In this document: positions 1 to 64,000 of the stretch, piece by piece
How positions within the stretch are numbered: position 1 is the stretch's first letter
Layout: each line of letters begins with the position of its first letter
Assembly: GCA_965248445.1 (NCBI GenBank)
Contig: CBDFJG010000004.1
Coordinates: forward strand, 192,001-256,000
DNA length: 64,000 nt
Origin: Planctomycetota bacterium
GTDB taxonomy: Bacteria > Planctomycetota > JAJSAM01 > JAJVHW01
Reading direction: 5' to 3'
The notes under the pieces: model-generated
What the model was told of the DNA's origin: nothing
The model's database searches: none
Seen by the model: only the letters and a program-made list of their open reading frames with translations
Made by a program: the position numbers and the translations under genes

Positions 1-36
1 CTGCCGGGCGGGTACGATGCGCCCGAAGAGCCATCG

Positions 37-768
37 ATGCCGCGCACCGCACGCACCGCCGCCCGCCTGACGCTGTTGCTCGTCCTCCCGCTGCTGGCGC
101 TCGCGTGCGACTCGGAGTCCGGCGACAGTGCCGGGAACACGAACGGCGGCGGATCCGACGACGGCGGACTCGTCGGCCGGGACGACATGAGCACGACCGG
201 CCAGGAGCACTACGACCGCGGCGTAGCGGAGGCGAAGGCCGCGATCGCCGCGGGCGAGCCCCGCCTCCAGACGCTCGGCCTGCCCGACTTCAGCGCGGGC
301 GAGCTCGACATCGAGACGGGGTTGCCCACACAGAATCAAGGCTGCGTGATCACCGAAGAGATTGGTGGGTACGTCTCCGGCTGGAACTCGGAGATGCGCC
401 GGGCGGTGGCCGCCGGTGAACTCGACGGCGTGTCGCTGCTCACGAAGGTGACGACCCGCGAGGCAATCGAGCGCCGGTTCGCCGACGGGAGTGCGCACAC
501 CATCCGGTCCGGGGGCGATCCGATCGCGGCTCCGGGCGGCCGCTTTCGCATCGAGGCCGCACCGCATCGCACGCTCGATTCGGAGTACCTCTGGGTGATC
601 GACACCAAGAGCGACGAGCGCCGCGAACTGGCCTTCTTCAGCGGCGAGGCGAAGCTGTTGTTCGAGCACGACGGGGGCACGCTGCTGCTGCGGGACGACG
701 GCTACGGCGTGTACCAGACGTTCGATCTCGGCTCCGCCCTGTTCATGCAGGGGTTCTCCGACCCCTAG
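37..768 (+). CDS. Hypothetical lipoprotein
   Basis: 243 aa ORF with basic N-terminus, hydrophobic stretch and lipobox-like LALA-C, followed by a Gly/Ser/Asp linker; codon usage typical of the window. Confidence 0.75.
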   Translation: MPRTARTAARLTLLLVLPLLALACDSESGDSAGNTNGGGSDDGGLVGRDDMSTTGQEHYDRGVAEAKAAIAAGEPRLQTLGLPDFSAGELDIETGLPTQNQGCVITEEIGGYVSGWNSEMRRAVAAGELDGVSLLTKVTTREAIERRFADGSAHTIRSGGDPIAAPGGRFRIEAAPHRTLDSEYLWVIDTKSDERRELAFFSGEAKLLFEHDGGTLLLRDDGYGVYQTFDLGSALFMQGFSDP

Positions 769-1002
769 GCTCAGCCAGACCGGAGCCGTTCCGGAGCGCC
801 GGGGCTCCGGACGGTGCGGCGTAAATGAGCGAAGTCGAGGGTGGATCGGGTCAGCCGCGTCGTCTAGCCTCGGGGGATGAAATCCGCCGCGGAGGTGGCT
901 CCCAACCGAACCCCGATCCTCTGCATGAAGAGCATGCAACGAGTCAAACACTCGTGCGCACGATGGCATGCAGCCCCACCTCCGCCGCAGACGGAGGTCA
1001 CC

Positions 1003-4000
1003 ATGCTGGGATCGTTCAAGACCAAGATTCTCACCGCGCTGGGTGCCGCGATCGTCATCGCGACGCTCGCCCCGTCTGCGTTCGCGCAGAGCTACACCAT
1101 CACCACGGGCAGCGGCAACTACGCGACGCCGCCCACGAGCGCGACGCAGATCATGCTGGGTGACGACGACACCAAGCCCGTGGACATGCCGTTCGGCTTC
1201 CTCTACTACGGGACGTCGTTCACCAGAGTGAACGTGGGCTCCAACGGCTTCTGCATGTTCGGCGAGTCGTCGGGGTCGCCCTGGAACTTGGTGAACCTGT
1301 TGGACGGAATGGTCGCCGCATGCTGGGACGACATGCACCCCAACGTTGGAGGCCGGGTCGAACACTGGACCACGGGGACCGCCCCGAACCGGGTCTTCCG
1401 TGTCTCATTTACGGGGGTACCGCACTACAACAACCAGGGGTCCTACTACTTCCAGATGCACTTCTACGAGACCTCGGGCCGCATCGTGTTCGCGTACGAC
1501 CAGACCCAGGGCACGTGGACATCGGCGAGCTTCAACGTCGGCATCGATGGGCCGAACGGCGACAGCCGCAGGGACATGGCGAGCAACTCGACGCTCACCT
1601 CGCGACCGGTGGACGACTACATCTTCGATCCGCGGAACACGACGTTCACCGGCACCGTGCTACTCGATCAACTGGTGGTAGACGGCTCGGGAATCGGCAA
1701 CAGCCAGCTCGCCGATCAGCCCGCCGCCTTCGTGCGCATCGAACTCAACGGACCGAAGGGGCTCGCGGCGACCGTTTACACGAACGCGAGCGGCGTGTAC
1801 TCCATGCAGGGACTCGCACTCGACGGCAGCCTCAGCGGCACGGTATCGGTCGTCGCCGGCTCGCTCGCCGGGAAGGTGCTCCAGTCGGACGGCGGCGCTG
1901 CCGTCACATCTGACATCCAGTCAGGCGTTTCGTACGCCAACGACGTCAACCTGGGCACACATACCATCGATGACGGGAACGACTCCGGCGGTTCGATCCG
2001 CGCGGCCGTCCAGGCGGGGATGGCTCTCGGCACGGTGTACGACTGGGTCTCGTCGCGCACCACGTCGGCGATCCCACCGATCGACTTCGTCTATGACGCC
2101 AACAGCGGGAACAACACGGCCTATACGCCGGCGCAGGGCATGGATGCCGCCAAGGCGATCATCGGTTCGCCTCAGAGCGGCAACGATGACGCGACGGACC
2201 CCGCCGTCCTCGCACAGCTGTTCGCGCACCACGCGATCGCGTCGATGACGGGCTTCACACCTACGCAGCCTCACGTCTCGGGCCTCGACAAGGCGACGTC
2301 CGTGGAGAACGCATTCGCGGAGGGCTTCGGCGCTTACCTCTACTCCGTGGTCTCGAACACGAGCACGTGGTTCGAGGGCGTCAACGGCTCGACCTCTGTT
2401 GCCGTCGATCTCGAGACTCCGGCGTTCACCGTCGGGAAGTCGCCGAGCGCGGCCGCCTGGGTCGCCGCGGCGCTGTGGGATCTGGTGGATGCCGAGAACG
2501 AGTCGCACGACGGCGTGGACGGGACCGCAGGGACGGACAAGGAGATCCCGTTCGACCTGATCGACGCCATGCTGTTCGAGCCGACTCCCGCGAGGTTCCT
2601 GGCTGACTGGACCGCGAATGGCGGCAGCGGCCCGGCGCTCGTGCGCGACTTCATCTTCCACGGCGTGTTCGCGGACGACATCTACGAGTTGAACGACTCC
2701 ATCGCGGAGACGGCCAAGCTCGGCGAGATCGGCGTGCGTGTGAACGACCTGGTCCTTCAGCCGTACAACGACGACGTGTTCGAAGTCAGCGTGGGACAGG
2801 ACATCGACGGGCTGCTTGCCGGCATGTCGTTCAACCGATTCGCCGAGAACGCCAGCGTCACGTTCCAGATCCTGGACGAAGCCGGCACGGTGCTCGCCAC
2901 CGGCGCCGCGAATGGCGCGAGCGCTCCGTTCGAGGCGTCCACGGGCCCGCTGGCGGCGGGCAACTACCTCGTCAGGGCCCAGCACGACGCCGGCCCCGTG
3001 GTCACGGACTACACGCTGCAGATCTTCGCACCGATCAAGGCTTCCGCCCCGAACACGCCCGCGTGGACGGCCGGCCGCCCGATCAACCAGCAGATCACCG
3101 TGGAGGGCGGGATCCCTCCCTTCACGATGAGCGTCAAGCCGCCGAACATCCTGCCCAGCGGCCTCACGATCAACAGCGTCGACCTGACGCTCGGCGGCGT
3201 GATCAACAACATCGGCAACATCTCGTTCGCGCTCACGATCGAGGACGACGGCGCCCCGATCCACTCGGCCCAGCTGGGCCGCAGCTTCGTGATCAACCCG
3301 GCGCTGGAATTCGCGGCGCCTGACCTGACCGGCGTCCCGATCAACAAGCAGACGACGATTTCGCTCGGGCGCACCGGTGGCACGCCGCCGTTCCTCGTCA
3401 GCGATCTCCAGGGCACCATCCCGAGCGGGCTGACGGTCGACACCGACACGTTCGAGATCATCGGCACTGCGACCGTCGCAGGCGGCGAGAAGCTGACCAT
3501 GGAGGCATCGGACGTCGCCGGTTCGACCGCGAACCTCGACACGTCGATCGTGGTCTGCCTCCCGTTCGAAGGGAAGTCCACGAACGCGCTCCTGAAGACG
3601 GGCGACTCGTCCGCAGGTTTCTACTTCGATGCGCTCGAGGCCACCACGGCCAACATCAGCATCAAGACGCTGAAGCGGCAGGAGAAGCGCACTCTGAACA
3701 TGATCCTGATCGGTCCCGACGGAGGCGCGGTCGACGCCGGCGTCCTCAAGCTCAAGAACGGCAAGGCAACTCTCAAGAAGGTGACCCTGCCGGACACGGG
3801 CCGGTACTACGCCGCGCTCGCGAGCGAGCAGGGCGGTGAGACGACCTTGGTCGGCAAGCTCAAGAAGAAGCAGCCGACGACGTTCAAGGGCAAGGAAGAG
3901 AACATCGGTCTCGAGACCGTGATCGAGTTCTCCTTCCCCGCCATCGAGGGCGCCACGTTCGACTTCCGCGGCCGTCTCTCCGGCGGAGTGGGCGTCAGGG

Positions 4001-4209
4001 TCGAGTACCTGAGGGCACCCGACGGAACGCTCGTCGCGGGCGCGTCACTCGACATCACCGAGAGCGGTAAGTCGATCCGGGTGCGCGGCGACCTCGATCA
4101 GTCCGGGACATGGACCGTTCGCATCAGCCCGAAGGCCGGCAAGCGCGGGAACCTGAAGTACACGATGAAGGTGAAGAACCCGAAGGGTGTGGAGTTCTCC
4201 GCCGACTGA
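1003..4209 (+). CDS. Large secreted multidomain protein (NIDO-like domain, degenerate zincin-like region, PPC-like and Ig-like repeats, Lys-rich C-terminus)
   Basis: GGAGG at 993-997 precedes ATG 1003; signal peptide ending AFA-Q; NIDO-like GDDD..MPFGFLYYG...VGSNGF...WDD; Ig-like GGIPPFT..LPSGLTI and GGTPPF..IPSGLTV repeats. Confidence 0.8.
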   Translation: MLGSFKTKILTALGAAIVIATLAPSAFAQSYTITTGSGNYATPPTSATQIMLGDDDTKPVDMPFGFLYYGTSFTRVNVGSNGFCMFGESSGSPWNLVNLLDGMVAACWDDMHPNVGGRVEHWTTGTAPNRVFRVSFTGVPHYNNQGSYYFQMHFYETSGRIVFAYDQTQGTWTSASFNVGIDGPNGDSRRDMASNSTLTSRPVDDYIFDPRNTTFTGTVLLDQLVVDGSGIGNSQLADQPAAFVRIELNGPKGLAATVYTNASGVYSMQGLALDGSLSGTVSVVAGSLAGKVLQSDGGAAVTSDIQSGVSYANDVNLGTHTIDDGNDSGGSIRAAVQAGMALGTVYDWVSSRTTSAIPPIDFVYDANSGNNTAYTPAQGMDAAKAIIGSPQSGNDDATDPAVLAQLFAHHAIASMTGFTPTQPHVSGLDKATSVENAFAEGFGAYLYSVVSNTSTWFEGVNGSTSVAVDLETPAFTVGKSPSAAAWVAAALWDLVDAENESHDGVDGTAGTDKEIPFDLIDAMLFEPTPARFLADWTANGGSGPALVRDFIFHGVFADDIYELNDSIAETAKLGEIGVRVNDLVLQPYNDDVFEVSVGQDIDGLLAGMSFNRFAENASVTFQILDEAGTVLATGAANGASAPFEASTGPLAAGNYLVRAQHDAGPVVTDYTLQIFAPIKASAPNTPAWTAGRPINQQITVEGGIPPFTMSVKPPNILPSGLTINSVDLTLGGVINNIGNISFALTIEDDGAPIHSAQLGRSFVINPALEFAAPDLTGVPINKQTTISLGRTGGTPPFLVSDLQGTIPSGLTVDTDTFEIIGTATVAGGEKLTMEASDVAGSTANLDTSIVVCLPFEGKSTNALLKTGDSSAGFYFDALEATTANISIKTLKRQEKRTLNMILIGPDGGAVDAGVLKLKNGKATLKKVTLPDTGRYYAALASEQGGETTLVGKLKKKQPTTFKGKEENIGLETVIEFSFPAIEGATFDFRGRLSGGVGVRVEYLRAPDGTLVAGASLDITESGKSIRVRGDLDQSGTWTVRISPKAGKRGNLKYTMKVKNPKGVEFSAD

Positions 4210-4235
4210 TCGGCGAAGCCAGAGCGACACAAACT

Positions 4236-4270
4236 GCGCCCGGCCGCTTCGGCGGCCGGGCGCTTCTCGT
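4236..4270 (+). terminator. Intrinsic terminator-like hairpin
   Basis: Perfect 12-bp stem GCGCCCGGCCGC-TTCG-GCGGCCGGGCGC followed by TTCTCGT, 26 nt after the stop at 4209. Confidence 0.75.
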
Positions 4271-4390
4271 TCCCGGCGCACGTTTGCCGGCGCACGCTTG
4301 CCGGTTCGGGGCGCCGGGCGTCAGCTGTCGCATGCGGCGGGCACACCGGCACGGGTACGATGCGCGCTTCCCCTTCTGGAGCCCGACGCC

Positions 4391-7300
4391 ATGACCCGAC
4401 GCCTCGCCGTGTTCGCCGCGACTCTCGTCCTCGCGCTCTCGGTTCATCACACGCGCGCCCAGGACGAGCCGCCGGAGAACGACAAGGACACGCCCAAGTG
4501 GGACGTCGATGACCCCGGCGGTCCGTATCGCACCCTGTCGTTCGACACGGATGAAGGCACGTGGATGAGCGTCGACGTGCATCCGGACGGACAGCTGCTC
4601 GCGTTCGACCTGCTCGGCGACATCTACACCGTCCCGGTTGCGGGCGGCGACGCAACGCTCGTCTCCGGCGGCCTGGCCTACGACGTACAGCCCCGTTGGA
4701 GCCCCGACGGCAAGACGATCTCGTTCACCTCGGACCGCGGCGGCGGCGACAACGTCTGGCTGATGGAAGCGGACGGCGCCAATCGGCGGGCGCTGACGAG
4801 CGAGGACTTCCGCCTGATCAACAACGGCGTGTGGCACCACTCCGGAGAGTGGATCGTCGCCAAGAAGCACTTCACGTCGCGGCGGAGTCTCGGCGCGGGC
4901 GAGATGTGGATGTACCGCCTCGACGGTGCCGGCAAGGGCGTCCAGCTCACCAAGCGCAAGAACGACCAGCAGGACGTCGGCGAGCCGGAGCTCTCGCCCG
5001 ACGGCAAGTACCTCTACTGGTCCGAGGACATGTCCGGTGGCGAGACGTTTCAATACAACAAGGATCCGCATGGCACCATCTACGTGATCCGCCGGCTCGA
5101 CATGGAGAGCGGCGAAATTCGCGACGAGATCCGCCGCCCCGGCGGCGCGATCCGCCCGCAGATCAGTCCCGACGGCAAGACGCTCGCGTACGTGCGTCGC
5201 GTGCGCGGCAAGTCCGTGCTGACGCTCCGCGACCTGGGGCACGGCACCGACCGCGATCTGTGGAACGGCCTGTCCATCGACCAGCAGGAGACCTGGGCAA
5301 TCTTCGGTCCGTACCCGGGGTTCGACTGGACACCGGACGGCAACGCCATCGTGATCTGGGCCAAGGGCAAGCTGTACCGGGTGGACGCTCGCGGCGGCAA
5401 CGCGACCGTGATCCCCATCAAGGCGAAGGTCGAACAGCGGTTGCTCGAGACCCGCCGTATCGACCACTCGGTCGCCGGCGGCACGTTCGACGTCAAGGTC
5501 GTGCGCTGGCCGCAGATGAGCTCCGACAGGAAGACAGCGGTGTTCCAGGCGCTCGGAGCCCTCTATCGCCGGTCGCTCCCCGACGGCACGCCTGAGCGCA
5601 TCACCGGCAAGACTGCGGACTTCGAGTACGCGCCGTGGCTCGCAGCCGACGGCCGGACCATCGTCTACACGACGTGGAGGGACAACGAGGGCGGGCGCGT
5701 GAAGTCCGTGAACATCGACGGCTCGAACCCGCGCACGCTGGTCGACTGGCCCGGTCACTACGCGTCGGCGGCGCTCTCGCCGGACGGCAAGGAAGTGGTC
5801 TTCCACCGCGCGAGCGCCGACGGTTACCGCGGCGCGGCGTTCGCACACGAGCCGGGTGTCTACCGCCAGAAGATCGCGCCGGGCGCCGAGCCCCGTCTGG
5901 TCGCTCGCGGCGGACGCAAGCCGCGATTCTCGGCAGACGCCCGCCGCATCACGTTCCTCGGGCGCGACGGCGAGAAGAACGCGCTGATCTCGATGGACCG
6001 GATCGGTTCGGATCGCCGCGTCGTCGCGACGTCCGAGCACGCGACCGACTTCGAGGTCTCGCCCGACGGCAAGTGGATCGCTTTCCAGGAACTGTGGCAG
6101 ACGTACGTGGCGCCGTTGCCCGCGTCACCCGCCACGGTCGAACTGGGACCCAAGTCGAAGGCTGTCCCCGTTCGCCGCCTCTCGTACCCGGGCGGCGCGT
6201 ACCTCTCCTGGTCAGCCGACTCGTCTCAGGTGCGCTGGAGCCTGGGTCCGGACGTCTACGACGCCGCCGTCACCGACGTGTACGCGAGTGAGCCGGAGAA
6301 AGACCAGCGTGGCGTCGGAGCGGCGCCGCTGCGTCTCGGCTTCCCGCAGCCGGCCGACGTGCCCGGCGGAGTCGTCGCTTTCACGAACGCGACGGTCCTG
6401 CCGATGCACGACCTCTCCCGGATCGACGGCGCGACCGTCGTCGTCCGCGGGAACCGCATCGAAGCGGTCGGCGCGGACGTCGCCGTGCCCGAAGGCGCAA
6501 CGGTGATCGATTGCGACGGACAGGTCCTCATGCCGGGGATCGTGGACGTGCACTCGCACACGGGGTCGAGCTCTCACAGCATTCAGTCCCAGCAGAACTG
6601 GGCGTTCGTCGCCATGCTCGCCTTCGGCGTGACGACCTCACACGACCCGAGCAACAACACCGAGAGCATCTACGCGGAGTCGGAACTCGTGCGCGCCGGC
6701 CATCGCGTCGGTCCGCGCATCCTCTCCACGGGCACGATCCTGTACGGCGCGGAGGGCGACTTCAAGGCGGTCGTCAACTCGTACGAGGACGCGCTGCAGG
6801 AGGTCGCCCGCACCGCCGCCTGGGGACCGGTCAGCGTGAAGAGCTACAACCAGCCGCGACGCGATCAGCGGCAGCAGGTGCTCAAGGCCGCGCGTGAAGT
6901 CGGCGTCATGGTCGTCCCCGAGGGCGGTTCGACGCTGCACTACAACATGTCGCACGCGCTCGACGGGCACACGACGCTCGAGCACGCCGTACCGGTCGCT
7001 CCGCTGTACGAGCCGTCCCTGCGGCTCATCGCCGAGTCCGGCACTGCGTACACCCCCACGCTCGTCGTCGGGTACGGCGGGCTGATGGGAGAGAACTACT
7101 GGTACGCGAAGACGCGCGTCTGGGAGAACGAGCGCCTGCTCCGCTTCGTGCCGCGCAGCGTCGTCGACCCGAACGCCCGCCGCCGCACCCTCGCGACGGA
7201 CGACGACGACTATCACCACATCCGGCTGGCGGAGACGTGCGCCGAAGTCGTGAGGCGAGGCGGCACGGCCGAGATCGGCGCGCACGGCCAGCTACAGGGA

Positions 7301-7642
7301 CTCGCGGCGCACTGGGAGACGTGGATGCTCCACCAGGGCGGACTGACGCCGCACGAGGCACTGCGTTGCGCGTCCTACATGGGCGCCAAGGCGATCTGCC
7401 TCGACCACGAACTCGGCTCGGTGCAGCCGGGCATGCTCGCCGATCTGATCGTCATGGATGCCGCCGTGCTCGAGGACATGCAAGCGTCGGAGCGCATCTC
7501 GTTCGTCATGGCGAACGGCCGGCTGTACGACGCGAACTCCATGGAGCAGATCGCTCCCGTGCGCCGCAAGCTCCCACGCGGCCCCGCGCTCGATCAGATC
7601 CGCGGAGACACCGTGCACGCCCACTGCCGCTGCGGCCGCTGA
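4391..7642 (+). CDS. Secreted amidohydrolase with N-terminal TolB/PD40 beta-propellers
   Basis: Signal peptide; repeated WSPDG/ISPDG PD40 motifs; amidohydrolase motifs MPGIVDVHSH, TLEH, GAHGQ and GSVQPGMLADLIV. Confidence 0.9.
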   Translation: MTRRLAVFAATLVLALSVHHTRAQDEPPENDKDTPKWDVDDPGGPYRTLSFDTDEGTWMSVDVHPDGQLLAFDLLGDIYTVPVAGGDATLVSGGLAYDVQPRWSPDGKTISFTSDRGGGDNVWLMEADGANRRALTSEDFRLINNGVWHHSGEWIVAKKHFTSRRSLGAGEMWMYRLDGAGKGVQLTKRKNDQQDVGEPELSPDGKYLYWSEDMSGGETFQYNKDPHGTIYVIRRLDMESGEIRDEIRRPGGAIRPQISPDGKTLAYVRRVRGKSVLTLRDLGHGTDRDLWNGLSIDQQETWAIFGPYPGFDWTPDGNAIVIWAKGKLYRVDARGGNATVIPIKAKVEQRLLETRRIDHSVAGGTFDVKVVRWPQMSSDRKTAVFQALGALYRRSLPDGTPERITGKTADFEYAPWLAADGRTIVYTTWRDNEGGRVKSVNIDGSNPRTLVDWPGHYASAALSPDGKEVVFHRASADGYRGAAFAHEPGVYRQKIAPGAEPRLVARGGRKPRFSADARRITFLGRDGEKNALISMDRIGSDRRVVATSEHATDFEVSPDGKWIAFQELWQTYVAPLPASPATVELGPKSKAVPVRRLSYPGGAYLSWSADSSQVRWSLGPDVYDAAVTDVYASEPEKDQRGVGAAPLRLGFPQPADVPGGVVAFTNATVLPMHDLSRIDGATVVVRGNRIEAVGADVAVPEGATVIDCDGQVLMPGIVDVHSHTGSSSHSIQSQQNWAFVAMLAFGVTTSHDPSNNTESIYAESELVRAGHRVGPRILSTGTILYGAEGDFKAVVNSYEDALQEVARTAAWGPVSVKSYNQPRRDQRQQVLKAAREVGVMVVPEGGSTLHYNMSHALDGHTTLEHAVPVAPLYEPSLRLIAESGTAYTPTLVVGYGGLMGENYWYAKTRVWENERLLRFVPRSVVDPNARRRTLATDDDDYHHIRLAETCAEVVRRGGTAEIGAHGQLQGLAAHWETWMLHQGGLTPHEALRCASYMGAKAICLDHELGSVQPGMLADLIVMDAAVLEDMQASERISFVMANGRLYDANSMEQIAPVRRKLPRGPALDQIRGDTVHAHCRCGR

Positions 7643-7648
7643 GGTTCG

Positions 7649-10276
<2,628 letters not shown>

Positions 10277-10422
10277 CACGCGCCTCCTGCCACGCCGGCC
10301 GGGCGCGGTCGGTAGGGAGATCGCAAAGCCCCTGCCGAACCCCGCAGGCTGCGAGCACGTCGCAGAGCGACGCTCCAGAGGCGCCGAGGCCGTCGCCTGC
10401 GACGTCGCCCGGCGCCGGAGTG

Positions 10423-13400
10423 TCAGGCGGACAGGGAGCGCACGAGAGCCTCGATCCGGGCCCGCGCGTCCCCATCGAGCGGCCGGCCACCGAAGCGCGC
10501 GGCGTCCAGGTCGCGTGCTGCGGGCAGGAGCGCCGCCATACCGGCGCCGGCCGCACCGACGACGCGGCCGGCCAGCTCGCCGCGTGTCTCGGCGGGCCCC
10601 CGCCGGAAACCGCGCCGGGCCAGCGCCCGCTCGAGCCGCTCGGACAGCAGGAGCGCCTCGCGCGCGGCAGGATCGATCGGTGTGCCGGGGCCGGCTCCCC
10701 GACCACGACGGATCAGGTAGGCGATCTGCGCCAGGAGAGCGGCGAGCACGAGCGCGGCGACCAGCAGGCGAATGCTCCGCGGTGTGCGCGAGAGCGTCGC
10801 GCGGAGCGCGCGAAGCGCGGCGGTTCCGCCGCCGCCGAGCAGCGCAGCCACGTCGTCAAGCGCTTGTTCGGCCCACTTCGCGGTGGGCCCGGTCGTCCCT
10901 CTCCCGGTGTCGCGGTCAGGATCGGGCGGGGTCGGGTCGAAGGCCACCCACCCGACATCCGCGAAGCGCACCTCGATCCACGCGTGCGTGTCGCGGGGCC
11001 GAACAACGTACGCGTTTCTTGCTGCGTCCCACTCGTGAACCGTGAACCCCGACACGATGCGAGCGGGCAGCCCTTGCGTGCGGAGCATCAGCGCGGCCGC
11101 AGTCGCGTAGTGCGTGCAGTACCCCTCGCGCCGTTCGAGAAGATCGACCACGCCGGCGGCGTTGACCGAGCGGGTCGTCTCGCGTGAGTACGAGAAGCCC
11201 CGCTGGAAGAAGGAGACCACCCGTTGCACGCGGTCGAGGTCGCTGCGGGCCCGACTCGTGATCCTCTTCGCCTCCGCGGCGACGCGTGTCAGCGCAGGCG
11301 TCGGCGGCGGTAGCTGCGTGTGCCAGCCCGACGACGCTTCGGTGTTCATCGAGTGGTCCACTCGCGATCCGCGACCGGGATCGCGTGCGCGGAGGTCGTA
11401 CGTGAACCACTCAGCGGGCGCCTCGTCGAGCACCGTGAACCGCTCGGGATCGTGGCGCAGTTCGGGAAGCCGCACGGCCTGAGTGTTCGCGGTCGCGAAC
11501 AGCAACGACCAGCCATGCGGCGGCACGGGCATGTCGTACTGCGATACGCGCAGTTCCACCGCATCGCGGTCGCTCACCGGCGAGCCGACCTGCGTCCAAC
11601 CGTCCGCAACGCCGTCGCTTCTGTCGAGTCGCTTGCCCGGCATCTTGATCGTGCTTGAGCGTGGTCCGCCGGGTCCGAAGCGAGCCATCGCGATGCCGCG
11701 CAGGAGCAGCGGACCGAGCCACCCCGCCGGAGTCGCGCTGCGCCGGGGCTCGACCTCCATGATGATCTCGTAGCCCGGCAGGGGGATGCCCTCGCCGGAG
11801 ACGCCGGAGGGGAACTCGTGCCGCAGTGCGGCAGCGGAGAGCAAGCCGCGACCGCCGTCCTCCGCCCGGCCGCCCTCGGCGAACTCTCGATCCTCGATCA
11901 GGTCGCCGCTCACGCTCAGCGAGCGGAGCGGCGCCCACGCGGCGAGTGGCTGCAGAACCACGAGGAGCGCTGCGAACACGGCGGTTGCCGCGATCGGGCG
12001 GAGGAACCGCCGCACGCGCGTTGTTCCCGCGGCGATGGAGCGCTTGGTGACCCGTGCTACGGCTGCGCGCCGGCGGGTCGAGAGCACCTCTCCCGCCGCG
12101 TTGAATGCGACCAGGGCGACCGCGAGCAGCGCCAGTCCGACGAGACCGCTCGGCAACGTGGCGAACGCCGCCACGGCGAGCGCGAGCGCGAGCGCGGGCA
12201 CGGAGGTGCGAGCACTCTCCGCCGGAAGGCGACCGATCGTGAACGACAGCGCGGCGAGGAGCACGACGACGGCCGCGAGCGAAACATCGTGCACCATCAC
12301 GGTGCCGAGGCCGACGACGGCCAGCGACACGAGACCGATCGGAGCCGCGCGCCGCAGGGACTTGGAAGGGCCCCGTCCTTCGAGCGCTGCCGCGAGACCC
12401 GGGAAGTGCGAGATGGCGAGAACAGCAAGCGGGGGCGCGCGCTCGGCGAGGAGCACGATCACGCCGATCACCAGCCCGAACACGCCGGCCACGTACACCA
12501 TGAGACTGGGCGCAGATCGTTCGGGCGCCCTCCGCGCTCGCCGGAACCGCCGGTGCCGAGCGCCGCGCCGCACCAGCGCGGCCCGCACGGACTCGCTGTC
12601 GACGTCGAGAACCCGCACCGCCGCGTCCCCCCACGTCTCCAGGTCACTCAGCCGCCCGCCGCCGGCCGTCACGACGATGACGTCCTCGCCGCGCACCGGA
12701 TGCAGACCAGCGACCGGCGTCTCCGGCTGTTCGGACACGACGCCGGCGAGCGTGCTCAGCATCGCGGGCAGCGCCGACCGTCCGCGGCGGGAGCGCGTGA
12801 CCGTGCGCTCCGGGCCGGCGAGTGAGAGCCGGACAGCGCGACGTTCGCCCAACTCGTGCGCGGCGACGGACGCTGTCAGCGTCACCGCGTCCTCGAACGC
12901 GCGGCGGCGTTCGCGTGTCGATCCAGCGACCCGCGGGTCCAGTACGACGTGCGTGGACGGCCGCTCCTCGCCGCGGAGTTCCCGCACCAGCAGATCGCCC
13001 CGGCGGGCGGAGAGGCGCCAGTGCACGTGCCGCAAGGACTCTCCCGGGCGCCACTCGCGAACGCCGAAAGGCTCCTGCGCTGCCCCCCGCGGGGACGGGG
13101 CTGCATCCACGGCCCCCGCACGCGGTGGGTGTTCGAGCGGAAGGTCTCGCAGCGCCACGACGCGGGGCAGCACCAGCAGGTCGGCCGCGACGTCGTGACG
13201 CGCCGTCGTGCAGAGGATGCCGAGCGGATCGGTGCTGTCGATGACGAGTGCCAGCCGCGAATGACGTCCACGCCGCGCGATGCGGTGCACGCCGCGAACG
13301 TGCATAGACTGACCCGGACGCAGAGCCGCCAGGAAACCGAGCGGTCGCGTGCCGGTCCCCACCACGACGCGCACCGTTGCGTCCTCGAGCACACCGAAGC

Positions 13401-13668
13401 GACCGGTGTGCTCGACCGGGACCCTCAGCTCGAACGGCTGCCCGGCGGTGCCGCTCGCCGGAAGCAGCGCGCCGATCTTCACGCGGCGCAGCGGCGTCCA
13501 CGCGAACAGCAGCCCGATGAGGAGGAGCGCGGCGAGCGCGGCAGCCACCGACGCCAGGGCGCCCCCGACGGTCCACGCCAGCAGCCACGCGAACAGCGCC
13601 GCCAGCGCCACGACGCGGCCACGGGCGGTCAGCGAGCGCGTGAGCGACGGCGGATCAGCTGGGGACAC
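10423..13668 (-). CDS. DUF58 domain fused to TgpA-like membrane transglutaminase with DUF4129-like tail
   Basis: DUF58 motif [20 protein letters not shown], several TM helices, transglutaminase triad GYCTHYA / THAWIEV / FDPTP, C-terminal [12 protein letters not shown]. Confidence 0.85.
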
Positions 13669-14599
13669 GCGTGGTCTCGAGCACCTCGTGGATCAGGGCC
13701 TCGGCATCCCGTCCGTCGGTGCCGCGCACCTGCCTGGGCACCACCCGGTGCGCCAGGACGGACACCGCCACCCGCTTCACATCGTCCGGCACGCAGTAGT
13801 CGCGCCCGTCGAGCGCGGCGTTCGCCTGCGCGGTGCGTCGCAGAGCCAGACCCGCCCGGGGGCTGAGGCCGACCAGGAAGCGGCCGTCGTCCCGCGTCGC
13901 TGCGAGCAGGTCGAGGACATACTCCACGAGCGAATCGTCCATCCGGATCGCGAGCACGGCTTCCCTCGCCGCGCTCACCTCGTCCTCCGTCATGACGGAC
14001 TGCACGCTCGCGAGGAGGTCGGTCCCGGCATGATCAAGGAGCACGCGCCGTTCGGCGTCGCGGTCCGGGTACCCCATGCGGACGCGGAGAACGAAGCGAT
14101 CGAGCTGCGACTCGGGCAGTGGATACGTGCCCTCGAACTCGAGCGGATTCTGCGTCGCGATCACGAAGAACGGCTGCGGCAGCGTGTACGTCTCACCGTC
14201 CACGGTGACGCGTCCCTCCGCCATGCACTCGAGCAACGCGGATTGCGTGCGGGGACTCGTGCGGTTCAGTTCGTCTGCCAGGACGACGTGGCCGAAGATC
14301 GGTCCGCGCTGGAACACGAACTCGCCTCGTGCGCTGTCGTGCACGGACACGCCAAGGACGTCGGCCGGCAACAGGTCCGATGTGAACTGGATGCGGCGGA
14401 ACGAGAGGCCCACCGATTGTGCGAGCGCGCGCGCGAGCGTCGTCTTGCCCGTACCCGGCGCGTCCTCGATGAGGACGTGCCCGCCGGCGAGCAATCCGAT
14501 GGTCGCGAGCGTCACGGCGTCGCGCTTCCCGAAGATCACCCGCTCGACGCTCTCGATGATGCGCGGCAGCTTTGCCAGCGCGGAACCGGAGGCGGCCAT
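13655..14599 (-). CDS. moxR: MoxR family AAA+ ATPase
   Basis: HVLIEDAPGTGKT, RIQFTSDLLPADV, LADELNR, ATQNPLEFEGTYPLPESQLDRF; ATG 14599 follows a purine-rich RBS. Confidence 0.93.
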   Translation of the reverse strand: MAASGSALAKLPRIIESVERVIFGKRDAVTLATIGLLAGGHVLIEDAPGTGKTTLARALAQSVGLSFRRIQFTSDLLPADVLGVSVHDSARGEFVFQRGPIFGHVVLADELNRTSPRTQSALLECMAEGRVTVDGETYTLPQPFFVIATQNPLEFEGTYPLPESQLDRFVLRVRMGYPDRDAERRVLLDHAGTDLLASVQSVMTEDEVSAAREAVLAIRMDDSLVEYVLDLLAATRDDGRFLVGLSPRAGLALRRTAQANAALDGRDYCVPDDVKRVAVSVLAHRVVPRQVRGTDGRDAEALIHEVLETTRVPS

Positions 14600-14733
14600 C
14601 TCCCCTCCCTCCTCATCCGGACTGGCTGGCCCGGTAGTACCCGGGAGAGACGGGCAATGCGCACCCGCGGCTCCCTCTCTCCGCATCCTAGCAGTCCGTT
14701 GAAAACACGGCGGGCCACGATCTCGCAAGCGGG

Positions 14734-15681
14734 CTATTCGGGAACTACGCGCCTGCCGCTCTCGTATCGCTCGCGGAGCTTGACGTTGCCGGCGGTCGTG
14801 TACTCCACGTACTCCCCGTCCAGCTTGCCGCCTGCGTACCGCCCCTCGGCCTCGACCATCCCGGTCACGCTCCACCACGTCGCTTCCCCGTTGCGAGTGC
14901 CGTCGTGATAGGCGATGGACCAGGCCGGGTCGCCGGATTCGTGCCACCCGCGATTGACGCCCACCTCGCGGCCGGCGTCGAAGAACGACTCCTCGGCGAG
15001 GACGCCGTTCTCGTGGAAGCGGCGCAGCGGACCGTCCAGCTGTCCATTGACGAACGTGCGCGTCATCTTGACGACACCGTTCTCGTGCCACGCGGTCCAA
15101 GTGCCGTCCATCTCGCCCTCGGCGTAACCGCCGACGAACTTGTTGGAGCCGTCAGCGTTCCAGCCGGCCTCGCGCCCGTGCTTCTCGCCGTTCTTGTACT
15201 CCGCCTCCACGCGGCTCCCGCTCACGTACGTCTCGGTCCAGAGCCCGTTCCGCACTCCGTCGACGAAGTTGCCCTCGCGAAACACGGTTCCGTCGGGGTG
15301 GTACGAGATGAACACGCCGTTCTGCGCGTCGCCGACGGGTTGCGGTCCGCCGAGCGGCGCAAGGCGGCGGACGCGCGCTTCCTGGCGCTTGCGTTCCTCG
15401 CGCTGAACCCGCCGTAGTTCGGCCAATTCGGTGAGCTTGCGCACCGCCTCCGCCTGCGCTTCGCGGGCCGCGCCGACGCGCACGCGCTCGCGTGACGGTC
15501 GCTGCGCCGGCGCGTCGGTCCGGGGGACAGCCAGACCGTCCTCTGCCGTCGGCGCGACGGCGGAGCGATGCGTCTCCGGCCCCGGCTCCGACTCCGACTC
15601 CGGCCGCAGGACGACGAACGTCGCCGCCACTCCGCCCCCGACGAGCAGAAGGACTGCAACGAGAACGGCCGCCGCGCGCAT
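14734..15681 (-). CDS. MORN-variant repeat protein (YwqK-like) with N-terminal membrane anchor
   Basis: Tandem repeats such as YHPDG..REGNFVDG..NG and WHENG..FVNGQLDG; N-terminal hydrophobic helix. Confidence 0.85.
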   Translation of the reverse strand: MRAAAVLVAVLLLVGGGVAATFVVLRPESESEPGPETHRSAVAPTAEDGLAVPRTDAPAQRPSRERVRVGAAREAQAEAVRKLTELAELRRVQREERKRQEARVRRLAPLGGPQPVGDAQNGVFISYHPDGTVFREGNFVDGVRNGLWTETYVSGSRVEAEYKNGEKHGREAGWNADGSNKFVGGYAEGEMDGTWTAWHENGVVKMTRTFVNGQLDGPLRRFHENGVLAEESFFDAGREVGVNRGWHESGDPAWSIAYHDGTRNGEATWWSVTGMVEAEGRYAGGKLDGEYVEYTTAGNVKLRERYESGRRVVPE

Positions 15682-15726
15682 GCAAGTGAGGCTAGCGCAC
15701 GGCGGCCGTCGGGATGGAAGAGTGGT

Positions 15727-16746
15727 TTACTCGTCCTTCGGAGGCGTGGTGCCCTCGTCCTTGGTCGCGGCGCCGCCGGTGACGGGCACCTTGGCCTTCG
15801 CCTCGCCGACCGTCAGGGTCCGGTCCACGTCGAACGATCCGTTCTCCCCGCCCATCGCGGAGAGGTCGATCTTCGCGCGCAGCGCGATCTTCTCGTTCGT
15901 GGCGAACCCCGTCTTCCGCGAGAGCGTGCCCTCGAGCGTCACGCTCGGGTCGGTGATCGGGATCATCCCGTTCATCAGCCCGCCTTCGACCGAGCCGCCG
16001 CCCTTCGCCGTGTACGTGACCGCGTCAGCCGTGACCGTCGTCACCGTGTACTCGATGTCGAGGTCGAACTTGACGCCCTGGATGGACATCTTGCGCTTGC
16101 CCTTCCACGTCGACCCGACGGCGACGTCGTCGGACGGAAGCTGCGGGAAGACGTTCGACATCTCTTCGCGCAGGTCGGCGGCAGGATCGCCCTGCATCGC
16201 GGCCTGCGGATTCGCCTCGAGGATCTCGGCGGCGATTTCGTCAGCGCCCTTGACCTCGGTCACCTCTGCGGTCGGCGACAGCACGAGCGTCATCTTGCTG
16301 TCGATCAGCGGCGCCATCGACTCGGAGATCGAACCGGCAATGGGATGGTCCGCACCGAGACTCGGATCTGCGGAGTCGAAACTCCCGGGGGGACCGGCCT
16401 GCGGGATGTCCAGGTCGCCGTGAATGCGCTTGTAGACCATCTCGAGGTCTGTCGACTTCGCCTCCGTCTCGGCAGCCGACGTCGGCACGCCGACAACTGT
16501 CGCCGAGTACTGCGTGGTCACCGCGACCAGCGACGCCGACTCCTGACCGCCCATGTTGATGAGCGTCTTCATGTCCTCTTTCACCACGACGTCCAACTCG
16601 CGATTGAGTGGCATGTTGAGCGCCAGCTTGATCTTCTCGACGGCGGGCGGCGCAGCGGCGGGCGCGTCCTGTGCCAACGCCGGCGCGAACTGCACGCTCG
16701 CGAGGAGCACGGGAACCACCAAGAACAGACGCGAGAGAGTGCGCAT
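15727..16746 (-). CDS. Secreted protein, DUF6263-like
   Basis: Signal peptide ending ALA-Q; FDSADP and FPQLPSDDVAVGSTW motifs recalled for this family. Confidence 0.65.
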   Translation of the reverse strand: MRTLSRLFLVVPVLLASVQFAPALAQDAPAAAPPAVEKIKLALNMPLNRELDVVVKEDMKTLINMGGQESASLVAVTTQYSATVVGVPTSAAETEAKSTDLEMVYKRIHGDLDIPQAGPPGSFDSADPSLGADHPIAGSISESMAPLIDSKMTLVLSPTAEVTEVKGADEIAAEILEANPQAAMQGDPAADLREEMSNVFPQLPSDDVAVGSTWKGKRKMSIQGVKFDLDIEYTVTTVTADAVTYTAKGGGSVEGGLMNGMIPITDPSVTLEGTLSRKTGFATNEKIALRAKIDLSAMGGENGSFDVDRTLTVGEAKAKVPVTGGAATKDEGTTPPKDE

Positions 16747-16954
16747 TGAGAGCTCCAGAGAGAGGGAGTGAGGGGCAAGAGAAAGGAAGTGACGGGGCTG
16801 TGCGGACCGCCGAGTGCCGCGGCGAGCGGAGGGTCCGGCCGGAGGAACCGACGAATCTAACCGCCCTCGAACCCCCGGGTTCAGCTTCCAGGGAGCGTCG
16901 TCCATCGCTCGGCAGCTGGGTTCGGAGCGGCGAGAGTGGAGTCCGGAGGCCATC

Positions 16955-17884
16955 TTGATCGTCTCGTTCACCCCCAATCCCGCGCTCGACCTGACCCTCG
17001 AGGTCGAGGATGTCGAGATCGGCGGCGTCAACCGCACCGAGGCCTCCCACCTGGACCCGGGAGGCAAGGGCATCAACGTCTCCCGCGTCGTCCATCGCCT
17101 GGGTGGCGAGACCGTCGCGCTGGGTGTCCTGGGAGGGCACATCGGCAAGCTCGCCGAGCGGGCGCTGCGCAAGGAGGGTGTTCCCACGGAGATGGTCTGG
17201 ATACGCGCCGAGACACGCCTCAACGTGATCCTCCACGACACGCTGAGTGACGCCGGCACCCGCGTGTACGACAGGGGTCCGCCGGCAGGCGTCTCGGGCC
17301 TCGAACGCGTGGACGAGATGCTCGATCGCTGGCTGCCGCGCGCGGACGTGTTGGTCACGACCGGGTCGCTGCTCCCGGGCATGCCCGAGGATCTGCATCG
17401 CCGGATTCTCGCGCAGTCCAAGGATCACGGCACGCGCACGATCCTCGATAGCTCCGGCACCGTGCTGGCGGCCGCGCTGGACGCCGGCCCGGACCTCATC
17501 AAACCGAACGCACAAGAGGCCGGCGACATCCTGGGCCGCACACTCGACAGCGAGGACGACGTTCTCCGCGCGGCGGAGGAACTGCGAGCACGAGGCGCCG
17601 GCGCCGTCGTCATCTCGCGCGGGCGATACGGATCGATCCTCGCGTCCGACGAGGGACTGTTCCGCGCGGTCCCCCCCGGTGTCGAGCTCAACAGCACGGT
17701 GGGCTCCGGGGACTCGATGGTCGCCGCGCTGGCGCTCGCGATGGTGCGGGGCGAACCGCTCTCCGAGGGGCTCCGCCTCGGATCGGCGGCCGGCGCTGCC
17801 ACCGCGGCCTCGCGGGGCACGCAGCTGGGCACGGCCGAGGAGATCCGGGAGCTGCTGCCAGGCGTCGTGCTCGAAGAGATGTGA
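16955..17884 (+). CDS. 1-phosphofructokinase family (PfkB) carbohydrate kinase
   Basis: TPNPALD, PGGKGINVS, IKPN and STVGSGDS motifs; GGAGG RBS before TTG 16955. Confidence 0.92.
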   Translation: MIVSFTPNPALDLTLEVEDVEIGGVNRTEASHLDPGGKGINVSRVVHRLGGETVALGVLGGHIGKLAERALRKEGVPTEMVWIRAETRLNVILHDTLSDAGTRVYDRGPPAGVSGLERVDEMLDRWLPRADVLVTTGSLLPGMPEDLHRRILAQSKDHGTRTILDSSGTVLAAALDAGPDLIKPNAQEAGDILGRTLDSEDDVLRAAEELRARGAGAVVISRGRYGSILASDEGLFRAVPPGVELNSTVGSGDSMVAALALAMVRGEPLSEGLRLGSAAGAATAASRGTQLGTAEEIRELLPGVVLEEM

Positions 17885-17909
17885 TCCAAAGGCGCACCTC
17901 GTCCGTTTC

Positions 17910-19304
17910 ATGAGATTGAAGATGTCCCCGAGAAACCTGCACCCCCCGCTCGCCGTGTCGCTCACCCGGTCGCTCGCCGCCGCAGCGCTGCTGCTCGCGC
18001 CGGCGATCGGCCACGCACAGGACGACTCCCCCGAGGCGGTCCGCCGCCGCGCGCTCCGCCGGACTCCCGTTGTGGAAGCCGTCGAGAAGGCCGCTCCGTC
18101 GGTCGTCTCGATCGGGACGACACAACTCGTCCGCGTGCGCCGGTTCTGGGAGTGGGAGTTCCTCGTACAGGAGAGACCGGGAGCGCTCGGCTCCGGCGTG
18201 ATCGTGCACCCCGACGGTTACGTCATCACCAACGCGCACGTGATCAACCAGGCCGAGCAAATCGCCGTCAAACTCACGGGTCTGGGCGACGACGACACCG
18301 AGATCGCCGCCACGCTGATCGACGTCGACCTCGAGCACGATCTCGCGCTCATCAAGATGGACACTCCGGGTCCGTACCCTGCCGCCAGATTCGGGCGGAC
18401 AGACGACCTCATGGTCGGCGAGACGGTCATCGCGATGGGCAGTCCGTTCGGGCTCGGGCGAACGGTGACGACCGGCGTCGTCTCCGCGCTCAGCCGCGAC
18501 ATCCACATCCGTGACCAGCTGTTCGAGGGGATGATCCAGGCGGACGCGCTGGTGAACCAGGGGAACAGCGGCGGTGCGCTGCTCAACATCCTCGGCGAGT
18601 GGATCGGCGTGAACTCCGCGATCTACTCGCTCTCGGGTGGTTCGGACGGCATCAGCTTCGCCATCCCCATTGAGACGGCGCGAGCGTTCGTGGTACGCGC
18701 GATGCGGCCGCGCAACATCGCCAATCGCTGGCTCGGCCTCGAGTTCGGCGAGCACGCGAACGGCCGTGTGTTCGTCAGCAAGGTGTATCCCGTCGGCCCC
18801 GCGAACGGGAAGGGCGCGCACGAGGGTGCACTGGTGCTCGGTCCGGACGGCAAGCCGTTGACGGATCTGATTGCACTGACGTTCGCCGTCCTCGCTGCCG
18901 CAGACGAGGGAGCGTTCGAGTTCCGCGTGCGCGGAGACCGCGAGATTCGCACGGTGCGCATCCCGTTCACCCCGCTCCCGACGGAGAAGCTGTCCTGGCT
19001 GCGCGTCGGCGTACGCGTCGCGGAAGTCACACCCAAAATCACCGAGAAGACCAACTTCCGCGAGGGTGCAGGCGTCATGGTCCTGGACGTCCGCAAAGAC
19101 GGCCCCGCGCAGCGCGTCGGTGTGCGCCCGGGAGACCTCCTCATCGGCATCGGCGGGACGCCGATCCGGTCGCTGGAGCACGTCCTCGTGACCCTCCAGG
19201 GGGCCGGCGCGGGCGACCTGCTCGACGTCCGCATGATCCGCCGCAATCAGACCCGCTTCGGGGTGAGTTTCGAGCCCTGGAAGGCCACGCTGGCGGCAGA
19301 CTGA
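17910..19304 (+). CDS. HtrA/DegQ-like trypsin serine protease with PDZ domains
   Basis: Catalytic triad TNAHV, DLALIK, NQGNSGG; signal peptide; C-terminal PDZ (GPAQRVGVRPGD). Start may be 17910 or 17922. Confidence 0.92.
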   Translation: MRLKMSPRNLHPPLAVSLTRSLAAAALLLAPAIGHAQDDSPEAVRRRALRRTPVVEAVEKAAPSVVSIGTTQLVRVRRFWEWEFLVQERPGALGSGVIVHPDGYVITNAHVINQAEQIAVKLTGLGDDDTEIAATLIDVDLEHDLALIKMDTPGPYPAARFGRTDDLMVGETVIAMGSPFGLGRTVTTGVVSALSRDIHIRDQLFEGMIQADALVNQGNSGGALLNILGEWIGVNSAIYSLSGGSDGISFAIPIETARAFVVRAMRPRNIANRWLGLEFGEHANGRVFVSKVYPVGPANGKGAHEGALVLGPDGKPLTDLIALTFAVLAAADEGAFEFRVRGDREIRTVRIPFTPLPTEKLSWLRVGVRVAEVTPKITEKTNFREGAGVMVLDVRKDGPAQRVGVRPGDLLIGIGGTPIRSLEHVLVTLQGAGAGDLLDVRMIRRNQTRFGVSFEPWKATLAAD

Positions 19305-19358
19305 AGCTCGGGCTCATGCGAGGCTGGGCGGAATCCCGAAGGAATCGTCGGATCCGTC

Positions 19359-19775
19359 ATGTCGAACTCCCAGAACGCTGCAGGCCAGGACCAGCGTGTG
19401 GAACCCAGTTCCGCACCCGGCGTGATCGACTGGAATAGCCTGCGTGAACTGGCGGCCGCCTTCGGTCCGGCCGCGCCTGAACAGATCGCCGAGTGCATCG
19501 GACTGTTTCGGGACAGCGCCTCGGATCTGCTCCGCCAGGTTGCCAACGCACTCGACGGCCCGGACGTCGCCAACGCGGCGGCTCCCGCGCACGCGCTGAT
19601 CGGATCGGCAGGGATGCTCGGCGCAAGGCGCCTGGCGACGGCAGCGAGACACATCCAGGTGGCGGCGCAGAACACCGCTCCGGTCGTCGAGCTGCGCCTC
19701 TTGCTGTGTCGCGCCGCAGCCGAGCTTGCCTACGTCGAGGACGCCCTCGACCACCTGCCCCCCGACCTACGCTAG
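19359..19775 (+). CDS. Stand-alone Hpt (histidine phosphotransfer) domain protein
   Basis: AHALIGSAGMLGARRL matches the Hpt consensus AHxLKGSaxxlGAxxL. Confidence 0.8.
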   Translation: MSNSQNAAGQDQRVEPSSAPGVIDWNSLRELAAAFGPAAPEQIAECIGLFRDSASDLLRQVANALDGPDVANAAAPAHALIGSAGMLGARRLATAARHIQVAAQNTAPVVELRLLLCRAAAELAYVEDALDHLPPDLR

Positions 19776-19870
19776 CGCGGCCGGCCTCATGCTGTCCCGC
19801 TGCGGGACGGTGCCGGCTCGCCCGCATGCAGACCGATTCCCGAAACGCGGGAACCGATAGCCTCCGCGCG

Positions 19871-20248
19871 ATGAGCGGACTCGACACACCCTTCGATCGC
19901 GTGGTCGCCACCGTTCGGCCCGGCACGCGGCTGCGCACGCCGGACGACCGGACAGGCAGGCCGTTCATCGTCGACGTCGTGGATGGCGAGGGCGTGCTGG
20001 TCAAGACGTACAGCGGCGGGCGCGTGAGAATCGGCCTGTTCACGTTCGACACCGCGGTCAAGTACCTCGATGACATGGGCGTGCGCGGCGAAAAGTGGAT
20101 GCCCGTGAAGGACGACCTCTTCCAGGCGATCCTCAACTCGGAGAACGACCGCGTGCGCGCATCCTCGTACGTGGTCGCGATCCTCGGCGCCGCGGGGGTG
20201 ATCGACGTCGACGGCAGCCGGCCGAACCGAGTCCGGATCGCCGGGTGA
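19871..20248 (+). CDS. Hypothetical protein
   Basis: Coding-like composition from MSGLDTPF; stop overlaps the next GTG start (GTGA). Alternative start at 19826. Confidence 0.7.
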   Translation: MSGLDTPFDRVVATVRPGTRLRTPDDRTGRPFIVDVVDGEGVLVKTYSGGRVRIGLFTFDTAVKYLDDMGVRGEKWMPVKDDLFQAILNSENDRVRASSYVVAILGAAGVIDVDGSRPNRVRIAG

Positions 20249-21615
20249 AGACCGCCGCGGCCGCGTTGCTCCTGCTTCTCGGCGCTTGCAGCTCGCAGGC
20301 CGAGGACGGCGGCGCGCTGGTGCTCCGGCACGTTGTCACACCCGACGCGAGGCTCCGCGCCAGCGACGTACATGTGACCTTCGACGGGCGGCAGCCGAGT
20401 ACGTTGCGACTCGCGCGAAAGGCGACGGGCGCCGCACTGACCGACCTGCGCGCGCAGCCCGGCGACAGGCCGCTCGCCCTCGACGACGGACGGATCGCGC
20501 TCGAACCCGGCGTCTCCGGCATCACCTACCGCGTGCTCCACGACTTGGTCCCTGACACACGACCGCGAGCCGTGCTGTTGGGCGACGACGCCGTCGCCAT
20601 CGAGGCAGACCTGCTGCTCGTGCGTGCCGATGGCGGCGCCGACGTGACCGTGTCGTTCGCGCCGCCGGAGGGTGTCGCGGTCGCGAGTCCGCTCGGAGAA
20701 GGCGACGGAACGGGCAGCATACGCGTGCCACGCTCGGCATTCTCATCAGTCTGCTACGTCACGTTCAGTCACCGCCCGGTGCAGCGGTTCCAGCGCGCAG
20801 GAGTCCAAATCGACGTCACCCGGCTGCGCGACACGGCGCTGACGGACGCCGACGTCGAACGGTGGATCGGAGACGCTGTCGAGCAGGTCGTCGGAGCGTT
20901 CGGGCGCCTGCGGTCGTCGCGACTGCTCGTGATCCTCTCCCCCACGACCGGCGGCGGTGAGCCGCGCTTCGGCGTCGCGTACCACGGCGGCGGCGAGACG
21001 CTGCTGCTCCACATCGGCGAAAAGACCAACGCCGCGGACGTGCTGGACGACTGGATCGGGCAACACGAGTCCGTGCACACCGGCGTGCCGAAGTTCCGCA
21101 AGGAGGACGCCTGGTTGTCCGAGGGCCTCGCGACGTACTATCAGGCCGTGTTGCGCGCACGGAGCGGCCACCTGAGCGAGGCGGACGCATGGTGGGAACT
21201 CGTGGACGGCTTCCGCCGGGGTGGATCCAAAGCGGGGAGTCACACGCTTGCGAACGAGAGCGCGGAGATGGGCCGGCGGCACGCGTACTGGCGCGTGTAC
21301 TGGTCGGGCGCCGCCATCGCGCTCCTCTGGGACGTCGAACTCCGTCGCGAGCACGGGCGGACGCTCGATCAGGCGCTGTCCGCGTTGAACGATGCGCCCG
21401 GCGCAGACGGCTCGCTCGCAGCGCGAGACGCGCTCGAGTTCATGGACGCCTGGCTCGGTGAACCACTGTTCAGCCGCATCGCCGACGCGCACCTCGAGTC
21501 GACCGCGTTCCCGGAGGTGAGCGACACGCTGACCCACCTCGGCGCGCGCCTCGACGGTGTGGACGACGCGGCGCCGGGCGCCTCGATTCGCCGCGCCATC
21601 GGCAGCAGCCGGTGA
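20245..21615 (+). CDS. Gluzincin metallopeptidase (M61-like) lipoprotein
   Basis: Lipobox LGAC; HESVH (HExxH) followed by WLSEGLATYY; downstream YWSGAAIALLWD. Confidence 0.82.
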   Translation: MKTAAAALLLLLGACSSQAEDGGALVLRHVVTPDARLRASDVHVTFDGRQPSTLRLARKATGAALTDLRAQPGDRPLALDDGRIALEPGVSGITYRVLHDLVPDTRPRAVLLGDDAVAIEADLLLVRADGGADVTVSFAPPEGVAVASPLGEGDGTGSIRVPRSAFSSVCYVTFSHRPVQRFQRAGVQIDVTRLRDTALTDADVERWIGDAVEQVVGAFGRLRSSRLLVILSPTTGGGEPRFGVAYHGGGETLLLHIGEKTNAADVLDDWIGQHESVHTGVPKFRKEDAWLSEGLATYYQAVLRARSGHLSEADAWWELVDGFRRGGSKAGSHTLANESAEMGRRHAYWRVYWSGAAIALLWDVELRREHGRTLDQALSALNDAPGADGSLAARDALEFMDAWLGEPLFSRIADAHLESTAFPEVSDTLTHLGARLDGVDDAAPGASIRRAIGSSR

Positions 21616-21905
21616 CCGGCATCGCGGTTTTTCTTGCCACGGCCACGCGCTGAACGTCACCCTTGCGGCGGAGGGCGAGGCGCGTTCTGCGCCTCCGACT
21701 CAGACGAATGATCATCCTCGGGACACCCTGCGACCCCACGTCCGTCGTCGTCATGACGCCGACAGACGGCTCGGGTCGCCGGCGGATTCCCGCGTTCGCG
21801 TATGCGTGGGACCGCTGCCAGGCGGCCACCCAGTCGCGGGCCCTCTAGCAAACCTGCTAGACGCCCGACGCACGCCAGCGACGCTCTCTCTGCTCCGAGG
21901 ATGAC

Positions 21906-23770
21906 ATGGCCCGTACCCCAAAATACGAACCGGCCCCCCAATCCGAACCGGCCTCCGGATCCGAACCGGCCCCGACGACCACCACCGATCCCGCACGAGT
22001 CCGGGTGAAGTCACGCGAGACGCTCGCGCGCCTGTTCCGGCGGTTCCTCCCTGTGCTCCCATGGTCACTCGGCGTGTTCGGCGTGTTGACGCTGCGCGCG
22101 ACGTTCGAGATTCTCATGCCGCTGCTGATGGGCGGAGCCCTCGACAGCATCGCCCCGGCAGTCGCCGGCGCACCCCGCCGCCTGCCCGAAGAGTTCGTGT
22201 TCCTGCTCATGCTGCTGGGCGCGTGCATGGTGCTGCGCGCCGCGTGCGCGTTCTGGGCAATGGTCGCGCAACAGAGTCTCGGACAGGAGCTCGAGAACCG
22301 GTTCCGTACGGAGCTGTTCGTGAAGGTCACGCATCTTCACTTCCGCTACCACGACGCCAACCGGAGCGGGAAGACGATCGCGCGGAGCCTCCGCGACATG
22401 GAGAAGGCCAAGCGGTTCTTCCGCGAGGTCGGCTTCGGGTACGCGGAGCTATTCCTCATCGCCGTCGGATCGCTGATGGCGTCGTTCGCCGTCCACTGGA
22501 CCTACGGCCTCGCGCTGGCCACGGTGATGACGATTGCGATCTCGAGTTCCGCGAAGTTCGGGCAGGAGATCGCCCAGCGGGATCGCGTGGTCAGCGATCA
22601 CTACGACGACGTGACGACGGTCCTTCAGGAGAACGTCGCGGGCGCCCGCGTGGTACGCGCGTTCGGCCGGGAGCCGGAGGAGGTCGGGAAGTTCGGGGGC
22701 ACGCTCCGCACCATGACCACGGGCTGGCGCGGGCTGGCTCGGTACTGGACGTCCCGCATGCCCGGAGTCGGCGGCATCTACCACCTGACGTCGTCGATCG
22801 TCCTGCTGATCGGCGCGCACCGCATCTCGAACGGCGCGGGATCGTTCGGCGAGGTCGCCGGCGTTCTGTTCCTCGTGAGCCTGCTCCGCCGCCGGATGCG
22901 GATCCTCACGCGGCTGATCATCCTCGGCCAGGAAGCGGTCGCCAGCGCCACGCGCGTGTTCGAGGTGCTGGACCACGAAGAGGAGGTGACCGCGCCTGCG
23001 AGTCCGACGCCGCTGCCCGACGGGAGCGGCGAGCTGCGGATCGAGGGCGTGCACTTCGCACACCGCCAGGACGTGCCGATCCTGCGCGGCCTGGATCTCG
23101 TCGTCCCGGCCGGCACGTCCCTCGGCATCCTCGGTCCCACCGGGAGCGGCAAGAGCACCCTCGCGGCTCTGCTGCCCCGTTACTACACCCTGTCGAGGGG
23201 CGCATCCTCCTCGACGGCGTGGACATCCGCGACGTGGATCCAGCCGACCTCCGCAAGGCGGTCGGCCTGGTCTTCCAGGAGGCGTTCCTGTTCTCGGCGA
23301 CCGTGCGCGACAACATCGCGTACGGGCGGCCGGACGCGTCTCTCGAGGACGTCGTCGAGGCGGCGCGGCTCGCCGCGGCGCACGACTTCATCGAAGCACT
23401 GCCCGATGGCTATATGACGATGGTCGGAGAGCGCGGCGTGAGTCTCTCGGGCGGGCAGCGACAGCGTCTGACGATCGCGAGGGCGCTCGCCATGCATCCG
23501 CGCGTCCTTCTGTTCGACGACGCGACGGCGGCCGTGGACGCCGTGACGGAGAAGCGGCTGTTCGAGGGCATCCGGGCCGCGGCGCGCGGACGGACTGCGC
23601 TCGTCATCAGCCAGCGCGTCACGTCGGTGCGCTGGTGCGACCGAATAGCCGTCATCGAGGACGGCCGCGTCACTGCGATCGGCACGCACGGCGAGTTGCT
23701 CGAGACGAGTTCGCTGTACCGCGAGATCTCCCACCACCAGGCGCTCGTGCGCACCGGAGGTGCGTCGTGA
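21906..23770 (+). pseudogene. ABC exporter (TMD+NBD), heterodimer subunit 1, interrupted by a single-base frameshift
   Basis: TMD and Walker A GPTGSGKS lie in ORF 21906-23417; LSGGQ and LLFDD lie in ORF 22061-23770. The junction reads tactac-accc at 23181-23190, where one added G restores RYYDP. May be a sequencing error. Confidence 0.8.
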
Positions 23771-25551
23771 GTCCGCACGACGAAGTCGCCCTCGAAGAGG
23801 AGTTCGCGCGCAAGCCGCTCGAACGCAAGAACCTGCGCCGCCTGCTCGCGTACTTGAAGCCGCACATGCCGCGGCTCTACCTCGCCATGGGTCTTGAGAT
23901 CGTCTGGGTGTCCAGCATGCTCGTGGACCTGCGCCTGATGCGGCTCGCTGCCGGTGGCCCGGTCGAGGCAGGCGACGTGCCCGGCACCTGGGTGCTCGCC
24001 GGATGGATGGCCGCGAACATCGTGCTGCGCGTGTTCCTCACGATCTGGGAACTCGGCATCTCGGTGTCGACGGGCATCGAGGTCGTGCACACGATTCGCA
24101 AGGAGGTGTTCGATCACGTCCAGCGGCTGTCGATGCGGTACTTCGACCGCACGAAGCAGGGCCGCATCATCGCCCGCATTGATCGCGACGTGGAGACCCT
24201 CGAGCAACTCGTGATCTGGGCACCGATCGTGGTCGTCAGCCTGACGTTCAGCGTGATCTTCGCGATGACGATGATCGTCGCCACGAGTCCGCGCTTGCTT
24301 CTGTTCGTGCTCCCGGCGATCCCGGTGATGTGGGGTCTGACGCGGCTGTTCCAGAGACTCGGCTTCCCGCCCTACCGGCGCCAACGCGAGTCCAGCTCAC
24401 GCATCTCCGCTCATGTCGCGGAGACGATCACGGGCGTCCGGGTCGTCAAGGCGTTCGGCGCCGAGGACCGCGAGCTCGCGCGGCTCGAGGACATGCCGAC
24501 GACGTACCGCCGGGCCGTGCTCGACGGTGCGCGGGTGGCCGGCTCGTACCTTCCGGCCGTCGCTCTCACGTTCAACGCGGTGCTGATCGGCATCCTGATC
24601 GTCGGCGGCCTGCAGATCGTGGACGGAACCCTGGACGTCGCGGCGCTGCTCGAGATGGCGTTCCTGATCGGCTTCGTGCTGGGGCCGGTCGAGGGACTCG
24701 GCGGGCTGTACAACGACTCGCTCGTCGCCGGAGCGGCGGCGGAGCGGATCTTCCTGCTGCTCGACACGGAGCCGGAGGTCATGGACCGTCCGAACGCGCT
24801 GGATCCCGGCCGGCTGCGCGGGGAGGTGGAGTTCGACGGCGTGTCGTTCTCCTACGACCCGAAAGCGAACGCAGGGCGGCAGCTCCACGACGTCACATTC
24901 CGCGTGCCGGCCGGCCAGACCACGGCGCTGGTCGGTCCCACGGGCGCAGGGAAGACGTCGATCACCAACCTCGTCGCGCGCTTCTACGAGGCGCAGGAGG
25001 GGGTGGTCCGCATCGACGGACACGACGTGCGTGACCTGAAAGCGGAGGCGCTGCACCGGCAGATGGGAATTGTCCTGCAGGAGAGCTTCCTCTTCGCCGG
25101 CAGCGTGCTCGACAACCTGCGATTCGTGCGCGAGGAACTGACGGCGCAGGAGGCCGTGGACGCGTTCGCCGCGCTCGGGTGCGAGGAGATCCTGGCCCGC
25201 TTCGCCGACGGCGTCGACACGGACGTCGGCGAACGCGGAGCCAATCTCTCCGAGGGCGAGCGGCAGATCGTGTGCTTCGTGCGCGCGCTTCTCGGCGAGC
25301 CGTCGATCCTCGTCCTCGACGAGGCGACGAGTGCCGTCGACACGCGCACCGAGCGGCTCATCCTGCTGGCGCTGCACAGGCTGGCGGAACGGCAGACGAC
25401 CTTCGTCATCGCCCACCGTCTGTCCACGATCCGGGATGCCGACCGCATCCTGGTCGTGCAAGAGGGCCGCGTGGTCGAGGAAGGCCGTCACGCGGACCTT
25501 CTCGCGCTCGAGGGAGCGTACGCCGCGTTGTACGCCGAGTACGCGGCCTAG
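23767..25551 (+). CDS. ABC exporter (TMD+NBD), heterodimer subunit 2
   Basis: GPTGAGKT, LSEGERQ, LVLDEATS, IAHRLST; GTG start overlaps the upstream TGA. Confidence 0.93.
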   Translation: MSPHDEVALEEEFARKPLERKNLRRLLAYLKPHMPRLYLAMGLEIVWVSSMLVDLRLMRLAAGGPVEAGDVPGTWVLAGWMAANIVLRVFLTIWELGISVSTGIEVVHTIRKEVFDHVQRLSMRYFDRTKQGRIIARIDRDVETLEQLVIWAPIVVVSLTFSVIFAMTMIVATSPRLLLFVLPAIPVMWGLTRLFQRLGFPPYRRQRESSSRISAHVAETITGVRVVKAFGAEDRELARLEDMPTTYRRAVLDGARVAGSYLPAVALTFNAVLIGILIVGGLQIVDGTLDVAALLEMAFLIGFVLGPVEGLGGLYNDSLVAGAAAERIFLLLDTEPEVMDRPNALDPGRLRGEVEFDGVSFSYDPKANAGRQLHDVTFRVPAGQTTALVGPTGAGKTSITNLVARFYEAQEGVVRIDGHDVRDLKAEALHRQMGIVLQESFLFAGSVLDNLRFVREELTAQEAVDAFAALGCEEILARFADGVDTDVGERGANLSEGERQIVCFVRALLGEPSILVLDEATSAVDTRTERLILLALHRLAERQTTFVIAHRLSTIRDADRILVVQEGRVVEEGRHADLLALEGAYAALYAEYAA

Positions 25552-25712
25552 CAGCGAGTGGGCCGGCGGCCTACGCAGTCGGGTGCGCGCACTCTCCGGC
25601 GGACGAACCTACCCACGCCCCATACCGGACCCGGCCGCCGGTGCAGCGCGCCCGGCAGGAACATCGATCGTTGCGCCGATCCGTGCCTTCCTCAGATAGG
25701 CTCCCGGCAGAC

Positions 25713-27059
25713 ATGCAGGACGCGCGCGCGACCCATCTGCACCAGGCCGTCGTCCTGCTCGCAGTCGTCACCGCGGCGGCGCTCACTCTCCCGTTCCTGC
25801 CCACCCGGTCACTTGGCACGGACGAGATCAACAGCCTGTACATGGCCGGCCACTTCGATGCGGCCCTGGCCGACTCGAACATGCTTCTCTACTACGGCGG
25901 CCTCCGCATCTGGAGTGTGATCGGCACCGGTGAGTTCGCGCTGCTGACGATCCCCGTCGTCTTCTCGGTAGCTCGGCGCCTGCACGGTGCGCCGGCCGCG
26001 GCGTTCGCAGCGGTGCTGCTCGCGACGAACGTGTTCTTCCTGCGCTACGCGCAGGAGGTCCGGAGCTACAGCCTGTTTCTGCTACTGGCGTCATTCTCCG
26101 TGCTGCTGCTGCTCCGGGCTCTGGACAGCCCCACTCCCCGCAAGTGGTGTGCGCTCGGCGTCGTCACGGCCGCGGCCGTGTACGCGCACTTCTTCGCGAT
26201 CCTGCTGATACCGGTGCACGCGCTGATCACGATGCTCAGCCCGTCCACGGCTGCGCGAGGCAGGTCGATCGCGATCGGAGTCGCGGTGACGGCAGCACTC
26301 GTCGCCCCGATCGCGTTCCTGACTCCGCTGGGCGCCGAGCAGATCGCATGGATTCAGCCGCCGTCGCCGACGGAGCTGATCGGTGTGCCCCGCCGTCTCG
26401 CGGGAGGTCGCGTCTTGCTGGTCCTCATGGCGTCGCTCGCGGCTTGGGGAGGGTTTTGCGCCGCGCGCCACGAGCGCACCGCGATGCGCGGGGTGCTCGC
26501 GTGCGCTGCGTGGTTCGCGGTGCCGATCCTTGTCGCGTTCGCGTTCTCCCGCCTCTTCAATCCGGTGTTCTCCGACCGCTATCTCATCCTGAGCCTGCCC
26601 GCGATGGTGATCCTGGCCGCCGCCGGAGTCGCGCGCTTGCCCGGGGCACCGCTGCGCGGCGTCGCGCTGCTCGCACTGGTTGCCGGGTCCGCCTGGTCGA
26701 TCGACGACGCGTACCCGGAGCCGGAGGACTGGCGGGGCGCAACGAGTCTTCTGCTCGCGGAGGCACAACAGGGTGACGCCGTGGTGTTCGCTGCGGGGCG
26801 CGGAGTCCGTCAGCTCGACTATCACATGCAGCGTCACGATCCGGAGCGCGGTGACGGCCCCGGGATCATTGCGAGTGGACCGCTACCGTCGGCTCCGCGC
26901 GTCTGGTTCGTCGTCCCCGAGGTCGGTGTGCACGCCCCCCCGAACGCGGCTGCGACCGCAGCCATGCGGGAGCGGCTGGCGGCGACCCGCGCGCGATCCG
27001 CGATCCATCGCGTCGCCGGCGTGACCCTCGAGGTGTACGGGGCGCTCGACGAGCGCTGA
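25713..27059 (+). CDS. GT-C fold membrane glycosyltransferase (GT39/PMT-like)
   Basis: SLGTDE loop, YAQEVRSYS, YAHFFA and DRYLI motifs; many TM helices. Confidence 0.82.
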   Translation: MQDARATHLHQAVVLLAVVTAAALTLPFLPTRSLGTDEINSLYMAGHFDAALADSNMLLYYGGLRIWSVIGTGEFALLTIPVVFSVARRLHGAPAAAFAAVLLATNVFFLRYAQEVRSYSLFLLLASFSVLLLLRALDSPTPRKWCALGVVTAAAVYAHFFAILLIPVHALITMLSPSTAARGRSIAIGVAVTAALVAPIAFLTPLGAEQIAWIQPPSPTELIGVPRRLAGGRVLLVLMASLAAWGGFCAARHERTAMRGVLACAAWFAVPILVAFAFSRLFNPVFSDRYLILSLPAMVILAAAGVARLPGAPLRGVALLALVAGSAWSIDDAYPEPEDWRGATSLLLAEAQQGDAVVFAAGRGVRQLDYHMQRHDPERGDGPGIIASGPLPSAPRVWFVVPEVGVHAPPNAAATAAMRERLAATRARSAIHRVAGVTLEVYGALDER

Positions 27060-27095
27060 CCGCTGACGCGCCTTGGCGTCAGTCGGCCAGTGACG

Positions 27096-28067
27096 TCAAT
27101 CGATCTGTCCCAGGTACCACTTCTTGAACCGTTCGAGCCCGACTGCAAGCGATGTCGTCGGCTCGTAGTTCAGTGCCGCGCGCGGCAGGGTCACGTCCGC
27201 GCAGGTGAGCGGCACGTCACCGGGCTGGTCCGGCATGCGATCGAGGACCGCGTCGACGCCCCACAGGTTCTCCAGCGCCCTCACGAGCCCATCGAGGGAG
27301 ACCGTCTCGCTGTTGCCGAGGTTGTAGACGCTGTACCCGCTGCCGGGGCAGCACTCGACCGCGCGGACCACGCCGTGCACGATGTCGTCGATGTACGTGT
27401 GGTCGCGGCGCATGGACCCGTCGCCGTAGAACGGGAGCGGTTCGCCGGCGAGCATCAGCTTCGTGAACTTGTGAATGGCCATGTCCGGCCTCTGCCGGGG
27501 ACCATACGCGTTGAAGAATCGCAGTGACGTCACGTCCATGCCGAACAGGCGCGCGTACATGCGGCCGATCGCCTCGGCGCACTGCTTCGTCGCAGCGTAC
27601 GGCGAGAGTGCCGGTGCTGGCGGATCGGATTCGCGGAACGGCGGATCGCTGCGCGCGCCATAGACGGACGACGACGACGCCTGCACGAAGGCGCGCACGC
27701 CTGCCGTGCGCGCGCTCTCGAGCAGGACCGTCGTGCCGCGCACGTTCACGTCCACGTACTCGGCGGGAGCAGCGATCGACGGGCGCACGCCGGCCTTCGC
27801 AGCCAGGTGCACGACATCGACGACGCCGTGCTCCGCGAGCAGGCGCCGCACGAGCTCGGCGTCGCGGATGTCGCCTTCCACGAACGTGAAGCCCGCGTGT
27901 TCTCCGAGTGCGCCGACGTTGCGCCGTTTGATCGCGACGTCGTAGTAGGGATCAAGATCGTCGAGACCGACGACGGCACGCCCGCCGCGAAGCAAGCGCT
28001 CGCTCACATGCGAGCCGATGAAGCCCGCCGCACCTGTCACGAGCACCGCGCCGACGTCGTCCGCCAT
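27096..28067 (-). CDS. NAD-dependent epimerase (UDP-glucuronate 4-epimerase-like)
   Basis: TGAAGFIG, HLAAKAGVRPS, ASSSSVYG, YAATK, GPRQRPDMA, QPGDV. Confidence 0.92.
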   Translation of the reverse strand: MADDVGAVLVTGAAGFIGSHVSERLLRGGRAVVGLDDLDPYYDVAIKRRNVGALGEHAGFTFVEGDIRDAELVRRLLAEHGVVDVVHLAAKAGVRPSIAAPAEYVDVNVRGTTVLLESARTAGVRAFVQASSSSVYGARSDPPFRESDPPAPALSPYAATKQCAEAIGRMYARLFGMDVTSLRFFNAYGPRQRPDMAIHKFTKLMLAGEPLPFYGDGSMRRDHTYIDDIVHGVVRAVECCPGSGYSVYNLGNSETVSLDGLVRALENLWGVDAVLDRMPDQPGDVPLTCADVTLPRAALNYEPTTSLAVGLERFKKWYLGQID

Positions 28068-28129
28068 GGCGGCGGTTCTACTCGACGCGTGCCTCGTGAA
28101 CCCGGTCTTGCGGGGGCGCGCCGGCCCGG

Positions 28130-29389
28130 TCACCCATCGCCGCGCTGGCTCTGGTACCGGCGTGCCAGCACGATCATCAGCCCGCAGCGCACGATCAGAG
28201 CCGCGCTCAGCGCTGCAGCGGCGCCAACGGGGCCGTAGTGCGGCACCGCCCACCAGGTCCCGCCTGCGGCAATCACGAGGGCTGCCGCGGAGACCGCGGT
28301 CGTCGCCGGCAGCCGGTCGCGCAGCAGCAGGACGTAGCCCGTCACCGCGCTCGCGCCGTGTGCCAGCACACCGGGCAGCAGCGCAATCGCGACCGGGACC
28401 GCGTCGCTGTACCGGCCGTTTCTGACGAGCGGCAGCAGCCAGGCCAGGAGCCCGGCATAGACCACGAGCCCGAGCGCGCCGACGACCAGGAACTCACGCT
28501 GTAGGCGGTGGTGGCGCCGCTGCATCGTCTCGGGCCGCTGGGCCAGCCGCGGGTACGCGGCCTGCGAGTACGCCTCGGGCAGCGCGATGAGCGGCAGCGT
28601 GAGCGCCATGGCCGAGTAGAGCTGGCCGACGGCGTCGAGATCGGCTCCGCGCACTTCGGCGATGCGCAGGATGACGATCAACCGGGCCGTCTCGACGGCG
28701 AACAGCCTCATCTGCGCGCGCCCGACGTTGAACACCGGCGCGAAGAGACCCCAGCGCGGCCGAGTCGCGCCGCCGTTCTCTGGCCTTCCGAACACGAGGG
28801 CGGCGACCGCGCACAGGAACGCGGCGGCGACGCTCCACTTGACGAGTCCGTCCAGAGAGTCGTAGAACGCGCCGGCTGCGGCGGCGACAAGCATCGTGAC
28901 ACGGACCGCCGCCTCGATCGTGGCCTTGCGGCGCAGCCGGTTCGCTGCATGCAACGAGGCGAGCAGGAGCGCAATCGCGACCAGCGCAGGGACGCGCAGG
29001 GAGTACGGCCCGACGAAGCTCGCCGCGGTCAGTTCGCCGGTGATCACGCGCGAGACCGCCGGCAGCCCCCAGATGCACGCCACGACCAGTGCGGAGCAGA
29101 GCAGCGCCGCCACCAGCGCAGTTGTGAGGAGCGACGACGCCTCGTCTTTGCGCTTCGGCATCACGCGCAGCAGTCCGGTCGCCAGCCCCAGCCCGGCGAT
29201 CACGGTGGCCCAGCGGATGGTCTCGTTGAGGATCCCGAACGCGCCGAAGTCGGCGGGGTCCAATGCGATCAAGAGGGCCGGCCGCTGCAGGAGCCCGACC
29301 GCAAGGATGGCAGCCTGAGCCCCGAGCAGGGGAACCGCCGCCCGCCAGAGGCGAACGAGTTCGAAGCGAACCGGAACGTCGCTGGCCAT
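28130..29389 (-). CDS. Polysaccharide flippase (Wzx/MATE-like)
   Basis: About 12 hydrophobic segments; LDPADFGAF near the N-terminus and VPHYGPVGAAAA near the C-terminus; next to the epimerase. Confidence 0.8.
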   Translation of the reverse strand: MASDVPVRFELVRLWRAAVPLLGAQAAILAVGLLQRPALLIALDPADFGAFGILNETIRWATVIAGLGLATGLLRVMPKRKDEASSLLTTALVAALLCSALVVACIWGLPAVSRVITGELTAASFVGPYSLRVPALVAIALLLASLHAANRLRRKATIEAAVRVTMLVAAAAGAFYDSLDGLVKWSVAAAFLCAVAALVFGRPENGGATRPRWGLFAPVFNVGRAQMRLFAVETARLIVILRIAEVRGADLDAVGQLYSAMALTLPLIALPEAYSQAAYPRLAQRPETMQRRHHRLQREFLVVGALGLVVYAGLLAWLLPLVRNGRYSDAVPVAIALLPGVLAHGASAVTGYVLLLRDRLPATTAVSAAALVIAAGGTWWAVPHYGPVGAAAALSAALIVRCGLMIVLARRYQSQRGDG

Positions 29390-29556
29390 CGCGTCAGCCC
29401 GCCGCGCCGGCTCCCACAGAACGCGCCGGGCGCTCGGAACCAGCCAGGCCCTCGGAACCCGGCAGCGTCGTGCACCAGACGGGTCCTGCGCGCACCGGCC
29501 CTCCTCCGAAGCCGCCGCGGCGACGCGCCCGGAGGCGGGCGCTGCAAAGCAGCGCG

Positions 29557-29634
29557 TGGTACCCCTACGGGGATTTGAACCCCGGTCTCGGCCTTGAGAG
29601 GGCCGCGTCCTAGGCCAGACTAGACGATAGGGGC
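29557..29634 (-). tRNA. tRNA-Glu (anticodon CTC)
   Basis: Reverse complement GCCCCTATCGTCTAGTCTGGCCTAGGACGCGGCCCTCTCAAGGCCGAGACCGGGGTTCAAATCCCCGTAGGGGTACCA: acceptor stem, anticodon arm CGGCC-CT-CTC-AA-GGCCG, T loop GTTCAAATC, encoded CCA. Confidence 0.97.
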
Positions 29635-29728
29635 ACCGTCAGATCGTTCGAGCCCGGCATTCTGGATGCCTGCACGAGCCGGTCAAGAAATCGGTTCTGA
29701 CGATCGCTCCCGCGAGGACGATCTGCGC

Positions 29729-30151
29729 GTGATACAGCATCAAATCGAGCTGAGCGTCGCCACCGGAGGCCGCGGCCTTCACGAGGTGACGAGCGAGGTC
29801 GCGGGGGCCGTCGCGGCCTCTGGGATCACGACCGGCATGGCCGTGGTGTTCTGCCGTCACACGTCGTGTTCGCTCGTCATTCAGGAGAATGCGGACCCGA
29901 GCGCCCGCCGCGACCTGGAACGCTGGCTGGAGCGGCTGGCCCCCGACGGCGACCCGGCGTACACACACACGGCCGAGGGCCCCGACGACATGCCGTCGCA
30001 CCTGCGCGCGGCGATCACGAAGACGTCTGAGACGATTCCGATCAGCGGCGGCCGGCTGGCACTCGGAACCTGGCAGGGTCTCTTCCTCGCCGAGCACCGG
30101 ACACGGCCGCACCGGCGGCGGCTGATCGTGCACGTCACGGGGACGGCGTAG
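29729..30151 (+). CDS. yjbQ: YjbQ/UPF0047 family protein
   Basis: HTSCSLVIQENADP, HTAEGPDDMPSH, LGTWQG motifs. Confidence 0.93.
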   Translation: MIQHQIELSVATGGRGLHEVTSEVAGAVAASGITTGMAVVFCRHTSCSLVIQENADPSARRDLERWLERLAPDGDPAYTHTAEGPDDMPSHLRAAITKTSETIPISGGRLALGTWQGLFLAEHRTRPHRRRLIVHVTGTA

Positions 30152-31169
30152 TAGCGGCCTCCTGCGGCCACGGGAGTTTCGCGACCCGCCGACGCTTGCG
30201 CAGCAACCGCAGGATCGGCAGCCGGAACAACACCCCGCGACGTGCGCGGTCGAGCGTCTCCCCGTCGTCGATGCGGTAGTACTTCGCGGCGTAGAGCGCA
30301 GAGAGACCGTCCCGGGCGACGGGCGAGCGGTCGCGCAGACCGCGCCACGCCCATCGAACAGCGGCGGCGATCTCCGGGAGCACGTGCCGCCCCCACTGCT
30401 GACGCAGATCAATGTAGAGCTGCGTCGCAAGCAACCGCAGCGACGCAAGCACGCTCCACGGCGCGGGGTACAGGCGCCACGTCACGTATTGCAGATGCGA
30501 GTACCCCGTCGAGATCAACTCGCGCCAGTGTTCGTCGGTCTTGTCCACGTGGTGGTGAAAGACGAGATCGGGGACGTGGCGGATCGCCCAGCCCGCGCCG
30601 TACAGCCGCACCGCGAGGCCGAACTCCTCGCTCGGTCCGGTGAAAGCCTCGATGTAGCCACCGCACTCACGGAAAGCGGCAGCGCGCATCAGGCACGCGC
30701 CGCCTGCAAAACCGTCGTGGTAGCAGCTGTACGGGACCGGTCCGAGGGAGCGCGCCCAGCCCGTCGGTTCGTCGAGCTCGGCGTCGTAGATCGCCATGCT
30801 CACCATGCCCGCCCGGGGATCGGACTCGAGGCCTTCGATCAGGCGCGTGAGTGTGTCAGTGGCGCGGATCTCTCCGTCGTCGTCGAGGAACAGCCAGTAG
30901 CGACCCTCCGCCGGCTCCGTCACGCGATTCCTGCCGGGCGCTGATCCGATGTTGTCGGGCAGTTCGATCAGGTGCACGTCCGGGTAGGCGTCGCGTACGA
31001 AGGATGCCGTGTCGGCGCAACCGTTGGCGAGCACGATGATCTCCGTGCGCGTGTGATCCTGCGCGCAGACTGAGTCGAGGCAGCGGCGCAGCCAAGCGGT
31101 CCGCCCCCGCGAGAGGATCAGAACGCTGACGAGCGGAGCCTCGCCAGTCGCGCCGCCCGGCTCACTCAC
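30135..31169 (-). CDS. Glycosyltransferase family 2
   Basis: VSVLILS...CLDSV, NIGSAPGRN, FLDDD (DxD) and GGACLMR motifs. Confidence 0.9.
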   Translation of the reverse strand: MSEPGGATGEAPLVSVLILSRGRTAWLRRCLDSVCAQDHTRTEIIVLANGCADTASFVRDAYPDVHLIELPDNIGSAPGRNRVTEPAEGRYWLFLDDDGEIRATDTLTRLIEGLESDPRAGMVSMAIYDAELDEPTGWARSLGPVPYSCYHDGFAGGACLMRAAAFRECGGYIEAFTGPSEEFGLAVRLYGAGWAIRHVPDLVFHHHVDKTDEHWRELISTGYSHLQYVTWRLYPAPWSVLASLRLLATQLYIDLRQQWGRHVLPEIAAAVRWAWRGLRDRSPVARDGLSALYAAKYYRIDDGETLDRARRGVLFRLPILRLLRKRRRVAKLPWPQEAATTPSP

Positions 31170-31183
31170 GCCGCCGGGCTCTC

Positions 31184-32596
31184 TCAGTCATCTGCGTCGG
31201 GCGCCGCCTCGGACGCGGCGCGCAGGCGCTCGAGCGAGACATCGCGACCGAAGATCTCCATGACGTCGAAGATCGGCGGCGAGACCGTTCCCCCGGTCAG
31301 AGCGACGCGGGCAGGCTGCCCGACGTGCTTCATCTTGAGCTCGCGCTCCTCGAGAAACGCCTGCGTCGCCGTCTCGAGCTCCGGCGCTCGGAACGGTTCG
31401 ACCGCACCGAGTTTGTCCGCCAGTTCGGCGAGATGCGCGCGTGCCTCCGCCTTCAGGAACTTGCGCGCCGCCTTCTCCTCGTACGTGACGGGTCCGCGAT
31501 CTGCGAACAGGGACAGGCCCTCCGCGACCTCGACGAACGTCTTCGCCCGTTCCTGCACGGCCACGACTGCGCGTGGCAGCCATGGTGCGTCGGCCGGTAC
31601 GCCGTGGGCGGCGAAGAACGGCTCGGAACGCTCGAGCAGCACCATCGGCGCCAACTCCCGGATGCGTCGCCCGTTCTGCCAGTCGAGCTTCTTGTGGTCG
31701 AAGATCGCCGCGCTCGGCCGGACGTCCGCGATGTCGAAGAGTGACGTCAACTCGTCGACGGTGAATTCTTCCTGGTCGCCGTGGCTCCAGCCCAGGCGAG
31801 CGAGGAAAGACAGCATCGTGTCGGGCAGGTAGCCGAGCACCTGGAACTGCAGGATCGATGACGCGCCGTGGCGCTTGGACAGCTTCTTACCGTCGGGGCC
31901 GTGCACCATCGGCAGATGCGCGAAGCGGGGCGGCTCGGCGCCGAGCAGCCGGTACAGATGCATCTGCTTCGGGGTGTTGTTCAGGTGGTCGTCGCCGCGG
32001 ATCACGTGCGTGATGCGCATGTCGACGTCGTCCACCACGACGGTGAAGTTGTAGACCGGTGAGCCGTCGGTGCGCGCCAGGATGAAGTCGTCGAACTGGT
32101 CGTTTCGAACCACCACGCGCCCCTTGACGAGGTCCTCGATGACCACCTCGCCGTCGATCGGCAGCCGTGCACGCACGACGCACGGCGGATCCGCGGAGGG
32201 AGCGGCCGTCAGATCGCGGCAGGTGCGCTCGTACCGGTACGGCTTCTTCTCGCGTTGGAACGCTTCGCGCCGCTCCTGCAAGTGCTCTTTCGAGCAATAG
32301 CACCGATACGCGCCACCGGACTCGAGGAGTTCCGCGAGCCGCGCCTTGTAGAGAGGCGTGCGCTGGCTCTGGAAGTACGGGCCCTCGTCGGGGGACATAC
32401 CGATCCAGGACATCCCCTCGAGGATCGAGCGCATGCTCTCGTCGCTCGAACGCTCGCGATCCGTGTCCTCGATCCGCAGTATGAACGTGCCGCCCTTCGC
32501 GCGGGCGTAGAGCCAGTTGAAGAGCGCCGAGCGGACTCCGCCGATGTGGAGATCACCGGTCGGGCTGGGGGCGAAGCGGACGCGTGGTGCGGACAA
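31184..32596 (-). CDS. gltX: Glutamate--tRNA ligase
   Basis: RFAPSPTG, HIGG (HIGH), RIEDTD, CYC zinc region, KLSKR (KMSKS), C-terminal anticodon-binding domain; TTG start with GGAG RBS. Confidence 0.97.
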   Translation of the reverse strand: MSAPRVRFAPSPTGDLHIGGVRSALFNWLYARAKGGTFILRIEDTDRERSSDESMRSILEGMSWIGMSPDEGPYFQSQRTPLYKARLAELLESGGAYRCYCSKEHLQERREAFQREKKPYRYERTCRDLTAAPSADPPCVVRARLPIDGEVVIEDLVKGRVVVRNDQFDDFILARTDGSPVYNFTVVVDDVDMRITHVIRGDDHLNNTPKQMHLYRLLGAEPPRFAHLPMVHGPDGKKLSKRHGASSILQFQVLGYLPDTMLSFLARLGWSHGDQEEFTVDELTSLFDIADVRPSAAIFDHKKLDWQNGRRIRELAPMVLLERSEPFFAAHGVPADAPWLPRAVVAVQERAKTFVEVAEGLSLFADRGPVTYEEKAARKFLKAEARAHLAELADKLGAVEPFRAPELETATQAFLEERELKMKHVGQPARVALTGGTVSPPIFDVMEIFGRDVSLERLRAASEAAPDADD

Positions 32597-32689
32597 CGGG
32601 GAGTCTCCTGGGTCGAGCCCCAGAGGATGCCACGGCCGCCTAGCAGCGCGTTGAACAACTCTGTGGGCCGGAGGCGGGGATTCCCGGCG

Positions 32690-33109
32690 TCAGCGCGACA
32701 GGATGAACGCGAGGCCGGTGCCCATCGCCATCAGGGCGAAGAGGACCATCGCGACACGGAGGCCCACCTGATTGGGAGTCGTGCCGTACCACGACCGGTA
32801 GGGGTCGCCGTCCCGGCTCATGTCCATCTTGCGCTCGTCGGTGCCGCGCTTCAGCCGCAGCCGTGCGTCATCGAACTTCTCGACCAGTTCCCAGCCGAAG
32901 AGGGACTCCTGCTCGAGCGCCTCCGCCAGCCGCTCCGGCTTCTTGAACGCGGAGGTGCCCGAGCGCAGGAACTTGAACTCCCAGCCTTCCAGGTCCTCGG
33001 GCCGATAGCCGGACATCTTCTCCTCCTCCGCGTCCGCACGCCGCTTCGCAGCGGCGGCGGCTGCCGCCGCTGCCACACCTGCGGCCGCACCTGCGTTCAT
33101 GATCGCCAC
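32690..33109 (-). CDS. Small membrane protein, DUF4177-like
   Basis: WEFKFL...GWELV motif, C-terminal TM helix, poly-Ala N-terminus; GGAGG upstream. Confidence 0.7.
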   Translation of the reverse strand: MAIMNAGAAAGVAAAAAAAAAKRRADAEEEKMSGYRPEDLEGWEFKFLRSGTSAFKKPERLAEALEQESLFGWELVEKFDDARLRLKRGTDERKMDMSRDGDPYRSWYGTTPNQVGLRVAMVLFALMAMGTGLAFILSR

Positions 33110-33184
33110 TGCGTCGCCTCCTGAGGGTCCAACCGGGGAAACGGTACGCGGTTCGGAGGGCGCTGGCGCGGGCGCTGGCGCCGC

Positions 33185-33673
33185 TCAGAAGTCCGGCTGG
33201 ATGTTCACGAGACGCCAGTTGTTGTCGAGCCCCTTCTGCATCTTCGCGATGAACTTGATCGTGCTGCCCACGCGCTCGGCATCCGGTCCCTGGAAGCGGA
33301 CGTGTGCGACGTTCACCTGGCCGAGAATCTCCACGGTGCCGGCGTCGAGGGCGGCTCGCACCGCGGGGTTGTCCTTCAGCTCCGACATCTCCTCGACCAC
33401 GCCGATCGCCTCGTAGAGTCGGTCGTCGAACACGCGCTTCTCCGCGGTGCTCGCATCGCGATAGGAGGACGCGGCCGGATCCTCGTTCCCCTGCAGCCAC
33501 TCTGCCGTGTCCGCGTACATCAGGAGCTGAGGGAGGTTGCGCGCGGTCAGGGCGTTGTACGCCGCGTCGCGTACGGCGTCCTTGTCGGCGCTGCCGCCGC
33601 CGCCGCCGCCGCAAGCGGTGAGTCCGCTCAGCGACACCGCGAGTACTCCGAGCAGCAGAATCAGAACGCGCAT
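33185..33673 (-). CDS. Hypothetical lipoprotein
   Basis: GGAGGTGAG RBS, MRVLILLLGVLAVSLSGLTA-C lipobox, Gly linker. Confidence 0.78.
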   Translation of the reverse strand: MRVLILLLGVLAVSLSGLTACGGGGGGSADKDAVRDAAYNALTARNLPQLLMYADTAEWLQGNEDPAASSYRDASTAEKRVFDDRLYEAIGVVEEMSELKDNPAVRAALDAGTVEILGQVNVAHVRFQGPDAERVGSTIKFIAKMQKGLDNNWRLVNIQPDF

Positions 33674-33744
33674 CTCACCTCCGTCCCGTCGAGACGGTAC
33701 GCACCCCGGGGTCGCGGAAGCGAGAGCCGTCCTCTCCGGAAGCC

Positions 33745-34617
33745 TCAGAAGGGCAGGTCGAGCGGCACGCCGGTCGCGGCGTCCTTCGCCGCGAGGTACG
33801 CCTTCCCCGGCTCGCAGATCTCGCTGTAGTCGCACCAGCCACACAGCGGGTTGGGAGTCGCCTCGAACGCGTCGAAGCCCAGTTCGTCGTCCTTCTCCCA
33901 GTCCGCGAGAATGCGCTCACAGACCTCGAGCAGCTCGGCCTCCTTGCGTGCCAGCAGTTCGTCGTCCGGCGTGTAGCCGAGCTCGAGGTCGTCGTTCAGG
34001 TACAGGTAGCTGCAGCGCGCGACCTTGCCGCGGAACTTGCGCGAGACGAGGATCGCGTACGCGGCGAGCTGGAGATCCTTCGCCGCCACTTCGGCATCGT
34101 CCCTCGCACGCATCGGCTTGCCCGTCTTGTAGTCGAGGATCACCAGCGAGCCGTCCGGGTTGCGGTCGATCCGGTCGATCTTGCCCGCCAGCGTGACGCG
34201 GTCGCTCAGCCGCTGTTCGTGGAACTGCTCGGCCGTCAGCGGCACGACCGTCGTGTCCTGCGTCTGGAAGAAGCGATACAGGATGTTGAGGCCCTTCTGA
34301 CCCCACGCCTTCTCGTTGTCGCGATCGTCTCCGAACGCCTCCTCGCGCGAGCGCTTCTGCTTGAAGCTATTGCGCTTGAAGACACCGCGGCCGCCCCAGG
34401 CATCACGGAGCAGGTCGCACAGCTTCTCGTACGTGCGGTCTGCGATCGCAACGCGCCCCAGATCGAAGAACGCCTCCAGCGCGTCGTGCACGGCGTTGCC
34501 GAGAACCAGAGGCGGGCTCGCCTTGAAGTACTTTCGCTTCAGTTCCTGGTCGCGCCCGTAGCGGTACTTCCGGGGACAGTTGAGGTATGCCTCGATCTGC
34601 GTCGGATAGATCTTCAT
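33745..34617 (-). CDS. PD-(D/E)XK nuclease (RecB/AddB/Cas4-like) with four-Cys Fe-S motif
   Basis: CPRKY, LGNAVHDAL, GKIDRID, LDYKTG, QLAAYA and C-terminal CGWCDYSEIC. Confidence 0.9.
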   Translation of the reverse strand: MKIYPTQIEAYLNCPRKYRYGRDQELKRKYFKASPPLVLGNAVHDALEAFFDLGRVAIADRTYEKLCDLLRDAWGGRGVFKRNSFKQKRSREEAFGDDRDNEKAWGQKGLNILYRFFQTQDTTVVPLTAEQFHEQRLSDRVTLAGKIDRIDRNPDGSLVILDYKTGKPMRARDDAEVAAKDLQLAAYAILVSRKFRGKVARCSYLYLNDDLELGYTPDDELLARKEAELLEVCERILADWEKDDELGFDAFEATPNPLCGWCDYSEICEPGKAYLAAKDAATGVPLDLPF

Positions 34618-34641
34618 CGGCGTCCGATCGTAGCGCGTCGG

Positions 34642-34902
34642 CTAGGCGTATGTATCGGCTGCTTCCGCAGCCTCGGCCCGCTTCACGGCGCGGGAGACGA
34701 AGAACACCAACACTCCGCTCAGCGACAGGATCGAGACCATCATGAAGATGATCGACCACTGGAAGCCCGTCGCGGGATCCGCGCCCCCGGCGTCACTGTT
34801 CGCGGCGACCGCCGCGTTGCAGTTTGGTCACGCGAACGCCGTCGCTGCGAGCGCCATCACCAGCGCAACGGCGAGCGGACCAGCAGGCATTGAGCGGCGC
34901 AT
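34642..34902 (-). CDS. Small exported membrane-anchored UxxC protein, candidate selenoprotein (in-frame TGA at codon 25)
   Basis: Manual translation: MRRSMPAGPLAVALVMALAATAFA-[TGA]-PNCNAAVAANSDAGGADPATGFQWSIIFMMVSILSLSGVLVFFVSRAVKRAEAAEAADTYA*. Signal peptide, UxxC, TM helix and basic tail; fills the gap after DUF420. Absent from the ORF track. Confidence 0.75.
34795..34823 (-). promoter_or_regulatory. Candidate bacterial SECIS element
   Basis: On the mRNA: ACUG-caa-CGCGGC-GGUC-GCCGCG-aa-CAGU. The 6-bp upper stem starts 11 nt after the UGA at 34830-34828; apical loop GGUC. Confidence 0.62.
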
Positions 34903-34958
34903 GTCCAGACCCTAAGCCCCCGCGAGCCGGGCAGCCAGACGATCATGGCCCTCGTGCA

Positions 34959-35384
34959 TCACTCCAACCCGGGAGCGACGTGATACAGCATCGCGTAGAT
35001 CACGACGCCCGTGGCCGAGACGTACGCCCAGATCGGGAACGTGACCTTGGCCCAGCGGCGGTGCTGCGCGATGCGCTCCTTCCAGCCGAGGTACGCGGTG
35101 CGGAGTGCCAGGAACGGGACGATCGCGGCGAGCACCGTGTGCGTAGCCAGGATGACGAGGTAGATCCCCCGCCAGGGGGACACCTTGGGGAAGGTCTGCA
35201 GCTCGCCGGCCAGTGTGGCCCGCGTCACGTACGAGACCAGAAAGACGCTGGAGACGACCAACGCGCTCAGCATCATCCGCTTGTGCCCCGGGACGTCGCC
35301 GCGCTTCACCCGGGCGATCCCCACACAGAGCAGCACGAGCGCAGTGAGGTTCAGGGCGGCGTTGGCCGCCGCGTGCACGTGCAT
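34959..35384 (-). CDS. DUF420 (CtaM/YozB-like) membrane protein
   Basis: NAALN, HKRMM, FLVSY, ILATHTVLA, HRRWAK..PIWAYVSATGVVIY motifs. Confidence 0.92.
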   Translation of the reverse strand: MHVHAAANAALNLTALVLLCVGIARVKRGDVPGHKRMMLSALVVSSVFLVSYVTRATLAGELQTFPKVSPWRGIYLVILATHTVLAAIVPFLALRTAYLGWKERIAQHRRWAKVTFPIWAYVSATGVVIYAMLYHVAPGLE

Positions 35385-35392
35385 CGGCCGAG

Positions 35393-36055
35393 CTAGGAGC
35401 CTCGCCCGGCAGAGCGCAGCGTGTCGAGGTCCTTCATCAGCTTGTCGAGCCAGCCGGGATCCTCGAGCGGTTCGTAGTGCGCCCGTCCGCGGCCCTCGTG
35501 GTCCAGCAGCACGAACGTGGACTTGTGCAGGATCACGTCTCCGCCGTCGCCGATCTTCAGCTGGTCGGTCGTGATCGCCTTGACATGCGCACGCGACATG
35601 CGGAGGAACAGCCACTTGTCCTTGTCCGCGCCGTACTCGTCTGCGTAGTTCGACAGCACGTCGGGAGTGTCGCGCTCGGGGTCCACGCTGAACGACGTCA
35701 GCACGACGTCCTCGGCGCCGTCCAGACGCGCCTGCAACTCCTGCATCGCCTTCGACATGCGCGGACAGGTCCCGCCGCAGCTCGTGAAGATGAAGTCGAC
35801 GACGGCGAACTTGCCGCGCAGGTCGCCGGTGCTGACGACGTCTCCGGAGCGCTCGACCGCGTCGTAGACCTCGAGCTGTCCGAGGGGCTGCGGCAACAGG
35901 CCCGTGTCGCCGCGACCCGGCTCGATCAAGGGGCCGTCGCCTTCCTCGAGCGTGATCACATTCGCGTGCTCGTCGGTCGGCGGACCGCTCTCCCGGCACG
36001 CGACGAACACGAACAGGGCTGCGCCGATCAACAGGACTGGAAGCACGTAGCGCAT
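35393..36055 (-). CDS. SCO family copper chaperone
   Basis: FIFTSCGGTCP (CxxxC), SVDPERDTP, distal His in ILHKS. Confidence 0.93.
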   Translation of the reverse strand: MRYVLPVLLIGAALFVFVACRESGPPTDEHANVITLEEGDGPLIEPGRGDTGLLPQPLGQLEVYDAVERSGDVVSTGDLRGKFAVVDFIFTSCGGTCPRMSKAMQELQARLDGAEDVVLTSFSVDPERDTPDVLSNYADEYGADKDKWLFLRMSRAHVKAITTDQLKIGDGGDVILHKSTFVLLDHEGRGRAHYEPLEDPGWLDKLMKDLDTLRSAGRGS

Positions 36056-36864
36056 CACTTGTGGTCTCCTCGGCTGCGCGCCCCGACGATCCAGAGCGCC
36101 ACCACGAACATGAGGATGGCCGTCCCGGCCGTCACGCCCATGGAAACGCCGAAGGCCGGCAGGTCATGCCCGGGAACTTCGCCTCCGTACAGCGCCTGGC
36201 GGAACGCGGCGACGCCGTAGGTGAGCGGGTTGGCCTGCATCACCCAGCGCAGCCAGATCGGCGCTCCTTCGAGCGGGAAGAACGCGCCCGAGAGCAGCCA
36301 GAGCGGGAACAGGAACAGCATCATCACGGCGTGGAAGCCCTGCGTGGACTCCATGCGCCACCCGACCACGAATCCCAGCGCGGCGAGCCCGAACCCGACG
36401 ACGATCAGGACACCGACACCGGCGAGGAACGAGCCTGCCGTGACGGGCACCCCGACGACGGGCGCCATCAGCAGGAACAGGACGCCCTGGATGATCGCCA
36501 GCGTCGCGCCTCCCCCGACCTTGCCCAGAACGATGCCTGCGCGAGACGCCGGTGAGACGAGGACTGACTGCAGGAAGCCCTCGTTGCGGTCCTGGATGAG
36601 CGAGAACGTCGAGAAGATCGCGGTGAACAGGAGGACCATCACGACGGTGCCCGGGAACAGGAACTCGAGGAAGCCCTGCTTGTCCTCGCCCCCGCCGATC
36701 GAGAACGCTCCCTGGAACCCGGCGCCGAACAGCAGCCAGAACACCATCGGCTGAACGATCGCAGACGTGAGGCGCTTGCGCTGGCGCACAAACCGCACGA
36801 GCTCGCGCTTCCAGAGGGTGAACGCCGGGAGCCCGAATCGGCCAGTGAAGTCTGTGCGGCTCAC
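36055..36864 (-). CDS. ABC-2 type permease
   Basis: Six TM helices; FLFPG, DRNEGFL, LSGAFFP, NPLTYGV. Confidence 0.92.
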   Translation of the reverse strand: MSRTDFTGRFGLPAFTLWKRELVRFVRQRKRLTSAIVQPMVFWLLFGAGFQGAFSIGGGEDKQGFLEFLFPGTVVMVLLFTAIFSTFSLIQDRNEGFLQSVLVSPASRAGIVLGKVGGGATLAIIQGVLFLLMAPVVGVPVTAGSFLAGVGVLIVVGFGLAALGFVVGWRMESTQGFHAVMMLFLFPLWLLSGAFFPLEGAPIWLRWVMQANPLTYGVAAFRQALYGGEVPGHDLPAFGVSMGVTAGTAILMFVVALWIVGARSRGDHK

Positions 36865-37796
36865 TCGAACGCCTTCCCCGTCTTCTCCAGGAACACGTCT
36901 TCGAGGGTCGGCCGCCCGACGGTGACCGACGCCAGGTCGTCGCCGAACGCAGCGAGCAGACGCGCCACGAGAGCCGGTCCGGCGTCCTCGCGGACGTGCA
37001 ATCCGCCGCCGACCGAGGCCATCTGCACCCCTAGCTCGGCGCCGATTCGGGCGCGCACGGAGTCGAGTTCACCGGGGGCTGCGGGCACCGCGGTCACGAC
37101 GTCGCCCCCGAGCGCCGCGCGCAACTCGTGCGGCGTGCCGAGCGCGACGAGCTTTCCCGCGTCGAGGATCGCCACACGATCGCAGCGCTCCGCCTCCTCC
37201 ATCAGGTGCGTCGTGACGAGACACGCAACCCCGTCCTCGTCGCGCAATCGCGCGAGGTGGTCCCACACGTCGCGGCGGGCGGCGGGGTCGAGGCCGGTTG
37301 TCGGCTCGTCGAGCAGCAGCAGCCGCGGCCGGTGCAGCAGTCCCTTCGCGATCTCGACCCGGCGCTGCAGGCCTCCGGACAACTCGCGCACCAGGTCGCC
37401 GGAACGGTCGCTCAGGCCGAAGCGGGAGAGACCGGCGTCGATGCGGGCCGTGAGCTCGCGACCGCTCAGCCCATAGAGGTGACCCTGGTGAACCAGGTTC
37501 TCGCGCACCGTGAGGTGCACGTCGAGCGACGGCGATTGGAAGACGACGCCAATCCCCTCGCGCACGGCCGCGCTCTCGTCCGGAAGCGCGTGCCCGAGCA
37601 CTCGCGCCGCACCGGAGGTCGGCGGAAGGAGCGTCGAAACGACGCGGAACAGCGTCGTCTTGCCGCCGCCGTTCGGGCCGAGCAGGCCGAACAACTCGCC
37701 CGGCCGCAGTGAGAACGTGACGTCATCCAGAGCGCGTCGCTCGCCGTAGTGGCGCGACAGTCCAGCGAGGGCGAGCGGAGAGGTGCTCTCCGTCAT
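36861..37796 (-). CDS. ABC transporter ATP-binding protein
   Basis: GPNGGGKT, LSGGLQ, LLLDEPT, TTH, PTLEDVF; ATG 37796 overlaps the ctaB stop. Confidence 0.93.
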   Translation of the reverse strand: MTESTSPLALAGLSRHYGERRALDDVTFSLRPGELFGLLGPNGGGKTTLFRVVSTLLPPTSGAARVLGHALPDESAAVREGIGVVFQSPSLDVHLTVRENLVHQGHLYGLSGRELTARIDAGLSRFGLSDRSGDLVRELSGGLQRRVEIAKGLLHRPRLLLLDEPTTGLDPAARRDVWDHLARLRDEDGVACLVTTHLMEEAERCDRVAILDAGKLVALGTPHELRAALGGDVVTAVPAAPGELDSVRARIGAELGVQMASVGGGLHVREDAGPALVARLLAAFGDDLASVTVGRPTLEDVFLEKTGKAFE

Positions 37797-38689
37797 GCCG
37801 GTCCGAGCGCGGCGAACGCGAGCAGGACGACCGGGAGGTAGAGCAGCGACCCACGTAACAGCAGTCGTGCGCTGCGCTCCGAGGTGCGGAACGCGAAGAG
37901 CCCACCGCAGACTACGAGCCCCACGCCTGCCGCGAGCGCCACGATGAAGTAGTCCTGCCCTGCCAGCCCGAGCGGAACCGCAGCGAGCGAGACTGCCACG
38001 GTGAGGAGCCCCTGCACGACCACCTGTCGGGCAGTGGCGCCGCTGCCGCCGGTCACGACGGGCAGCATCGCGTACCCCGCACGCGCGTAGTCGTCGCGAT
38101 AGAGCCATGCGATCGCGAGAAAGTGCGGCAGCTGCCAGGCCGCGACCAGCGCGAACAGGAACCAGGCTCGCGTACCGAGATGTCCCGTCGCCGCGGCGGC
38201 ACCGAGGAGTGGCGGCAGCGCGCCCGGGATGGCGCCGACCAGCGTGTTCAACGAGGTGCGCGTCTTGAGCGGCGTGTAGATGCCGAGGTACGTCCCGACC
38301 GTGAGCGCGCCCAGGGCGAACGCCAGCGGCGTCGTCCAGAGAAGCAGCACACCGAGACCGAGGACGATCAGCGCCAGCCCGAACACGTACGCCTCGGCGG
38401 GCGTGACGCGGCCTGCGGGCAGCGGTCGATCGCGGGTCCGCACCATGCGGGCGTCGAGGTCCCGTTCCATCCACTGGTTCAGCGCGCTCGCGCCGAAAGC
38501 GAGTAGACCCGCTCCGGCGATTGCGGCGGCGAATCGCGATGCTGGTGCGAACGTCCCGGCGGCAACCCACCAGCCTGCGGCGACTGCGAGCACCGCCATC
38601 GCGTTCAGGCGTGGCTTCGTCAGCGCAACGAACGCACCGAGCCGTGCGGCTGCTCCGATCGGAGCTACGGTCGCGTCCGTGACGCTCAC
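37793..38689 (-). CDS. ctaB: Heme o synthase (protoheme IX farnesyltransferase)
   Basis: LTKPRL, NQWMERDLDARMVRTRDRPLPAG, YTPLK, GALPP, WQLPHF, DDYARAG. Confidence 0.95.
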   Translation of the reverse strand: MSVTDATVAPIGAAARLGAFVALTKPRLNAMAVLAVAAGWWVAAGTFAPASRFAAAIAGAGLLAFGASALNQWMERDLDARMVRTRDRPLPAGRVTPAEAYVFGLALIVLGLGVLLLWTTPLAFALGALTVGTYLGIYTPLKTRTSLNTLVGAIPGALPPLLGAAAATGHLGTRAWFLFALVAAWQLPHFLAIAWLYRDDYARAGYAMLPVVTGGSGATARQVVVQGLLTVAVSLAAVPLGLAGQDYFIVALAAGVGLVVCGGLFAFRTSERSARLLLRGSLLYLPVVLLAFAALGPA

Positions 38690-39723
38690 GACACGGCCTC
38701 GAGTTCGCGGGATGAGTCCGCCGCAGCGCTCGCCTCGATGCGATCTCGCGCCTCCGCAACGCGCTCGTCCGTCGGCACGCCGTAGATGCGGAGTCCGCGG
38801 AACAGCAGCGTGACGCAGAGCGCGAGAATCGCCGCCCCGAGCACCAGGTGCAGATTGAGGGTCGCGATGGCACCGAGAGACGGCAGGTCCTGGTAACCGG
38901 CGGCGACGTGCTGCGCTCGTTCGGTCGCTACCAGGTACGAGGCGAGGCCGAGGCCGATCTGCGCGATGACGAGTACGCCAAGCCATACGGACGGACGGCG
39001 CAGTCTCGGGAGCTCACGGGGCACGTCGCCGGCGCCGGTCAACACCAGCTTCGCCAGCAAGATCACGACGAGCAGAGCGAACATGGAGTGCACTTCGCGC
39101 GCGAGGTAGCCGTGCCGCGCGGCGGCTCCGAGGACGAGCTGCACGAATACCACGACTCCAGCCAGCATGGCTCCGCGTACGACGGCCAGGCCCGTCGCGT
39201 CGAGCGGCCGGTCTTCGTCCGTACGCCAGCGCGGGGAGAGGAACGTCGCGAGGGCGACGAGAGTGCAGAGGAAGAGCTGCGCGAACACCGAGTGCAGGAG
39301 CGGCCACGGCGGTGCCAGCAAGAACAGGACGCCGAGGCCGCCGAACGCCGCCTGCAGGACGACGAGGCCGAGAGCGAACCAGGCCAGCTTCCGAACCCAG
39401 CTGCGCGGATCGCAGCGCTGCACCCAAATGGCGAGCACGAGTGTCAGCATGCCCATCACGCCCGCAATGTGCCGGTGCAGCACCTCCGCGCGCAGCGTGT
39501 CGATGCGATACAGCTCCCTCAGCTTGGCCCAGTCCGGCAGCAGCTCACCGTAGATCAGCGGCCAGTCCGGGACAGTGAGACCCGCGCGCTGCGTGCGCAC
39601 GTTCGCCCCCGCGAGCAGTAGGAGCACGCAGAACCCCACACACAGCGCCGCCCATCTGAACAACCGGCTCGGCCGTCCCACGTCAGGTGGTTCGACACGG
39701 GTGGCGGTGTTCTTTTCGTCCAT
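38686..39723 (-). CDS. ctaA: Heme A synthase (COX15/CtaA family)
   Basis: AGLTVPDWP, EVLHR, QAAFGG, conserved His residues, QLVLGAAARH; sits between ctaD and ctaB. Confidence 0.88.
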   Translation of the reverse strand: MDEKNTATRVEPPDVGRPSRLFRWAALCVGFCVLLLLAGANVRTQRAGLTVPDWPLIYGELLPDWAKLRELYRIDTLRAEVLHRHIAGVMGMLTLVLAIWVQRCDPRSWVRKLAWFALGLVVLQAAFGGLGVLFLLAPPWPLLHSVFAQLFLCTLVALATFLSPRWRTDEDRPLDATGLAVVRGAMLAGVVVFVQLVLGAAARHGYLAREVHSMFALLVVILLAKLVLTGAGDVPRELPRLRRPSVWLGVLVIAQIGLGLASYLVATERAQHVAAGYQDLPSLGAIATLNLHLVLGAAILALCVTLLFRGLRIYGVPTDERVAEARDRIEASAAADSSRELEAVS

Positions 39724-39766
39724 GGTGCTGCGCGGATGCCGCCTCTTGCGGCACCCGTTGCGTGCG

Positions 39767-41566
39767 CTATCCCGCGGGCGTGGAGGTGACCTCGCGCTCC
39801 GAGAGATCCAGGTCCTGCGGGAGCCAGTCTTCGTCCACCTCGGGTGAGGCGTACTCGTACGGCCCGCGATAGACGGTCGGGATGACCGGTCCGAAGTTGC
39901 CGTGGATGCCCGGCGTCGGGGATGCCGTCCACTCGAGCGTGTTGGCGTTCCAGGGGTTCTGCTCTGCCTTCTTGCCCTTCCACATGCTCCAGAGCACGTT
40001 GAAGAGAAGGATCAGCTGCGTGAACCCGAGCAGGATCGCGGCGTGCGTCATGAGCCTGTTCATCGGCAGCATGCCGTCGATGTAGACGTACTTCTCGTAC
40101 GGGTTCTGCGTTCGGCGGTGCATGCCGCCCATGCCGACGACGTGCATCATGAAGAACGTCATGTTGAAGGCGATGAAGGACAGCCAGAAGTGGATGTACC
40201 CGAGCGTCCGGTTCATGTGGCGCCCGAACATCTTCGGGTACCAGTAGTAGATCCCGGCGAACGCGCCGAACAGGCTGCCGCCGAATAACACGTAGTGGAT
40301 GTGCGCGACGATGAAGTACGTGTCGTGGATGTGCACGTCCACGGGTGTCGCGGCCATGTAGATCCCTGATAACCCGCCGATCACGAACATGCTGACGAAC
40401 GCAATGGCGAAGCACATCGGCACCGTGAACCGAATTTGACCGCGCCACAATGTCGCCAGCCAGTTGAACACCTTGATGGCGCTCGGTAGCGCGATCATCA
40501 TCGTCGAGAGCATGAAGGTCATGCCGAGCATCGGGTTCATGCCGCTCTGGAACATGTGGTGACCCCACACGATGAACCCGAGTCCGGCGATGCCTGCGAT
40601 GGAGTAGACCATCGGGCGGTAACCGAAGATCGGCTTGCGCGCGAACGTCGCGATGACGTCCGACGCCATACCCATCGACGGCAGGATCATGATGTAGACG
40701 GCGGGGTGGCTGTAGAACCAGAACAGGTGCTGGTAGAGGATCGGGTTGCCACCGCCCGACGCGTAGTTGAACGGGTTGCCGCCGATCTCGAGGCCCTGCG
40801 AGAGGCCCGCCGGGATGAAGAAGCTGGAGCCCCAAACGCGGTCCAGCAGCAGCATGATCATCGCGGACGTCAGCACCGGCGTGGCGAACACCGACAGGAT
40901 GCTGGTGATGAAGATCGACCAGACCGTGAGCGGCATGCAGAAGAAGCGCATGCCCGGCGCGCGCATGGTCACGATCGTCGTGATGTAGTTGGTCGCGCCC
41001 ATGATCGAGCCGGAGCCGACCAGGATGACGCCCACGCACCAGAGTGATTGACCCTGACCGGCGAGATACGAGAGCGGTGGATAGCCCGTCCACCCAGAGG
41101 CGGGTGCCCCCGCCGCTCCCTCGATCACGAACGACATGCCGAAGCAGACGAACGCAGGCCACATGACCCAGTACGAGACCATGTTCAGAAGCGGGAAGGC
41201 CATGTCGCGCGCACCGATCATCAGCGGCACGCAGAAGTTCCCGAACGCGCCGACGAGCATCGGAATGATGACCAGGAAGATCATCACCGAGGCGTGCATC
41301 GTGAACGCCATGTTGTAGATGTCGCCGCTGGCGACGTTCTCGCCCTCGCCGTACATCGCTTCGAGGATCGACCCGAGCACCGGGACCTCGGTGTTCGGGT
41401 ACGCCAGCTGCCAGCGGACGATCAGCGCCAGCGCCCCGCCGACGAACATCCAGAGCAGCGTCGTGATGAGGAACTGCTTGCCGATCATCTTGTGGTCCAT
41501 CGAGAAGACGTATTTCCCGAGGAACCCCGGCTCGTGGTGGTGATCGTGGCCGTGCTCGTCGCCCAT
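39767..41566 (-). CDS. ctaD: Cytochrome c oxidase subunit I (A2-type)
   Basis: DHKMIG, TMHAS, GARDMAFP, WFYSHPAVY, WGHHM, HDTYFIVAHIHY, GMHRR. Confidence 0.97.
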   Translation of the reverse strand: MGDEHGHDHHHEPGFLGKYVFSMDHKMIGKQFLITTLLWMFVGGALALIVRWQLAYPNTEVPVLGSILEAMYGEGENVASGDIYNMAFTMHASVMIFLVIIPMLVGAFGNFCVPLMIGARDMAFPLLNMVSYWVMWPAFVCFGMSFVIEGAAGAPASGWTGYPPLSYLAGQGQSLWCVGVILVGSGSIMGATNYITTIVTMRAPGMRFFCMPLTVWSIFITSILSVFATPVLTSAMIMLLLDRVWGSSFFIPAGLSQGLEIGGNPFNYASGGGNPILYQHLFWFYSHPAVYIMILPSMGMASDVIATFARKPIFGYRPMVYSIAGIAGLGFIVWGHHMFQSGMNPMLGMTFMLSTMMIALPSAIKVFNWLATLWRGQIRFTVPMCFAIAFVSMFVIGGLSGIYMAATPVDVHIHDTYFIVAHIHYVLFGGSLFGAFAGIYYWYPKMFGRHMNRTLGYIHFWLSFIAFNMTFFMMHVVGMGGMHRRTQNPYEKYVYIDGMLPMNRLMTHAAILLGFTQLILLFNVLWSMWKGKKAEQNPWNANTLEWTASPTPGIHGNFGPVIPTVYRGPYEYASPEVDEDWLPQDLDLSEREVTSTPAG

Positions 41567-41568
41567 GA

Positions 41569-42582
41569 TCAGAAGTCCTCCTCGTCGTCTTCCGACGGCG
41601 TGTCGGGTCCTAGGTCATCGGGTCCGAACGGTTTGCGTTGCCAGCGCGGCTTCTCGAGGGCGAGGTTCTCGCTCTGCCACTGCCAGCGCCACCAGATCTC
41701 GTACGAGACGCTTCCGTTCGGACCGATCTTCCCGTGCTCCGGCAACTTCACGGATGTCGGCTGACCGGCCATCCACGCCTCGTAATCGGCGTTCGACACG
41801 ACGTACAGCCGGGCCGACATGGCGGAGTGCGTGGCGCCACACAACTCGGCGCAGACGATGTCCCAGTAGTCGAGCTGCACGTCGTTGCTGTCGCGGTCCT
41901 TGACGGTCTTTCGATCGGCGGACAGCTTGTTGGAGCGGAACCACACGTTCGCCGGCCACCCCGGAACCGCGTCCTGCTTGAAGCGCAGGTTCGGCAGGAA
42001 GAAGCTGTGAAGCACGTCCATCGACCGTTCCTCGGCGAGGACCGGCCGGTCGATCGGGATGATCAGTGCACCCGTCGTTACGAGGTCGTCGTTCGCGGAG
42101 AACTTCCCCTCGGCATCCGCGACGGCGTACTCGCCGTCGGGACCGGGGTAGCGGAAGTTCCACTCGAACTGCTTCGCGAAGATCTGCACGGGAACGGCTT
42201 CGCCGTCCATCTCGCCCGGCCGGGCCGACTTCATGTCGAGCCAGAGTTCGGCCTGGTACACCGCGAGCAGCACGAGGATCAGCGACGGGACGATGGTCCA
42301 CACGATCTCGACCGCGTGGTTGCCGTGCGTGTGCTTCGCCTTCTGCCCCGCCTTCGCGCGGTACTTGAAGAGGAAGTAGACGAGGACAGCCTGGACGAGC
42401 ACGAACGTGACGCCCGTGATCCACGTGATCAGGTACGTCAGCCTGTCGATCTCCTCGGCCTGCTCCGAGGCAGGCTCAGGGAGCCAGCCCAGGACGTCGC
42501 CCGAGCAGCCTGCGAGGAGCGCGACGCTCGCGAGCGCCCCGAGGGCGCGCAGGCAGTTCTGTCCGCGCTTGGTGGTGCTCAA
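41569..42582 (-). CDS. ctaC: Cytochrome c oxidase subunit II (CuA, lipoprotein)
   Basis: Lipobox LAGC, two TM helices, EIVWT, QFEWNFRY, DVLHSF, CAELCGATHSAM. TTG 42582 has a GGAGG RBS; ATG 42618 is an alternative start. Confidence 0.93.
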   Translation of the reverse strand: MSTTKRGQNCLRALGALASVALLAGCSGDVLGWLPEPASEQAEEIDRLTYLITWITGVTFVLVQAVLVYFLFKYRAKAGQKAKHTHGNHAVEIVWTIVPSLILVLLAVYQAELWLDMKSARPGEMDGEAVPVQIFAKQFEWNFRYPGPDGEYAVADAEGKFSANDDLVTTGALIIPIDRPVLAEERSMDVLHSFFLPNLRFKQDAVPGWPANVWFRSNKLSADRKTVKDRDSNDVQLDYWDIVCAELCGATHSAMSARLYVVSNADYEAWMAGQPTSVKLPEHGKIGPNGSVSYEIWWRWQWQSENLALEKPRWQRKPFGPDDLGPDTPSEDDEEDF

Positions 42583-42760
42583 CTCGTCCGCCTCCCGCCC
42601 CGGCTCTGCCAGGCTCATCCGTTCCACGACGAGGCGGGATGTTAGCCCAAGCGGGGGCGTCTTCAGGACCGGGAAACGGCCCGATCCGGTGGTTCCCGAC
42701 CGGAGTCGCGCCGGCCCCCCGAAAGCGGGCCCGGAAGCGGCTCCGGCCTGCATCCGCCGA

Positions 42761-43558
42761 CTACTGCGGCAGCGTCACGTCCGACGTCACGGCGTCGCCG
42801 GCGATCGTCACCTTGAAGCTCTTCTCACCGAACTTCTCGTGCCACGCCTTCATCTCGTACTCACCGTCCGGGAGGCCCGCGATCGAGTACGCGCCGCTGG
42901 CGTCGGTCGTGGCGAAGAACGGGTGCTCCGAAGCGAACGCCCAGGCGCTCATCCAGGAGTGCACGTCGCACGAGAAGGGGATGCGTCCCTCCCTCTTGTC
43001 CATCGTGATGGTGTCGGAGGCGCCGGCCTCCTGAGCCTCATTGAACGGCTCGTTGCGCTTCGCCTTGACGTGGACGTTGTGCGTCGTTGCGTCGCTGTTC
43101 ACGACGTCGAACGCCTGGCCGACCATCACGCCGAAGACGTGCGGCTTGTAATAGCACCCCTCCTGCACGAGCTTGAAGCCCGACGGAATCTCGTAGCCGG
43201 ACATCTCCTTGTGCGGGCCCTTGTGCGCCCAGACGAAGACGTTCGGGAGCGTCATGTCCTCGTTGACCCAGAACTTCTGGTCCCACGCATCCTTGTCGGC
43301 CCACGCACCGGCGCAGACTTCGTCGCTGCTGACGTTCAGCTTGACCTGCTCGGGACGCGTGCCGTCGAGCTTGACGGTGCCAGACACGCTGCCCTTCGCC
43401 GCCGCGGCGTCGTACGGAGTCTTGTCGCTGGACGCGCCGCCCGATCCGCCGCCGTTGTCGGCCGCATCACCGCCGCCCGACTTCTTGTCGTCGCCGCCGC
43501 AGGCCACCAGGCCGAGCATCACGAGCCCGGTTGCGAGTCCCATCACGATCGTTTTCAT
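42761..43558 (-). CDS. Lipoprotein with amicyanin-like cupredoxin insert and carboxypeptidase-regulatory-like fold (paralog 1)
   Basis: GGAGGAGG RBS; lipobox LVAC; THNVH and CDVHSWM; HPFFATTDASGAYSIAGLPDGEY. Confidence 0.85.
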   Translation of the reverse strand: MKTIVMGLATGLVMLGLVACGGDDKKSGGGDAADNGGGSGGASSDKTPYDAAAAKGSVSGTVKLDGTRPEQVKLNVSSDEVCAGAWADKDAWDQKFWVNEDMTLPNVFVWAHKGPHKEMSGYEIPSGFKLVQEGCYYKPHVFGVMVGQAFDVVNSDATTHNVHVKAKRNEPFNEAQEAGASDTITMDKREGRIPFSCDVHSWMSAWAFASEHPFFATTDASGAYSIAGLPDGEYEMKAWHEKFGEKSFKVTIAGDAVTSDVTLPQ

Positions 43559-43757
43559 CTCGAGAGTCCTCCTCCGTCCGTCCCGCGCGGGCCCGGACGA
43601 TCCGATGTATTGCATGCCCCGTCGCTGCCGCGTGCGGACACTTGGACCCGTGCGGCAGGGGTAAGCCGACGATGTTCCGGCGACACCGCGGCATCTCCAA
43701 GAACTCGGGGGGGCCGGCCCGCCGTCCCGGTTCCCAGCCGCCTCCGAGCGACCCGGA

Positions 43758-44552
43758 TCACTCCGCCGCCAGGCTCGGTTCCAGGGTCACGGACGCCCCC
43801 TGCGTCACGGTGGCGCGCACCTCCGTCCGGCCGAAGTGTGGGTGGTCGACCCGGAACACGTAGTCCCCCGCCGGCAGGCCCTCGACCGAGAACGCCCCGG
43901 CGGCGTCCGTTGTGGCGAAGAACGGGTGCTCGACGACGTAGCAGTGGGCCTGCATCCACGAGTGCGTGTCGCAGACGAAGTCGACCCGTTCGCGCTTCGT
44001 CAGCGAGATCGCATCCCGCGTCCCCGGCGGCTGCGCGAGATTGAAGGGCTTGTTGCGTTTCGGCTCCGCGTGGACGTTGTGGGTCGTATTGTCGCCGTTC
44101 ACGACCCAGAGACCCTGGCCAAGCAGGATGCCCGACACGTACGGGTGGTACATGCCTCCGGTCTGCACGATCTCCGCAGCGTCAGGGACTGGAAACCCGG
44201 TGAACGTCTCGTGTGGCCCCTCGTGCGCGTACACGAACGCGTGCGGCAGCGTGCCGTCCGCGTTCACGACGAACTTCGGATTGAAGACGGGGTCGGGTGC
44301 GAACGCGGCGACGCACACGTCGTCGACGCCGCCCTTGAACTGTTCCTGCGCCGGAAGCGCCCCGGTCAGTCGTACCGTGCCCACGACCTGGCCGGTGTGC
44401 GCGCCGGACTCGTAGACCGTCTTCTCCACGACACCGGGGACGCCGGGCCCTGGCGGTGGACTGCCTGTCGGCGGCGCGTCTTCGCACGCGTCGCAGCCGG
44501 CCAGCGAAGCGATCGCTGCGATGGTGAACAGAGTCCTGCGGATCGACGTCAT
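43758..44552 (-). CDS. Cupredoxin-like lipoprotein (paralog 2)
   Basis: Lipobox LAGC; THNVH and CDTHSWM; HPFFATTDAAG. Confidence 0.85.
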   Translation of the reverse strand: MTSIRRTLFTIAAIASLAGCDACEDAPPTGSPPPGPGVPGVVEKTVYESGAHTGQVVGTVRLTGALPAQEQFKGGVDDVCVAAFAPDPVFNPKFVVNADGTLPHAFVYAHEGPHETFTGFPVPDAAEIVQTGGMYHPYVSGILLGQGLWVVNGDNTTHNVHAEPKRNKPFNLAQPPGTRDAISLTKRERVDFVCDTHSWMQAHCYVVEHPFFATTDAAGAFSVEGLPAGDYVFRVDHPHFGRTEVRATVTQGASVTLEPSLAAE

Positions 44553-44705
44553 CCTAAGAGCCCTCCGGAAGTAGACGGACGTCACACGCCCCACGATTCG
44601 CAACGCGCGCCCCACGCAACACCATCCCGGAATCGAACCCCCTGGTCCGTGCACGGGCGGGGGTGGAACCCCCGCCCGCACGGAAGGCATGCGAGGGACC
44701 TGAGG

Positions 44706-45554
44706 TCAGCGCGCGAGGCTCAAACCGATTGCCGCTGTCTCCCCGGACACCACTTCGACCTCCGCCTGTCCCTCCCCGAACCCCGGGTGCCAGGCGTGGA
44801 TCGTGTAGTAATCTGGAGGGAGCCCGCCGATCTCGAAGCGGCCGGCCGCGTCGGTGGTGGCGAAGAACGGGTGGTCCAGCACCCAGCAGTAGGCGCTCAT
44901 CCAGCTGTAGCAATCGCACGTGATGCGAACCCTCGCGCTCTTCGTGAACACGATCGTGTCCGAGGCGCCCGGCGCCTGGGTCTTCGCGATCCTCGGGTTG
45001 CGCCGCGAGGTCACGTTCAGGCAGTGCGTCTCGTCATCGAGGTTCCGCACGACCAGCGGCTGGCCGCGTAGCAGTCCGAAGACGTAGGGCCGGTACATGT
45101 AGAGGTGCGCGTCGAGATGCACCGGCGGACTCCGGGCGCCGTCAGTGATCCGAGCGACGGCGCGGACAAGGGGCGCCGCACGGATCCACACGAACGCGTT
45201 GGGCAGCGTACCGTCCGGGTTGATCGTGAACTTCGGATCGAACACCGGCGAGTCGACCGTCGCGGCTGCGGCCGTGGACGACGCGCTCATGTTGATGCGA
45301 ACCGGCGGGACGGGTGTGCCGGCGAACACCGCGACCCCCGTGATCCGCCCGGGCGGCTGCTCGAGAGCCGCCCGCTGCTCGGCGGACAGTTCCACGGAGT
45401 CGAGCGTTACGTCGAGGTCCGGTCGCAGCGGCGGGCCGGAGTCGAGCGGCAGCGACAGACACCCGCGGACCAGGAACAGCCCGAACACCGCCGCGAGGAG
45501 CGCGCCGCCGGCCACCACGACGACGGTCGCGAGCGCGGATCGGGTTCGGGCCAT
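44706..45554 (-). CDS. Cupredoxin-like membrane-anchored protein (paralog 3, altered ligand loop)
   Basis: Clear paralog (NPDGTLPNAFVW, HPFFATTDAAG) with THCLNV and CDCYSWM; GGAGG RBS. Confidence 0.82.
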   Translation of the reverse strand: MARTRSALATVVVVAGGALLAAVFGLFLVRGCLSLPLDSGPPLRPDLDVTLDSVELSAEQRAALEQPPGRITGVAVFAGTPVPPVRINMSASSTAAAATVDSPVFDPKFTINPDGTLPNAFVWIRAAPLVRAVARITDGARSPPVHLDAHLYMYRPYVFGLLRGQPLVVRNLDDETHCLNVTSRRNPRIAKTQAPGASDTIVFTKSARVRITCDCYSWMSAYCWVLDHPFFATTDAAGRFEIGGLPPDYYTIHAWHPGFGEGQAEVEVVSGETAAIGLSLAR

Positions 45555-45623
45555 TGCGGACCTCCCGGAGAGAGGCTACTTGCCTCCCCTGGAACGCACG
45601 GCGGAGCCGTTCGCGTCCCTCGG

Positions 45624-46412
45624 TTATCGGGCTTCGATCGTGGCAGCGGCCGCAGTGGCCTGACGGCGGATGTCCTCGGGCCAGCCGGAGCGCGGGTCGG
45701 CCAGGGACAGGAGTGTGGCCACGTCCTCGGGCTGTCCCACGAGCGCGAGCGCGACGATCGCGTTGCGCACGTGGCCGGCTGCGGGCGCCACCACCAGCAG
45801 CACGTCGCCCGCCGCGACGGTGGCACCCTCCTCGACGACGGCGTCGAGCACCCGCCCCGGCAGCGCGGCCCGCACCTCCGCGCTCCGTCCGTCGCCGAGG
45901 TCGATCCGCACAGCGAGCATCCCCTGCTTGACCGGGTCATCTGCGGCAAGCGTGGTTGTCACCGTGCCGGCCGCGGGCGCGAGGACCCCGTGGTTCCCGA
46001 GCATCTCGCGGAGAACCTGCAATCCCGTGTCGTCACCGAACCGGGAGAGAGATGTCGCCGCGTTGCGTCGGGCGATCGGAGAGCTGTCCTCGGTGACCAT
46101 CTCGCGTAGACGCGCGGCGAACTCCGGCCGCGCCGTGTCGTGCTGCATCGCCCACGCCGCCGCCTCGCGCACCGACGCCTCGGAGCGCGACGACGCCCGC
46201 ACGAGTTCGTCCACCCAGCGCTGCATTCCCGGGCGGCCCTCGTCGAGGCGCATCGCGATCTCGCTGATGCCGTGCTGGACATGGCGCGGCTTCGCGTCGG
46301 GGGAGAGCCGCTCGACGAGTGCGTCGTCGTCGAGCCGCTTGCCGAACCACGTGCCCCACCAGAACAGACCGGGGACGAGAATCAGCAGCGCCGCGATCGC
46401 GGCGAGGATCAC
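45624..46412 (-). CDS. Membrane-anchored HEAT-repeat protein with inserted barrel-sandwich (biotinyl/lipoyl-like) domain
   Basis: N-terminal TM; HEAT repeats VREAAAWAM, ARRNAATSL, VRNAIVAL; APAAGTV...EVRAALPGRV...VEEGATVAAGDVL. Start uncertain. Confidence 0.8.
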   Translation of the reverse strand: MILAAIAALLILVPGLFWWGTWFGKRLDDDALVERLSPDAKPRHVQHGISEIAMRLDEGRPGMQRWVDELVRASSRSEASVREAAAWAMQHDTARPEFAARLREMVTEDSSPIARRNAATSLSRFGDDTGLQVLREMLGNHGVLAPAAGTVTTTLAADDPVKQGMLAVRIDLGDGRSAEVRAALPGRVLDAVVEEGATVAAGDVLLVVAPAAGHVRNAIVALALVGQPEDVATLLSLADPRSGWPEDIRRQATAAAATIEAR

Positions 46413-46476
46413 GAACGGGCGCTTGAACGCGCCGCGTTCGCCGCGACGCCTGCGCGCGGGCCCCGCGAGAGCCCCG

Positions 46477-49400
46477 TCAGTCGTCGAGAGACCTCAGATA
46501 GCGGACGATGAGGTCGACGTGGTCGCCCTCGTACGCCTTGGCCGATGGCAGAGACTGGTCCTGGAACACCCATCTGCCGAGTTCGTGCGACTTGCCGCAG
46601 CTCGGGCAGAGACGTGGATGGTCGGACAGCTGATCCGGATTGATCAGCGCCTGGCACCCTGGGCATTCCTTCCGGAAGAGTGCCGGCATCGCCGTACCCG
46701 GCTCGAGAAGACTGGGATTCTGTATCCAGCGCGCGACCCACTCGGGACGCAATCGCGCGGCCGTGTAGCTGAGGTTCGGCGCCTTCGTCTCGTCGTTGAG
46801 GGGCTGTCCCGTCACCACGTGGCACTGCACGCAGTTCGCGGACGCGAAGATCGCCTCGGCGGCCTGCCGCTCGGTCGGCGAGAGCGTCCACAGTTTCGGT
46901 GCCTGGTAGATGTCGGGCTGCTTCGCCATCGCGTCGAAGAAGCGCACCAGTGCACGTGCCTCGCGCGCCGTGAACTCGAACGTCGGCATGCGCACCGTCA
47001 GGTGCGGCCGCACGGACTTCGGGTTCGCCGTTCCACCGCCCAGCGACGGGTCGCGCAGGAAGTCGGTCAGCCATGTCGGGCGCGTGCGGAAACCGGTGCC
47101 GACGAGGTACGGCGGCCGGTCACCCTCGTTCTCCTGCCCAGCCACGAAGTGCGGGAGCTTCTGGATCGCCGGCACCATGCCCGGACGGATCTGGTGGCAG
47201 CCCTCGCAGTTGTACTTCCGCACCAGCCACCAGCCCTCGCGGACGGCCTGGCCGGTCTCGGTCGGCTGGTACTTGATCGTGGACGGGAGGAACTTGTCCT
47301 CCACGCTGCCCATCAGCAGCGAGACGATGTCGTAGATCTCCTGCCCGGACAGGTTGAACTTCGGCATGCGCAGGCGCGACCAGCGATCCACGTTCTTCGA
47401 CGTGTCGTAGATCTCCGGCTTCGCCAGCTTGTGCATCGCGAACCCGCGGTGGTTGTACCAACTGCCGTGCGGATAGAAGTCGCGGTTGTCGTCGAAGATC
47501 TTGAGGTCGTCCTTCGGCGCCGTCCACCCGAGCAGCGGCTCGTTCTCGTCGTGGTGCTCGGACCCGCGCTTCGCCGCAACGGTGTAGTGGCCGAAGTCGA
47601 GGCGCTCCATGGGCTTGCTGCCCCAGCCGTTCATCGACGTGCCGATGCGGCCCTCGTTCTCGAGCCCGCCAATCTCGTGGCAGCCCGCGCAACCGTGGTG
47701 TGCCACCAGGCGCTTGCCGCGATCGAAACGATCCGTCTCTTCGAGCCAGGGCGCCGCCGCCGGGAAGTCGACACCGGTCGCACCGCCCTGCGACAGCAGG
47801 TACGTGGCGATGTCCGTGGCCTCCTTCCGATTGAGGCGGAGGCTCGGCATGACCACCGTGTTGTCCCACTGCAGGTCGAAGCCGCAGTTGGGGCAGGCGG
47901 TGTGCTCACGGCCGAAGACGAGGCCCTCGCCGTGCTTCTCGAAGTCCGCCGGAGTCAGGTCCCGCTTGCACTCCGCGCAATACGGTGCCAGGCGATGGCG
48001 CGGGTTCGTGACCCAGTGCACCACGTGCTCGAGGTTCGACTTCTCGCCGAGGTTCGTGAGGTTCGCGGCGAACGTGTTCCCCATCCACGAGCCGTCCGCC
48101 TGGTCGCCGATCGAGTGACACGCGAGGCAGCCGACCGAATTGAAGAGCTCTTCGCCTGCGGTCGGGTCGCCGGGTGAGACCGGCTCCATCCCGTACACCG
48201 TGAGATCGGCGGCGACGTTCGTGGACGACTGCCACAGGAACGCGGCCACGTCTTTCGCCTCGTCGTCGCCATACCAGCGGAACGCCGGCATCTTGGTCGA
48301 GGGGCGCCAGTTCCTCGGGTCCTGGATCCACTGCGTGAGCCACTCGGGCTTCACCTTGGCGCGCAGGTCCTTCAGGTTCGGGCCGACCTTCTTGCGCTCC
48401 TTGACGACGTCGTACAGCTCGCGACCGAGGTTCGTCCGTTCGGTCTGCAGGCCCGCGATCTGCATGCGCAGCGCGTTCCCCTGCAGTGCCACGTCGCCCG
48501 CCAGCCGGTTCGCGACGTCTTCGTCCTCGTCGAACACGGGGTCGACCACTGCCTTCAGGTTTCGTGCCCGCTGCTCGAGCGCCTCCATCTCGAGGTCGAT
48601 GTCCGTGATCCGCATGGCGACCCCGCGCGAACGCTCCGGCTCGACGTCGTAGCCCTTCAGTTCGTGACAGCCCCAGCAGCCGTAGTGGCGGAAGTTCTCC
48701 TTCGCCTGGCTGATGCGCTCGCCGCCTTCGAGGTGGATGTCGCCGAGGTGGCACTGGTTGCAACCCGCCTCGAAGTTGGTCGGCGGGTGCATGCGCTTGA
48801 GCCAGTAGTGGTTCAGCCCGTGCGCGTTCTCGGCAGCGGAGTTCTTGTTGCCGTAGGTGATCGCGACGCCGTTGCCGCCGTGACACATGGAGCAGCCGAA
48901 CTCCTCGGGGTCGTGTGTCCCGAACAGCTCCGCCTGCCGCGGGTGGCTCTCGTAGAGTTTCATCTCGTCGCCGCCGAGAGCGGCGGCGTTGATCGGCATC
49001 GGACTGCGTGCGTTCAGATGGCACGTCTCGCAGCGGTCGACCCAGTTCTTCGTGTCCTGGATGTGAAGCTGCTTGATCGTCCCGATGGAGAAGTCCTCGA
49101 TCGAGCTCTTGAGGCCGATGACCTGGTCGGGCTTGAGACCCGTCACGTATCGCTCCAGATACCTCTCGGCGCCGACCTCGATGACCTTGTCCGCGATCTC
49201 CTTGCGCATGTCGTCGTCGTCGACGTTGTCGAGCAGGAGCGCGATGTTGCCCATGTTCGTGTCGAGCCAGCGGTTCCGGGCCGCCTCGGCCGCCGAAAGA
49301 GCGCGCGAAGCGGCGCCGAGGTCGCCCTGGCGTGCGGACTTGTTGAGCTGCAGCTCGTCTGCGCGGGCGATCAGTTCACGCACAGTCGAGGTCTGCGACT

Positions 49401-49944
49401 TCTCCTCGTCGCCGACGGTCCACGAGTAGGTGACCTCGCGGGCTTGCACCTTCTTGATCTTCTCGAGGTAGCCCTGCGCGCCCTCGGTGTCGACGACGTC
49501 GAGCTTGCCCGCGACGTCCGCGGCGTGCTCGGCCTTGTAGGAAGTCGCCGCGATCTCGCTGCGGGGGCTCTTGATCGCCTCTCGGATCGACGTGAGCTCG
49601 GAGGAGATGCCGTTGATCTCGCTCTGCAGGGCATCGCGGCGGTCCTTGCTCGCCTCGGCAGCCGACTGGGCCGCTGTGACAAGCGCTTGGTAGTCGTCGA
49701 GCCCCGAGATCTGCTGCTGCACGAACTGGCGGTCGCCCTGCACGCCGTCCAGGTACCCGACCATCGCGTCCTGCCACGTGCGCTGGTATCCGAAGTACGG
49801 ACGCCGCGTGATGAACTCGTCGTAGACGACCAGGACCGACGAGATGACCACGGCCAGCGCCGCGATCACGATCGGCACCGACAAGGACCGCTCGTAGAGC
49901 GGGTCTTTCGGGATGTCGGGGGTGGTGGGCTTGTCGTCGCTCAT
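46477..49944 (-). CDS. Membrane-anchored 8-heme c-type cytochrome of the Rieske/cytochrome b complex
   Basis: CxxCH motifs CETCH, CSMCH, CNQCH, CWGCH, CLACH, CAGCH, CEGCH, CVQCH; N-terminal TM and coiled coil; ATG 49944 after GGAG. Confidence 0.93.
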   Translation of the reverse strand: MSDDKPTTPDIPKDPLYERSLSVPIVIAALAVVISSVLVVYDEFITRRPYFGYQRTWQDAMVGYLDGVQGDRQFVQQQISGLDDYQALVTAAQSAAEASKDRRDALQSEINGISSELTSIREAIKSPRSEIAATSYKAEHAADVAGKLDVVDTEGAQGYLEKIKKVQAREVTYSWTVGDEEKSQTSTVRELIARADELQLNKSARQGDLGAASRALSAAEAARNRWLDTNMGNIALLLDNVDDDDMRKEIADKVIEVGAERYLERYVTGLKPDQVIGLKSSIEDFSIGTIKQLHIQDTKNWVDRCETCHLNARSPMPINAAALGGDEMKLYESHPRQAELFGTHDPEEFGCSMCHGGNGVAITYGNKNSAAENAHGLNHYWLKRMHPPTNFEAGCNQCHLGDIHLEGGERISQAKENFRHYGCWGCHELKGYDVEPERSRGVAMRITDIDLEMEALEQRARNLKAVVDPVFDEDEDVANRLAGDVALQGNALRMQIAGLQTERTNLGRELYDVVKERKKVGPNLKDLRAKVKPEWLTQWIQDPRNWRPSTKMPAFRWYGDDEAKDVAAFLWQSSTNVAADLTVYGMEPVSPGDPTAGEELFNSVGCLACHSIGDQADGSWMGNTFAANLTNLGEKSNLEHVVHWVTNPRHRLAPYCAECKRDLTPADFEKHGEGLVFGREHTACPNCGFDLQWDNTVVMPSLRLNRKEATDIATYLLSQGGATGVDFPAAAPWLEETDRFDRGKRLVAHHGCAGCHEIGGLENEGRIGTSMNGWGSKPMERLDFGHYTVAAKRGSEHHDENEPLLGWTAPKDDLKIFDDNRDFYPHGSWYNHRGFAMHKLAKPEIYDTSKNVDRWSRLRMPKFNLSGQEIYDIVSLLMGSVEDKFLPSTIKYQPTETGQAVREGWWLVRKYNCEGCHQIRPGMVPAIQKLPHFVAGQENEGDRPPYLVGTGFRTRPTWLTDFLRDPSLGGGTANPKSVRPHLTVRMPTFEFTAREARALVRFFDAMAKQPDIYQAPKLWTLSPTERQAAEAIFASANCVQCHVVTGQPLNDETKAPNLSYTAARLRPEWVARWIQNPSLLEPGTAMPALFRKECPGCQALINPDQLSDHPRLCPSCGKSHELGRWVFQDQSLPSAKAYEGDHVDLIVRYLRSLDD

Positions 49945-50026
49945 CTCCGCCTTTCGAACGCGTCCCACACGGACGCGCCGCACAGTGAAGGGAAGCACGC
50001 GGGAGTTGGTCTCCCGCGCGCCGACG

Positions 50027-50971
50027 TCACACGTTGAACCAGGGCGTCACCCAGACGTACTTGATGGTGAACAAGAGCTTCAGCGCCATCTTCACGGGCA
50101 CCGCGATCATGATCACGAGGAAGCCGACGAGGTGCATGTACTGGATGATGTTCATCTTGCGGAACAGCTCGGGCTTGTACTTGCGGATCGCGAAGTCCAC
50201 GGCACCGCCGGTCGCCGCCAGGAACCCGAGAGTCATGACGCCACCGAACACTCCGATCATCATCGGATCCGTCAGGCCGAAGATCTCGTGCAGGTGCACG
50301 TTGACCTCGTGCACGACGCGGTGGCTGTCCCACGTCTGACCCGGCCAGAACCACATCCAGCCCGGGCCGCGGATGAACGTCCCGATGAACGCGAGCAGGA
50401 GCCACAGCACGAGGTAGCCGAACATGAAGCCGCCGATGGCGAACTTGCGCTGCTTCCACGTGTAGTACCCGTTGCCGAGCGGACTCGGGTCCATGTACGG
50501 GATCGCCATCAGTCCGACCACGATCACATTGGGCAGAATCACACCCGCGATCCACGGGTCGAAGTAGACGAGCAGTTCCTGCAGCCCGAGGAAGTACCAC
50601 GGCGCCTTCGCCGGGTTCATCGTGAGCGTCGGGTTGGCCGGTTCCTCGAGCGGCGCGTCGAAGTAGATGGCCCACAGGATGAGGAACGCCGTGACGATCA
50701 GGCAGGCCAGGAACTCGATGCGCAGCAGGTACGGCCACGCGTGCACCGTCTTGTCCCACGCGGCGTGGTACGGCTGGTGCTTCCTGTGGTGGGTCTTGGC
50801 GAGCGCGGGGTCCGCCTCGAGCTGCGTGATCAGGCGGTCGTTGCGGACCGCCTCGCGGAAGCCGTACCACAGGTACCAGGGTGTGATGATCGCCAGCAGG
50901 ACGATCGGGATGTTGTCCGGCAGGACCGTGATGTCCACCAGCTGCTGCCAATCGATCGCGAACAGGTGCAT
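50027..50971 (-). CDS. Cytochrome b subunit IV-like (C-terminal half of split cytochrome b)
   Basis: APLEEPANP, KAPWYFLGLQELL (PEWY equivalent), IPYMD; TGATG coupling to the upstream gene. Confidence 0.9.
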   Translation of the reverse strand: MHLFAIDWQQLVDITVLPDNIPIVLLAIITPWYLWYGFREAVRNDRLITQLEADPALAKTHHRKHQPYHAAWDKTVHAWPYLLRIEFLACLIVTAFLILWAIYFDAPLEEPANPTLTMNPAKAPWYFLGLQELLVYFDPWIAGVILPNVIVVGLMAIPYMDPSPLGNGYYTWKQRKFAIGGFMFGYLVLWLLLAFIGTFIRGPGWMWFWPGQTWDSHRVVHEVNVHLHEIFGLTDPMMIGVFGGVMTLGFLAATGGAVDFAIRKYKPELFRKMNIIQYMHLVGFLVIMIAVPVKMALKLLFTIKYVWVTPWFNV

Positions 50972-51855
50972 CAGCGCCTCCCCTTCGCGGTCTTGACTTC
51001 GCTGGCGAGCATGACGGGCGCAGGTCCGGAAATGGACCCGTCCTTACGGATGCGCCAGAAGTGCACGATCATGAACGTGCCGCCGACGAGCGGCAGCGCG
51101 ACGCAGTGCCAGATGTACGCTCGAAGCAACGCATTCGCGTCGACGATCGAGCCCCCCAGCATCGCGAATCGGATGTCGTTGTAGGCCGACGCGCCGATCT
51201 CCGGGCCGAAGGGACCCTCGTGACCGATGAGTGGCGTTGCGCGCGCCATGTTCGTGCCGACCGTGACCGCCCAGAAGCCGAGCTGGTCGTCCGGCAGCAG
51301 GTAGCCGGTGAACGAGAGCAGCATGGTCACGAGGAGCAGGATCACGCCGACGTTCCAGTTGAATTCGCGTGGCGGCTTGTACGAGCCGGTCATGAACACG
51401 CGCATCTGGTGCATCCAGACGGTGATGATCATGGCGTGCGCCGCCCAGCGGTGGAGGTTGCGCAGGAAGTTGCCGAACGGCACGTCGTTCTTGAGGTAGA
51501 GGATGTCGCGGAACGCGTCCGCCTTCGACGGGTGGTAATAGAACATGAGCGCCACGCCCGTGAGGGTCAGGATCAGGAACAGGTAGAACGTGATCCCGCC
51601 CATGCCCCACGTGAACGTGTAGCGCACGGCGTCGCGGTTGAGCTTGGCAGGATGCAGGTGCAGGAACACGTTCGAGAGCACCGCGAGCGAACGGTTGCGC
51701 GGCGTGTCGTCGACCTTGTGGCGGAAAATCGAACGCCACATCGACGTCTCGAACGGGTTCTGCAGCCACTTCTTGTGAAGCGGCACGGCCTCCTTGGCCT
51801 TGTCGATGACGTCGCCGAGGCCGGGCGTGTCATCCGGGGGAGTCTTGGGAACCAT
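50971..51855 (-). CDS. Cytochrome b6-like subunit
   Basis: [17 protein letters not shown]...[31 protein letters not shown]...[14 protein letters not shown] 51882 is an alternative start. Confidence 0.93.
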
Positions 51856-51926
51856 CCATGCCCTCTTGTTCTGCCGTTGCACTCATGCCCGGCGCGGACC
51901 TGGCCCGCGCGTCGCGCCGCTCTGCG

Positions 51927-52529
51927 CTAGATGTACGACTCGCGGTCGTTCCAGTCGTCCTGTCCGAACACCCTCAGCTTGTCGACGACGATCTGTCCGT
52001 CGGCCGCGAGCGAGACCTTGGTGCGGTCCATCGGTCGCGGCGCCGGGCCCTCGAAGTTGACGCCGGCTGAGTCGTAACCCGAGCCGTGGCACGGGCACTT
52101 GAACTTGTTCGCCGAAGAAACCCAGTCCGGCGTGCAGCCGAGGTGCGTGCAGATGGCGCTGATGACGAAGAGCTTCTCCGCATCGCGCACGACCCAGATG
52201 CGGTATTGCGACTGCCAGCGCGAGTCCACTCCGAACGAGTAGTCCGACGGGTACCCGATCTTGAAGGTCGTCGGCGGCTCGAACAGCGTGCGCGGGAAGA
52301 AGAACTTCACGGTCCCGAGCGTGAAGATGCCGAGGACGCCGGTCAGTCCGAACCAAGTGAACGTGCGGCGGCGCAGCTGTGTCTGCGTGCGGTCCGGCTC
52401 CAGATCCGTACCGCGCTGCTTCGGCGGACGCGGCCGGCGCGGCACCGCTGCTCCGGGCGCACGCGGCATGGTCGCCCCCACCGAACTGGATCCGGGCAGC
52501 GGCGGCGAGCCCGGCTGTGCATCGGACAT
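51927..52529 (-). CDS. Rieske 2Fe-2S subunit
   Basis: CTHLGC and CPCHGSGY boxes, GPAPRP, Tat-like RRRTF before a TM helix; GAGGAG RBS before ATG 52529. Confidence 0.94.
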   Translation of the reverse strand: MSDAQPGSPPLPGSSSVGATMPRAPGAAVPRRPRPPKQRGTDLEPDRTQTQLRRRTFTWFGLTGVLGIFTLGTVKFFFPRTLFEPPTTFKIGYPSDYSFGVDSRWQSQYRIWVVRDAEKLFVISAICTHLGCTPDWVSSANKFKCPCHGSGYDSAGVNFEGPAPRPMDRTKVSLAADGQIVVDKLRVFGQDDWNDRESYI

Positions 52530-52879
52530 AACGGTCTGCTCCTCGCAACGAGCTTGGACCCGGGGGCTGCGGTTGGCGCCGACCGGCACCGCGGATCTCC
52601 CGTTCCCAAGCACTCGCGGCCGCTGGGCCACGGAATGGCGGGTCATCGTAGGAAAGGGCTGCGGGGGGTCCAACTTCCCTCGGGAGGATCGCGCGGGTGG
52701 CGTGACGCCGCTTGCCGGAAGCGGTTCGGACTCCCCGCGGATGGTGCATCTCGGCGCCCCGTGGCAGATCGGGCGCAGCCGAGGCCATCCCAAGCCCCCG
52801 CCCACCCTCGAGGGGAAGGACGCACGGCCCAATGCCGAGGTCTCACTCGTCGGGGTCACATCGGCGGCGCGATCTGCGC

Positions 52880-53191
52880 TCAGTACTCGAAGACGCCGTA
52901 GTCCAGCTCGACCTCGGTGGTCGGCGTCATGTCGATCGCGTCCCACGGGCAGCCCTCGAGGTAGATGCCCATCTTGCCCTTGGAGATGCACTGCTTGCAG
53001 CCGATGCACTTGAGGGGATCGACCCAGATGTAGCCGAACGGGTTGTTCGTGTCGTCGTGGATGAGCTGCATGCAGTTCTCCACGGGACAGAGCGTCTGGC
53101 AGACCGGCGAGCCCGCGCAGCCGGTGCAGGCGTCATTGATGACGGCCAGCTCCTTGGGCTTGCGCTTGCGCTTGTTGGTCAGCTGGGGCAT
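52880..53191 (-). CDS. 4Fe-4S dicluster ferredoxin with insertions
   Basis: CTGCAGSPVCQTLCP and CIGCKQC-x11-CPWDAI; GGAGG RBS. Confidence 0.9.
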   Translation of the reverse strand: MPQLTNKRKRKPKELAVINDACTGCAGSPVCQTLCPVENCMQLIHDDTNNPFGYIWVDPLKCIGCKQCISKGKMGIYLEGCPWDAIDMTPTTEVELDYGVFEY

Positions 53192-53291
53192 CGCGCGACG
53201 GCCTCCGTACGGACTCGGTCTCGCCTCTGGGTGGGCACATGGTGCCGAACGGGTAACCCGCCGTGGTGGATTTTCGCTTCCCGGGCCACCG

Positions 53292-53819
53292 TCAGAAGCC
53301 CTCTCGAGCCAGGGCACGATCGATGTGCTCCTGCAGATCGTCCGCCTGCCACAAGCCCGGCCGGTGAAACAGCTTCCGGCCCTGGAAGAACAAGAGGTAG
53401 GCGGGGGGCACGAAGTCGGGGAAGCGTTCCATGACCCCCGGCGCGTCGTGGATCTCGAGGTAGCCCACCTTCATGGCGCCGCGGTTCATGTAGGCGAGGA
53501 CCTCGGTCTGGGACTTGGCCGCCCGGTTGGTGATGTTCCACTCCTCTGCGAAGTGGACCAATACAGGCTGACGGGCCCCGAGCACCTCCTCCTCGAACGT
53601 CGTGTCGTCCCACACCGGAAGCGTGGAGGGGCTCGACTTGGCCCGCCGCACGGCCAGGTAAGTCATCAGCACGACCGGCAGGACGACGAGCAGCACTAGG
53701 ATCACGTCGAAGAACGTGCGCTGGCCCTCGACCTCATCGGAGACCGGCGGCGCACCGTCCTGCGCCGCGGCGGCCGCCGCGAGGATGAGCAGCCAGATCA
53801 CCGCGAGGGCATGGCGCAT
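53292..53819 (-). CDS. Membrane-anchored thioredoxin-fold protein lacking CxxC
   Basis: Signal peptide and TM, then DDTTFEEEVL..QPVLVHFAEEW-NITN and PAYLLFFQG. Confidence 0.78.
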   Translation of the reverse strand: MRHALAVIWLLILAAAAAAQDGAPPVSDEVEGQRTFFDVILVLLVVLPVVLMTYLAVRRAKSSPSTLPVWDDTTFEEEVLGARQPVLVHFAEEWNITNRAAKSQTEVLAYMNRGAMKVGYLEIHDAPGVMERFPDFVPPAYLLFFQGRKLFHRPGLWQADDLQEHIDRALAREGF

Positions 53820-54346
53820 CACGACGCCGTCTCCGTTCGGAGGAGCGCGGCCGCCCGCCGCTTCTCGACGCGCCAGCGGCGCATCGTGATCAGCCACGCC
53901 ACCGGGCCCGGTCCGCTGACCAATGCCGCCGCCAGCGCCACCTGCGCGCGACTCATCTGCGCCGTCGGTGGGAAGGCAACGAACAGCAGCACGACGGCGA
54001 CGACCGTCAGCGGCACGAGGATCGTGACCGTCCACGAGCGGAGCCCGGCGTCGCGCAGCAGAGTCGAAGCCATGACCGCCCACGCTCCGAGGAACCCGCA
54101 GAGGAACACCGCGATTTCCCGCCACCAGCCGCCGGGCTCGCGGAACACGAAGTGCGGGATCAGGCGTGTCAGGGCGATCGCCTGGAGAACCACGTACAGC
54201 CCGGCCGCGTGCAACAGGCTCTTGGCCATGTCGCGCACGTGCCAGTCGTACTGCGCGAGCGACATCCCCGCGCGCTCGGACGGAGGGGCGGACGCGGGCA
54301 CGTCGTCGGGTGAAGTCTGCGCCATCTCTGCAAGGTACCGCGCCAT
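53819..54346 (-). CDS. Hypothetical membrane protein (about 4 TM)
   Basis: Hydrophobic helices; stop coupled by TGATG to the next gene. Start uncertain (54346 or 54325). Confidence 0.65.
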   Translation of the reverse strand: MARYLAEMAQTSPDDVPASAPPSERAGMSLAQYDWHVRDMAKSLLHAAGLYVVLQAIALTRLIPHFVFREPGGWWREIAVFLCGFLGAWAVMASTLLRDAGLRSWTVTILVPLTVVAVVLLFVAFPPTAQMSRAQVALAAALVSGPGPVAWLITMRRWRVEKRRAAALLRTETAS

Positions 54347-54534
54347 CCGCGTCAGCCGATGGGGCCAGACAACCGCGCCCCGATCGGCCAGGAGAATCGC
54401 GCCATCCGCGTCAGCGGATGGGCCAGGGAAACGATGCGGGCGACCTCGACGTGTGTCGAGATCGCCCGCCTGCGGAGTTTCCCCCGGCCTACTTCGTGTC
54501 ACTGCAGGTGCGCGTGACTACCGGCCCCGCGCGT

Positions 54535-56367
54535 CTACCACTTGTGCGCGAGCCAGTCCTTCTGGAGCTGGTCGAGGTCGAGGCCCCTGGTGGCTTCCTT
54601 GAGCGACTCACCGTGCCACTGGGCGGGCTCGATGACGTCCGATGTGACGCTGCCCGGGCCATCGAGTTCGCCACCGGCCGTGCCGCCTTCGCCTTCGCCT
54701 TCGCCTTCACCCTCGCCCTCGCCGGTCGGCTCACCGTCGTCGCCCTCGCCACCGCCCCCGCCGGGGTTGAACCCGTCCTCGAGCGCCTTCTCGCGGCCCT
54801 GGGTGACGAACGACTTCAGCGTGTTGAAGTACGTCGGGAGGATCTTCTGATACTCCTTGTTCTTCGTCGTGCGCAGGAAGTAGATGAACGACCAGCCCAG
54901 CGCGTAGTTGGCGCCGGCGGGGATGCCGAACTCGTTGCTGCCGTAATACTGCCGCTGGCGCCAGGTCAGCCACTCGCGCAAGTGGAGGATCTCAGGCTTC
55001 TCCTCAGCGGTGTCCGCACCGTCCCCGGTGACCGGCCCGCTCGGAGCCGCCGTGGTCGTCTTGCGACGGATGCCTTCCTCCCACTTGCGCTTCGCCTTGC
55101 GCGCTTCCTCGGTGCGCCAGCCGAACACGTCTCGCTTGAACTTGCCGCCCTTGTAGACGTGGCCGGAGAAGAAGTCGCCGTGGCCCTCGTTGAACCACGA
55201 GTGCGGGGAGACCTCACCGACGGAGTAGAAGATGTACTGGTGGAACGCCTCGTGATAGAGGACGCGGATTGCGTCCTTCTTGTCGTTCTTGTCCTGATAG
55301 AGCACGAGCTCTTCGTGGTACGACGACCAGTAGCCCGCTGAACTGCGCGGCGCGCCGTACGCCATGTACTGATCGCGCGTCTCGCAGATGCGCACAATGC
55401 TGACGTCGAAGAACTCACGGTCCGCGGGGAAGACGACCTCGTAGACCTGCTTGCGTAGCGCCTCGATCTCCTTGGCGACGCGATCGACGATCTTCTTCTT
55501 GTTCACGTCTTCGTCGTAGACGACGAGGTAGTTGTCGGTGCGCTTGTACTTCCAGCCCTTGATGATCTTCTCTTTCACGAACTTCGTGAGCTTCTCACGG
55601 ACTTCCTCGGGGTCCTTGTCGCGGAGGAACTTGGACTCGTCGTCACCCGACTTGTTCTTGAGCTCGCGCCGTTTGAACGACTTGACGGTCGCCTCGAACT
55701 GCTTGCGGAACTTCTTGGCGAACTTCACGTCGACGTAGCCGTAGAAGCCGAGTTCGATGATCTCGGTCTCGGTCTCCCACCCGGTCGTCGCGAGCCAGAG
55801 CCACCACGTCGCCCTGGTGCCCTTCGGCCGCTTCTTGTGGTAGTTGACCTCGAGGATGCGGCACTCGTGCTTCGAGGCGGTCTTGATGTACTTGGGCTTC
55901 TTCTGTGCCTCGATGCGCTCGGCGTACGGAACGACCTCACCGAACAGGTGCTTTTGCCAGGTCATCATCTCGTTGACCTCGGTCTCGAGGTTCTTCTTCG
56001 TGCCCTGCATGGCGAACCGCAGGTACGACGCCTTCATCTCGTCGGTCCACTCCTCCGATCCCTCAGGCAGTTCGACCTCGTCGGCGGCGAGCTCGCCCTT
56101 GGGCTTCACCGTCCAGATGATCTTGAACGTGGGCTGGTCGGCGGAGTACCGCTTGTACACGGGCGAGGGGTCCTTGAACTCCGCCGCGATGTGCATGTCG
56201 TCGTCGCCGGGCTTCGGGGGGACCTGCTCGAACGAGTCCTCGACCGAGCACGTGAATCCGCGGATCGGATCCTTGTGGGTCTTCTTCCTGGCGTACGCGG
56301 GTTGCGTGGGAGCCAACAGGGCCGCCGCAGCCACGAGGGCAACGGCGATGGCAGACAAGGTGCGCAT
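54535..56367 (-). CDS. Secreted zinc metallopeptidase-like protein (DUF1570-like)
   Basis: Signal peptide ending AYA; SAGYWS, LYHEAFHQY, WFNEGHGDFF, NYALGWSFIYFL; Lys-rich. Confidence 0.85.
   Translation of the reverse strand: MRTLSAIAVALVAAAALLAPTQPAYARKKTHKDPIRGFTCSVEDSFEQVPPKPGDDDMHIAAEFKDPSPVYKRYSADQPTFKIIWTVKPKGELAADEVELPEGSEEWTDEMKASYLRFAMQGTKKNLETEVNEMMTWQKHLFGEVVPYAERIEAQKKPKYIKTASKHECRILEVNYHKKRPKGTRATWWLWLATTGWETETEIIELGFYGYVDVKFAKKFRKQFEATVKSFKRRELKNKSGDDESKFLRDKDPEEVREKLTKFVKEKIIKGWKYKRTDNYLVVYDEDVNKKKIVDRVAKEIEALRKQVYEVVFPADREFFDVSIVRICETRDQYMAYGAPRSSAGYWSSYHEELVLYQDKNDKKDAIRVLYHEAFHQYIFYSVGEVSPHSWFNEGHGDFFSGHVYKGGKFKRDVFGWRTEEARKAKRKWEEGIRRKTTTAAPSGPVTGDGADTAEEKPEILHLREWLTWRQRQYYGSNEFGIPAGANYALGWSFIYFLRTTKNKEYQKILPTYFNTLKSFVTQGREKALEDGFNPGGGGGEGDDGEPTGEGEGEGEGEGEGGTAGGELDGPGSVTSDVIEPAQWHGESLKEATRGLDLDQLQKDWLAHKW
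54685..54723 (-). repeat. 6-bp coding tandem repeat (Gly-Glu)n
   Basis: gccttc/gccctc repeats on the + strand encoding GEGEGEGEGEGEG. Confidence 0.8.
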
Positions 56368-56601
56368 CAGTGGGTCCTTCCTCTCTCGTCTCTCGACTCC
56401 CCCATGGGGAACGCCCGCTCCGGCGCCCGGTTCGAAAACAGGGCCGCACGCCCTATAGGACGCACGAGGACGGTCATCGTTCCCACATAGGTGTTGCATC
56501 GGCATCGACGGACCTCGGCCTGCGATCCGAGGCTGGTCCCCAAGACCGCGGCCGCCTCCCGCCATCGAGGCCGGTGGCAACCCGGATAGAGTAGCCGATC
56601 G

Positions 56602-56958
56602 ATGGATCCTAAGCTGATCTCGGCGGAGGGTTTTCGGGCCGCGTGCGAGGGCGCCCGGCCTGCGTTCGTGCTGGACGTGCGCGAGTCGGACGGCTTCGCC
56701 CTCGGACGCATCCCGGGCTCAGTGAATGTCCCGGTCCACGATCTCGGGCGCCGGCGGCGGGACCTGCCGGCCAGCACCATCGAGCGGATCTTGCTGGTCG
56801 GCGACGACCGGCATCGCACGCTCGCGGCGGCCCGGTTCCTCGACCTGATGGGCTTCGGCGATCTCGCCGTGCTCGACGGCGGCATCGCGGCCTGGGACGG
56901 TCCGCTTGAGCGGGACGAGGCCGCCGCGGATGCAGCGGCTGGCCCGGAGCCGTCGTGA
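56602..56958 (+). CDS. Rhodanese-like domain protein without catalytic Cys
   Basis: VLDVRE, GRIPGSVNVP, LDGGIAAW; the active-loop position reads LVGDDRHRT. Confidence 0.85.
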   Translation: MDPKLISAEGFRAACEGARPAFVLDVRESDGFALGRIPGSVNVPVHDLGRRRRDLPASTIERILLVGDDRHRTLAAARFLDLMGFGDLAVLDGGIAAWDGPLERDEAAADAAAGPEPS

Positions 56959-56966
56959 GCGGGCGT

Positions 56967-57893
56967 TCAGCCCAGATCGTCGTAGCGCAGCGGCGCCGTC
57001 GAGAGAGCGAACCGGTCGCCGTCACGAGCGACCAGGAAACCGGCGTCCCGCAGACCCTTCCAATCTCTCTGGAGGCTGCGGAGACTCGGGGCCCGCCGTC
57101 CCGCGTGCAGACCGACGTAGTCCTCGAAGCGGAGCGTGCGCCCCACGTCTCCGTCGTCCGGACCGCTCTCCGCGAACCAGCGCAACAACTGCTCTTGACG
57201 GGCACCGAGACCGGCTCCCCGCTCGTCCAGCCACCCGAGCAGGACGTGCCGCGCAGTCCATTCGCGCTGCACCTCCCGCGTCACGGCGAGCGCCTCGACG
57301 AGCCGGTGCGCGCGGGTGCTGGCGAAGGCGTCCGGATCCGGCCGGCGGGCGTGCCCGTTGCCACCCGCAGCCGGGGGTGGGATCAGCACCCGGTCGGCCT
57401 CGAAGCCGTCAGCGCCGAGGAGCAGGGCCTCGGCCGCGTGGGCGACGGCCTCCGCCGGAGCCGCGAACGGCTGCACGAGCCGCAGCAGGAAGTGCAGCGC
57501 AAACGCCCGGGCGGGCGGCGGCCAGACCTCGATGGCGACCGGCGCGTTCACCGTCTCGAGGAGCTCTTCCAGGAGGTCCGCCAGCCCCGCGGCCGGAGGA
57601 GCCGGCGTGCCCTGGAACGCATCACCCGGTCCGCGACGCAGTCCCTCCCCCCCGGCGGCCTTCGCGAGCATCGTCAGATGGTCCCGCCGGACGGTCAGCA
57701 GCCCGTCCTCGCGGGCCAGCGCGGCAGCGGCATCGAGCGCGGCGCCGGCAGCCGGCGGCGCCGCATTCCGGGACCGACACCACGCGCGGAATCGTTGCGC
57801 CGCCCCAGGCGGCAGGGGCGCCAAGAGGACCTCCTCGCGGAGCAGGCGGGCCGCGAAGAGGGGTTCGCGAAGGGCGGAGAGATCCTGGAACAT
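56967..57893 (-). CDS. Degenerate Fic/FIDO-like protein with C-terminal winged HTH
   Basis: AFALHFLLRLVQPF aligns with the Fic pattern HxxFxxIHPF; C-terminal RQEQLL...SLRSLQRDWKGLRDAGFL. Start uncertain. Confidence 0.55.
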   Translation of the reverse strand: MFQDLSALREPLFAARLLREEVLLAPLPPGAAQRFRAWCRSRNAAPPAAGAALDAAAALAREDGLLTVRRDHLTMLAKAAGGEGLRRGPGDAFQGTPAPPAAGLADLLEELLETVNAPVAIEVWPPPARAFALHFLLRLVQPFAAPAEAVAHAAEALLLGADGFEADRVLIPPPAAGGNGHARRPDPDAFASTRAHRLVEALAVTREVQREWTARHVLLGWLDERGAGLGARQEQLLRWFAESGPDDGDVGRTLRFEDYVGLHAGRRAPSLRSLQRDWKGLRDAGFLVARDGDRFALSTAPLRYDDLG

Positions 57894-57899
57894 CGACGC

Positions 57900-58010
57900 C
57901 TTGATTGTCGTGCATCATATCTCTGTAAGTCTGATGAATTCCATGCTCTATGTCTTTATGGCTATTATTTTTGACGTGAAGTATGGCGTCCTTTTTGACG
58001 CCGGAGGAGG
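57900..58010. promoter_or_regulatory. AT-rich divergent promoter region
   Basis: Most AT-rich stretch of the window; TTTTTGACG at 57968 and 57992; inverted repeat GGCGTC-N6-GACGCC at 57985-58002; GGAGGAGG RBS. Confidence 0.6.
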
Positions 58011-58015
58011 CTGAC

Positions 58016-58441
58016 ATGGCCACGATCTTCTCACGCATCATCTCCCGGGAACTGCCGGGCCACTTCGTCTGGCGGGACGAGCGCGCCGTGGCGTTCCTCT
58101 CCATCAACCCGCTCAAACCGGGCCACACCCTGGTCGTGCCGGTCGCTGAGATCGACCACTGGCTCGACCTCACCGGAGAGCTCGCAGCGCACTGCATGCG
58201 GGTGGCGCGGGCAGTCGGCCACGCGATCCGGCGGGTCCACAAGCCGACCAAGGTCGGTCTGATGATTGCGGGCCTCGAGGTGCCCCACTGCCACCTGCAC
58301 GTCGCACCCATCAACGGGGTGCACGACCTGGATTTCGCGAACGCCGCGAAGGAGGTGCCGCCGGCGGAGGAACTGGCGACGGAGGCGCGCCGTCTTCGAC
58401 GGGCGCTCTCGGCGCTCGAATACCACCACGGCGCGGACTGA
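58016..58441 (+). CDS. HIT family hydrolase
   Basis: TIFSRII, FLSINPLKPGHTLVVP, EVPHCHLHV histidine triad. Confidence 0.94.
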   Translation: MATIFSRIISRELPGHFVWRDERAVAFLSINPLKPGHTLVVPVAEIDHWLDLTGELAAHCMRVARAVGHAIRRVHKPTKVGLMIAGLEVPHCHLHVAPINGVHDLDFANAAKEVPPAEELATEARRLRRALSALEYHHGAD

Positions 58442-58468
58442 CGGAACGGCTCGGGCTGACGGACTCCG

Positions 58469-58930
58469 TCAGTCGGGCGGCTCGAGCAGCCGGGCGCGCT
58501 CCTCCGGGGTGGTCAGCCGCTCGATGTCGGGGAACAGTGCCCGCTCCTCCCGGTCGTGGTGGTGCGCCATGAGCGTCCGGAAGGCGTGCTCCCGGCCGAT
58601 CAGGAGGACAATCTCGCGGTGAAGCGCTGGGTCCTCGCGGTCGAGCGCGGCGGTCGCTTCGACGATCTCGGCGGCCATCGCGCGGAGCTTCTCGTGCTCC
58701 TCGCGGTAGAAGCGCGGCTCGCCGATGCGCGACCAGCCGCCTCCCTTCTCGAGCACCGGAAGCAGGCGCTCCTCTTCGTGACGTGCGTGCGCCTCGAGTG
58801 ACTCGTGCAGTTCGCCCGCCAGGTCGCGCGCCGTCGCGAGATCGCCGCGCACAAGTGCCTCCTGATGCGCGAGAAGTGACTCGAGCAACTCGGAGTGGTC
58901 GTCGCGCAGCGCTTCGAATGCCTCGGTCAT
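58469..58930 (-). CDS. Hemerythrin-like domain protein
   Basis: DDH, HARHEE..LLP, EEH, HHHDREE.ALFP pattern. Confidence 0.85.
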   Translation of the reverse strand: MTEAFEALRDDHSELLESLLAHQEALVRGDLATARDLAGELHESLEAHARHEEERLLPVLEKGGGWSRIGEPRFYREEHEKLRAMAAEIVEATAALDREDPALHREIVLLIGREHAFRTLMAHHHDREERALFPDIERLTTPEERARLLEPPD

Positions 58931-59017
58931 GGTCCTCGAGCATACCGGGGCAGGCGCGGGCGCGCGGAGGCCCCTCCCCCGGCGACCCCGGGATCGGGCG
59001 GGGGTCCCGCCCCCTTG

Positions 59018-59953
59018 TCAGCGCGTCGCGGGACGCAACTCGATCAGCGTGATCTCGGGACGTGCCCAGAAGCGCACGCGTGGGGCGCTTCCGCCCTCCA
59101 TGCCCACGCCACGGCTCACATGCAGCGCCATGCCGTCCACGTCGTACAAGCCGCTCTCGTAGCGTTTCCCGTGGCGCGAGAACGTGATCAGCGCACCGAA
59201 GAACGGCAGGGCCACCTGGCCGCCGTGCGTGTGACCGGCGACCATCAAGTCGACCGTGCTGCCGCGGTGCGCGTGAGGAACGACCTCCGGGTGGGGCGGA
59301 TGGAACAGCGCAACTGTCGGGAAACGCGGATCCGCGTCACGCAGGGCGTCGGCGATGCCGTCTTCGTCCGACATCGGCGCGCCGACGAGTTGCAACGCGG
59401 TTCCGCGCACCGGCACGCGCACGAGTCGTCCGTCGAGAACCGTCGCCTTGGTGGGGGCGTCGAACTGGCCGGCGTCCGGCACATTCCAGATATCCCAGTT
59501 CCCGCGGACGGCGTAGACCGGCGCGACTGCGGCCAGACGTTCGATGCAAGCGCGGAACACGGGAAGCGCTTCCACGGAATTCACTGCATCGCCCGTGAAC
59601 ACGATCACATCCGGCGAGAGGTCCCGCGCGGCATCGGCCACGCGGTCTTCGAGTCGCGACTGCGGGTCGCTCTGCAGGTCCGAGACGTGCAGCACGCGGA
59701 TGGGGGGCGTACCCGGTGCGAGCTTGGTGGTGGAGACGCTGATCTGCCGCACGTCCAGCCAGTAGGGCTCGATGAACCGCCCGTACGCCATGCAGAGAAC
59801 GCCGAGCGCGCCCGCTGCCAGTATCCCCTTCGCGAGTTTCCCGAGCGGTGCCGACTTGCCGCGCCTCCGGGCGCTCACGTAGCGCACGACGACGAACAGC
59901 ACCAGTGCATAGACCGCCGCCAGAGCCGTCACGAAGAGCAACACGCGGAGCAT
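59018..59953 (-). CDS. Membrane-anchored metallophosphoesterase (YkuE-like)
   Basis: HVSDLQ, TGDAVN, RGNWD, FHPP, GHTHGGQ, VSRGVG. Confidence 0.88.
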   Translation of the reverse strand: MLRVLLFVTALAAVYALVLFVVVRYVSARRRGKSAPLGKLAKGILAAGALGVLCMAYGRFIEPYWLDVRQISVSTTKLAPGTPPIRVLHVSDLQSDPQSRLEDRVADAARDLSPDVIVFTGDAVNSVEALPVFRACIERLAAVAPVYAVRGNWDIWNVPDAGQFDAPTKATVLDGRLVRVPVRGTALQLVGAPMSDEDGIADALRDADPRFPTVALFHPPHPEVVPHAHRGSTVDLMVAGHTHGGQVALPFFGALITFSRHGKRYESGLYDVDGMALHVSRGVGMEGGSAPRVRFWARPEITLIELRPATR

Positions 59954-60094
59954 CTCGATTCTCAGCACCAGCGGTGGGGGTCTCCGGAGTCGGGCACGCG
60001 CCGGGTTGGACGGATGGGAGTCCGGTCACATACTCGCCGTTCCTGGGAACCTCGCGGTCGCTCGGGGGCCCCGGATATCCTCCCGGGCTCGACT

Positions 60095-60775
60095 ATGAGA
60101 TCTCCCACTCCCGCCGTCGCCCCCCTCCGGATCGTCCGCCCGGGCTCCGTCTCGTACCGCGACGCGTGGGAGATGCAGCGAGAGGCGGCACGGGCACTGC
60201 GCGCTGACGAGGGCCCCGAGACACTGTTCCTGCTCCAGCATCCGCCGGTGGTGACGCTCGGGCGGCGGGCGCGGGACGACGGGCACCTGCTCGTGCCTCG
60301 CGAGGAACTCGAGAAGCGCGGCTTCGAGGTCGTGGACACGGACCGCGGCGGCGACGTCACGTTTCACGGGCCCGGGCAGATCGTCGGTTACCCCATCCTC
60401 GACCTGCGCAAGCGGCGCAGCGGACCACGCGGACACCTCCAGTTCATGGAGGAGGTGCTGCTCCACGTGCTCGCGACGTACGGGATCCGCGCGTTCCGCG
60501 ATCCGGAGCACACCGGAGTGTGGACGGAGCAGGGCAAGATCGTCGCCATGGGCATCCGTGTCTCCGCGGGCATATCGCTCCACGGCTTCGCGTTGAACGT
60601 CGCGGCGGAGTTGCAGGGGTTCGGGATGATCGTTCCCTGCGGCATCGACGGCCGCGCCGTCGCCTCGATGACGGGGATGCTCGGCGAGGCGCCGGACATC
60701 GACGACGTCATGGACCGGATCGCGGAGACGTTCCGCACGGCGCCGAGTGAATGGGGACGTACGAGCAAGGCATGA
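60095..60775 (+). CDS. lipB: Octanoyltransferase LipB
   Basis: QHPPVVTLGR, DRGGDVTFHGPGQIVGYP, KIVAMG, HGFALN, IVPCGI. Confidence 0.95.
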   Translation: MRSPTPAVAPLRIVRPGSVSYRDAWEMQREAARALRADEGPETLFLLQHPPVVTLGRRARDDGHLLVPREELEKRGFEVVDTDRGGDVTFHGPGQIVGYPILDLRKRRSGPRGHLQFMEEVLLHVLATYGIRAFRDPEHTGVWTEQGKIVAMGIRVSAGISLHGFALNVAAELQGFGMIVPCGIDGRAVASMTGMLGEAPDIDDVMDRIAETFRTAPSEWGRTSKA

Positions 60776-61740
60776 GCGACACGGTCATTCCATCGACATC
60801 ATTGAAGAAGCCGGGCAAGCGCCGTCTACCCGGGTGGTTCAAGCGACCGCTCGGCAGCGGTCCGGAGTTCAACCACGTCAGTTCTCTCGTCGGTGACCTG
60901 GGACTCCACACGGTCTGTCAGAGCGCCCGCTGCCCGAACCGCGGCGAGTGCTGGTCGATCGGCACAGCCACGTTCATGATCCTCGGCGAGGTCTGCACGC
61001 GGGGCTGCCGCTACTGCGCGGTCCCCAAGGGCAAGCCGCTGGAGCTCGATCTCGACGAACCCCGGCGCGTCGGCGAAGCCGTGAGGAAGCTCGACCTGCG
61101 ACACACCGTGATCACGAGCGTGGATCGCGACGACCTCGCCGACGGCGGCGCCTCGATCTGGGCCGAGACGATCCGCGCGATCCGCCGCGACGCTCCCGGC
61201 TGTGCGGTGGAGGTCCTCATCCCGGACTTCGCGCACACCGAGGGCGACGCGCTCGCGGTCGTGATGGATGCGCGGCCGGACATCCTGAACCACAACATCG
61301 AGACGGTCCCTCGCCTGTTCCCGGTCGCGCGCAAGGGCGGCGACTATCAGTTGTCGCTGGGCGTGCTGCGCCGGGCCCGCGAACTCCGCCCCGACGTGCC
61401 GACGAAGAGCGGCATGATGCTCGGCCTCGGCGAGACCGACCCCGAGGTCCGGCAGGTGCTGCACGACCTGCGCGCGGTCGGCGTCGACATCGTGACCATG
61501 GGCCAGTACCTCGCGCCCGAACAGGACAACGGCTTCTATCTGCCGATCGACCGCTTCGTTCCTCCGGAAGACTTCGACGAGTGGGCGCGGTTCGCGCGCT
61601 CGATCGGCTTCCGTCACGCGGAGTGTGGTCCGCTCGTGCGCTCGTCGTACCACGCCGAGAAGCAGGCCGGCGGCCGGCGGCCCAGTGAGGCGCTGAGCAC
61701 CCGCGAGACTCTGGGCGAGGTCGCGAGCGACGCAGAGTGA
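60772..61740 (+). CDS. lipA: Lipoyl synthase LipA
   Basis: CQSARCPNRGEC, CTRGCRYC, TSVDRDDL, NHNIETV, RSSY; ATGA overlap with lipB. Confidence 0.97.
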   Translation: MSDTVIPSTSLKKPGKRRLPGWFKRPLGSGPEFNHVSSLVGDLGLHTVCQSARCPNRGECWSIGTATFMILGEVCTRGCRYCAVPKGKPLELDLDEPRRVGEAVRKLDLRHTVITSVDRDDLADGGASIWAETIRAIRRDAPGCAVEVLIPDFAHTEGDALAVVMDARPDILNHNIETVPRLFPVARKGGDYQLSLGVLRRARELRPDVPTKSGMMLGLGETDPEVRQVLHDLRAVGVDIVTMGQYLAPEQDNGFYLPIDRFVPPEDFDEWARFARSIGFRHAECGPLVRSSYHAEKQAGGRRPSEALSTRETLGEVASDAE

Positions 61741-62378
61741 GTAGCGGGACGCCTCCGTTCCGCGACGTCGCCGGCGCTCCCAAGGGCCCGCTCGACGCCG
61801 CCGCGTGGCAGTCAAAGTGGGAAGCCCTCGATGCGCCGTGGGATCTCGGTGAGCCGTCCCCTCCACTCGCACAGGCCGTGGCGGACGGGTGGATCAAGCC
61901 ACCCGGCCGCGTGCTGGTGCCGGGCCTCGGCCGCGGTCACGACGCGCTGATGCTCGCGGACGCCGGGTTCGACGTCGTCGGCATCGACATCTCAGCGGAG
62001 GCGGTGCGGCTGGCCGGCGAACTCGCGGCCGAGGCGGAGCTCGACGTGACGTACCGCGTCGCGAACGTGGTCGCGCTGCCGGGCGACATCGGCACATTCG
62101 ATGCAGTCGTGGAACACACGTGCTTCTGCGCCATCGACCCTGCTCTGCGTGACGTTTATGTCGACGCGATGTCGCGCGTCCTGCGACCGGGGGGCGCGCT
62201 GATCGGCGTGTTCTTCGTGATGGAACGCGAGGACGGGCCGCCGTTCGGCGCGACGGAGGAGGAACTGCGGCATCGTTTCGCCACACACTTCGAGGTCGAA
62301 CACATGGCGCGACCGGAGAGCAGCCTCGAGCGCCGCGACGGCATCGAGATGCTGGCTCTGCTGCGGAGACGCGGATGA
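61737..62378 (+). CDS. Thiopurine S-methyltransferase-like SAM methyltransferase
   Basis: PWDLGEPSP, VLVPGLGRGHD, EHTCFCAI, GPPFG. Confidence 0.88.
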   Translation: MSSGTPPFRDVAGAPKGPLDAAAWQSKWEALDAPWDLGEPSPPLAQAVADGWIKPPGRVLVPGLGRGHDALMLADAGFDVVGIDISAEAVRLAGELAAEAELDVTYRVANVVALPGDIGTFDAVVEHTCFCAIDPALRDVYVDAMSRVLRPGGALIGVFFVMEREDGPPFGATEEELRHRFATHFEVEHMARPESSLERRDGIEMLALLRRRG

Positions 62379-63190
62379 GCGACGAGCTGTTCGAGCGCTA
62401 CGGCGGCTGGGCGCTCGTGACCGGCGCATCGTCCGGACTCGGCGCGTCGTACGCAGAGTCGCTGGCGGCAGCTGGCTTCCCGCTGATCCTGACGGCGCGA
62501 AGGCAGGACCGCATGGACGAGCTCGCGGCACGGCTGAGCGCCGCTCACGGCACGAAGTCGCTCGTCGTACCGCTCGACCTGGCCGTACCCGGCGCGTGTG
62601 ATCAGCTCATCGAAGCCGCTGGCGACCGTGAGGTCGGCGTGCTCGTGAACAACGCAGGCTTCGGATTCTCCGGGGCATTCGTGAACGCAGACACCGCCGC
62701 CGACGAGCGCATGGTGCAACTCAACTGCTCCGTACCGGTGCGCCTGACACACGCGTGTCTGCCGGCCATGCGGGAGCGGGGGCGTGGAGCGATCCTGATC
62801 CTCTCGTCGGTCGCGGGCTTCCAGCCCACGCCGTGGTTCACGGTGTACGGCGCCACGAAGGCGTTCGACCTCGTGTTCGCCGAAGCGCTCTGGAGCGAGC
62901 TGCGTGGAAGCGGTGTCGACGTGCTTGCCGTCTGCCCCGGCGAGACACGCACTGAGTTCGCGCGACATGCGCACATGGGCCGCGACAGCGGAGGCATGGA
63001 GCCGGACGTCGTGGTTGTGGGCAGCCTGGCGAAACTCGGGCGCGGACCGACGTTCGTGCCAGGCGCGAAGAACAAGTTCGCGGCGTTCCTGTCGCGCTTC
63101 TTCCCACGTTCGTTCGTGGCAACCGCGACGGGCAACGTCCTCGCGAGAGAGCTCGTCGGCAAGACTCCCGACGAATTGCGCAATTCGTAA
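62375..63190 (+). CDS. SDR family oxidoreductase
   Basis: TGASSGLG, NNAG, SSVAG, YGATK. Confidence 0.93.
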   Translation: MSDELFERYGGWALVTGASSGLGASYAESLAAAGFPLILTARRQDRMDELAARLSAAHGTKSLVVPLDLAVPGACDQLIEAAGDREVGVLVNNAGFGFSGAFVNADTAADERMVQLNCSVPVRLTHACLPAMRERGRGAILILSSVAGFQPTPWFTVYGATKAFDLVFAEALWSELRGSGVDVLAVCPGETRTEFARHAHMGRDSGGMEPDVVVVGSLAKLGRGPTFVPGAKNKFAAFLSRFFPRSFVATATGNVLARELVGKTPDELRNS

Positions 63191-63223
63191 GCGCGGCGCG
63201 GGCGTGGCAGCACCCCGCCCCTA

Positions 63224-64000
63224 CTACCGCTTAAAGAGGGTGTGTTCCAGGGTGAGCACGGAGAACGCGGTGAACGGTTCGATCCCGCTGCGGGAGAGCC
63301 ATCGTTCGTTCCGCTTCTGCGTCTTCCCCTTTGTCGTGACCGTCGCATCGGGAGATGGATCGAACATGCCGGCCCGGAACCCGTCGACGATCTGGAAGTC
63401 CTCCGCGTACTCGAGCACCACCTGGCGACGCGCGGGGGAGAGGTCCTCGCTGAGCAGCAGCTCCATGCGCACGTCGTAGTACAGGCCGTACAGATTGACC
63501 TGTCTTGCCGGCCGGGCACCGACCTTCGCGGTGGCCGCGAGCGCCTTGGCGAAGCGCTCGCGCGTCGCGTCCTCTCGAACCTCGCCGAGCACCTGCAGTG
63601 CGAGCATCCCGGCCGACTGCAACGAAGCATGTGCGCTTTGGCCGACCATGTACGAGAAGTGGGTCTCGTCCACGCGCGTTGATTTGACGAAGTAGAGCAT
63701 GGCCTCGACCACGTCGGCGCCGGGCGCATCGATACCCGCTTCCCGTGCGGCTTCGTACGCCTGCACCACCCACGCCGTCACGCTCAGGTCCCCGGCGCCG
63801 CCGGAGCCGTAGCGGTATCCGCCCCGTGGACCGGCGAGCGTCGCCTGGTACTGCCAGCCCTTCTCCACTGCCTGGACCACACGCGCGTCGCCGGACGCGC
63901 CGGCGGCCTGGCCGAGCGCCATGAGCGCCAGCGCACTGTCGTATCCGCGGCGGCCGAAGGAACCGTCCTTCCGCTGCTGGCGGACGATCCAGTCCACACC
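63224..64000 (-). CDS. Prenyltransferase/squalene-cyclase repeat protein (5' part outside the window)
   Basis: WIVRQQRKDGSF, GGYRY, GDLSVTAW, NLYGLYY motifs; ORF runs off the window edge. Confidence 0.75.
   Translation of the reverse strand, partial: GVDWIVRQQRKDGSFGRRGYDSALALMALGQAAGASGDARVVQAVEKGWQYQATLAGPRGGYRYGSGGAGDLSVTAWVVQAYEAAREAGIDAPGADVVEAMLYFVKSTRVDETHFSYMVGQSAHASLQSAGMLALQVLGEVREDATRERFAKALAATAKVGARPARQVNLYGLYYDVRMELLLSEDLSPARRQVVLEYAEDFQIVDGFRAGMFDPSPDATVTTKGKTQKRNERWLSRSGIEPFTAFSVLTLEHTLFKR

What the first reader, a model, noticed from the sequence alone, without database searches (positions are those of the whole stretch)
34642..34902. Hidden candidate selenoprotein (N-terminal U-P-N-C) closing the cytochrome oxidase assembly operon
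Seen: an 86-codon minus-strand frame missing from the ORF track, with signal peptide ...AATAFA, then TGA (34830-34828), then PNC, a short linker, a TM helix (GFQWSIIFMMVSILSLSGVLVFFV) and a basic tail. The TGA sits exactly where the first Cys of a CxxC would be. Established: UxxC replacing CxxC is the classic signature of selenoproteins. From recall, small proteins of the form AxA-CPxC...GxxxSI-TM occur near ctaB/SCO/DUF420 genes. Inference: after signal cleavage Sec would be residue 1 of an extracytoplasmic dithiol that could reduce SCO/CuA cysteines or hand over copper. I know of no described selenoprotein in heme-copper oxidase biogenesis. Caveat: TGC to TGA is one substitution and the window has one other apparent error.
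Basis: partly seen in the sequence, partly recalled or inferred. Interest (0 to 1): 0.92.

Follow-up and report, generated by a model that had tools for sequence, protein, structure and literature searches.

The report
New selenoprotein beside cytochrome oxidase genes
A tiny membrane-anchored protein encoded at the end of a cytochrome oxidase gene cluster almost certainly carries selenocysteine, and it belongs to a widespread family in Planctomycetota that does not appear to have been described.

Summary
The minus-strand frame 34902-34642 reads signal peptide (..AFA), TGA, P-N-C, linker, one TM helix and a charged tail. It closes a COX2-COX1-CtaA-ABC-SCO1-DUF420 cluster.

- **Sec machinery:** the genome has selA, selB, tRNA-Sec and a selD that itself contains Sec.
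- **Family:** in 401 Planctomycetota genomes the family occurs in 107 (113 loci): 40 UxxC, 15 CxxU, 1 UxxU, 2 tandem UU and 55 CxxC.
- **SECIS:** a 6-bp hairpin with a GGUC loop starts 11 nt after the TGA. It is perfect in 31 of 40 UxxC genes and in 0 of 55 Cys genes, with compensatory changes. In CxxU genes the hairpin moves with the TGA.
- **selA:** found in 57 of 58 genomes with a TGA form, against 25 of 49 Cys-only genomes.
- **Gene context:** 85 of 113 loci lie beside SCO1/DUF420, COX1/COX2 or the cluster's ABC genes.
- **Prior description:** no Pfam or NCBIfam model matches, and a 2026 inventory of 119 prokaryotic selenoprotein families lists nothing like it.

Function is inferred. My best guess is a periplasmic Cu(I) relay between the DUF420/CtaM protein and Sco/CuA. 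The main rival is a thiol reductant for Sco/CuA.

The parts
34642..34902 (-). Coding sequence of the small selenoprotein (86 codons including Sec25, plus TAG stop)
   Evidence: Homologous frames in 107 of 401 genomes. Alignment A1.
34828..34830 (-). In-frame TGA read as selenocysteine (residue 25; residue 1 of the mature protein if signal peptidase cuts after AFA)
   Evidence: The column is TGA in 40 loci and Cys in 55; a second clade has the TGA at the fourth position. Sec machinery present.
34801..34816 (-). SECIS-like hairpin: stem 34816-34811 (CGCGGC), loop 34810-34807 (GGUC), stem 34806-34801 (GCCGCG), starting 11 nt after the TGA
   Evidence: Covariation on 40 sequences. Present in register in 31 of 40 UxxC loci against 0 of 55 CxxC loci.
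34831..34902 (-). Predicted signal peptide (24 residues, basic N-terminus, hydrophobic core, A-F-A at -3..-1)
   Evidence: Read from the sequence. The same layout appears in all aligned homologs. No signal-peptide predictor was run.
34696..34767 (-). Single transmembrane helix GFQWSIIFMMVSILSLSGVLVFFV, with the conserved S-I-x-x-M at its outer end
   Evidence: S, I and M are nearly invariant in A3, and M54 in A1.
34645..34695 (-). Charged C-terminal tail (SRAVKRAEAAEAADTYA), predicted to be cytoplasmic by the positive-inside rule
   Evidence: Inference from established topology rules.
34959..35384 (-). DUF420 (CtaM-like) membrane protein, immediately upstream in the operon
   Evidence: Pfam PF04238, E 6.2e-38. 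Start ATG 35384. Adjacent to the small gene in most relatives.
35393..36058 (-). SCO1/SenC copper chaperone
   Evidence: Pfam PF02630, E 1.9e-19.
36055..36864 (-). ABC-2 type permease
   Evidence: Pfam PF01061, E 6e-33. Conserved upstream of SCO1 in many relatives.
36861..38873 (-). ORF holding an ABC ATPase domain (residues 382-526); its first ~330 residues match no family
38686..39723 (-). COX15/CtaA heme A synthase (the match covers profile positions 2-208 of 322)
39767..41566 (-). Cytochrome oxidase subunit I
   Evidence: Pfam PF00115, E 6.8e-148.
41569..42753 (-). Cytochrome oxidase subunit II (CuA subunit)
   Evidence: Pfam PF02790 and PF00116.

Best explanation
The frame encodes a genuine selenoprotein of an uncharacterised family. 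The ribosome reads UGA 34830-34828 as selenocysteine, directed by a hairpin (6-bp stem, GGUC loop) that begins 11 nt downstream inside the coding sequence, using the genome's own SelA/SelB/SelD/tRNA-Sec. The product is exported and its signal peptide is cut after A-F-A. The mature 62-residue protein would then begin U-P-N-C, face the periplasm on a roughly 20-residue linker, and be held in the membrane by one C-terminal helix. It belongs functionally to the SCO1-DUF420(CtaM) copper module of the heme-copper oxidase cluster. My preferred mechanism is inferred, not shown. The Sec/Cys pair, perhaps with the conserved Met at the membrane surface, binds Cu(I) at the outer face of the membrane and passes it from the CtaM-type protein to Sco and on to CuA. 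In this it acts like PCuAC, CtaK or mitochondrial Cox17. Selenolate keeps the site reactive in an oxidising compartment. I put about 0.95 on the selenoprotein part and about 0.45 on the copper-relay mechanism.
For: **Sec machinery in the same genome:**
- selD 386 bits (cut-off 125), with its own in-frame TGA reading GGGUACK.
- selA 502 bits, selB 336 bits, tRNA-Sec 68.3 bits against a gathering score of 47.

**Sec/Cys pairing:** of 113 loci in 107 of 401 genomes, 40 are UxxC, 15 CxxU, 1 UxxU, 2 tandem UU and 55 CxxC. Both forms occur within one genus (G034 Cys, G068 Sec).

**SECIS:**
- The hairpin is in register with all 6 pairs and a GGUC loop in 31 of 40 UxxC loci, against 0 of 55 CxxC loci.
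- Covariation score is 0.379 against 0.117 for shuffles, with 0 of 500 shuffles reaching it. Slid controls score 0.03-0.13. Pair 23-34 is AU in 23 and CG in 13 sequences.
- A hairpin of 6 bp or more starting 9-16 nt after the TGA occurs in 32 of 40 UxxC, 11 of 15 CxxU and 3 of 3 other Sec forms. At the same codons of the CxxC loci it occurs in 3 and 4 of 55. The hairpin therefore follows the TGA, not the protein position.

**Co-occurrence with selA:** selA is over its cut-off in 57 of 58 genomes with a TGA form (the exception is 67% complete), against 25 of 49 Cys-only genomes.

**Independent recovery:** a scan for TGA plus this hairpin over 185,579 species genomes gave 42 hits. By my reading of the translations, 27 are family members. 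26 of those 27 records are titled as Planctomycetota lineages (including one Singulisphaera sp.) and the other (L153) as 'uncultured bacterium'.

**Link to the oxidase:**
- SCO1/DUF420 lie on the same strand within the flank in 68 of 113 loci, COX1/COX2 only in 15, and the ABC pair only in 2.
- The DUF420 stop usually lies about 70-130 nt before the Sec/Cys codon.

**Copper reading:**
- PMC13344008 (passages read) proposes CtaM as a copper exporter feeding Sco and notes Sco-DUF420 fusions in planctomycetes.
- PCuAC and Cox11 were not found in this genome, which is 92% complete.
- PCuAC was found in only 13 of 401 genomes of the phylum, and only 1 of those 13 also has this family.
- Met sits inside the motif in many members (CPMC 22, CAMC 7, CAMU 6, CSMC 5).
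- Metal-binding selenoproteins with UxxC are already listed in the inventory: the HMA-type ATPase, the CopZ family and a MerT-like protein (PMC13188914 Table 1).
Against: - No experiment or expression data: no RNA run was listed, and nothing shows selenium in the protein.
- On its own sequence the 76-nt region folds no better than shuffles (z = 0.23; 110 of 200 shuffles fold as well). The case for the hairpin therefore rests on comparison, not on folding energy.
- 8 of 40 UxxC and 4 of 15 CxxU genes lack a perfect hairpin of 6 bp or more in the window tested.
- 28 of 113 loci showed no oxidase-related neighbour by tblastn. Of these, 8 have under 500 nt of flank on one side. Pfam on 15 of the 28 found COX3/COX4/UbiA in 3, cytochrome bd in 1 and nothing relevant in 11.
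- The copper mechanism is pure inference. The ectodomain has no His, and CPxC is also a classic redox motif.
- One member (G299) is fused to a thioredoxin domain, which points toward redox chemistry.
- The laid contigs come from one sample that may be the source of the assembly.
Confidence: 0.5

Rival explanations
1. Real selenoprotein, but a redox relay rather than a copper carrier. The UxxC/CxxU pair cycles between selenol/thiol and selenylsulfide, and keeps the CxxxC of Sco and the CuA cysteines of subunit II reduced. This is the job TlpA does in Bradyrhizobium.
For: - CPxC is the motif of glutaredoxins and DsbA (recalled).
- Sec replaces either Cys of the pair (40 UxxC, 15 CxxU), as in many thiol-oxidoreductase selenoproteins in Table 1 of PMC13188914.
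- One member (G299, L108) continues into a thioredoxin domain.
- TlpA's role is described in PMC9145763 (passages read).
Against: - The ectodomain has only about 20 residues between the motif and the membrane and matches no thioredoxin-fold family.
- No electron donor is evident in the cluster.
- Met within the motif in many members fits Cu(I) better.
Confidence: 0.3
2. Real selenoprotein that is a small structural or accessory subunit of the oxidase itself or of CtaM. The pair of Cys/Sec would then serve stability or regulation, not cofactor delivery.
For: In 15 of 113 loci the gene lies downstream of COX1/COX2 without SCO1/DUF420 in the flank. In 3 further loci it lies next to COX3, COX4 or UbiA. 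Single-helix subunits are common in oxidases (established knowledge).
Against: A purely structural pair would not be expected to be invariant and repeatedly converted to Sec. The commonest neighbours are assembly genes, not subunits.
Confidence: 0.1
3. Lipoprotein reading. The first Cys/Sec is the lipid-modified residue of a lipobox, so Sec would carry the diacylglycerol.
For: A-F-A-U, A-L-A-C and A-F-G-U fit the permissive PROSITE lipobox pattern (recalled) at -1 and -2.
Against: - In the second clade the pair is preceded by Gln or Gln-Gly after AxA (AxAQ-C-x-M-U), which no lipobox allows.
- Position -3 is mostly Ala rather than Leu.
- The protein already has a TM anchor.
- Pro at +2 and Cys at +4 are invariant, which lipidation does not explain.
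Confidence: 0.03
4. Artefact or pseudogene: a TGC-to-TGA sequencing error or a recent nonsense mutation, with no read-through.
For: TGC to TGA is a single substitution, and the laid contigs may come from the source sample.
Against: - The same TGA is present in 40 genomes, with a further 18 TGA forms at the neighbouring Cys position.
- The downstream frame is conserved.
- A covarying hairpin is found only in TGA forms.
- selA is present in 57 of 58 such genomes.
Confidence: 0.01

Closest known systems
UxxC / CxxU thiol-oxidoreductase-like bacterial selenoproteins (DsbA-like, TlpA/thiol:disulfide interchange, Prx-like; PMC13188914 Table 1)
   Same: Sec replaces one Cys of a CxxC pair. Cys-containing orthologs exist. 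A SECIS hairpin lies directly downstream of the UGA. Many are exported.
   Different: No thioredoxin fold, and no Pfam or NCBIfam match. The whole ectodomain is a short peptide. The motif sits at the very N-terminus of the predicted mature protein. Either Cys can be the Sec within one family.
Metal-binding selenoproteins (HMA-type cation ATPase UxxC, CopZ-family, MerT-like, SO_0444 Cu/Zn efflux; PMC13188914 Table 1)
   Same: Sec in a soft-metal-binding Cys motif. Copper-related gene context.
   Different: No HMA or other known metal-binding domain. The context is oxidase biogenesis rather than detoxification. Metal binding here is inferred only.
Periplasmic or IMS copper donors for CuA: PCuAC, CtaK (B. 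subtilis), Cox17 (mitochondria)
   Same: Small extracytoplasmic protein encoded with, or acting with, Sco. PCuAC is nearly absent from the phylum: 13 of 401 genomes, only 1 of which also has this family.
   Different: No H(M)X10MX21HXM motif, no cupredoxin fold and no twin CX9C. Anchored by a C-terminal helix. Uses Cys/Sec instead of His/Met.
TlpA (Bradyrhizobium), reductant of Sco and CoxB
   Same: Membrane-anchored periplasmic CxxC protein needed for CuA assembly (PMC9145763).
   Different: TlpA is a full thioredoxin-fold enzyme. This family is not.

Membership tests
Bacterial selenoprotein (SelB/SECIS-dependent UGA recoding) | In-frame UGA aligned with Cys in homologs | tested here: met
   40 UxxC, 15 CxxU, 1 UxxU and 2 UU against 55 CxxC among 113 loci.
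Bacterial selenoprotein (SelB/SECIS-dependent UGA recoding) | Stem-loop shortly downstream of the UGA with G/U in the apical loop, conserved by covariation | tested here: met
   The loop is GGUC. The spacing and GU-loop rule are recalled from the literature on bSECIS, not tested against a model. Rfam gave no match.
Bacterial selenoprotein (SelB/SECIS-dependent UGA recoding) | selA, selB, selD and tRNA-Sec in the genome | tested here: met
   selA found in 57 of 58 genomes with a TGA form.
Bacterial selenoprotein (SelB/SECIS-dependent UGA recoding) | Selenium shown in the protein | not testable with these tools
   Needs 75Se labelling or mass spectrometry.
Any described selenoprotein family with a Pfam/NCBIfam model | Match to the family model | tested here: not met
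   The window protein and 15 Cys homologs give only noise: no Pfam or NCBIfam hit comes near its cut-off. Every entry of the 119-family table in PMC13188914 carries a domain id.
Thioredoxin-fold oxidoreductases (TlpA, DsbA, ResA) | Thioredoxin fold around the CxxC | tested here: not met
   No family match. About 20 residues lie between the motif and the TM helix.
PCuAC | H(M)X10MX21HXM motif in a cupredoxin-like domain | tested here: not met
   No His in the mature sequence. No PF04314 match anywhere in the genome.
SCO1/SenC | CxxxC plus His in a thioredoxin fold | tested here: not met
   The motif is CxxC. PF02630 matches the neighbouring gene, not this one.
Bacterial lipoproteins | Lipobox with Cys at +1 throughout the family | tested here: not met
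   The second clade has Q or QG between AxA and the first Cys.
c-type cytochrome with CxxCK heme site (NrfA-like; motif recalled) | Conserved Lys (or His) directly after the second Cys | tested here: not met
   The residue after the pair is N in the window. It is V, A, S or A in the four Sec-form homologs from the window's own GTDB family, and R in others.

The most novel reading that the evidence does not exclude
This is the first selenoprotein dedicated to building a respiratory heme-copper oxidase. Selenocysteine is residue 1 of a mature, membrane-tethered periplasmic peptide, with a free alpha-amine next to the selenol. The peptide binds Cu(I) and hands it from a CtaM-type exporter to Sco/CuA, serving as a bacterial counterpart of Cox17. 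The family has swapped Cys and Sec repeatedly, at either position of the pair and even as a tandem Sec-Sec, across at least 19 GTDB families of Planctomycetota.
Probability: 0.35. Interest if true: 0.9.

Novelty: new variant of a known kind. Interest (0 to 1): 0.78.

Why it matters
- **Annotation:** gene callers split or drop these genes, so an abundant selenoprotein family has been invisible. In the sample it occurs in 58 of 401 species-level Planctomycetota genomes, nearly all of them MAGs.
- **Selenium and respiration:** the family links selenium use to aerobic respiration and to copper or thiol handling in oxidase assembly. In that process the role of DUF420/CtaM and the source of copper for Sco are open questions (PMC9145763, PMC13344008).
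- **A natural experiment:** Cys and Sec alternate at either position of the pair, sometimes within one genus. This gives a way to ask what selenium buys in an oxidising compartment.
- **SECIS overlap:** the hairpin is written over the conserved K-E-A-V-A-S codons. Compensatory amino-acid changes (A-V-A to V-V-T) make it a clear example of RNA structure shaping protein sequence.

Tried and rejected
- **Word-index protein search:** no hit. The exhaustive profile search was needed.
- **Rfam on 34600-34950:** only noise. No bacterial SECIS family matched.
- **The search for related loci with A1:** A DNA pattern scan was used instead.
- **The protein-atlas search with the TGA-read protein:** A natural Cys homolog, P0004, gave only 'hypothetical protein' clusters without Pfam, commonest in Planctomycetota, Verrucomicrobiota and Acidobacteriota.
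- **Complex prediction, DUF420 plus mature small protein of G004 (natural Cys form):** no verdict. It is neither for nor against binding.
- **The look-up of sequencing runs:** no RNA holder listed, so nothing on expression.
- **Single-sequence fold:** z = 0.23, so it is not usable as evidence.
- **Script:** had a bug and all its counts are void. It was replaced.
- **Earlier findings of this scan:** nothing to show.
- **Readings rejected:** lipoprotein (Q before Cys in clade 2); CxxCK heme site (Lys not conserved); sequencing error (conserved TGA, hairpin and selA).
- **Not done:** a family tree to count Sec/Cys switches (proteins too short); a read-through search outside Planctomycetota; folding the structure.

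Full report
**1. The observation.** The minus strand from 34902 to 34642 reads MRRSMPAGPLAVALVMALAATAFA, then TGA (34830-34828), then PNCNAAVAANSDAGGADPATGFQWSIIFMMVSILSLSGVLVFFVSRAVKRAEAAEAADTYA and TAG. The mechanical ORF list misses it because the TGA cuts it into pieces shorter than 40 aa. Pfam places it at the end of a co-directional cluster:
- COX2 (41569-42753)
- COX1 (39767-41566)
- COX15/CtaA (38686-39723)
- an ABC ATPase (36861-38873)
- an ABC-2 permease (36055-36864)
- SCO1/SenC (35393-36058)
- DUF420

The DUF420 gene starts at ATG 35384 and stops at 34959, which is 56 nt before the small gene. A PD-(D/E)XK nuclease gene follows at 33745-34617.

**2. Can this organism read UGA as selenocysteine?** The window is C4:192001-256000 of a 5.4-Mb, 4-contig genome that is 92% complete.
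- selD scores 386 bits against a cut-off of 125, with one in-frame TGA. It reads ...ARGGGUACKIPAE, so selD is itself a selenoprotein.
- selA scores 502 bits against a cut-off of 268.
- selB scores 336 bits against a cut-off of 242.
- tRNA-Sec scores 68.3 bits against a gathering score of 47.

**3. Homologs: TGA or Cys at the same column.**
- The read-through protein, searched stop-tolerantly in 40 relatives plus G000, matched in 16 of 41 genomes at E<=0.01.
- Translations show signal peptide, U-P-(N/S/G)-C, linker and TM in ten relatives, and C-P-N-C in four others.
- In the 14-sequence alignment A1 only the Sec/Cys, the Pro and the second Cys are invariant.
- A profile of A1 against 1.84 billion representative proteins found 3225 at E<=0.001 and 1029 at E<=1e-10. 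The 23 of the top 150 that I fetched and read are 76-126 aa proteins with the same layout.
- The only names given to them are 'hypothetical protein [Planctomycetota bacterium]'.
- One of them is identical to the protein of G034, which is 'same phylum' as the window, so the window is from Planctomycetota.

**4. Survey of the phylum.**
- A1 against 401 genomes matched in 107.
- I pulled all 113 matching loci and classified the pair: 40 UxxC, 15 CxxU, 1 UxxU (UDSU), 2 with tandem TGA-TGA ('KUU') and 55 CxxC.
- The CxxU forms belong mostly to a second clade whose signal peptide ends AxAQ before C-x-M-U.
- TGA forms occur in 58 genomes of 19 GTDB families. 49 genomes of 20 families have Cys forms only. 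Seven families hold both kinds of genome (family lines).
- One genus, g33, has both forms: G034 Cys and G068 Sec.

**5. The SECIS element.**
- In the window the sequence CGCGGC-GGUC-GCCGCG (34816-34801) starts 11 nt after the TGA.
- Across the 40 UxxC genes the same register forms all six pairs with a GGUC loop in 31, and at least five pairs in 32. Among the 55 CxxC genes none does, and the most pairs any forms is four.
- On alignment A2 the helix is paired in 80.7% of cells against 65.0% for shuffles. The covariation score is 0.379 against 0.117, and 0 of 500 shuffles reach it. Sliding the partner by 1-3 columns gives 0.03-0.13.
- Individual pairs covary: pair 21-36 is GC 27, CG 7, GU 3; pair 23-34 is AU 23, CG 13, UG 2; pair 24-33 is GC 24, CG 5, AU 4, GU 3.
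- The compensation runs through the protein. K-E-A-V-A-S, K-A-A-V-A-A, S-A-V-A-E and R-D-V-V-T-S all keep the stem.
- With a register-free criterion (stem of 6 bp or more, loop 3-8, start 9-16 nt after the codon), a hairpin follows the TGA in 32 of 40 UxxC, 11 of 15 CxxU and 3 of 3 other Sec forms. At the equivalent codons of the 55 Cys genes it appears in 3 and 4. The hairpin thus shifts by nine bases when the TGA does.
- CxxU loops read GUG, GUA, GGUC, AGGUC and AGGUG.
- Weak points: the window's 76-nt stretch folds no better than shuffles (z = 0.23); 8 UxxC and 4 CxxU genes fail the strict criterion; Rfam has no matching model.
- From recall, not tested here: the GGUC loop and its spacing resemble the E. 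coli fdhF SECIS.

**6. Orthogonal checks.**
- selA is over its cut-off in 57 of 58 genomes that carry a TGA form. The exception, G335, is 67% complete.
- Among the 49 Cys-only genomes selA is over its cut-off in 25. It was not found in 19 of the 20 genomes of family f6, which are 99-100% complete.
- A scan of one genome per species (185,579 species) for 'TGA CCN NNN TGY .. GG..GCGGTCGC..CC' gave 42 stretches. By their translations 27 are family members. 26 of those records are titled as Planctomycetota lineages (including one Singulisphaera sp.) and the other (L153) as 'uncultured bacterium'. Nine look like chance.
- Five of the hits look like other selenoproteins with the TGA at the first Cys of a pair. 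Four read VLGVAG-U-PGC and one reads DFWHTY-U-PVC; their families were not tested. One is an unassigned candidate, L186.
- Contigs assembled from 4 runs of one sample match 34500-35100 without a difference. Three of them span the whole stretch. They may be the source of the assembly, so this only shows that the TGA is not an idiosyncrasy of one assembly.

**7. Gene context across the family.**
- tblastn with the window's proteins against the 113 oriented loci found SCO1 and/or DUF420 on the same strand in 68 (36 Sec, 32 Cys), COX1/COX2 only in 15, the ABC pair only in 2, and nothing in 28.
- The usual order is ABC ATPase, ABC-2, SCO1, DUF420, small gene. Nine loci, seven of them from family f14, have small gene, SCO1, DUF420.
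- The DUF420 stop usually lies about 70-130 nt before the Sec/Cys codon, which leaves a very short intergenic gap.
- Of the 28 'none' loci, 8 have under 500 nt of flank on one side. Pfam on ORFs of 15 of them found COX3 with COX4 (L147), COX3 (L077), COX3 with UbiA (L109), cytochrome bd subunit II (L094), and nothing relevant in 11.
- In G299 the frame runs on into a thioredoxin domain.

**8. What it most likely does.**
- **Shown:** the layout, the invariant pair, the Sec/Cys alternation, and the tie to SCO1/DUF420.
- **Inferred topology:** cleavage after AxA would leave U-P-N-C at the mature N-terminus. By the positive-inside rule the N-terminus is outside and the tail inside.
- **Copper-relay model:**
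  - DUF420/CtaM is required for aa3 and caa3 oxidases, with its function unassigned (PMC9145763, passages).
  - A 2026 study proposes that it exports copper for Sco, and notes Sco-DUF420 fusions in planctomycetes (PMC13344008, passages).
  - This genome yielded no PCuAC and no Cox11.
  - PCuAC was found in 13 of 401 genomes of the phylum. Ten of those are in family f15, where the small protein was found in 0 of 23. Only one genome (G384) has both.
  - Many members have Met inside the pair, and a nearly invariant Met sits at the outer end of the helix.
  - I therefore favour a Cu(I) relay, at about 0.45.
- **Rivals:** a TlpA-like reductant role is the main rival at about 0.3, supported by the CPxC motif and the thioredoxin fusion. 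A structural-subunit role gets about 0.1.
- A complex prediction for DUF420 with the small protein returned no verdict and counts for nothing.

**9. Comparison with what is known.**
- Pfam and NCBIfam (June 2026) give no hit near cut-off, either for the window protein or for 15 Cys homologs.
- The protein atlas gives only unnamed clusters.
- The 2026 review PMC13188914 presents 'the most comprehensive inventory' of 119 prokaryotic selenoprotein families, each with a domain id. I read Table 1 in full (section 7, parts 1-2). Nothing in it resembles a signal-peptide/UxxC/one-helix protein or oxidase biogenesis.
- Four full-text searches turned up no description.
- A 2016 planctomycete genome paper lists selenoprotein candidates. 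Its Table S9, read in full, contains one unnamed 'hypothetical' candidate with Cys in Rhodopirellula sallentina. That candidate could be a member; I cannot tell.
- The recoding mechanism is the ordinary bacterial one. What is new is the family, its place in oxidase assembly, the Sec at the predicted mature N-terminus, and the Sec at either or both positions of the pair.

**10. Verdict.** I am about 0.95 confident that this is a genuine selenoprotein family. The family appears undescribed. Its function in copper or thiol handling for the oxidase is a well-motivated inference that needs experiment.

Noticed in passing
G000:C3:1080793-1081719 (locus L001): The genome's own selD has an in-frame TGA and reads ...ARGGGUACKIPAE, so it is a Sec-containing SelD.
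   Followed up: partly
L135 (G334); L136 (G387); L145 (G250): Three family members carry two TGAs. One reads U-D-S-U. Two, from different genera, read K-U-U with tandem TGA-TGA and an 8-bp hairpin 10 nt after the second TGA. The two tandem forms have only a short N-terminal hydrophobic stretch and lie directly after the ABC-2 permease. I did not see an adjacent Sec-Sec pair in the 2026 inventory.
   Followed up: partly
L108:2384-3130 (G299): A Cys-form member continues past its TM helix into a thioredoxin domain (Pfam PF00085, E 5.5e-11). It is a natural fusion that hints at redox chemistry.
   Followed up: no
L157, L163, L172, L181, L177, L186: The TGA-plus-GGUC-hairpin pattern also hit apparent selenoproteins of other phyla. 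Four read VLGVAG-U-PGC (Dehalococcoidales, Chloroflexia, Bacillota) and one reads DFWHTY-U-PVC (Methylomirabilota). There is also an unassigned signal-peptide protein reading ...MSSC-U-PRC in a Thermodesulfobacteriota MAG. Their families were not tested.
   Followed up: no
window 36055-38873 and the same position in many loci: An ABC ATPase plus ABC-2 permease pair sits between ctaA and sco in this window. An ABC-2 gene lies upstream of SCO1/DUF420 on the same strand in 25 of the 113 relatives' loci. From recall it resembles the NosFY part of the copper-delivery system of N2O reductase. Its role here is unknown.
   Followed up: no
window 38686-39723 and 36861-38873: The CtaA ORF matches only profile positions 2-208 of 322. 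It overlaps by 188 nt the 670-aa ABC ORF, whose first ~330 residues match no family.
   Followed up: no
window 42761-45554 (minus strand): Three tandem paralogous ORFs (284, 310 and 282 aa), each ending in a CarboxypepD_reg domain, lie directly upstream of COX2, followed by a HEAT-repeat protein.
   Followed up: no
G034 vs G068 (genus g33); G002/G004 vs G000/G001/G005-G007 (family f1): Cys and Sec forms alternate within one genus and within the window's own family. All these genomes have selA, so the switch is recent and is not forced by loss of the Sec machinery.
   Followed up: partly

Follow-up and report, generated by a model that had tools for sequence, protein, structure and literature searches.

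A small gene on the minus strand of the window, the 64,000-nt stretch of Planctomycetota DNA analysed here, carries an in-frame TGA at codon 25, and the hairpin that follows this codon is very likely a working bacterial SECIS directing selenocysteine (Sec) to it. That the UGA is recoded as selenocysteine seems to us close to certain, a reading supported by a hairpin that is tied to the UGA across relatives, by compensatory changes in its stem, by a shift of its register in genes whose UGA lies at the other cysteine of the motif, and by the Sec machinery that the genome carries. The selenoprotein family to which the gene belongs is apparently new to the catalogues, and in the window the gene ends a same-strand run of oxidase genes (coxB-coxA-ctaA-ctaB-ABC-sco-ctaM).

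Features of the small gene, its hairpin and their surroundings (window coordinates; entries with a contig number refer to the assembly of the same genome, G000)
Feature	Position	Strand	Basis
86-residue ORF with TGA read through	34642..34902	-	ORF translation, third-position GC, hydropathy, related clusters
Predicted signal peptide, residues 1-24, A-F-A end just before Sec	34831..34902	-	sequence and hydropathy
In-frame TGA, codon 25, predicted selenocysteine (U of U-P-N-C)	34828..34830	-	aligns with an invariant Cys
Very likely SECIS core: 6-bp upper stem and GGUC cap (loop 34810-34807)	34801..34816	-	fold, homologue pairing
4-bp lower stem (34823-34820 with 34798-34795)	34795..34823	-	forms in the window sequence; not conserved
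Predicted membrane helix, about residues 47-68	34699..34764	-	hydropathy up to 2.4; long helix in Cys-relative model
DUF420 (CtaM-type oxidase assembly protein), upstream neighbour	34959..35384	-	Pfam PF04238, E 7e-39
Sco/SenC copper chaperone	35393..36058	-	Pfam PF02630, E 2e-19
ABC-2 permease, heme O synthase-type UbiA protein, heme A synthase (COX15), oxidase subunits I and II	36055..42753	-	Pfam
ABC ATPase	within 36055..42753	-	read from sequence motifs
PD-(D/E)XK nuclease gene	33745-34617	-	
Three tandem paralogues directly upstream of coxB	42761-45554	-	
1173-residue multi-heme cytochrome c and split cytochrome b pair	46477-51882	-	
Oxidase subunit III and subunit IV-like ORF of G000	C4 ~714700-715800	-	
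TGA-bearing AhpC/TSA-domain and thioredoxin-like genes of G000	C3:1415434, C4:186597, C1:314895, C3:1771569, C1:614143, C4:1756433		

Reading the minus strand from position 34830 to 34795 gave the very letters that the initial annotation had proposed as a SECIS-like hairpin, and folding reproduced the 4-bp lower stem, the internal loop, the 6-bp upper stem starting 11 nt after the UGA and the GGUC loop starting 17 nt after it. In the MFE fold, nt 8-11 pair with nt 33-36 in the lower stem, a 3x2 internal loop follows, and nt 15-20 pair with nt 25-30 in the upper stem; the energy of the hairpin was -15.2 kcal/mol and its ensemble frequency 0.80. The TGA was covered without a differing letter by contigs from four of the four runs of one sample, which are possibly the source data and so not independent. 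Rfam returned three chance matches only (E 1.8-8.7) and a promoter/terminator scan gave nothing informative.

Taken by itself the window hairpin is hardly above chance, while across relatives it is far beyond chance. The geometry of loop and stem, which had been put forward as independent support for recoding, is real, but in a single sequence this support is weak, since the 40-nt fold had a z of -1.85, with 10 of 200 shuffles equally good, and z fell off with length (-0.70 for 50 nt, +0.26 for 60 nt). GGUC-capped stems of at least 4 bp at 15-20 nt were found after 117 of the 106,498 TGA triplets of the genome. We also scored stems with a 4-6-nt loop that has G-G or G-U in its first positions and lies 16-20 nt after the codon, giving one point to each Watson-Crick pair and 0.5 to each G-U pair; a score of 6 was reached by 724 of the 106,498 genome TGAs, and a score of at least 6 by 16% of 20,000 synonymous re-draws of the window peptide. 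Single-sequence folding statistics (z, genome TGA counts and re-draws) were therefore rejected as proof of a SECIS, being too weak.

Relatives of the gene were frequent. A search with the single protein gave matches in 19 of 61 genomes, and a profile of 18 members gave 123 places in 113 of 401 genomes. The counts given here cover 112 of the first 113 places, one vicinal C-U place being left out; these 112 members, from 108 genomes, carry the four-residue motif as CxxC (57), UxxC (40), CxxU (13) or UxxU (2). The 10 weakest places lie outside the counts and comprise five vicinal U-U forms, one UxxC, two CxxU and two without motif. Both Cys positions were invariant in 18/18 and in 100/100 aligned members. 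TGA stands at the position of the window codon in 42 of the 112 members and at a Cys position in 55, followed by an open frame and conserved protein; TAA or TAG never occurs there, although the motif filter itself excluded these codons, motif-less places being one of the 123 matches at that step and two later weak matches.

If the hairpin is a SECIS, as the initial annotation held, it should follow the UGA, and this is what the relatives show. A stem score of at least 5 after the first motif codon was found in 32 of the 40 UxxC genes, where synonymous re-draws predicted 9.0, and in none of the 13 CxxU, 2 UxxU and 57 CxxC genes; all six pairs are kept in 31/40 UxxC genes. After the fourth motif codon such a score was reached by 7 of the 13 CxxU genes (0.4 expected from re-draws in the shifted register) and one of the two UxxU genes, as against 0/40 UxxC and 0/57 CxxC. 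The hairpin of CxxU genes, whose UGA replaces the second cysteine, is displaced by ~10 nt downstream along with the UGA, with a median local MFE of -10.7 in the shifted register versus -6.6 in the original one, and four further CxxU genes have interrupted hairpins with the loop at the same shifted place. Eight UxxC and six CxxU genes fell below the score threshold, several of them forming interrupted or displaced hairpins.

The stem itself varies in a way that preserves pairing. In the 11 first UxxC homologues the upper stem was paired in 66 of 66 cells, with compensatory or double-sided changes at four of the six pairs, and covariation amounted to 0.425 versus 0.164 in shuffled alignments (0/500 as high, in a control that ignores relatedness). 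Upper-stem cells were paired in 216/240 cases in the 40 UxxC genes versus 128/342 in the 57 CxxC genes, and the fully paired stem occurs in 11 different sequence versions among UxxC genes, although the relatives behind these hairpin counts are not independent of each other. The GGUC loop is identical in 34 of the 40 UxxC genes, and its Val codon is GTC in 37/37 UxxC genes versus 8/11 Cys genes. The lower stem did not share this fate: it forms in the window sequence as claimed, but it was paired in 63.6% of cases in the 11 UxxC homologues and in 87/160 cells across UxxC genes versus 115/228 in CxxC genes, that is, at the CxxC background, and we rejected it as a conserved element. A metagenome scan, with a pattern that ends ahead of the upper stem, gave the hairpin in 12 of 15 family matches versus 2 of 106 non-family matches among those listed, two of the matches being identical to a genome copy already counted.

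These comparisons also bear on whether the UGA is a true stop, leaving a pseudogene or a 24-residue peptide, with a hairpin that is a by-product of high GC and of an Ala-Val-Ala peptide. The weak single-sequence statistics, the shortness of the ORF and a word-based protein search in which none of 17 candidates passed, so that no product of the window gene was found, would suit such a reading. We nevertheless regard it as very improbable, given the exclusive use of TGA at the Cys position of 55/112 members with conserved protein beyond it, the compensatory stem changes and the register shift of CxxU genes. Moreover, among Cys genes encoding the same A-V peptide, eight were listed and none was fully paired.

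The genome is equipped for selenocysteine insertion, with selA, selB and selD above cut-offs and tRNA-Sec (selC) present; its selD has an in-frame TGA itself. selA and/or tRNA-Sec is present in every one of the 55 genomes that carry a UGA form (both in 52, one in 3 that are 67-91% complete), while the 53 Cys-only genomes have both in 26 cases, one in 4 and neither in 23, so that all 23 genomes lacking selA and tRNA-Sec have Cys forms only. In these counts two weak selA-like matches in genomes without tRNA-Sec were scored as absent, and selB was checked in the window's own genome. The match between UGA and Sec machinery is weaker than it appears, because selA is present in 290 of the 401 genomes sampled from the phylum, and because one family accounts for 18 of the 23 machinery-free genomes. 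The use of Sec seems to be widespread among the uncultured members of the phylum; in one family of mostly complete genomes, selA was found in only 1 of 20.

TGA also stands at the active-site Cys of five AhpC/TSA-domain genes and one thioredoxin-like gene of the same genome, and no Sec formate dehydrogenase was found in it. When seven other TGA-bearing genes from it were folded (selD, the five AhpC/TSA-domain genes and the thioredoxin-like gene), six had a hairpin loop 18-23 nt after the UGA, beside which the 17 nt of the window hairpin is at the short end. A genome-wide screen for further SECIS-bearing ORFs proved too noisy for counting. General reassignment of UGA is unlikely in this genome, since TGA closes neighbouring genes under table 11 and tRNA-Sec is present.

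Compared criterion by criterion, the window hairpin agrees with all four criteria of the bSECIS consensus model (PMC13188914 Fig. 2A). In the parts of that review consulted for the model (PMC13188914), the element lies directly after the in-frame UGA within the coding region; its upper stem has 4-16 bp and its apical loop 3-9 nt (6 bp and 4 nt in the window); the first two loop positions contain G, after which G or U mostly comes (GGUC in the window); and the UGA-to-loop distance is 16-37 nt, with an MFE of at most -7.5 kcal/mol (17 nt and -15.2 in the window). The likeness to E. coli fdhF that the initial annotation drew was confirmed in its main lines on the fetched gene, where the upper stem begins at nt 15 and GGUC at 18 nt from the UGA; the window element likewise lies in the coding region right after the UGA, its upper stem opening at the same nt, 11 nt after the codon, and carrying the same GGUC loop. 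The match is not exact, since the window lacks the bulged U (U17) of the E. coli upper stem, having six unbroken G-C pairs instead and a short, non-conserved lower stem, and this absence accounts for a loop at 17 rather than 18 nt. In the consulted part of PMC8659212 the bulged U is called essential in E. coli and, together with G23, a SelB contact; according to the same part, fdhF has a conserved upper and a loose lower part, as does the window element. The SECIS is thus an ordinary bacterial element, lacking only the E. coli bulged U.

The protein is another matter. The UGA aligns to a conserved Cys and UGA-bearing homologues occur in other Sec-using genomes, yet searches of Pfam, NCBIfam (June 2026), PDB sequences and Foldseek gave no significant family match for the small protein. 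Table 1 of a 2026 review holds 119 selenoprotein families (PMC13188914), and none of them was recognisable as the window family when compared by name, domain and context. The closest comparison is with its UxxC/CxxU families, namely CYCXC (PF13798), GOS_C (NF045500), TsoX (NF045809), NF041197 (Dual CXXC small protein) and PF02411 (putative mercuric transport protein), with which the window family shares the replacement by Sec of one Cys in a CxxC-type motif, a large number of Cys homologues and a SECIS just downstream. Unlike them, it has no thioredoxin fold, is tied to aerobic heme-copper oxidase genes and places Sec at either position, at both, or in vicinal CU or UU pairs; moreover, the models of the Table 1 families were not matched by 18 members (NCBIfam) or by 100 Cys members (Pfam). 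In the text of the review 'planctomyc' is absent and 'oxidase' occurs in a reference only (PMC13188914). The families of Haft and Tolstoy 2025 were covered through the table of PMC13188914. The consulted parts of the deep-Sep and BSepDB literature hold nothing on the window family, BSepDB being, according to those parts, a collection of reported families only, and the consulted parts of PMC12808453 and PMC4513850 have no bearing on its novelty. Full-text literature searches, judged on listed titles and the openings of abstracts, gave no description of the family; the candidate lists of Deng et al. 2026 might contain it.

Cys relatives are numerous. At E<=0.001 we found 4438 related clusters, and the Cys relatives are mostly unnamed or labelled hypothetical; atlas look-alikes (score 0.90, TM 0.6-0.7) are likewise unnamed clusters, from Verrucomicrobiota, Acidobacteriota, Planctomycetota and Bacteroidota, and serve as a lead only. 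A tree of the 112 members (quick method, 82 columns) was poorly resolved; explaining its labels takes 11 changes for UxxC and 7 for CxxU, but its starred branches force only 2. Five CxxU genes belong to one genus.

Some members depart from the single-UGA pattern. Distant members with a tandem TGA-TGA, encoding a vicinal U-U (L317, L320, L322, L323 and L324, in genomes G250, G387, G055, G121 and G361), and one with a vicinal C-U (L152 in G205) each have a hairpin then downstream and oxidase subunit genes nearby; a CxxC or UxxC copy is also present in four of the five U-U genomes. The two UxxU members (L136 in G334 and L150 in G289) have their UGAs 9 nt apart, and the one in G334 has a single hairpin, 18 nt after the second UGA and 27 nt after the first, so that one SECIS may serve both codons. 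In each of two genomes, G012 and G016, a UxxC copy adjoins CtaM and a CxxC copy lies separately (L040/L055 and L050/L041), the CxxC copy of G016 coming after subunit IV; such pairs could be a selenium-dependent backup or serve two jobs. A second family member was not found in the window's own genome.

The ORF encodes a hydrophobic leader, the U-P-N-C motif, a polar linker, one hydrophobic helix and a basic tail, and GC at the third codon position is 0.85 downstream of the TGA. With table 11, standard gene calling would end the frame at codon 25, and such genes are likely absent from annotations. The predicted signal-peptide site is kept among UxxC members, with A at -3 in 33/40 and A or G at -1 in 36/40, and the family alignment contains no conserved His or further Cys ligand. 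In a structure model of a Cys relative (pLDDT 78, pTM 0.40), the leader helix and the motif are followed by a short helix, and a long membrane helix is also present. Longer or fused forms were absent among 7999 in the search, which is weak evidence, and a complex prediction for a natural Cys member with its CtaM neighbour scored 0.00, a value that we count neither for nor against an interaction.

The gene neighbourhood points to heme-copper oxidases. An oxidase subunit or assembly gene lies in the fetched flank, mostly 1.5-2.7 kb per side, of 93 of the 112 loci (46/55 Sec and 47/57 Cys), with CtaM in 66/112, Sco in 64/112 and a subunit IV match in 35/112. CtaM is present in 110 of the 113 genomes with a family match versus 184 of 401 overall; conversely, where a genome had given no first match, a family member was seen in 3 of the 40 CtaM loci looked at (40 of 74 such genomes examined), and the small protein is not an obligatory partner of CtaM. 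According to the consulted part of PMC9145763, DUF420 is CtaM, which heme A oxidases need and which is thought to act on CuB or at a late step, while CuA is built by Sco and PCuAC or CtaK, with TlpA holding cysteines reduced; the same part of the review expects further oxidase assembly factors that are still unidentified.

From this neighbourhood we lean towards a membrane-tethered U-x-x-C copper/thiol shuttle in oxidase assembly, a leaning that takes in the whole chain of steps proposed here. In this chain SelB would almost certainly bind the G-G-U loop, with Sec-tRNA decoding the UGA at codon 25. A cut by signal peptidase I behind A-F-A would then probably place Sec at the mature N-terminus, or beside it, on the outer face, where a single membrane helix would anchor the protein. 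The selenolate/thiolate pair at the start of the short helix might then, somewhat more plausibly than otherwise, bind Cu(I) or maintain in the reduced state the cysteines with which Sco or subunit II binds copper, the predicted shuttle working beside Sco and CtaM. Set against the known copper and thiol factors of oxidases (Sco, PCuAC/CtaK, Cox11_CtaG, Caa3_CtaG, TlpA and CtaM, as far as covered by the consulted part of PMC9145763), the small protein shares a predicted membrane anchor and outward-facing Cys-type ligands and is encoded beside Sco and CtaM; unlike them, it has only ~60 mature residues and no sequence similarity to any. The known oxidase copper chaperones Sco, PCuAC, Cox11 and Caa3_CtaG gave no sequence or fold match to it, and the 2026 table names none of these copper/thiol factors among its selenoproteins (PMC13188914). 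PCuAC, Caa3_CtaG and Cox11 were not found in the window's own 92%-complete genome, so the job of copper loading may be open there.

The same neighbourhood could be read differently with the SECIS still real. The protein might be a small structural or regulatory subunit of the finished oxidase or of its supercomplex, in which the Sec/Cys pair would form a selenylsulfide with a stabilising or a redox-sensing role. Genes of one subgroup come immediately after those for subunits III and IV, one membrane helix with conserved surface residues is what an accessory subunit could look like, and the vicinal CU and UU forms are as compatible with a redox ring as with a metal site. We hold this to be possible but doubtful, as most members adjoin the assembly genes Sco and CtaM, no solved structure was matched by sequence or fold, and Sec for a purely structural bond would be unusual. 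Alternatively, the protein could have a general redox or metal job in the envelope, for instance as a lipidated thiol/selenol buffer, and sit in the oxidase operon for co-regulation only, in keeping with the 19 of 112 loci that have no oxidase gene in the flank and with the several other TGA-bearing thioredoxin-fold genes of the genome. This we judge improbable in view of an oxidase linkage that extends across many families and several gene orders, the near-constant presence of CtaM in genomes with a family match, and two features that misfit the lipobox consensus, the A at -3 and, in 23/112 members, a Gln before Cys.

Around the shuttle candidate, the window shows further features. The PD-(D/E)XK nuclease gene begins 25 nt past the small gene, and it stands at the same place in two Cys-form relatives from the same family. 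The three tandem paralogues upstream of coxB have a carboxypeptidase-regulatory-like C-terminal domain and carry His...Cys-x-x-His/Tyr-x-Trp-Met motifs, which we take to recall blue-copper sites; similar genes flank seven family loci. The multi-heme cytochrome c and split cytochrome b pair lie ahead of the oxidase genes, an order that suggests a bc-type complex and an oxidase encoded in one run. Oxidase subunit III and the subunit IV-like ORF lie ~480 kb away from coxB-coxA of the window, and no family member was found behind this distant pair. In addition, near-identical sequence recurs at many sites on at least three contigs (e.g. C1:237674, C2:302025 and C4:1914416), probably a multi-copy insertion sequence.

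According to the 2026 review, selenoproteins are rarely retained by aerobic bacteria (PMC13188914). The family described here stands in contrast to this view, as a Sec protein linked to an oxygen reductase occurs in at least 55 of the 401 sampled genomes of the phylum. With its thousands of clusters of unnamed Cys relatives (4438), the family is a concrete candidate for an oxidase assembly factor that is still unidentified, and the usage of Sec marks its two active residues. It also offers a natural experiment in SECIS positioning, since the hairpin shifts with the UGA; the UxxC form of the window is the commonest Sec form and has the clearest SECIS covariation, while double-UGA and vicinal forms bear on whether one SECIS can serve two codons. 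As a tentative proposal, the protein might be the copper-loading factor still missing for the heme-copper oxidases of Planctomycetota and related phyla, a minimal membrane peptide with an N-terminal selenocysteine that hands copper over to the oxidase. If true, this would make it the first selenoprotein with the dedicated task of building an oxygen-reducing enzyme, with Sec in either or both ligand positions (UxxC, CxxU, UxxU, CU, UU) and a SECIS that re-forms in step.
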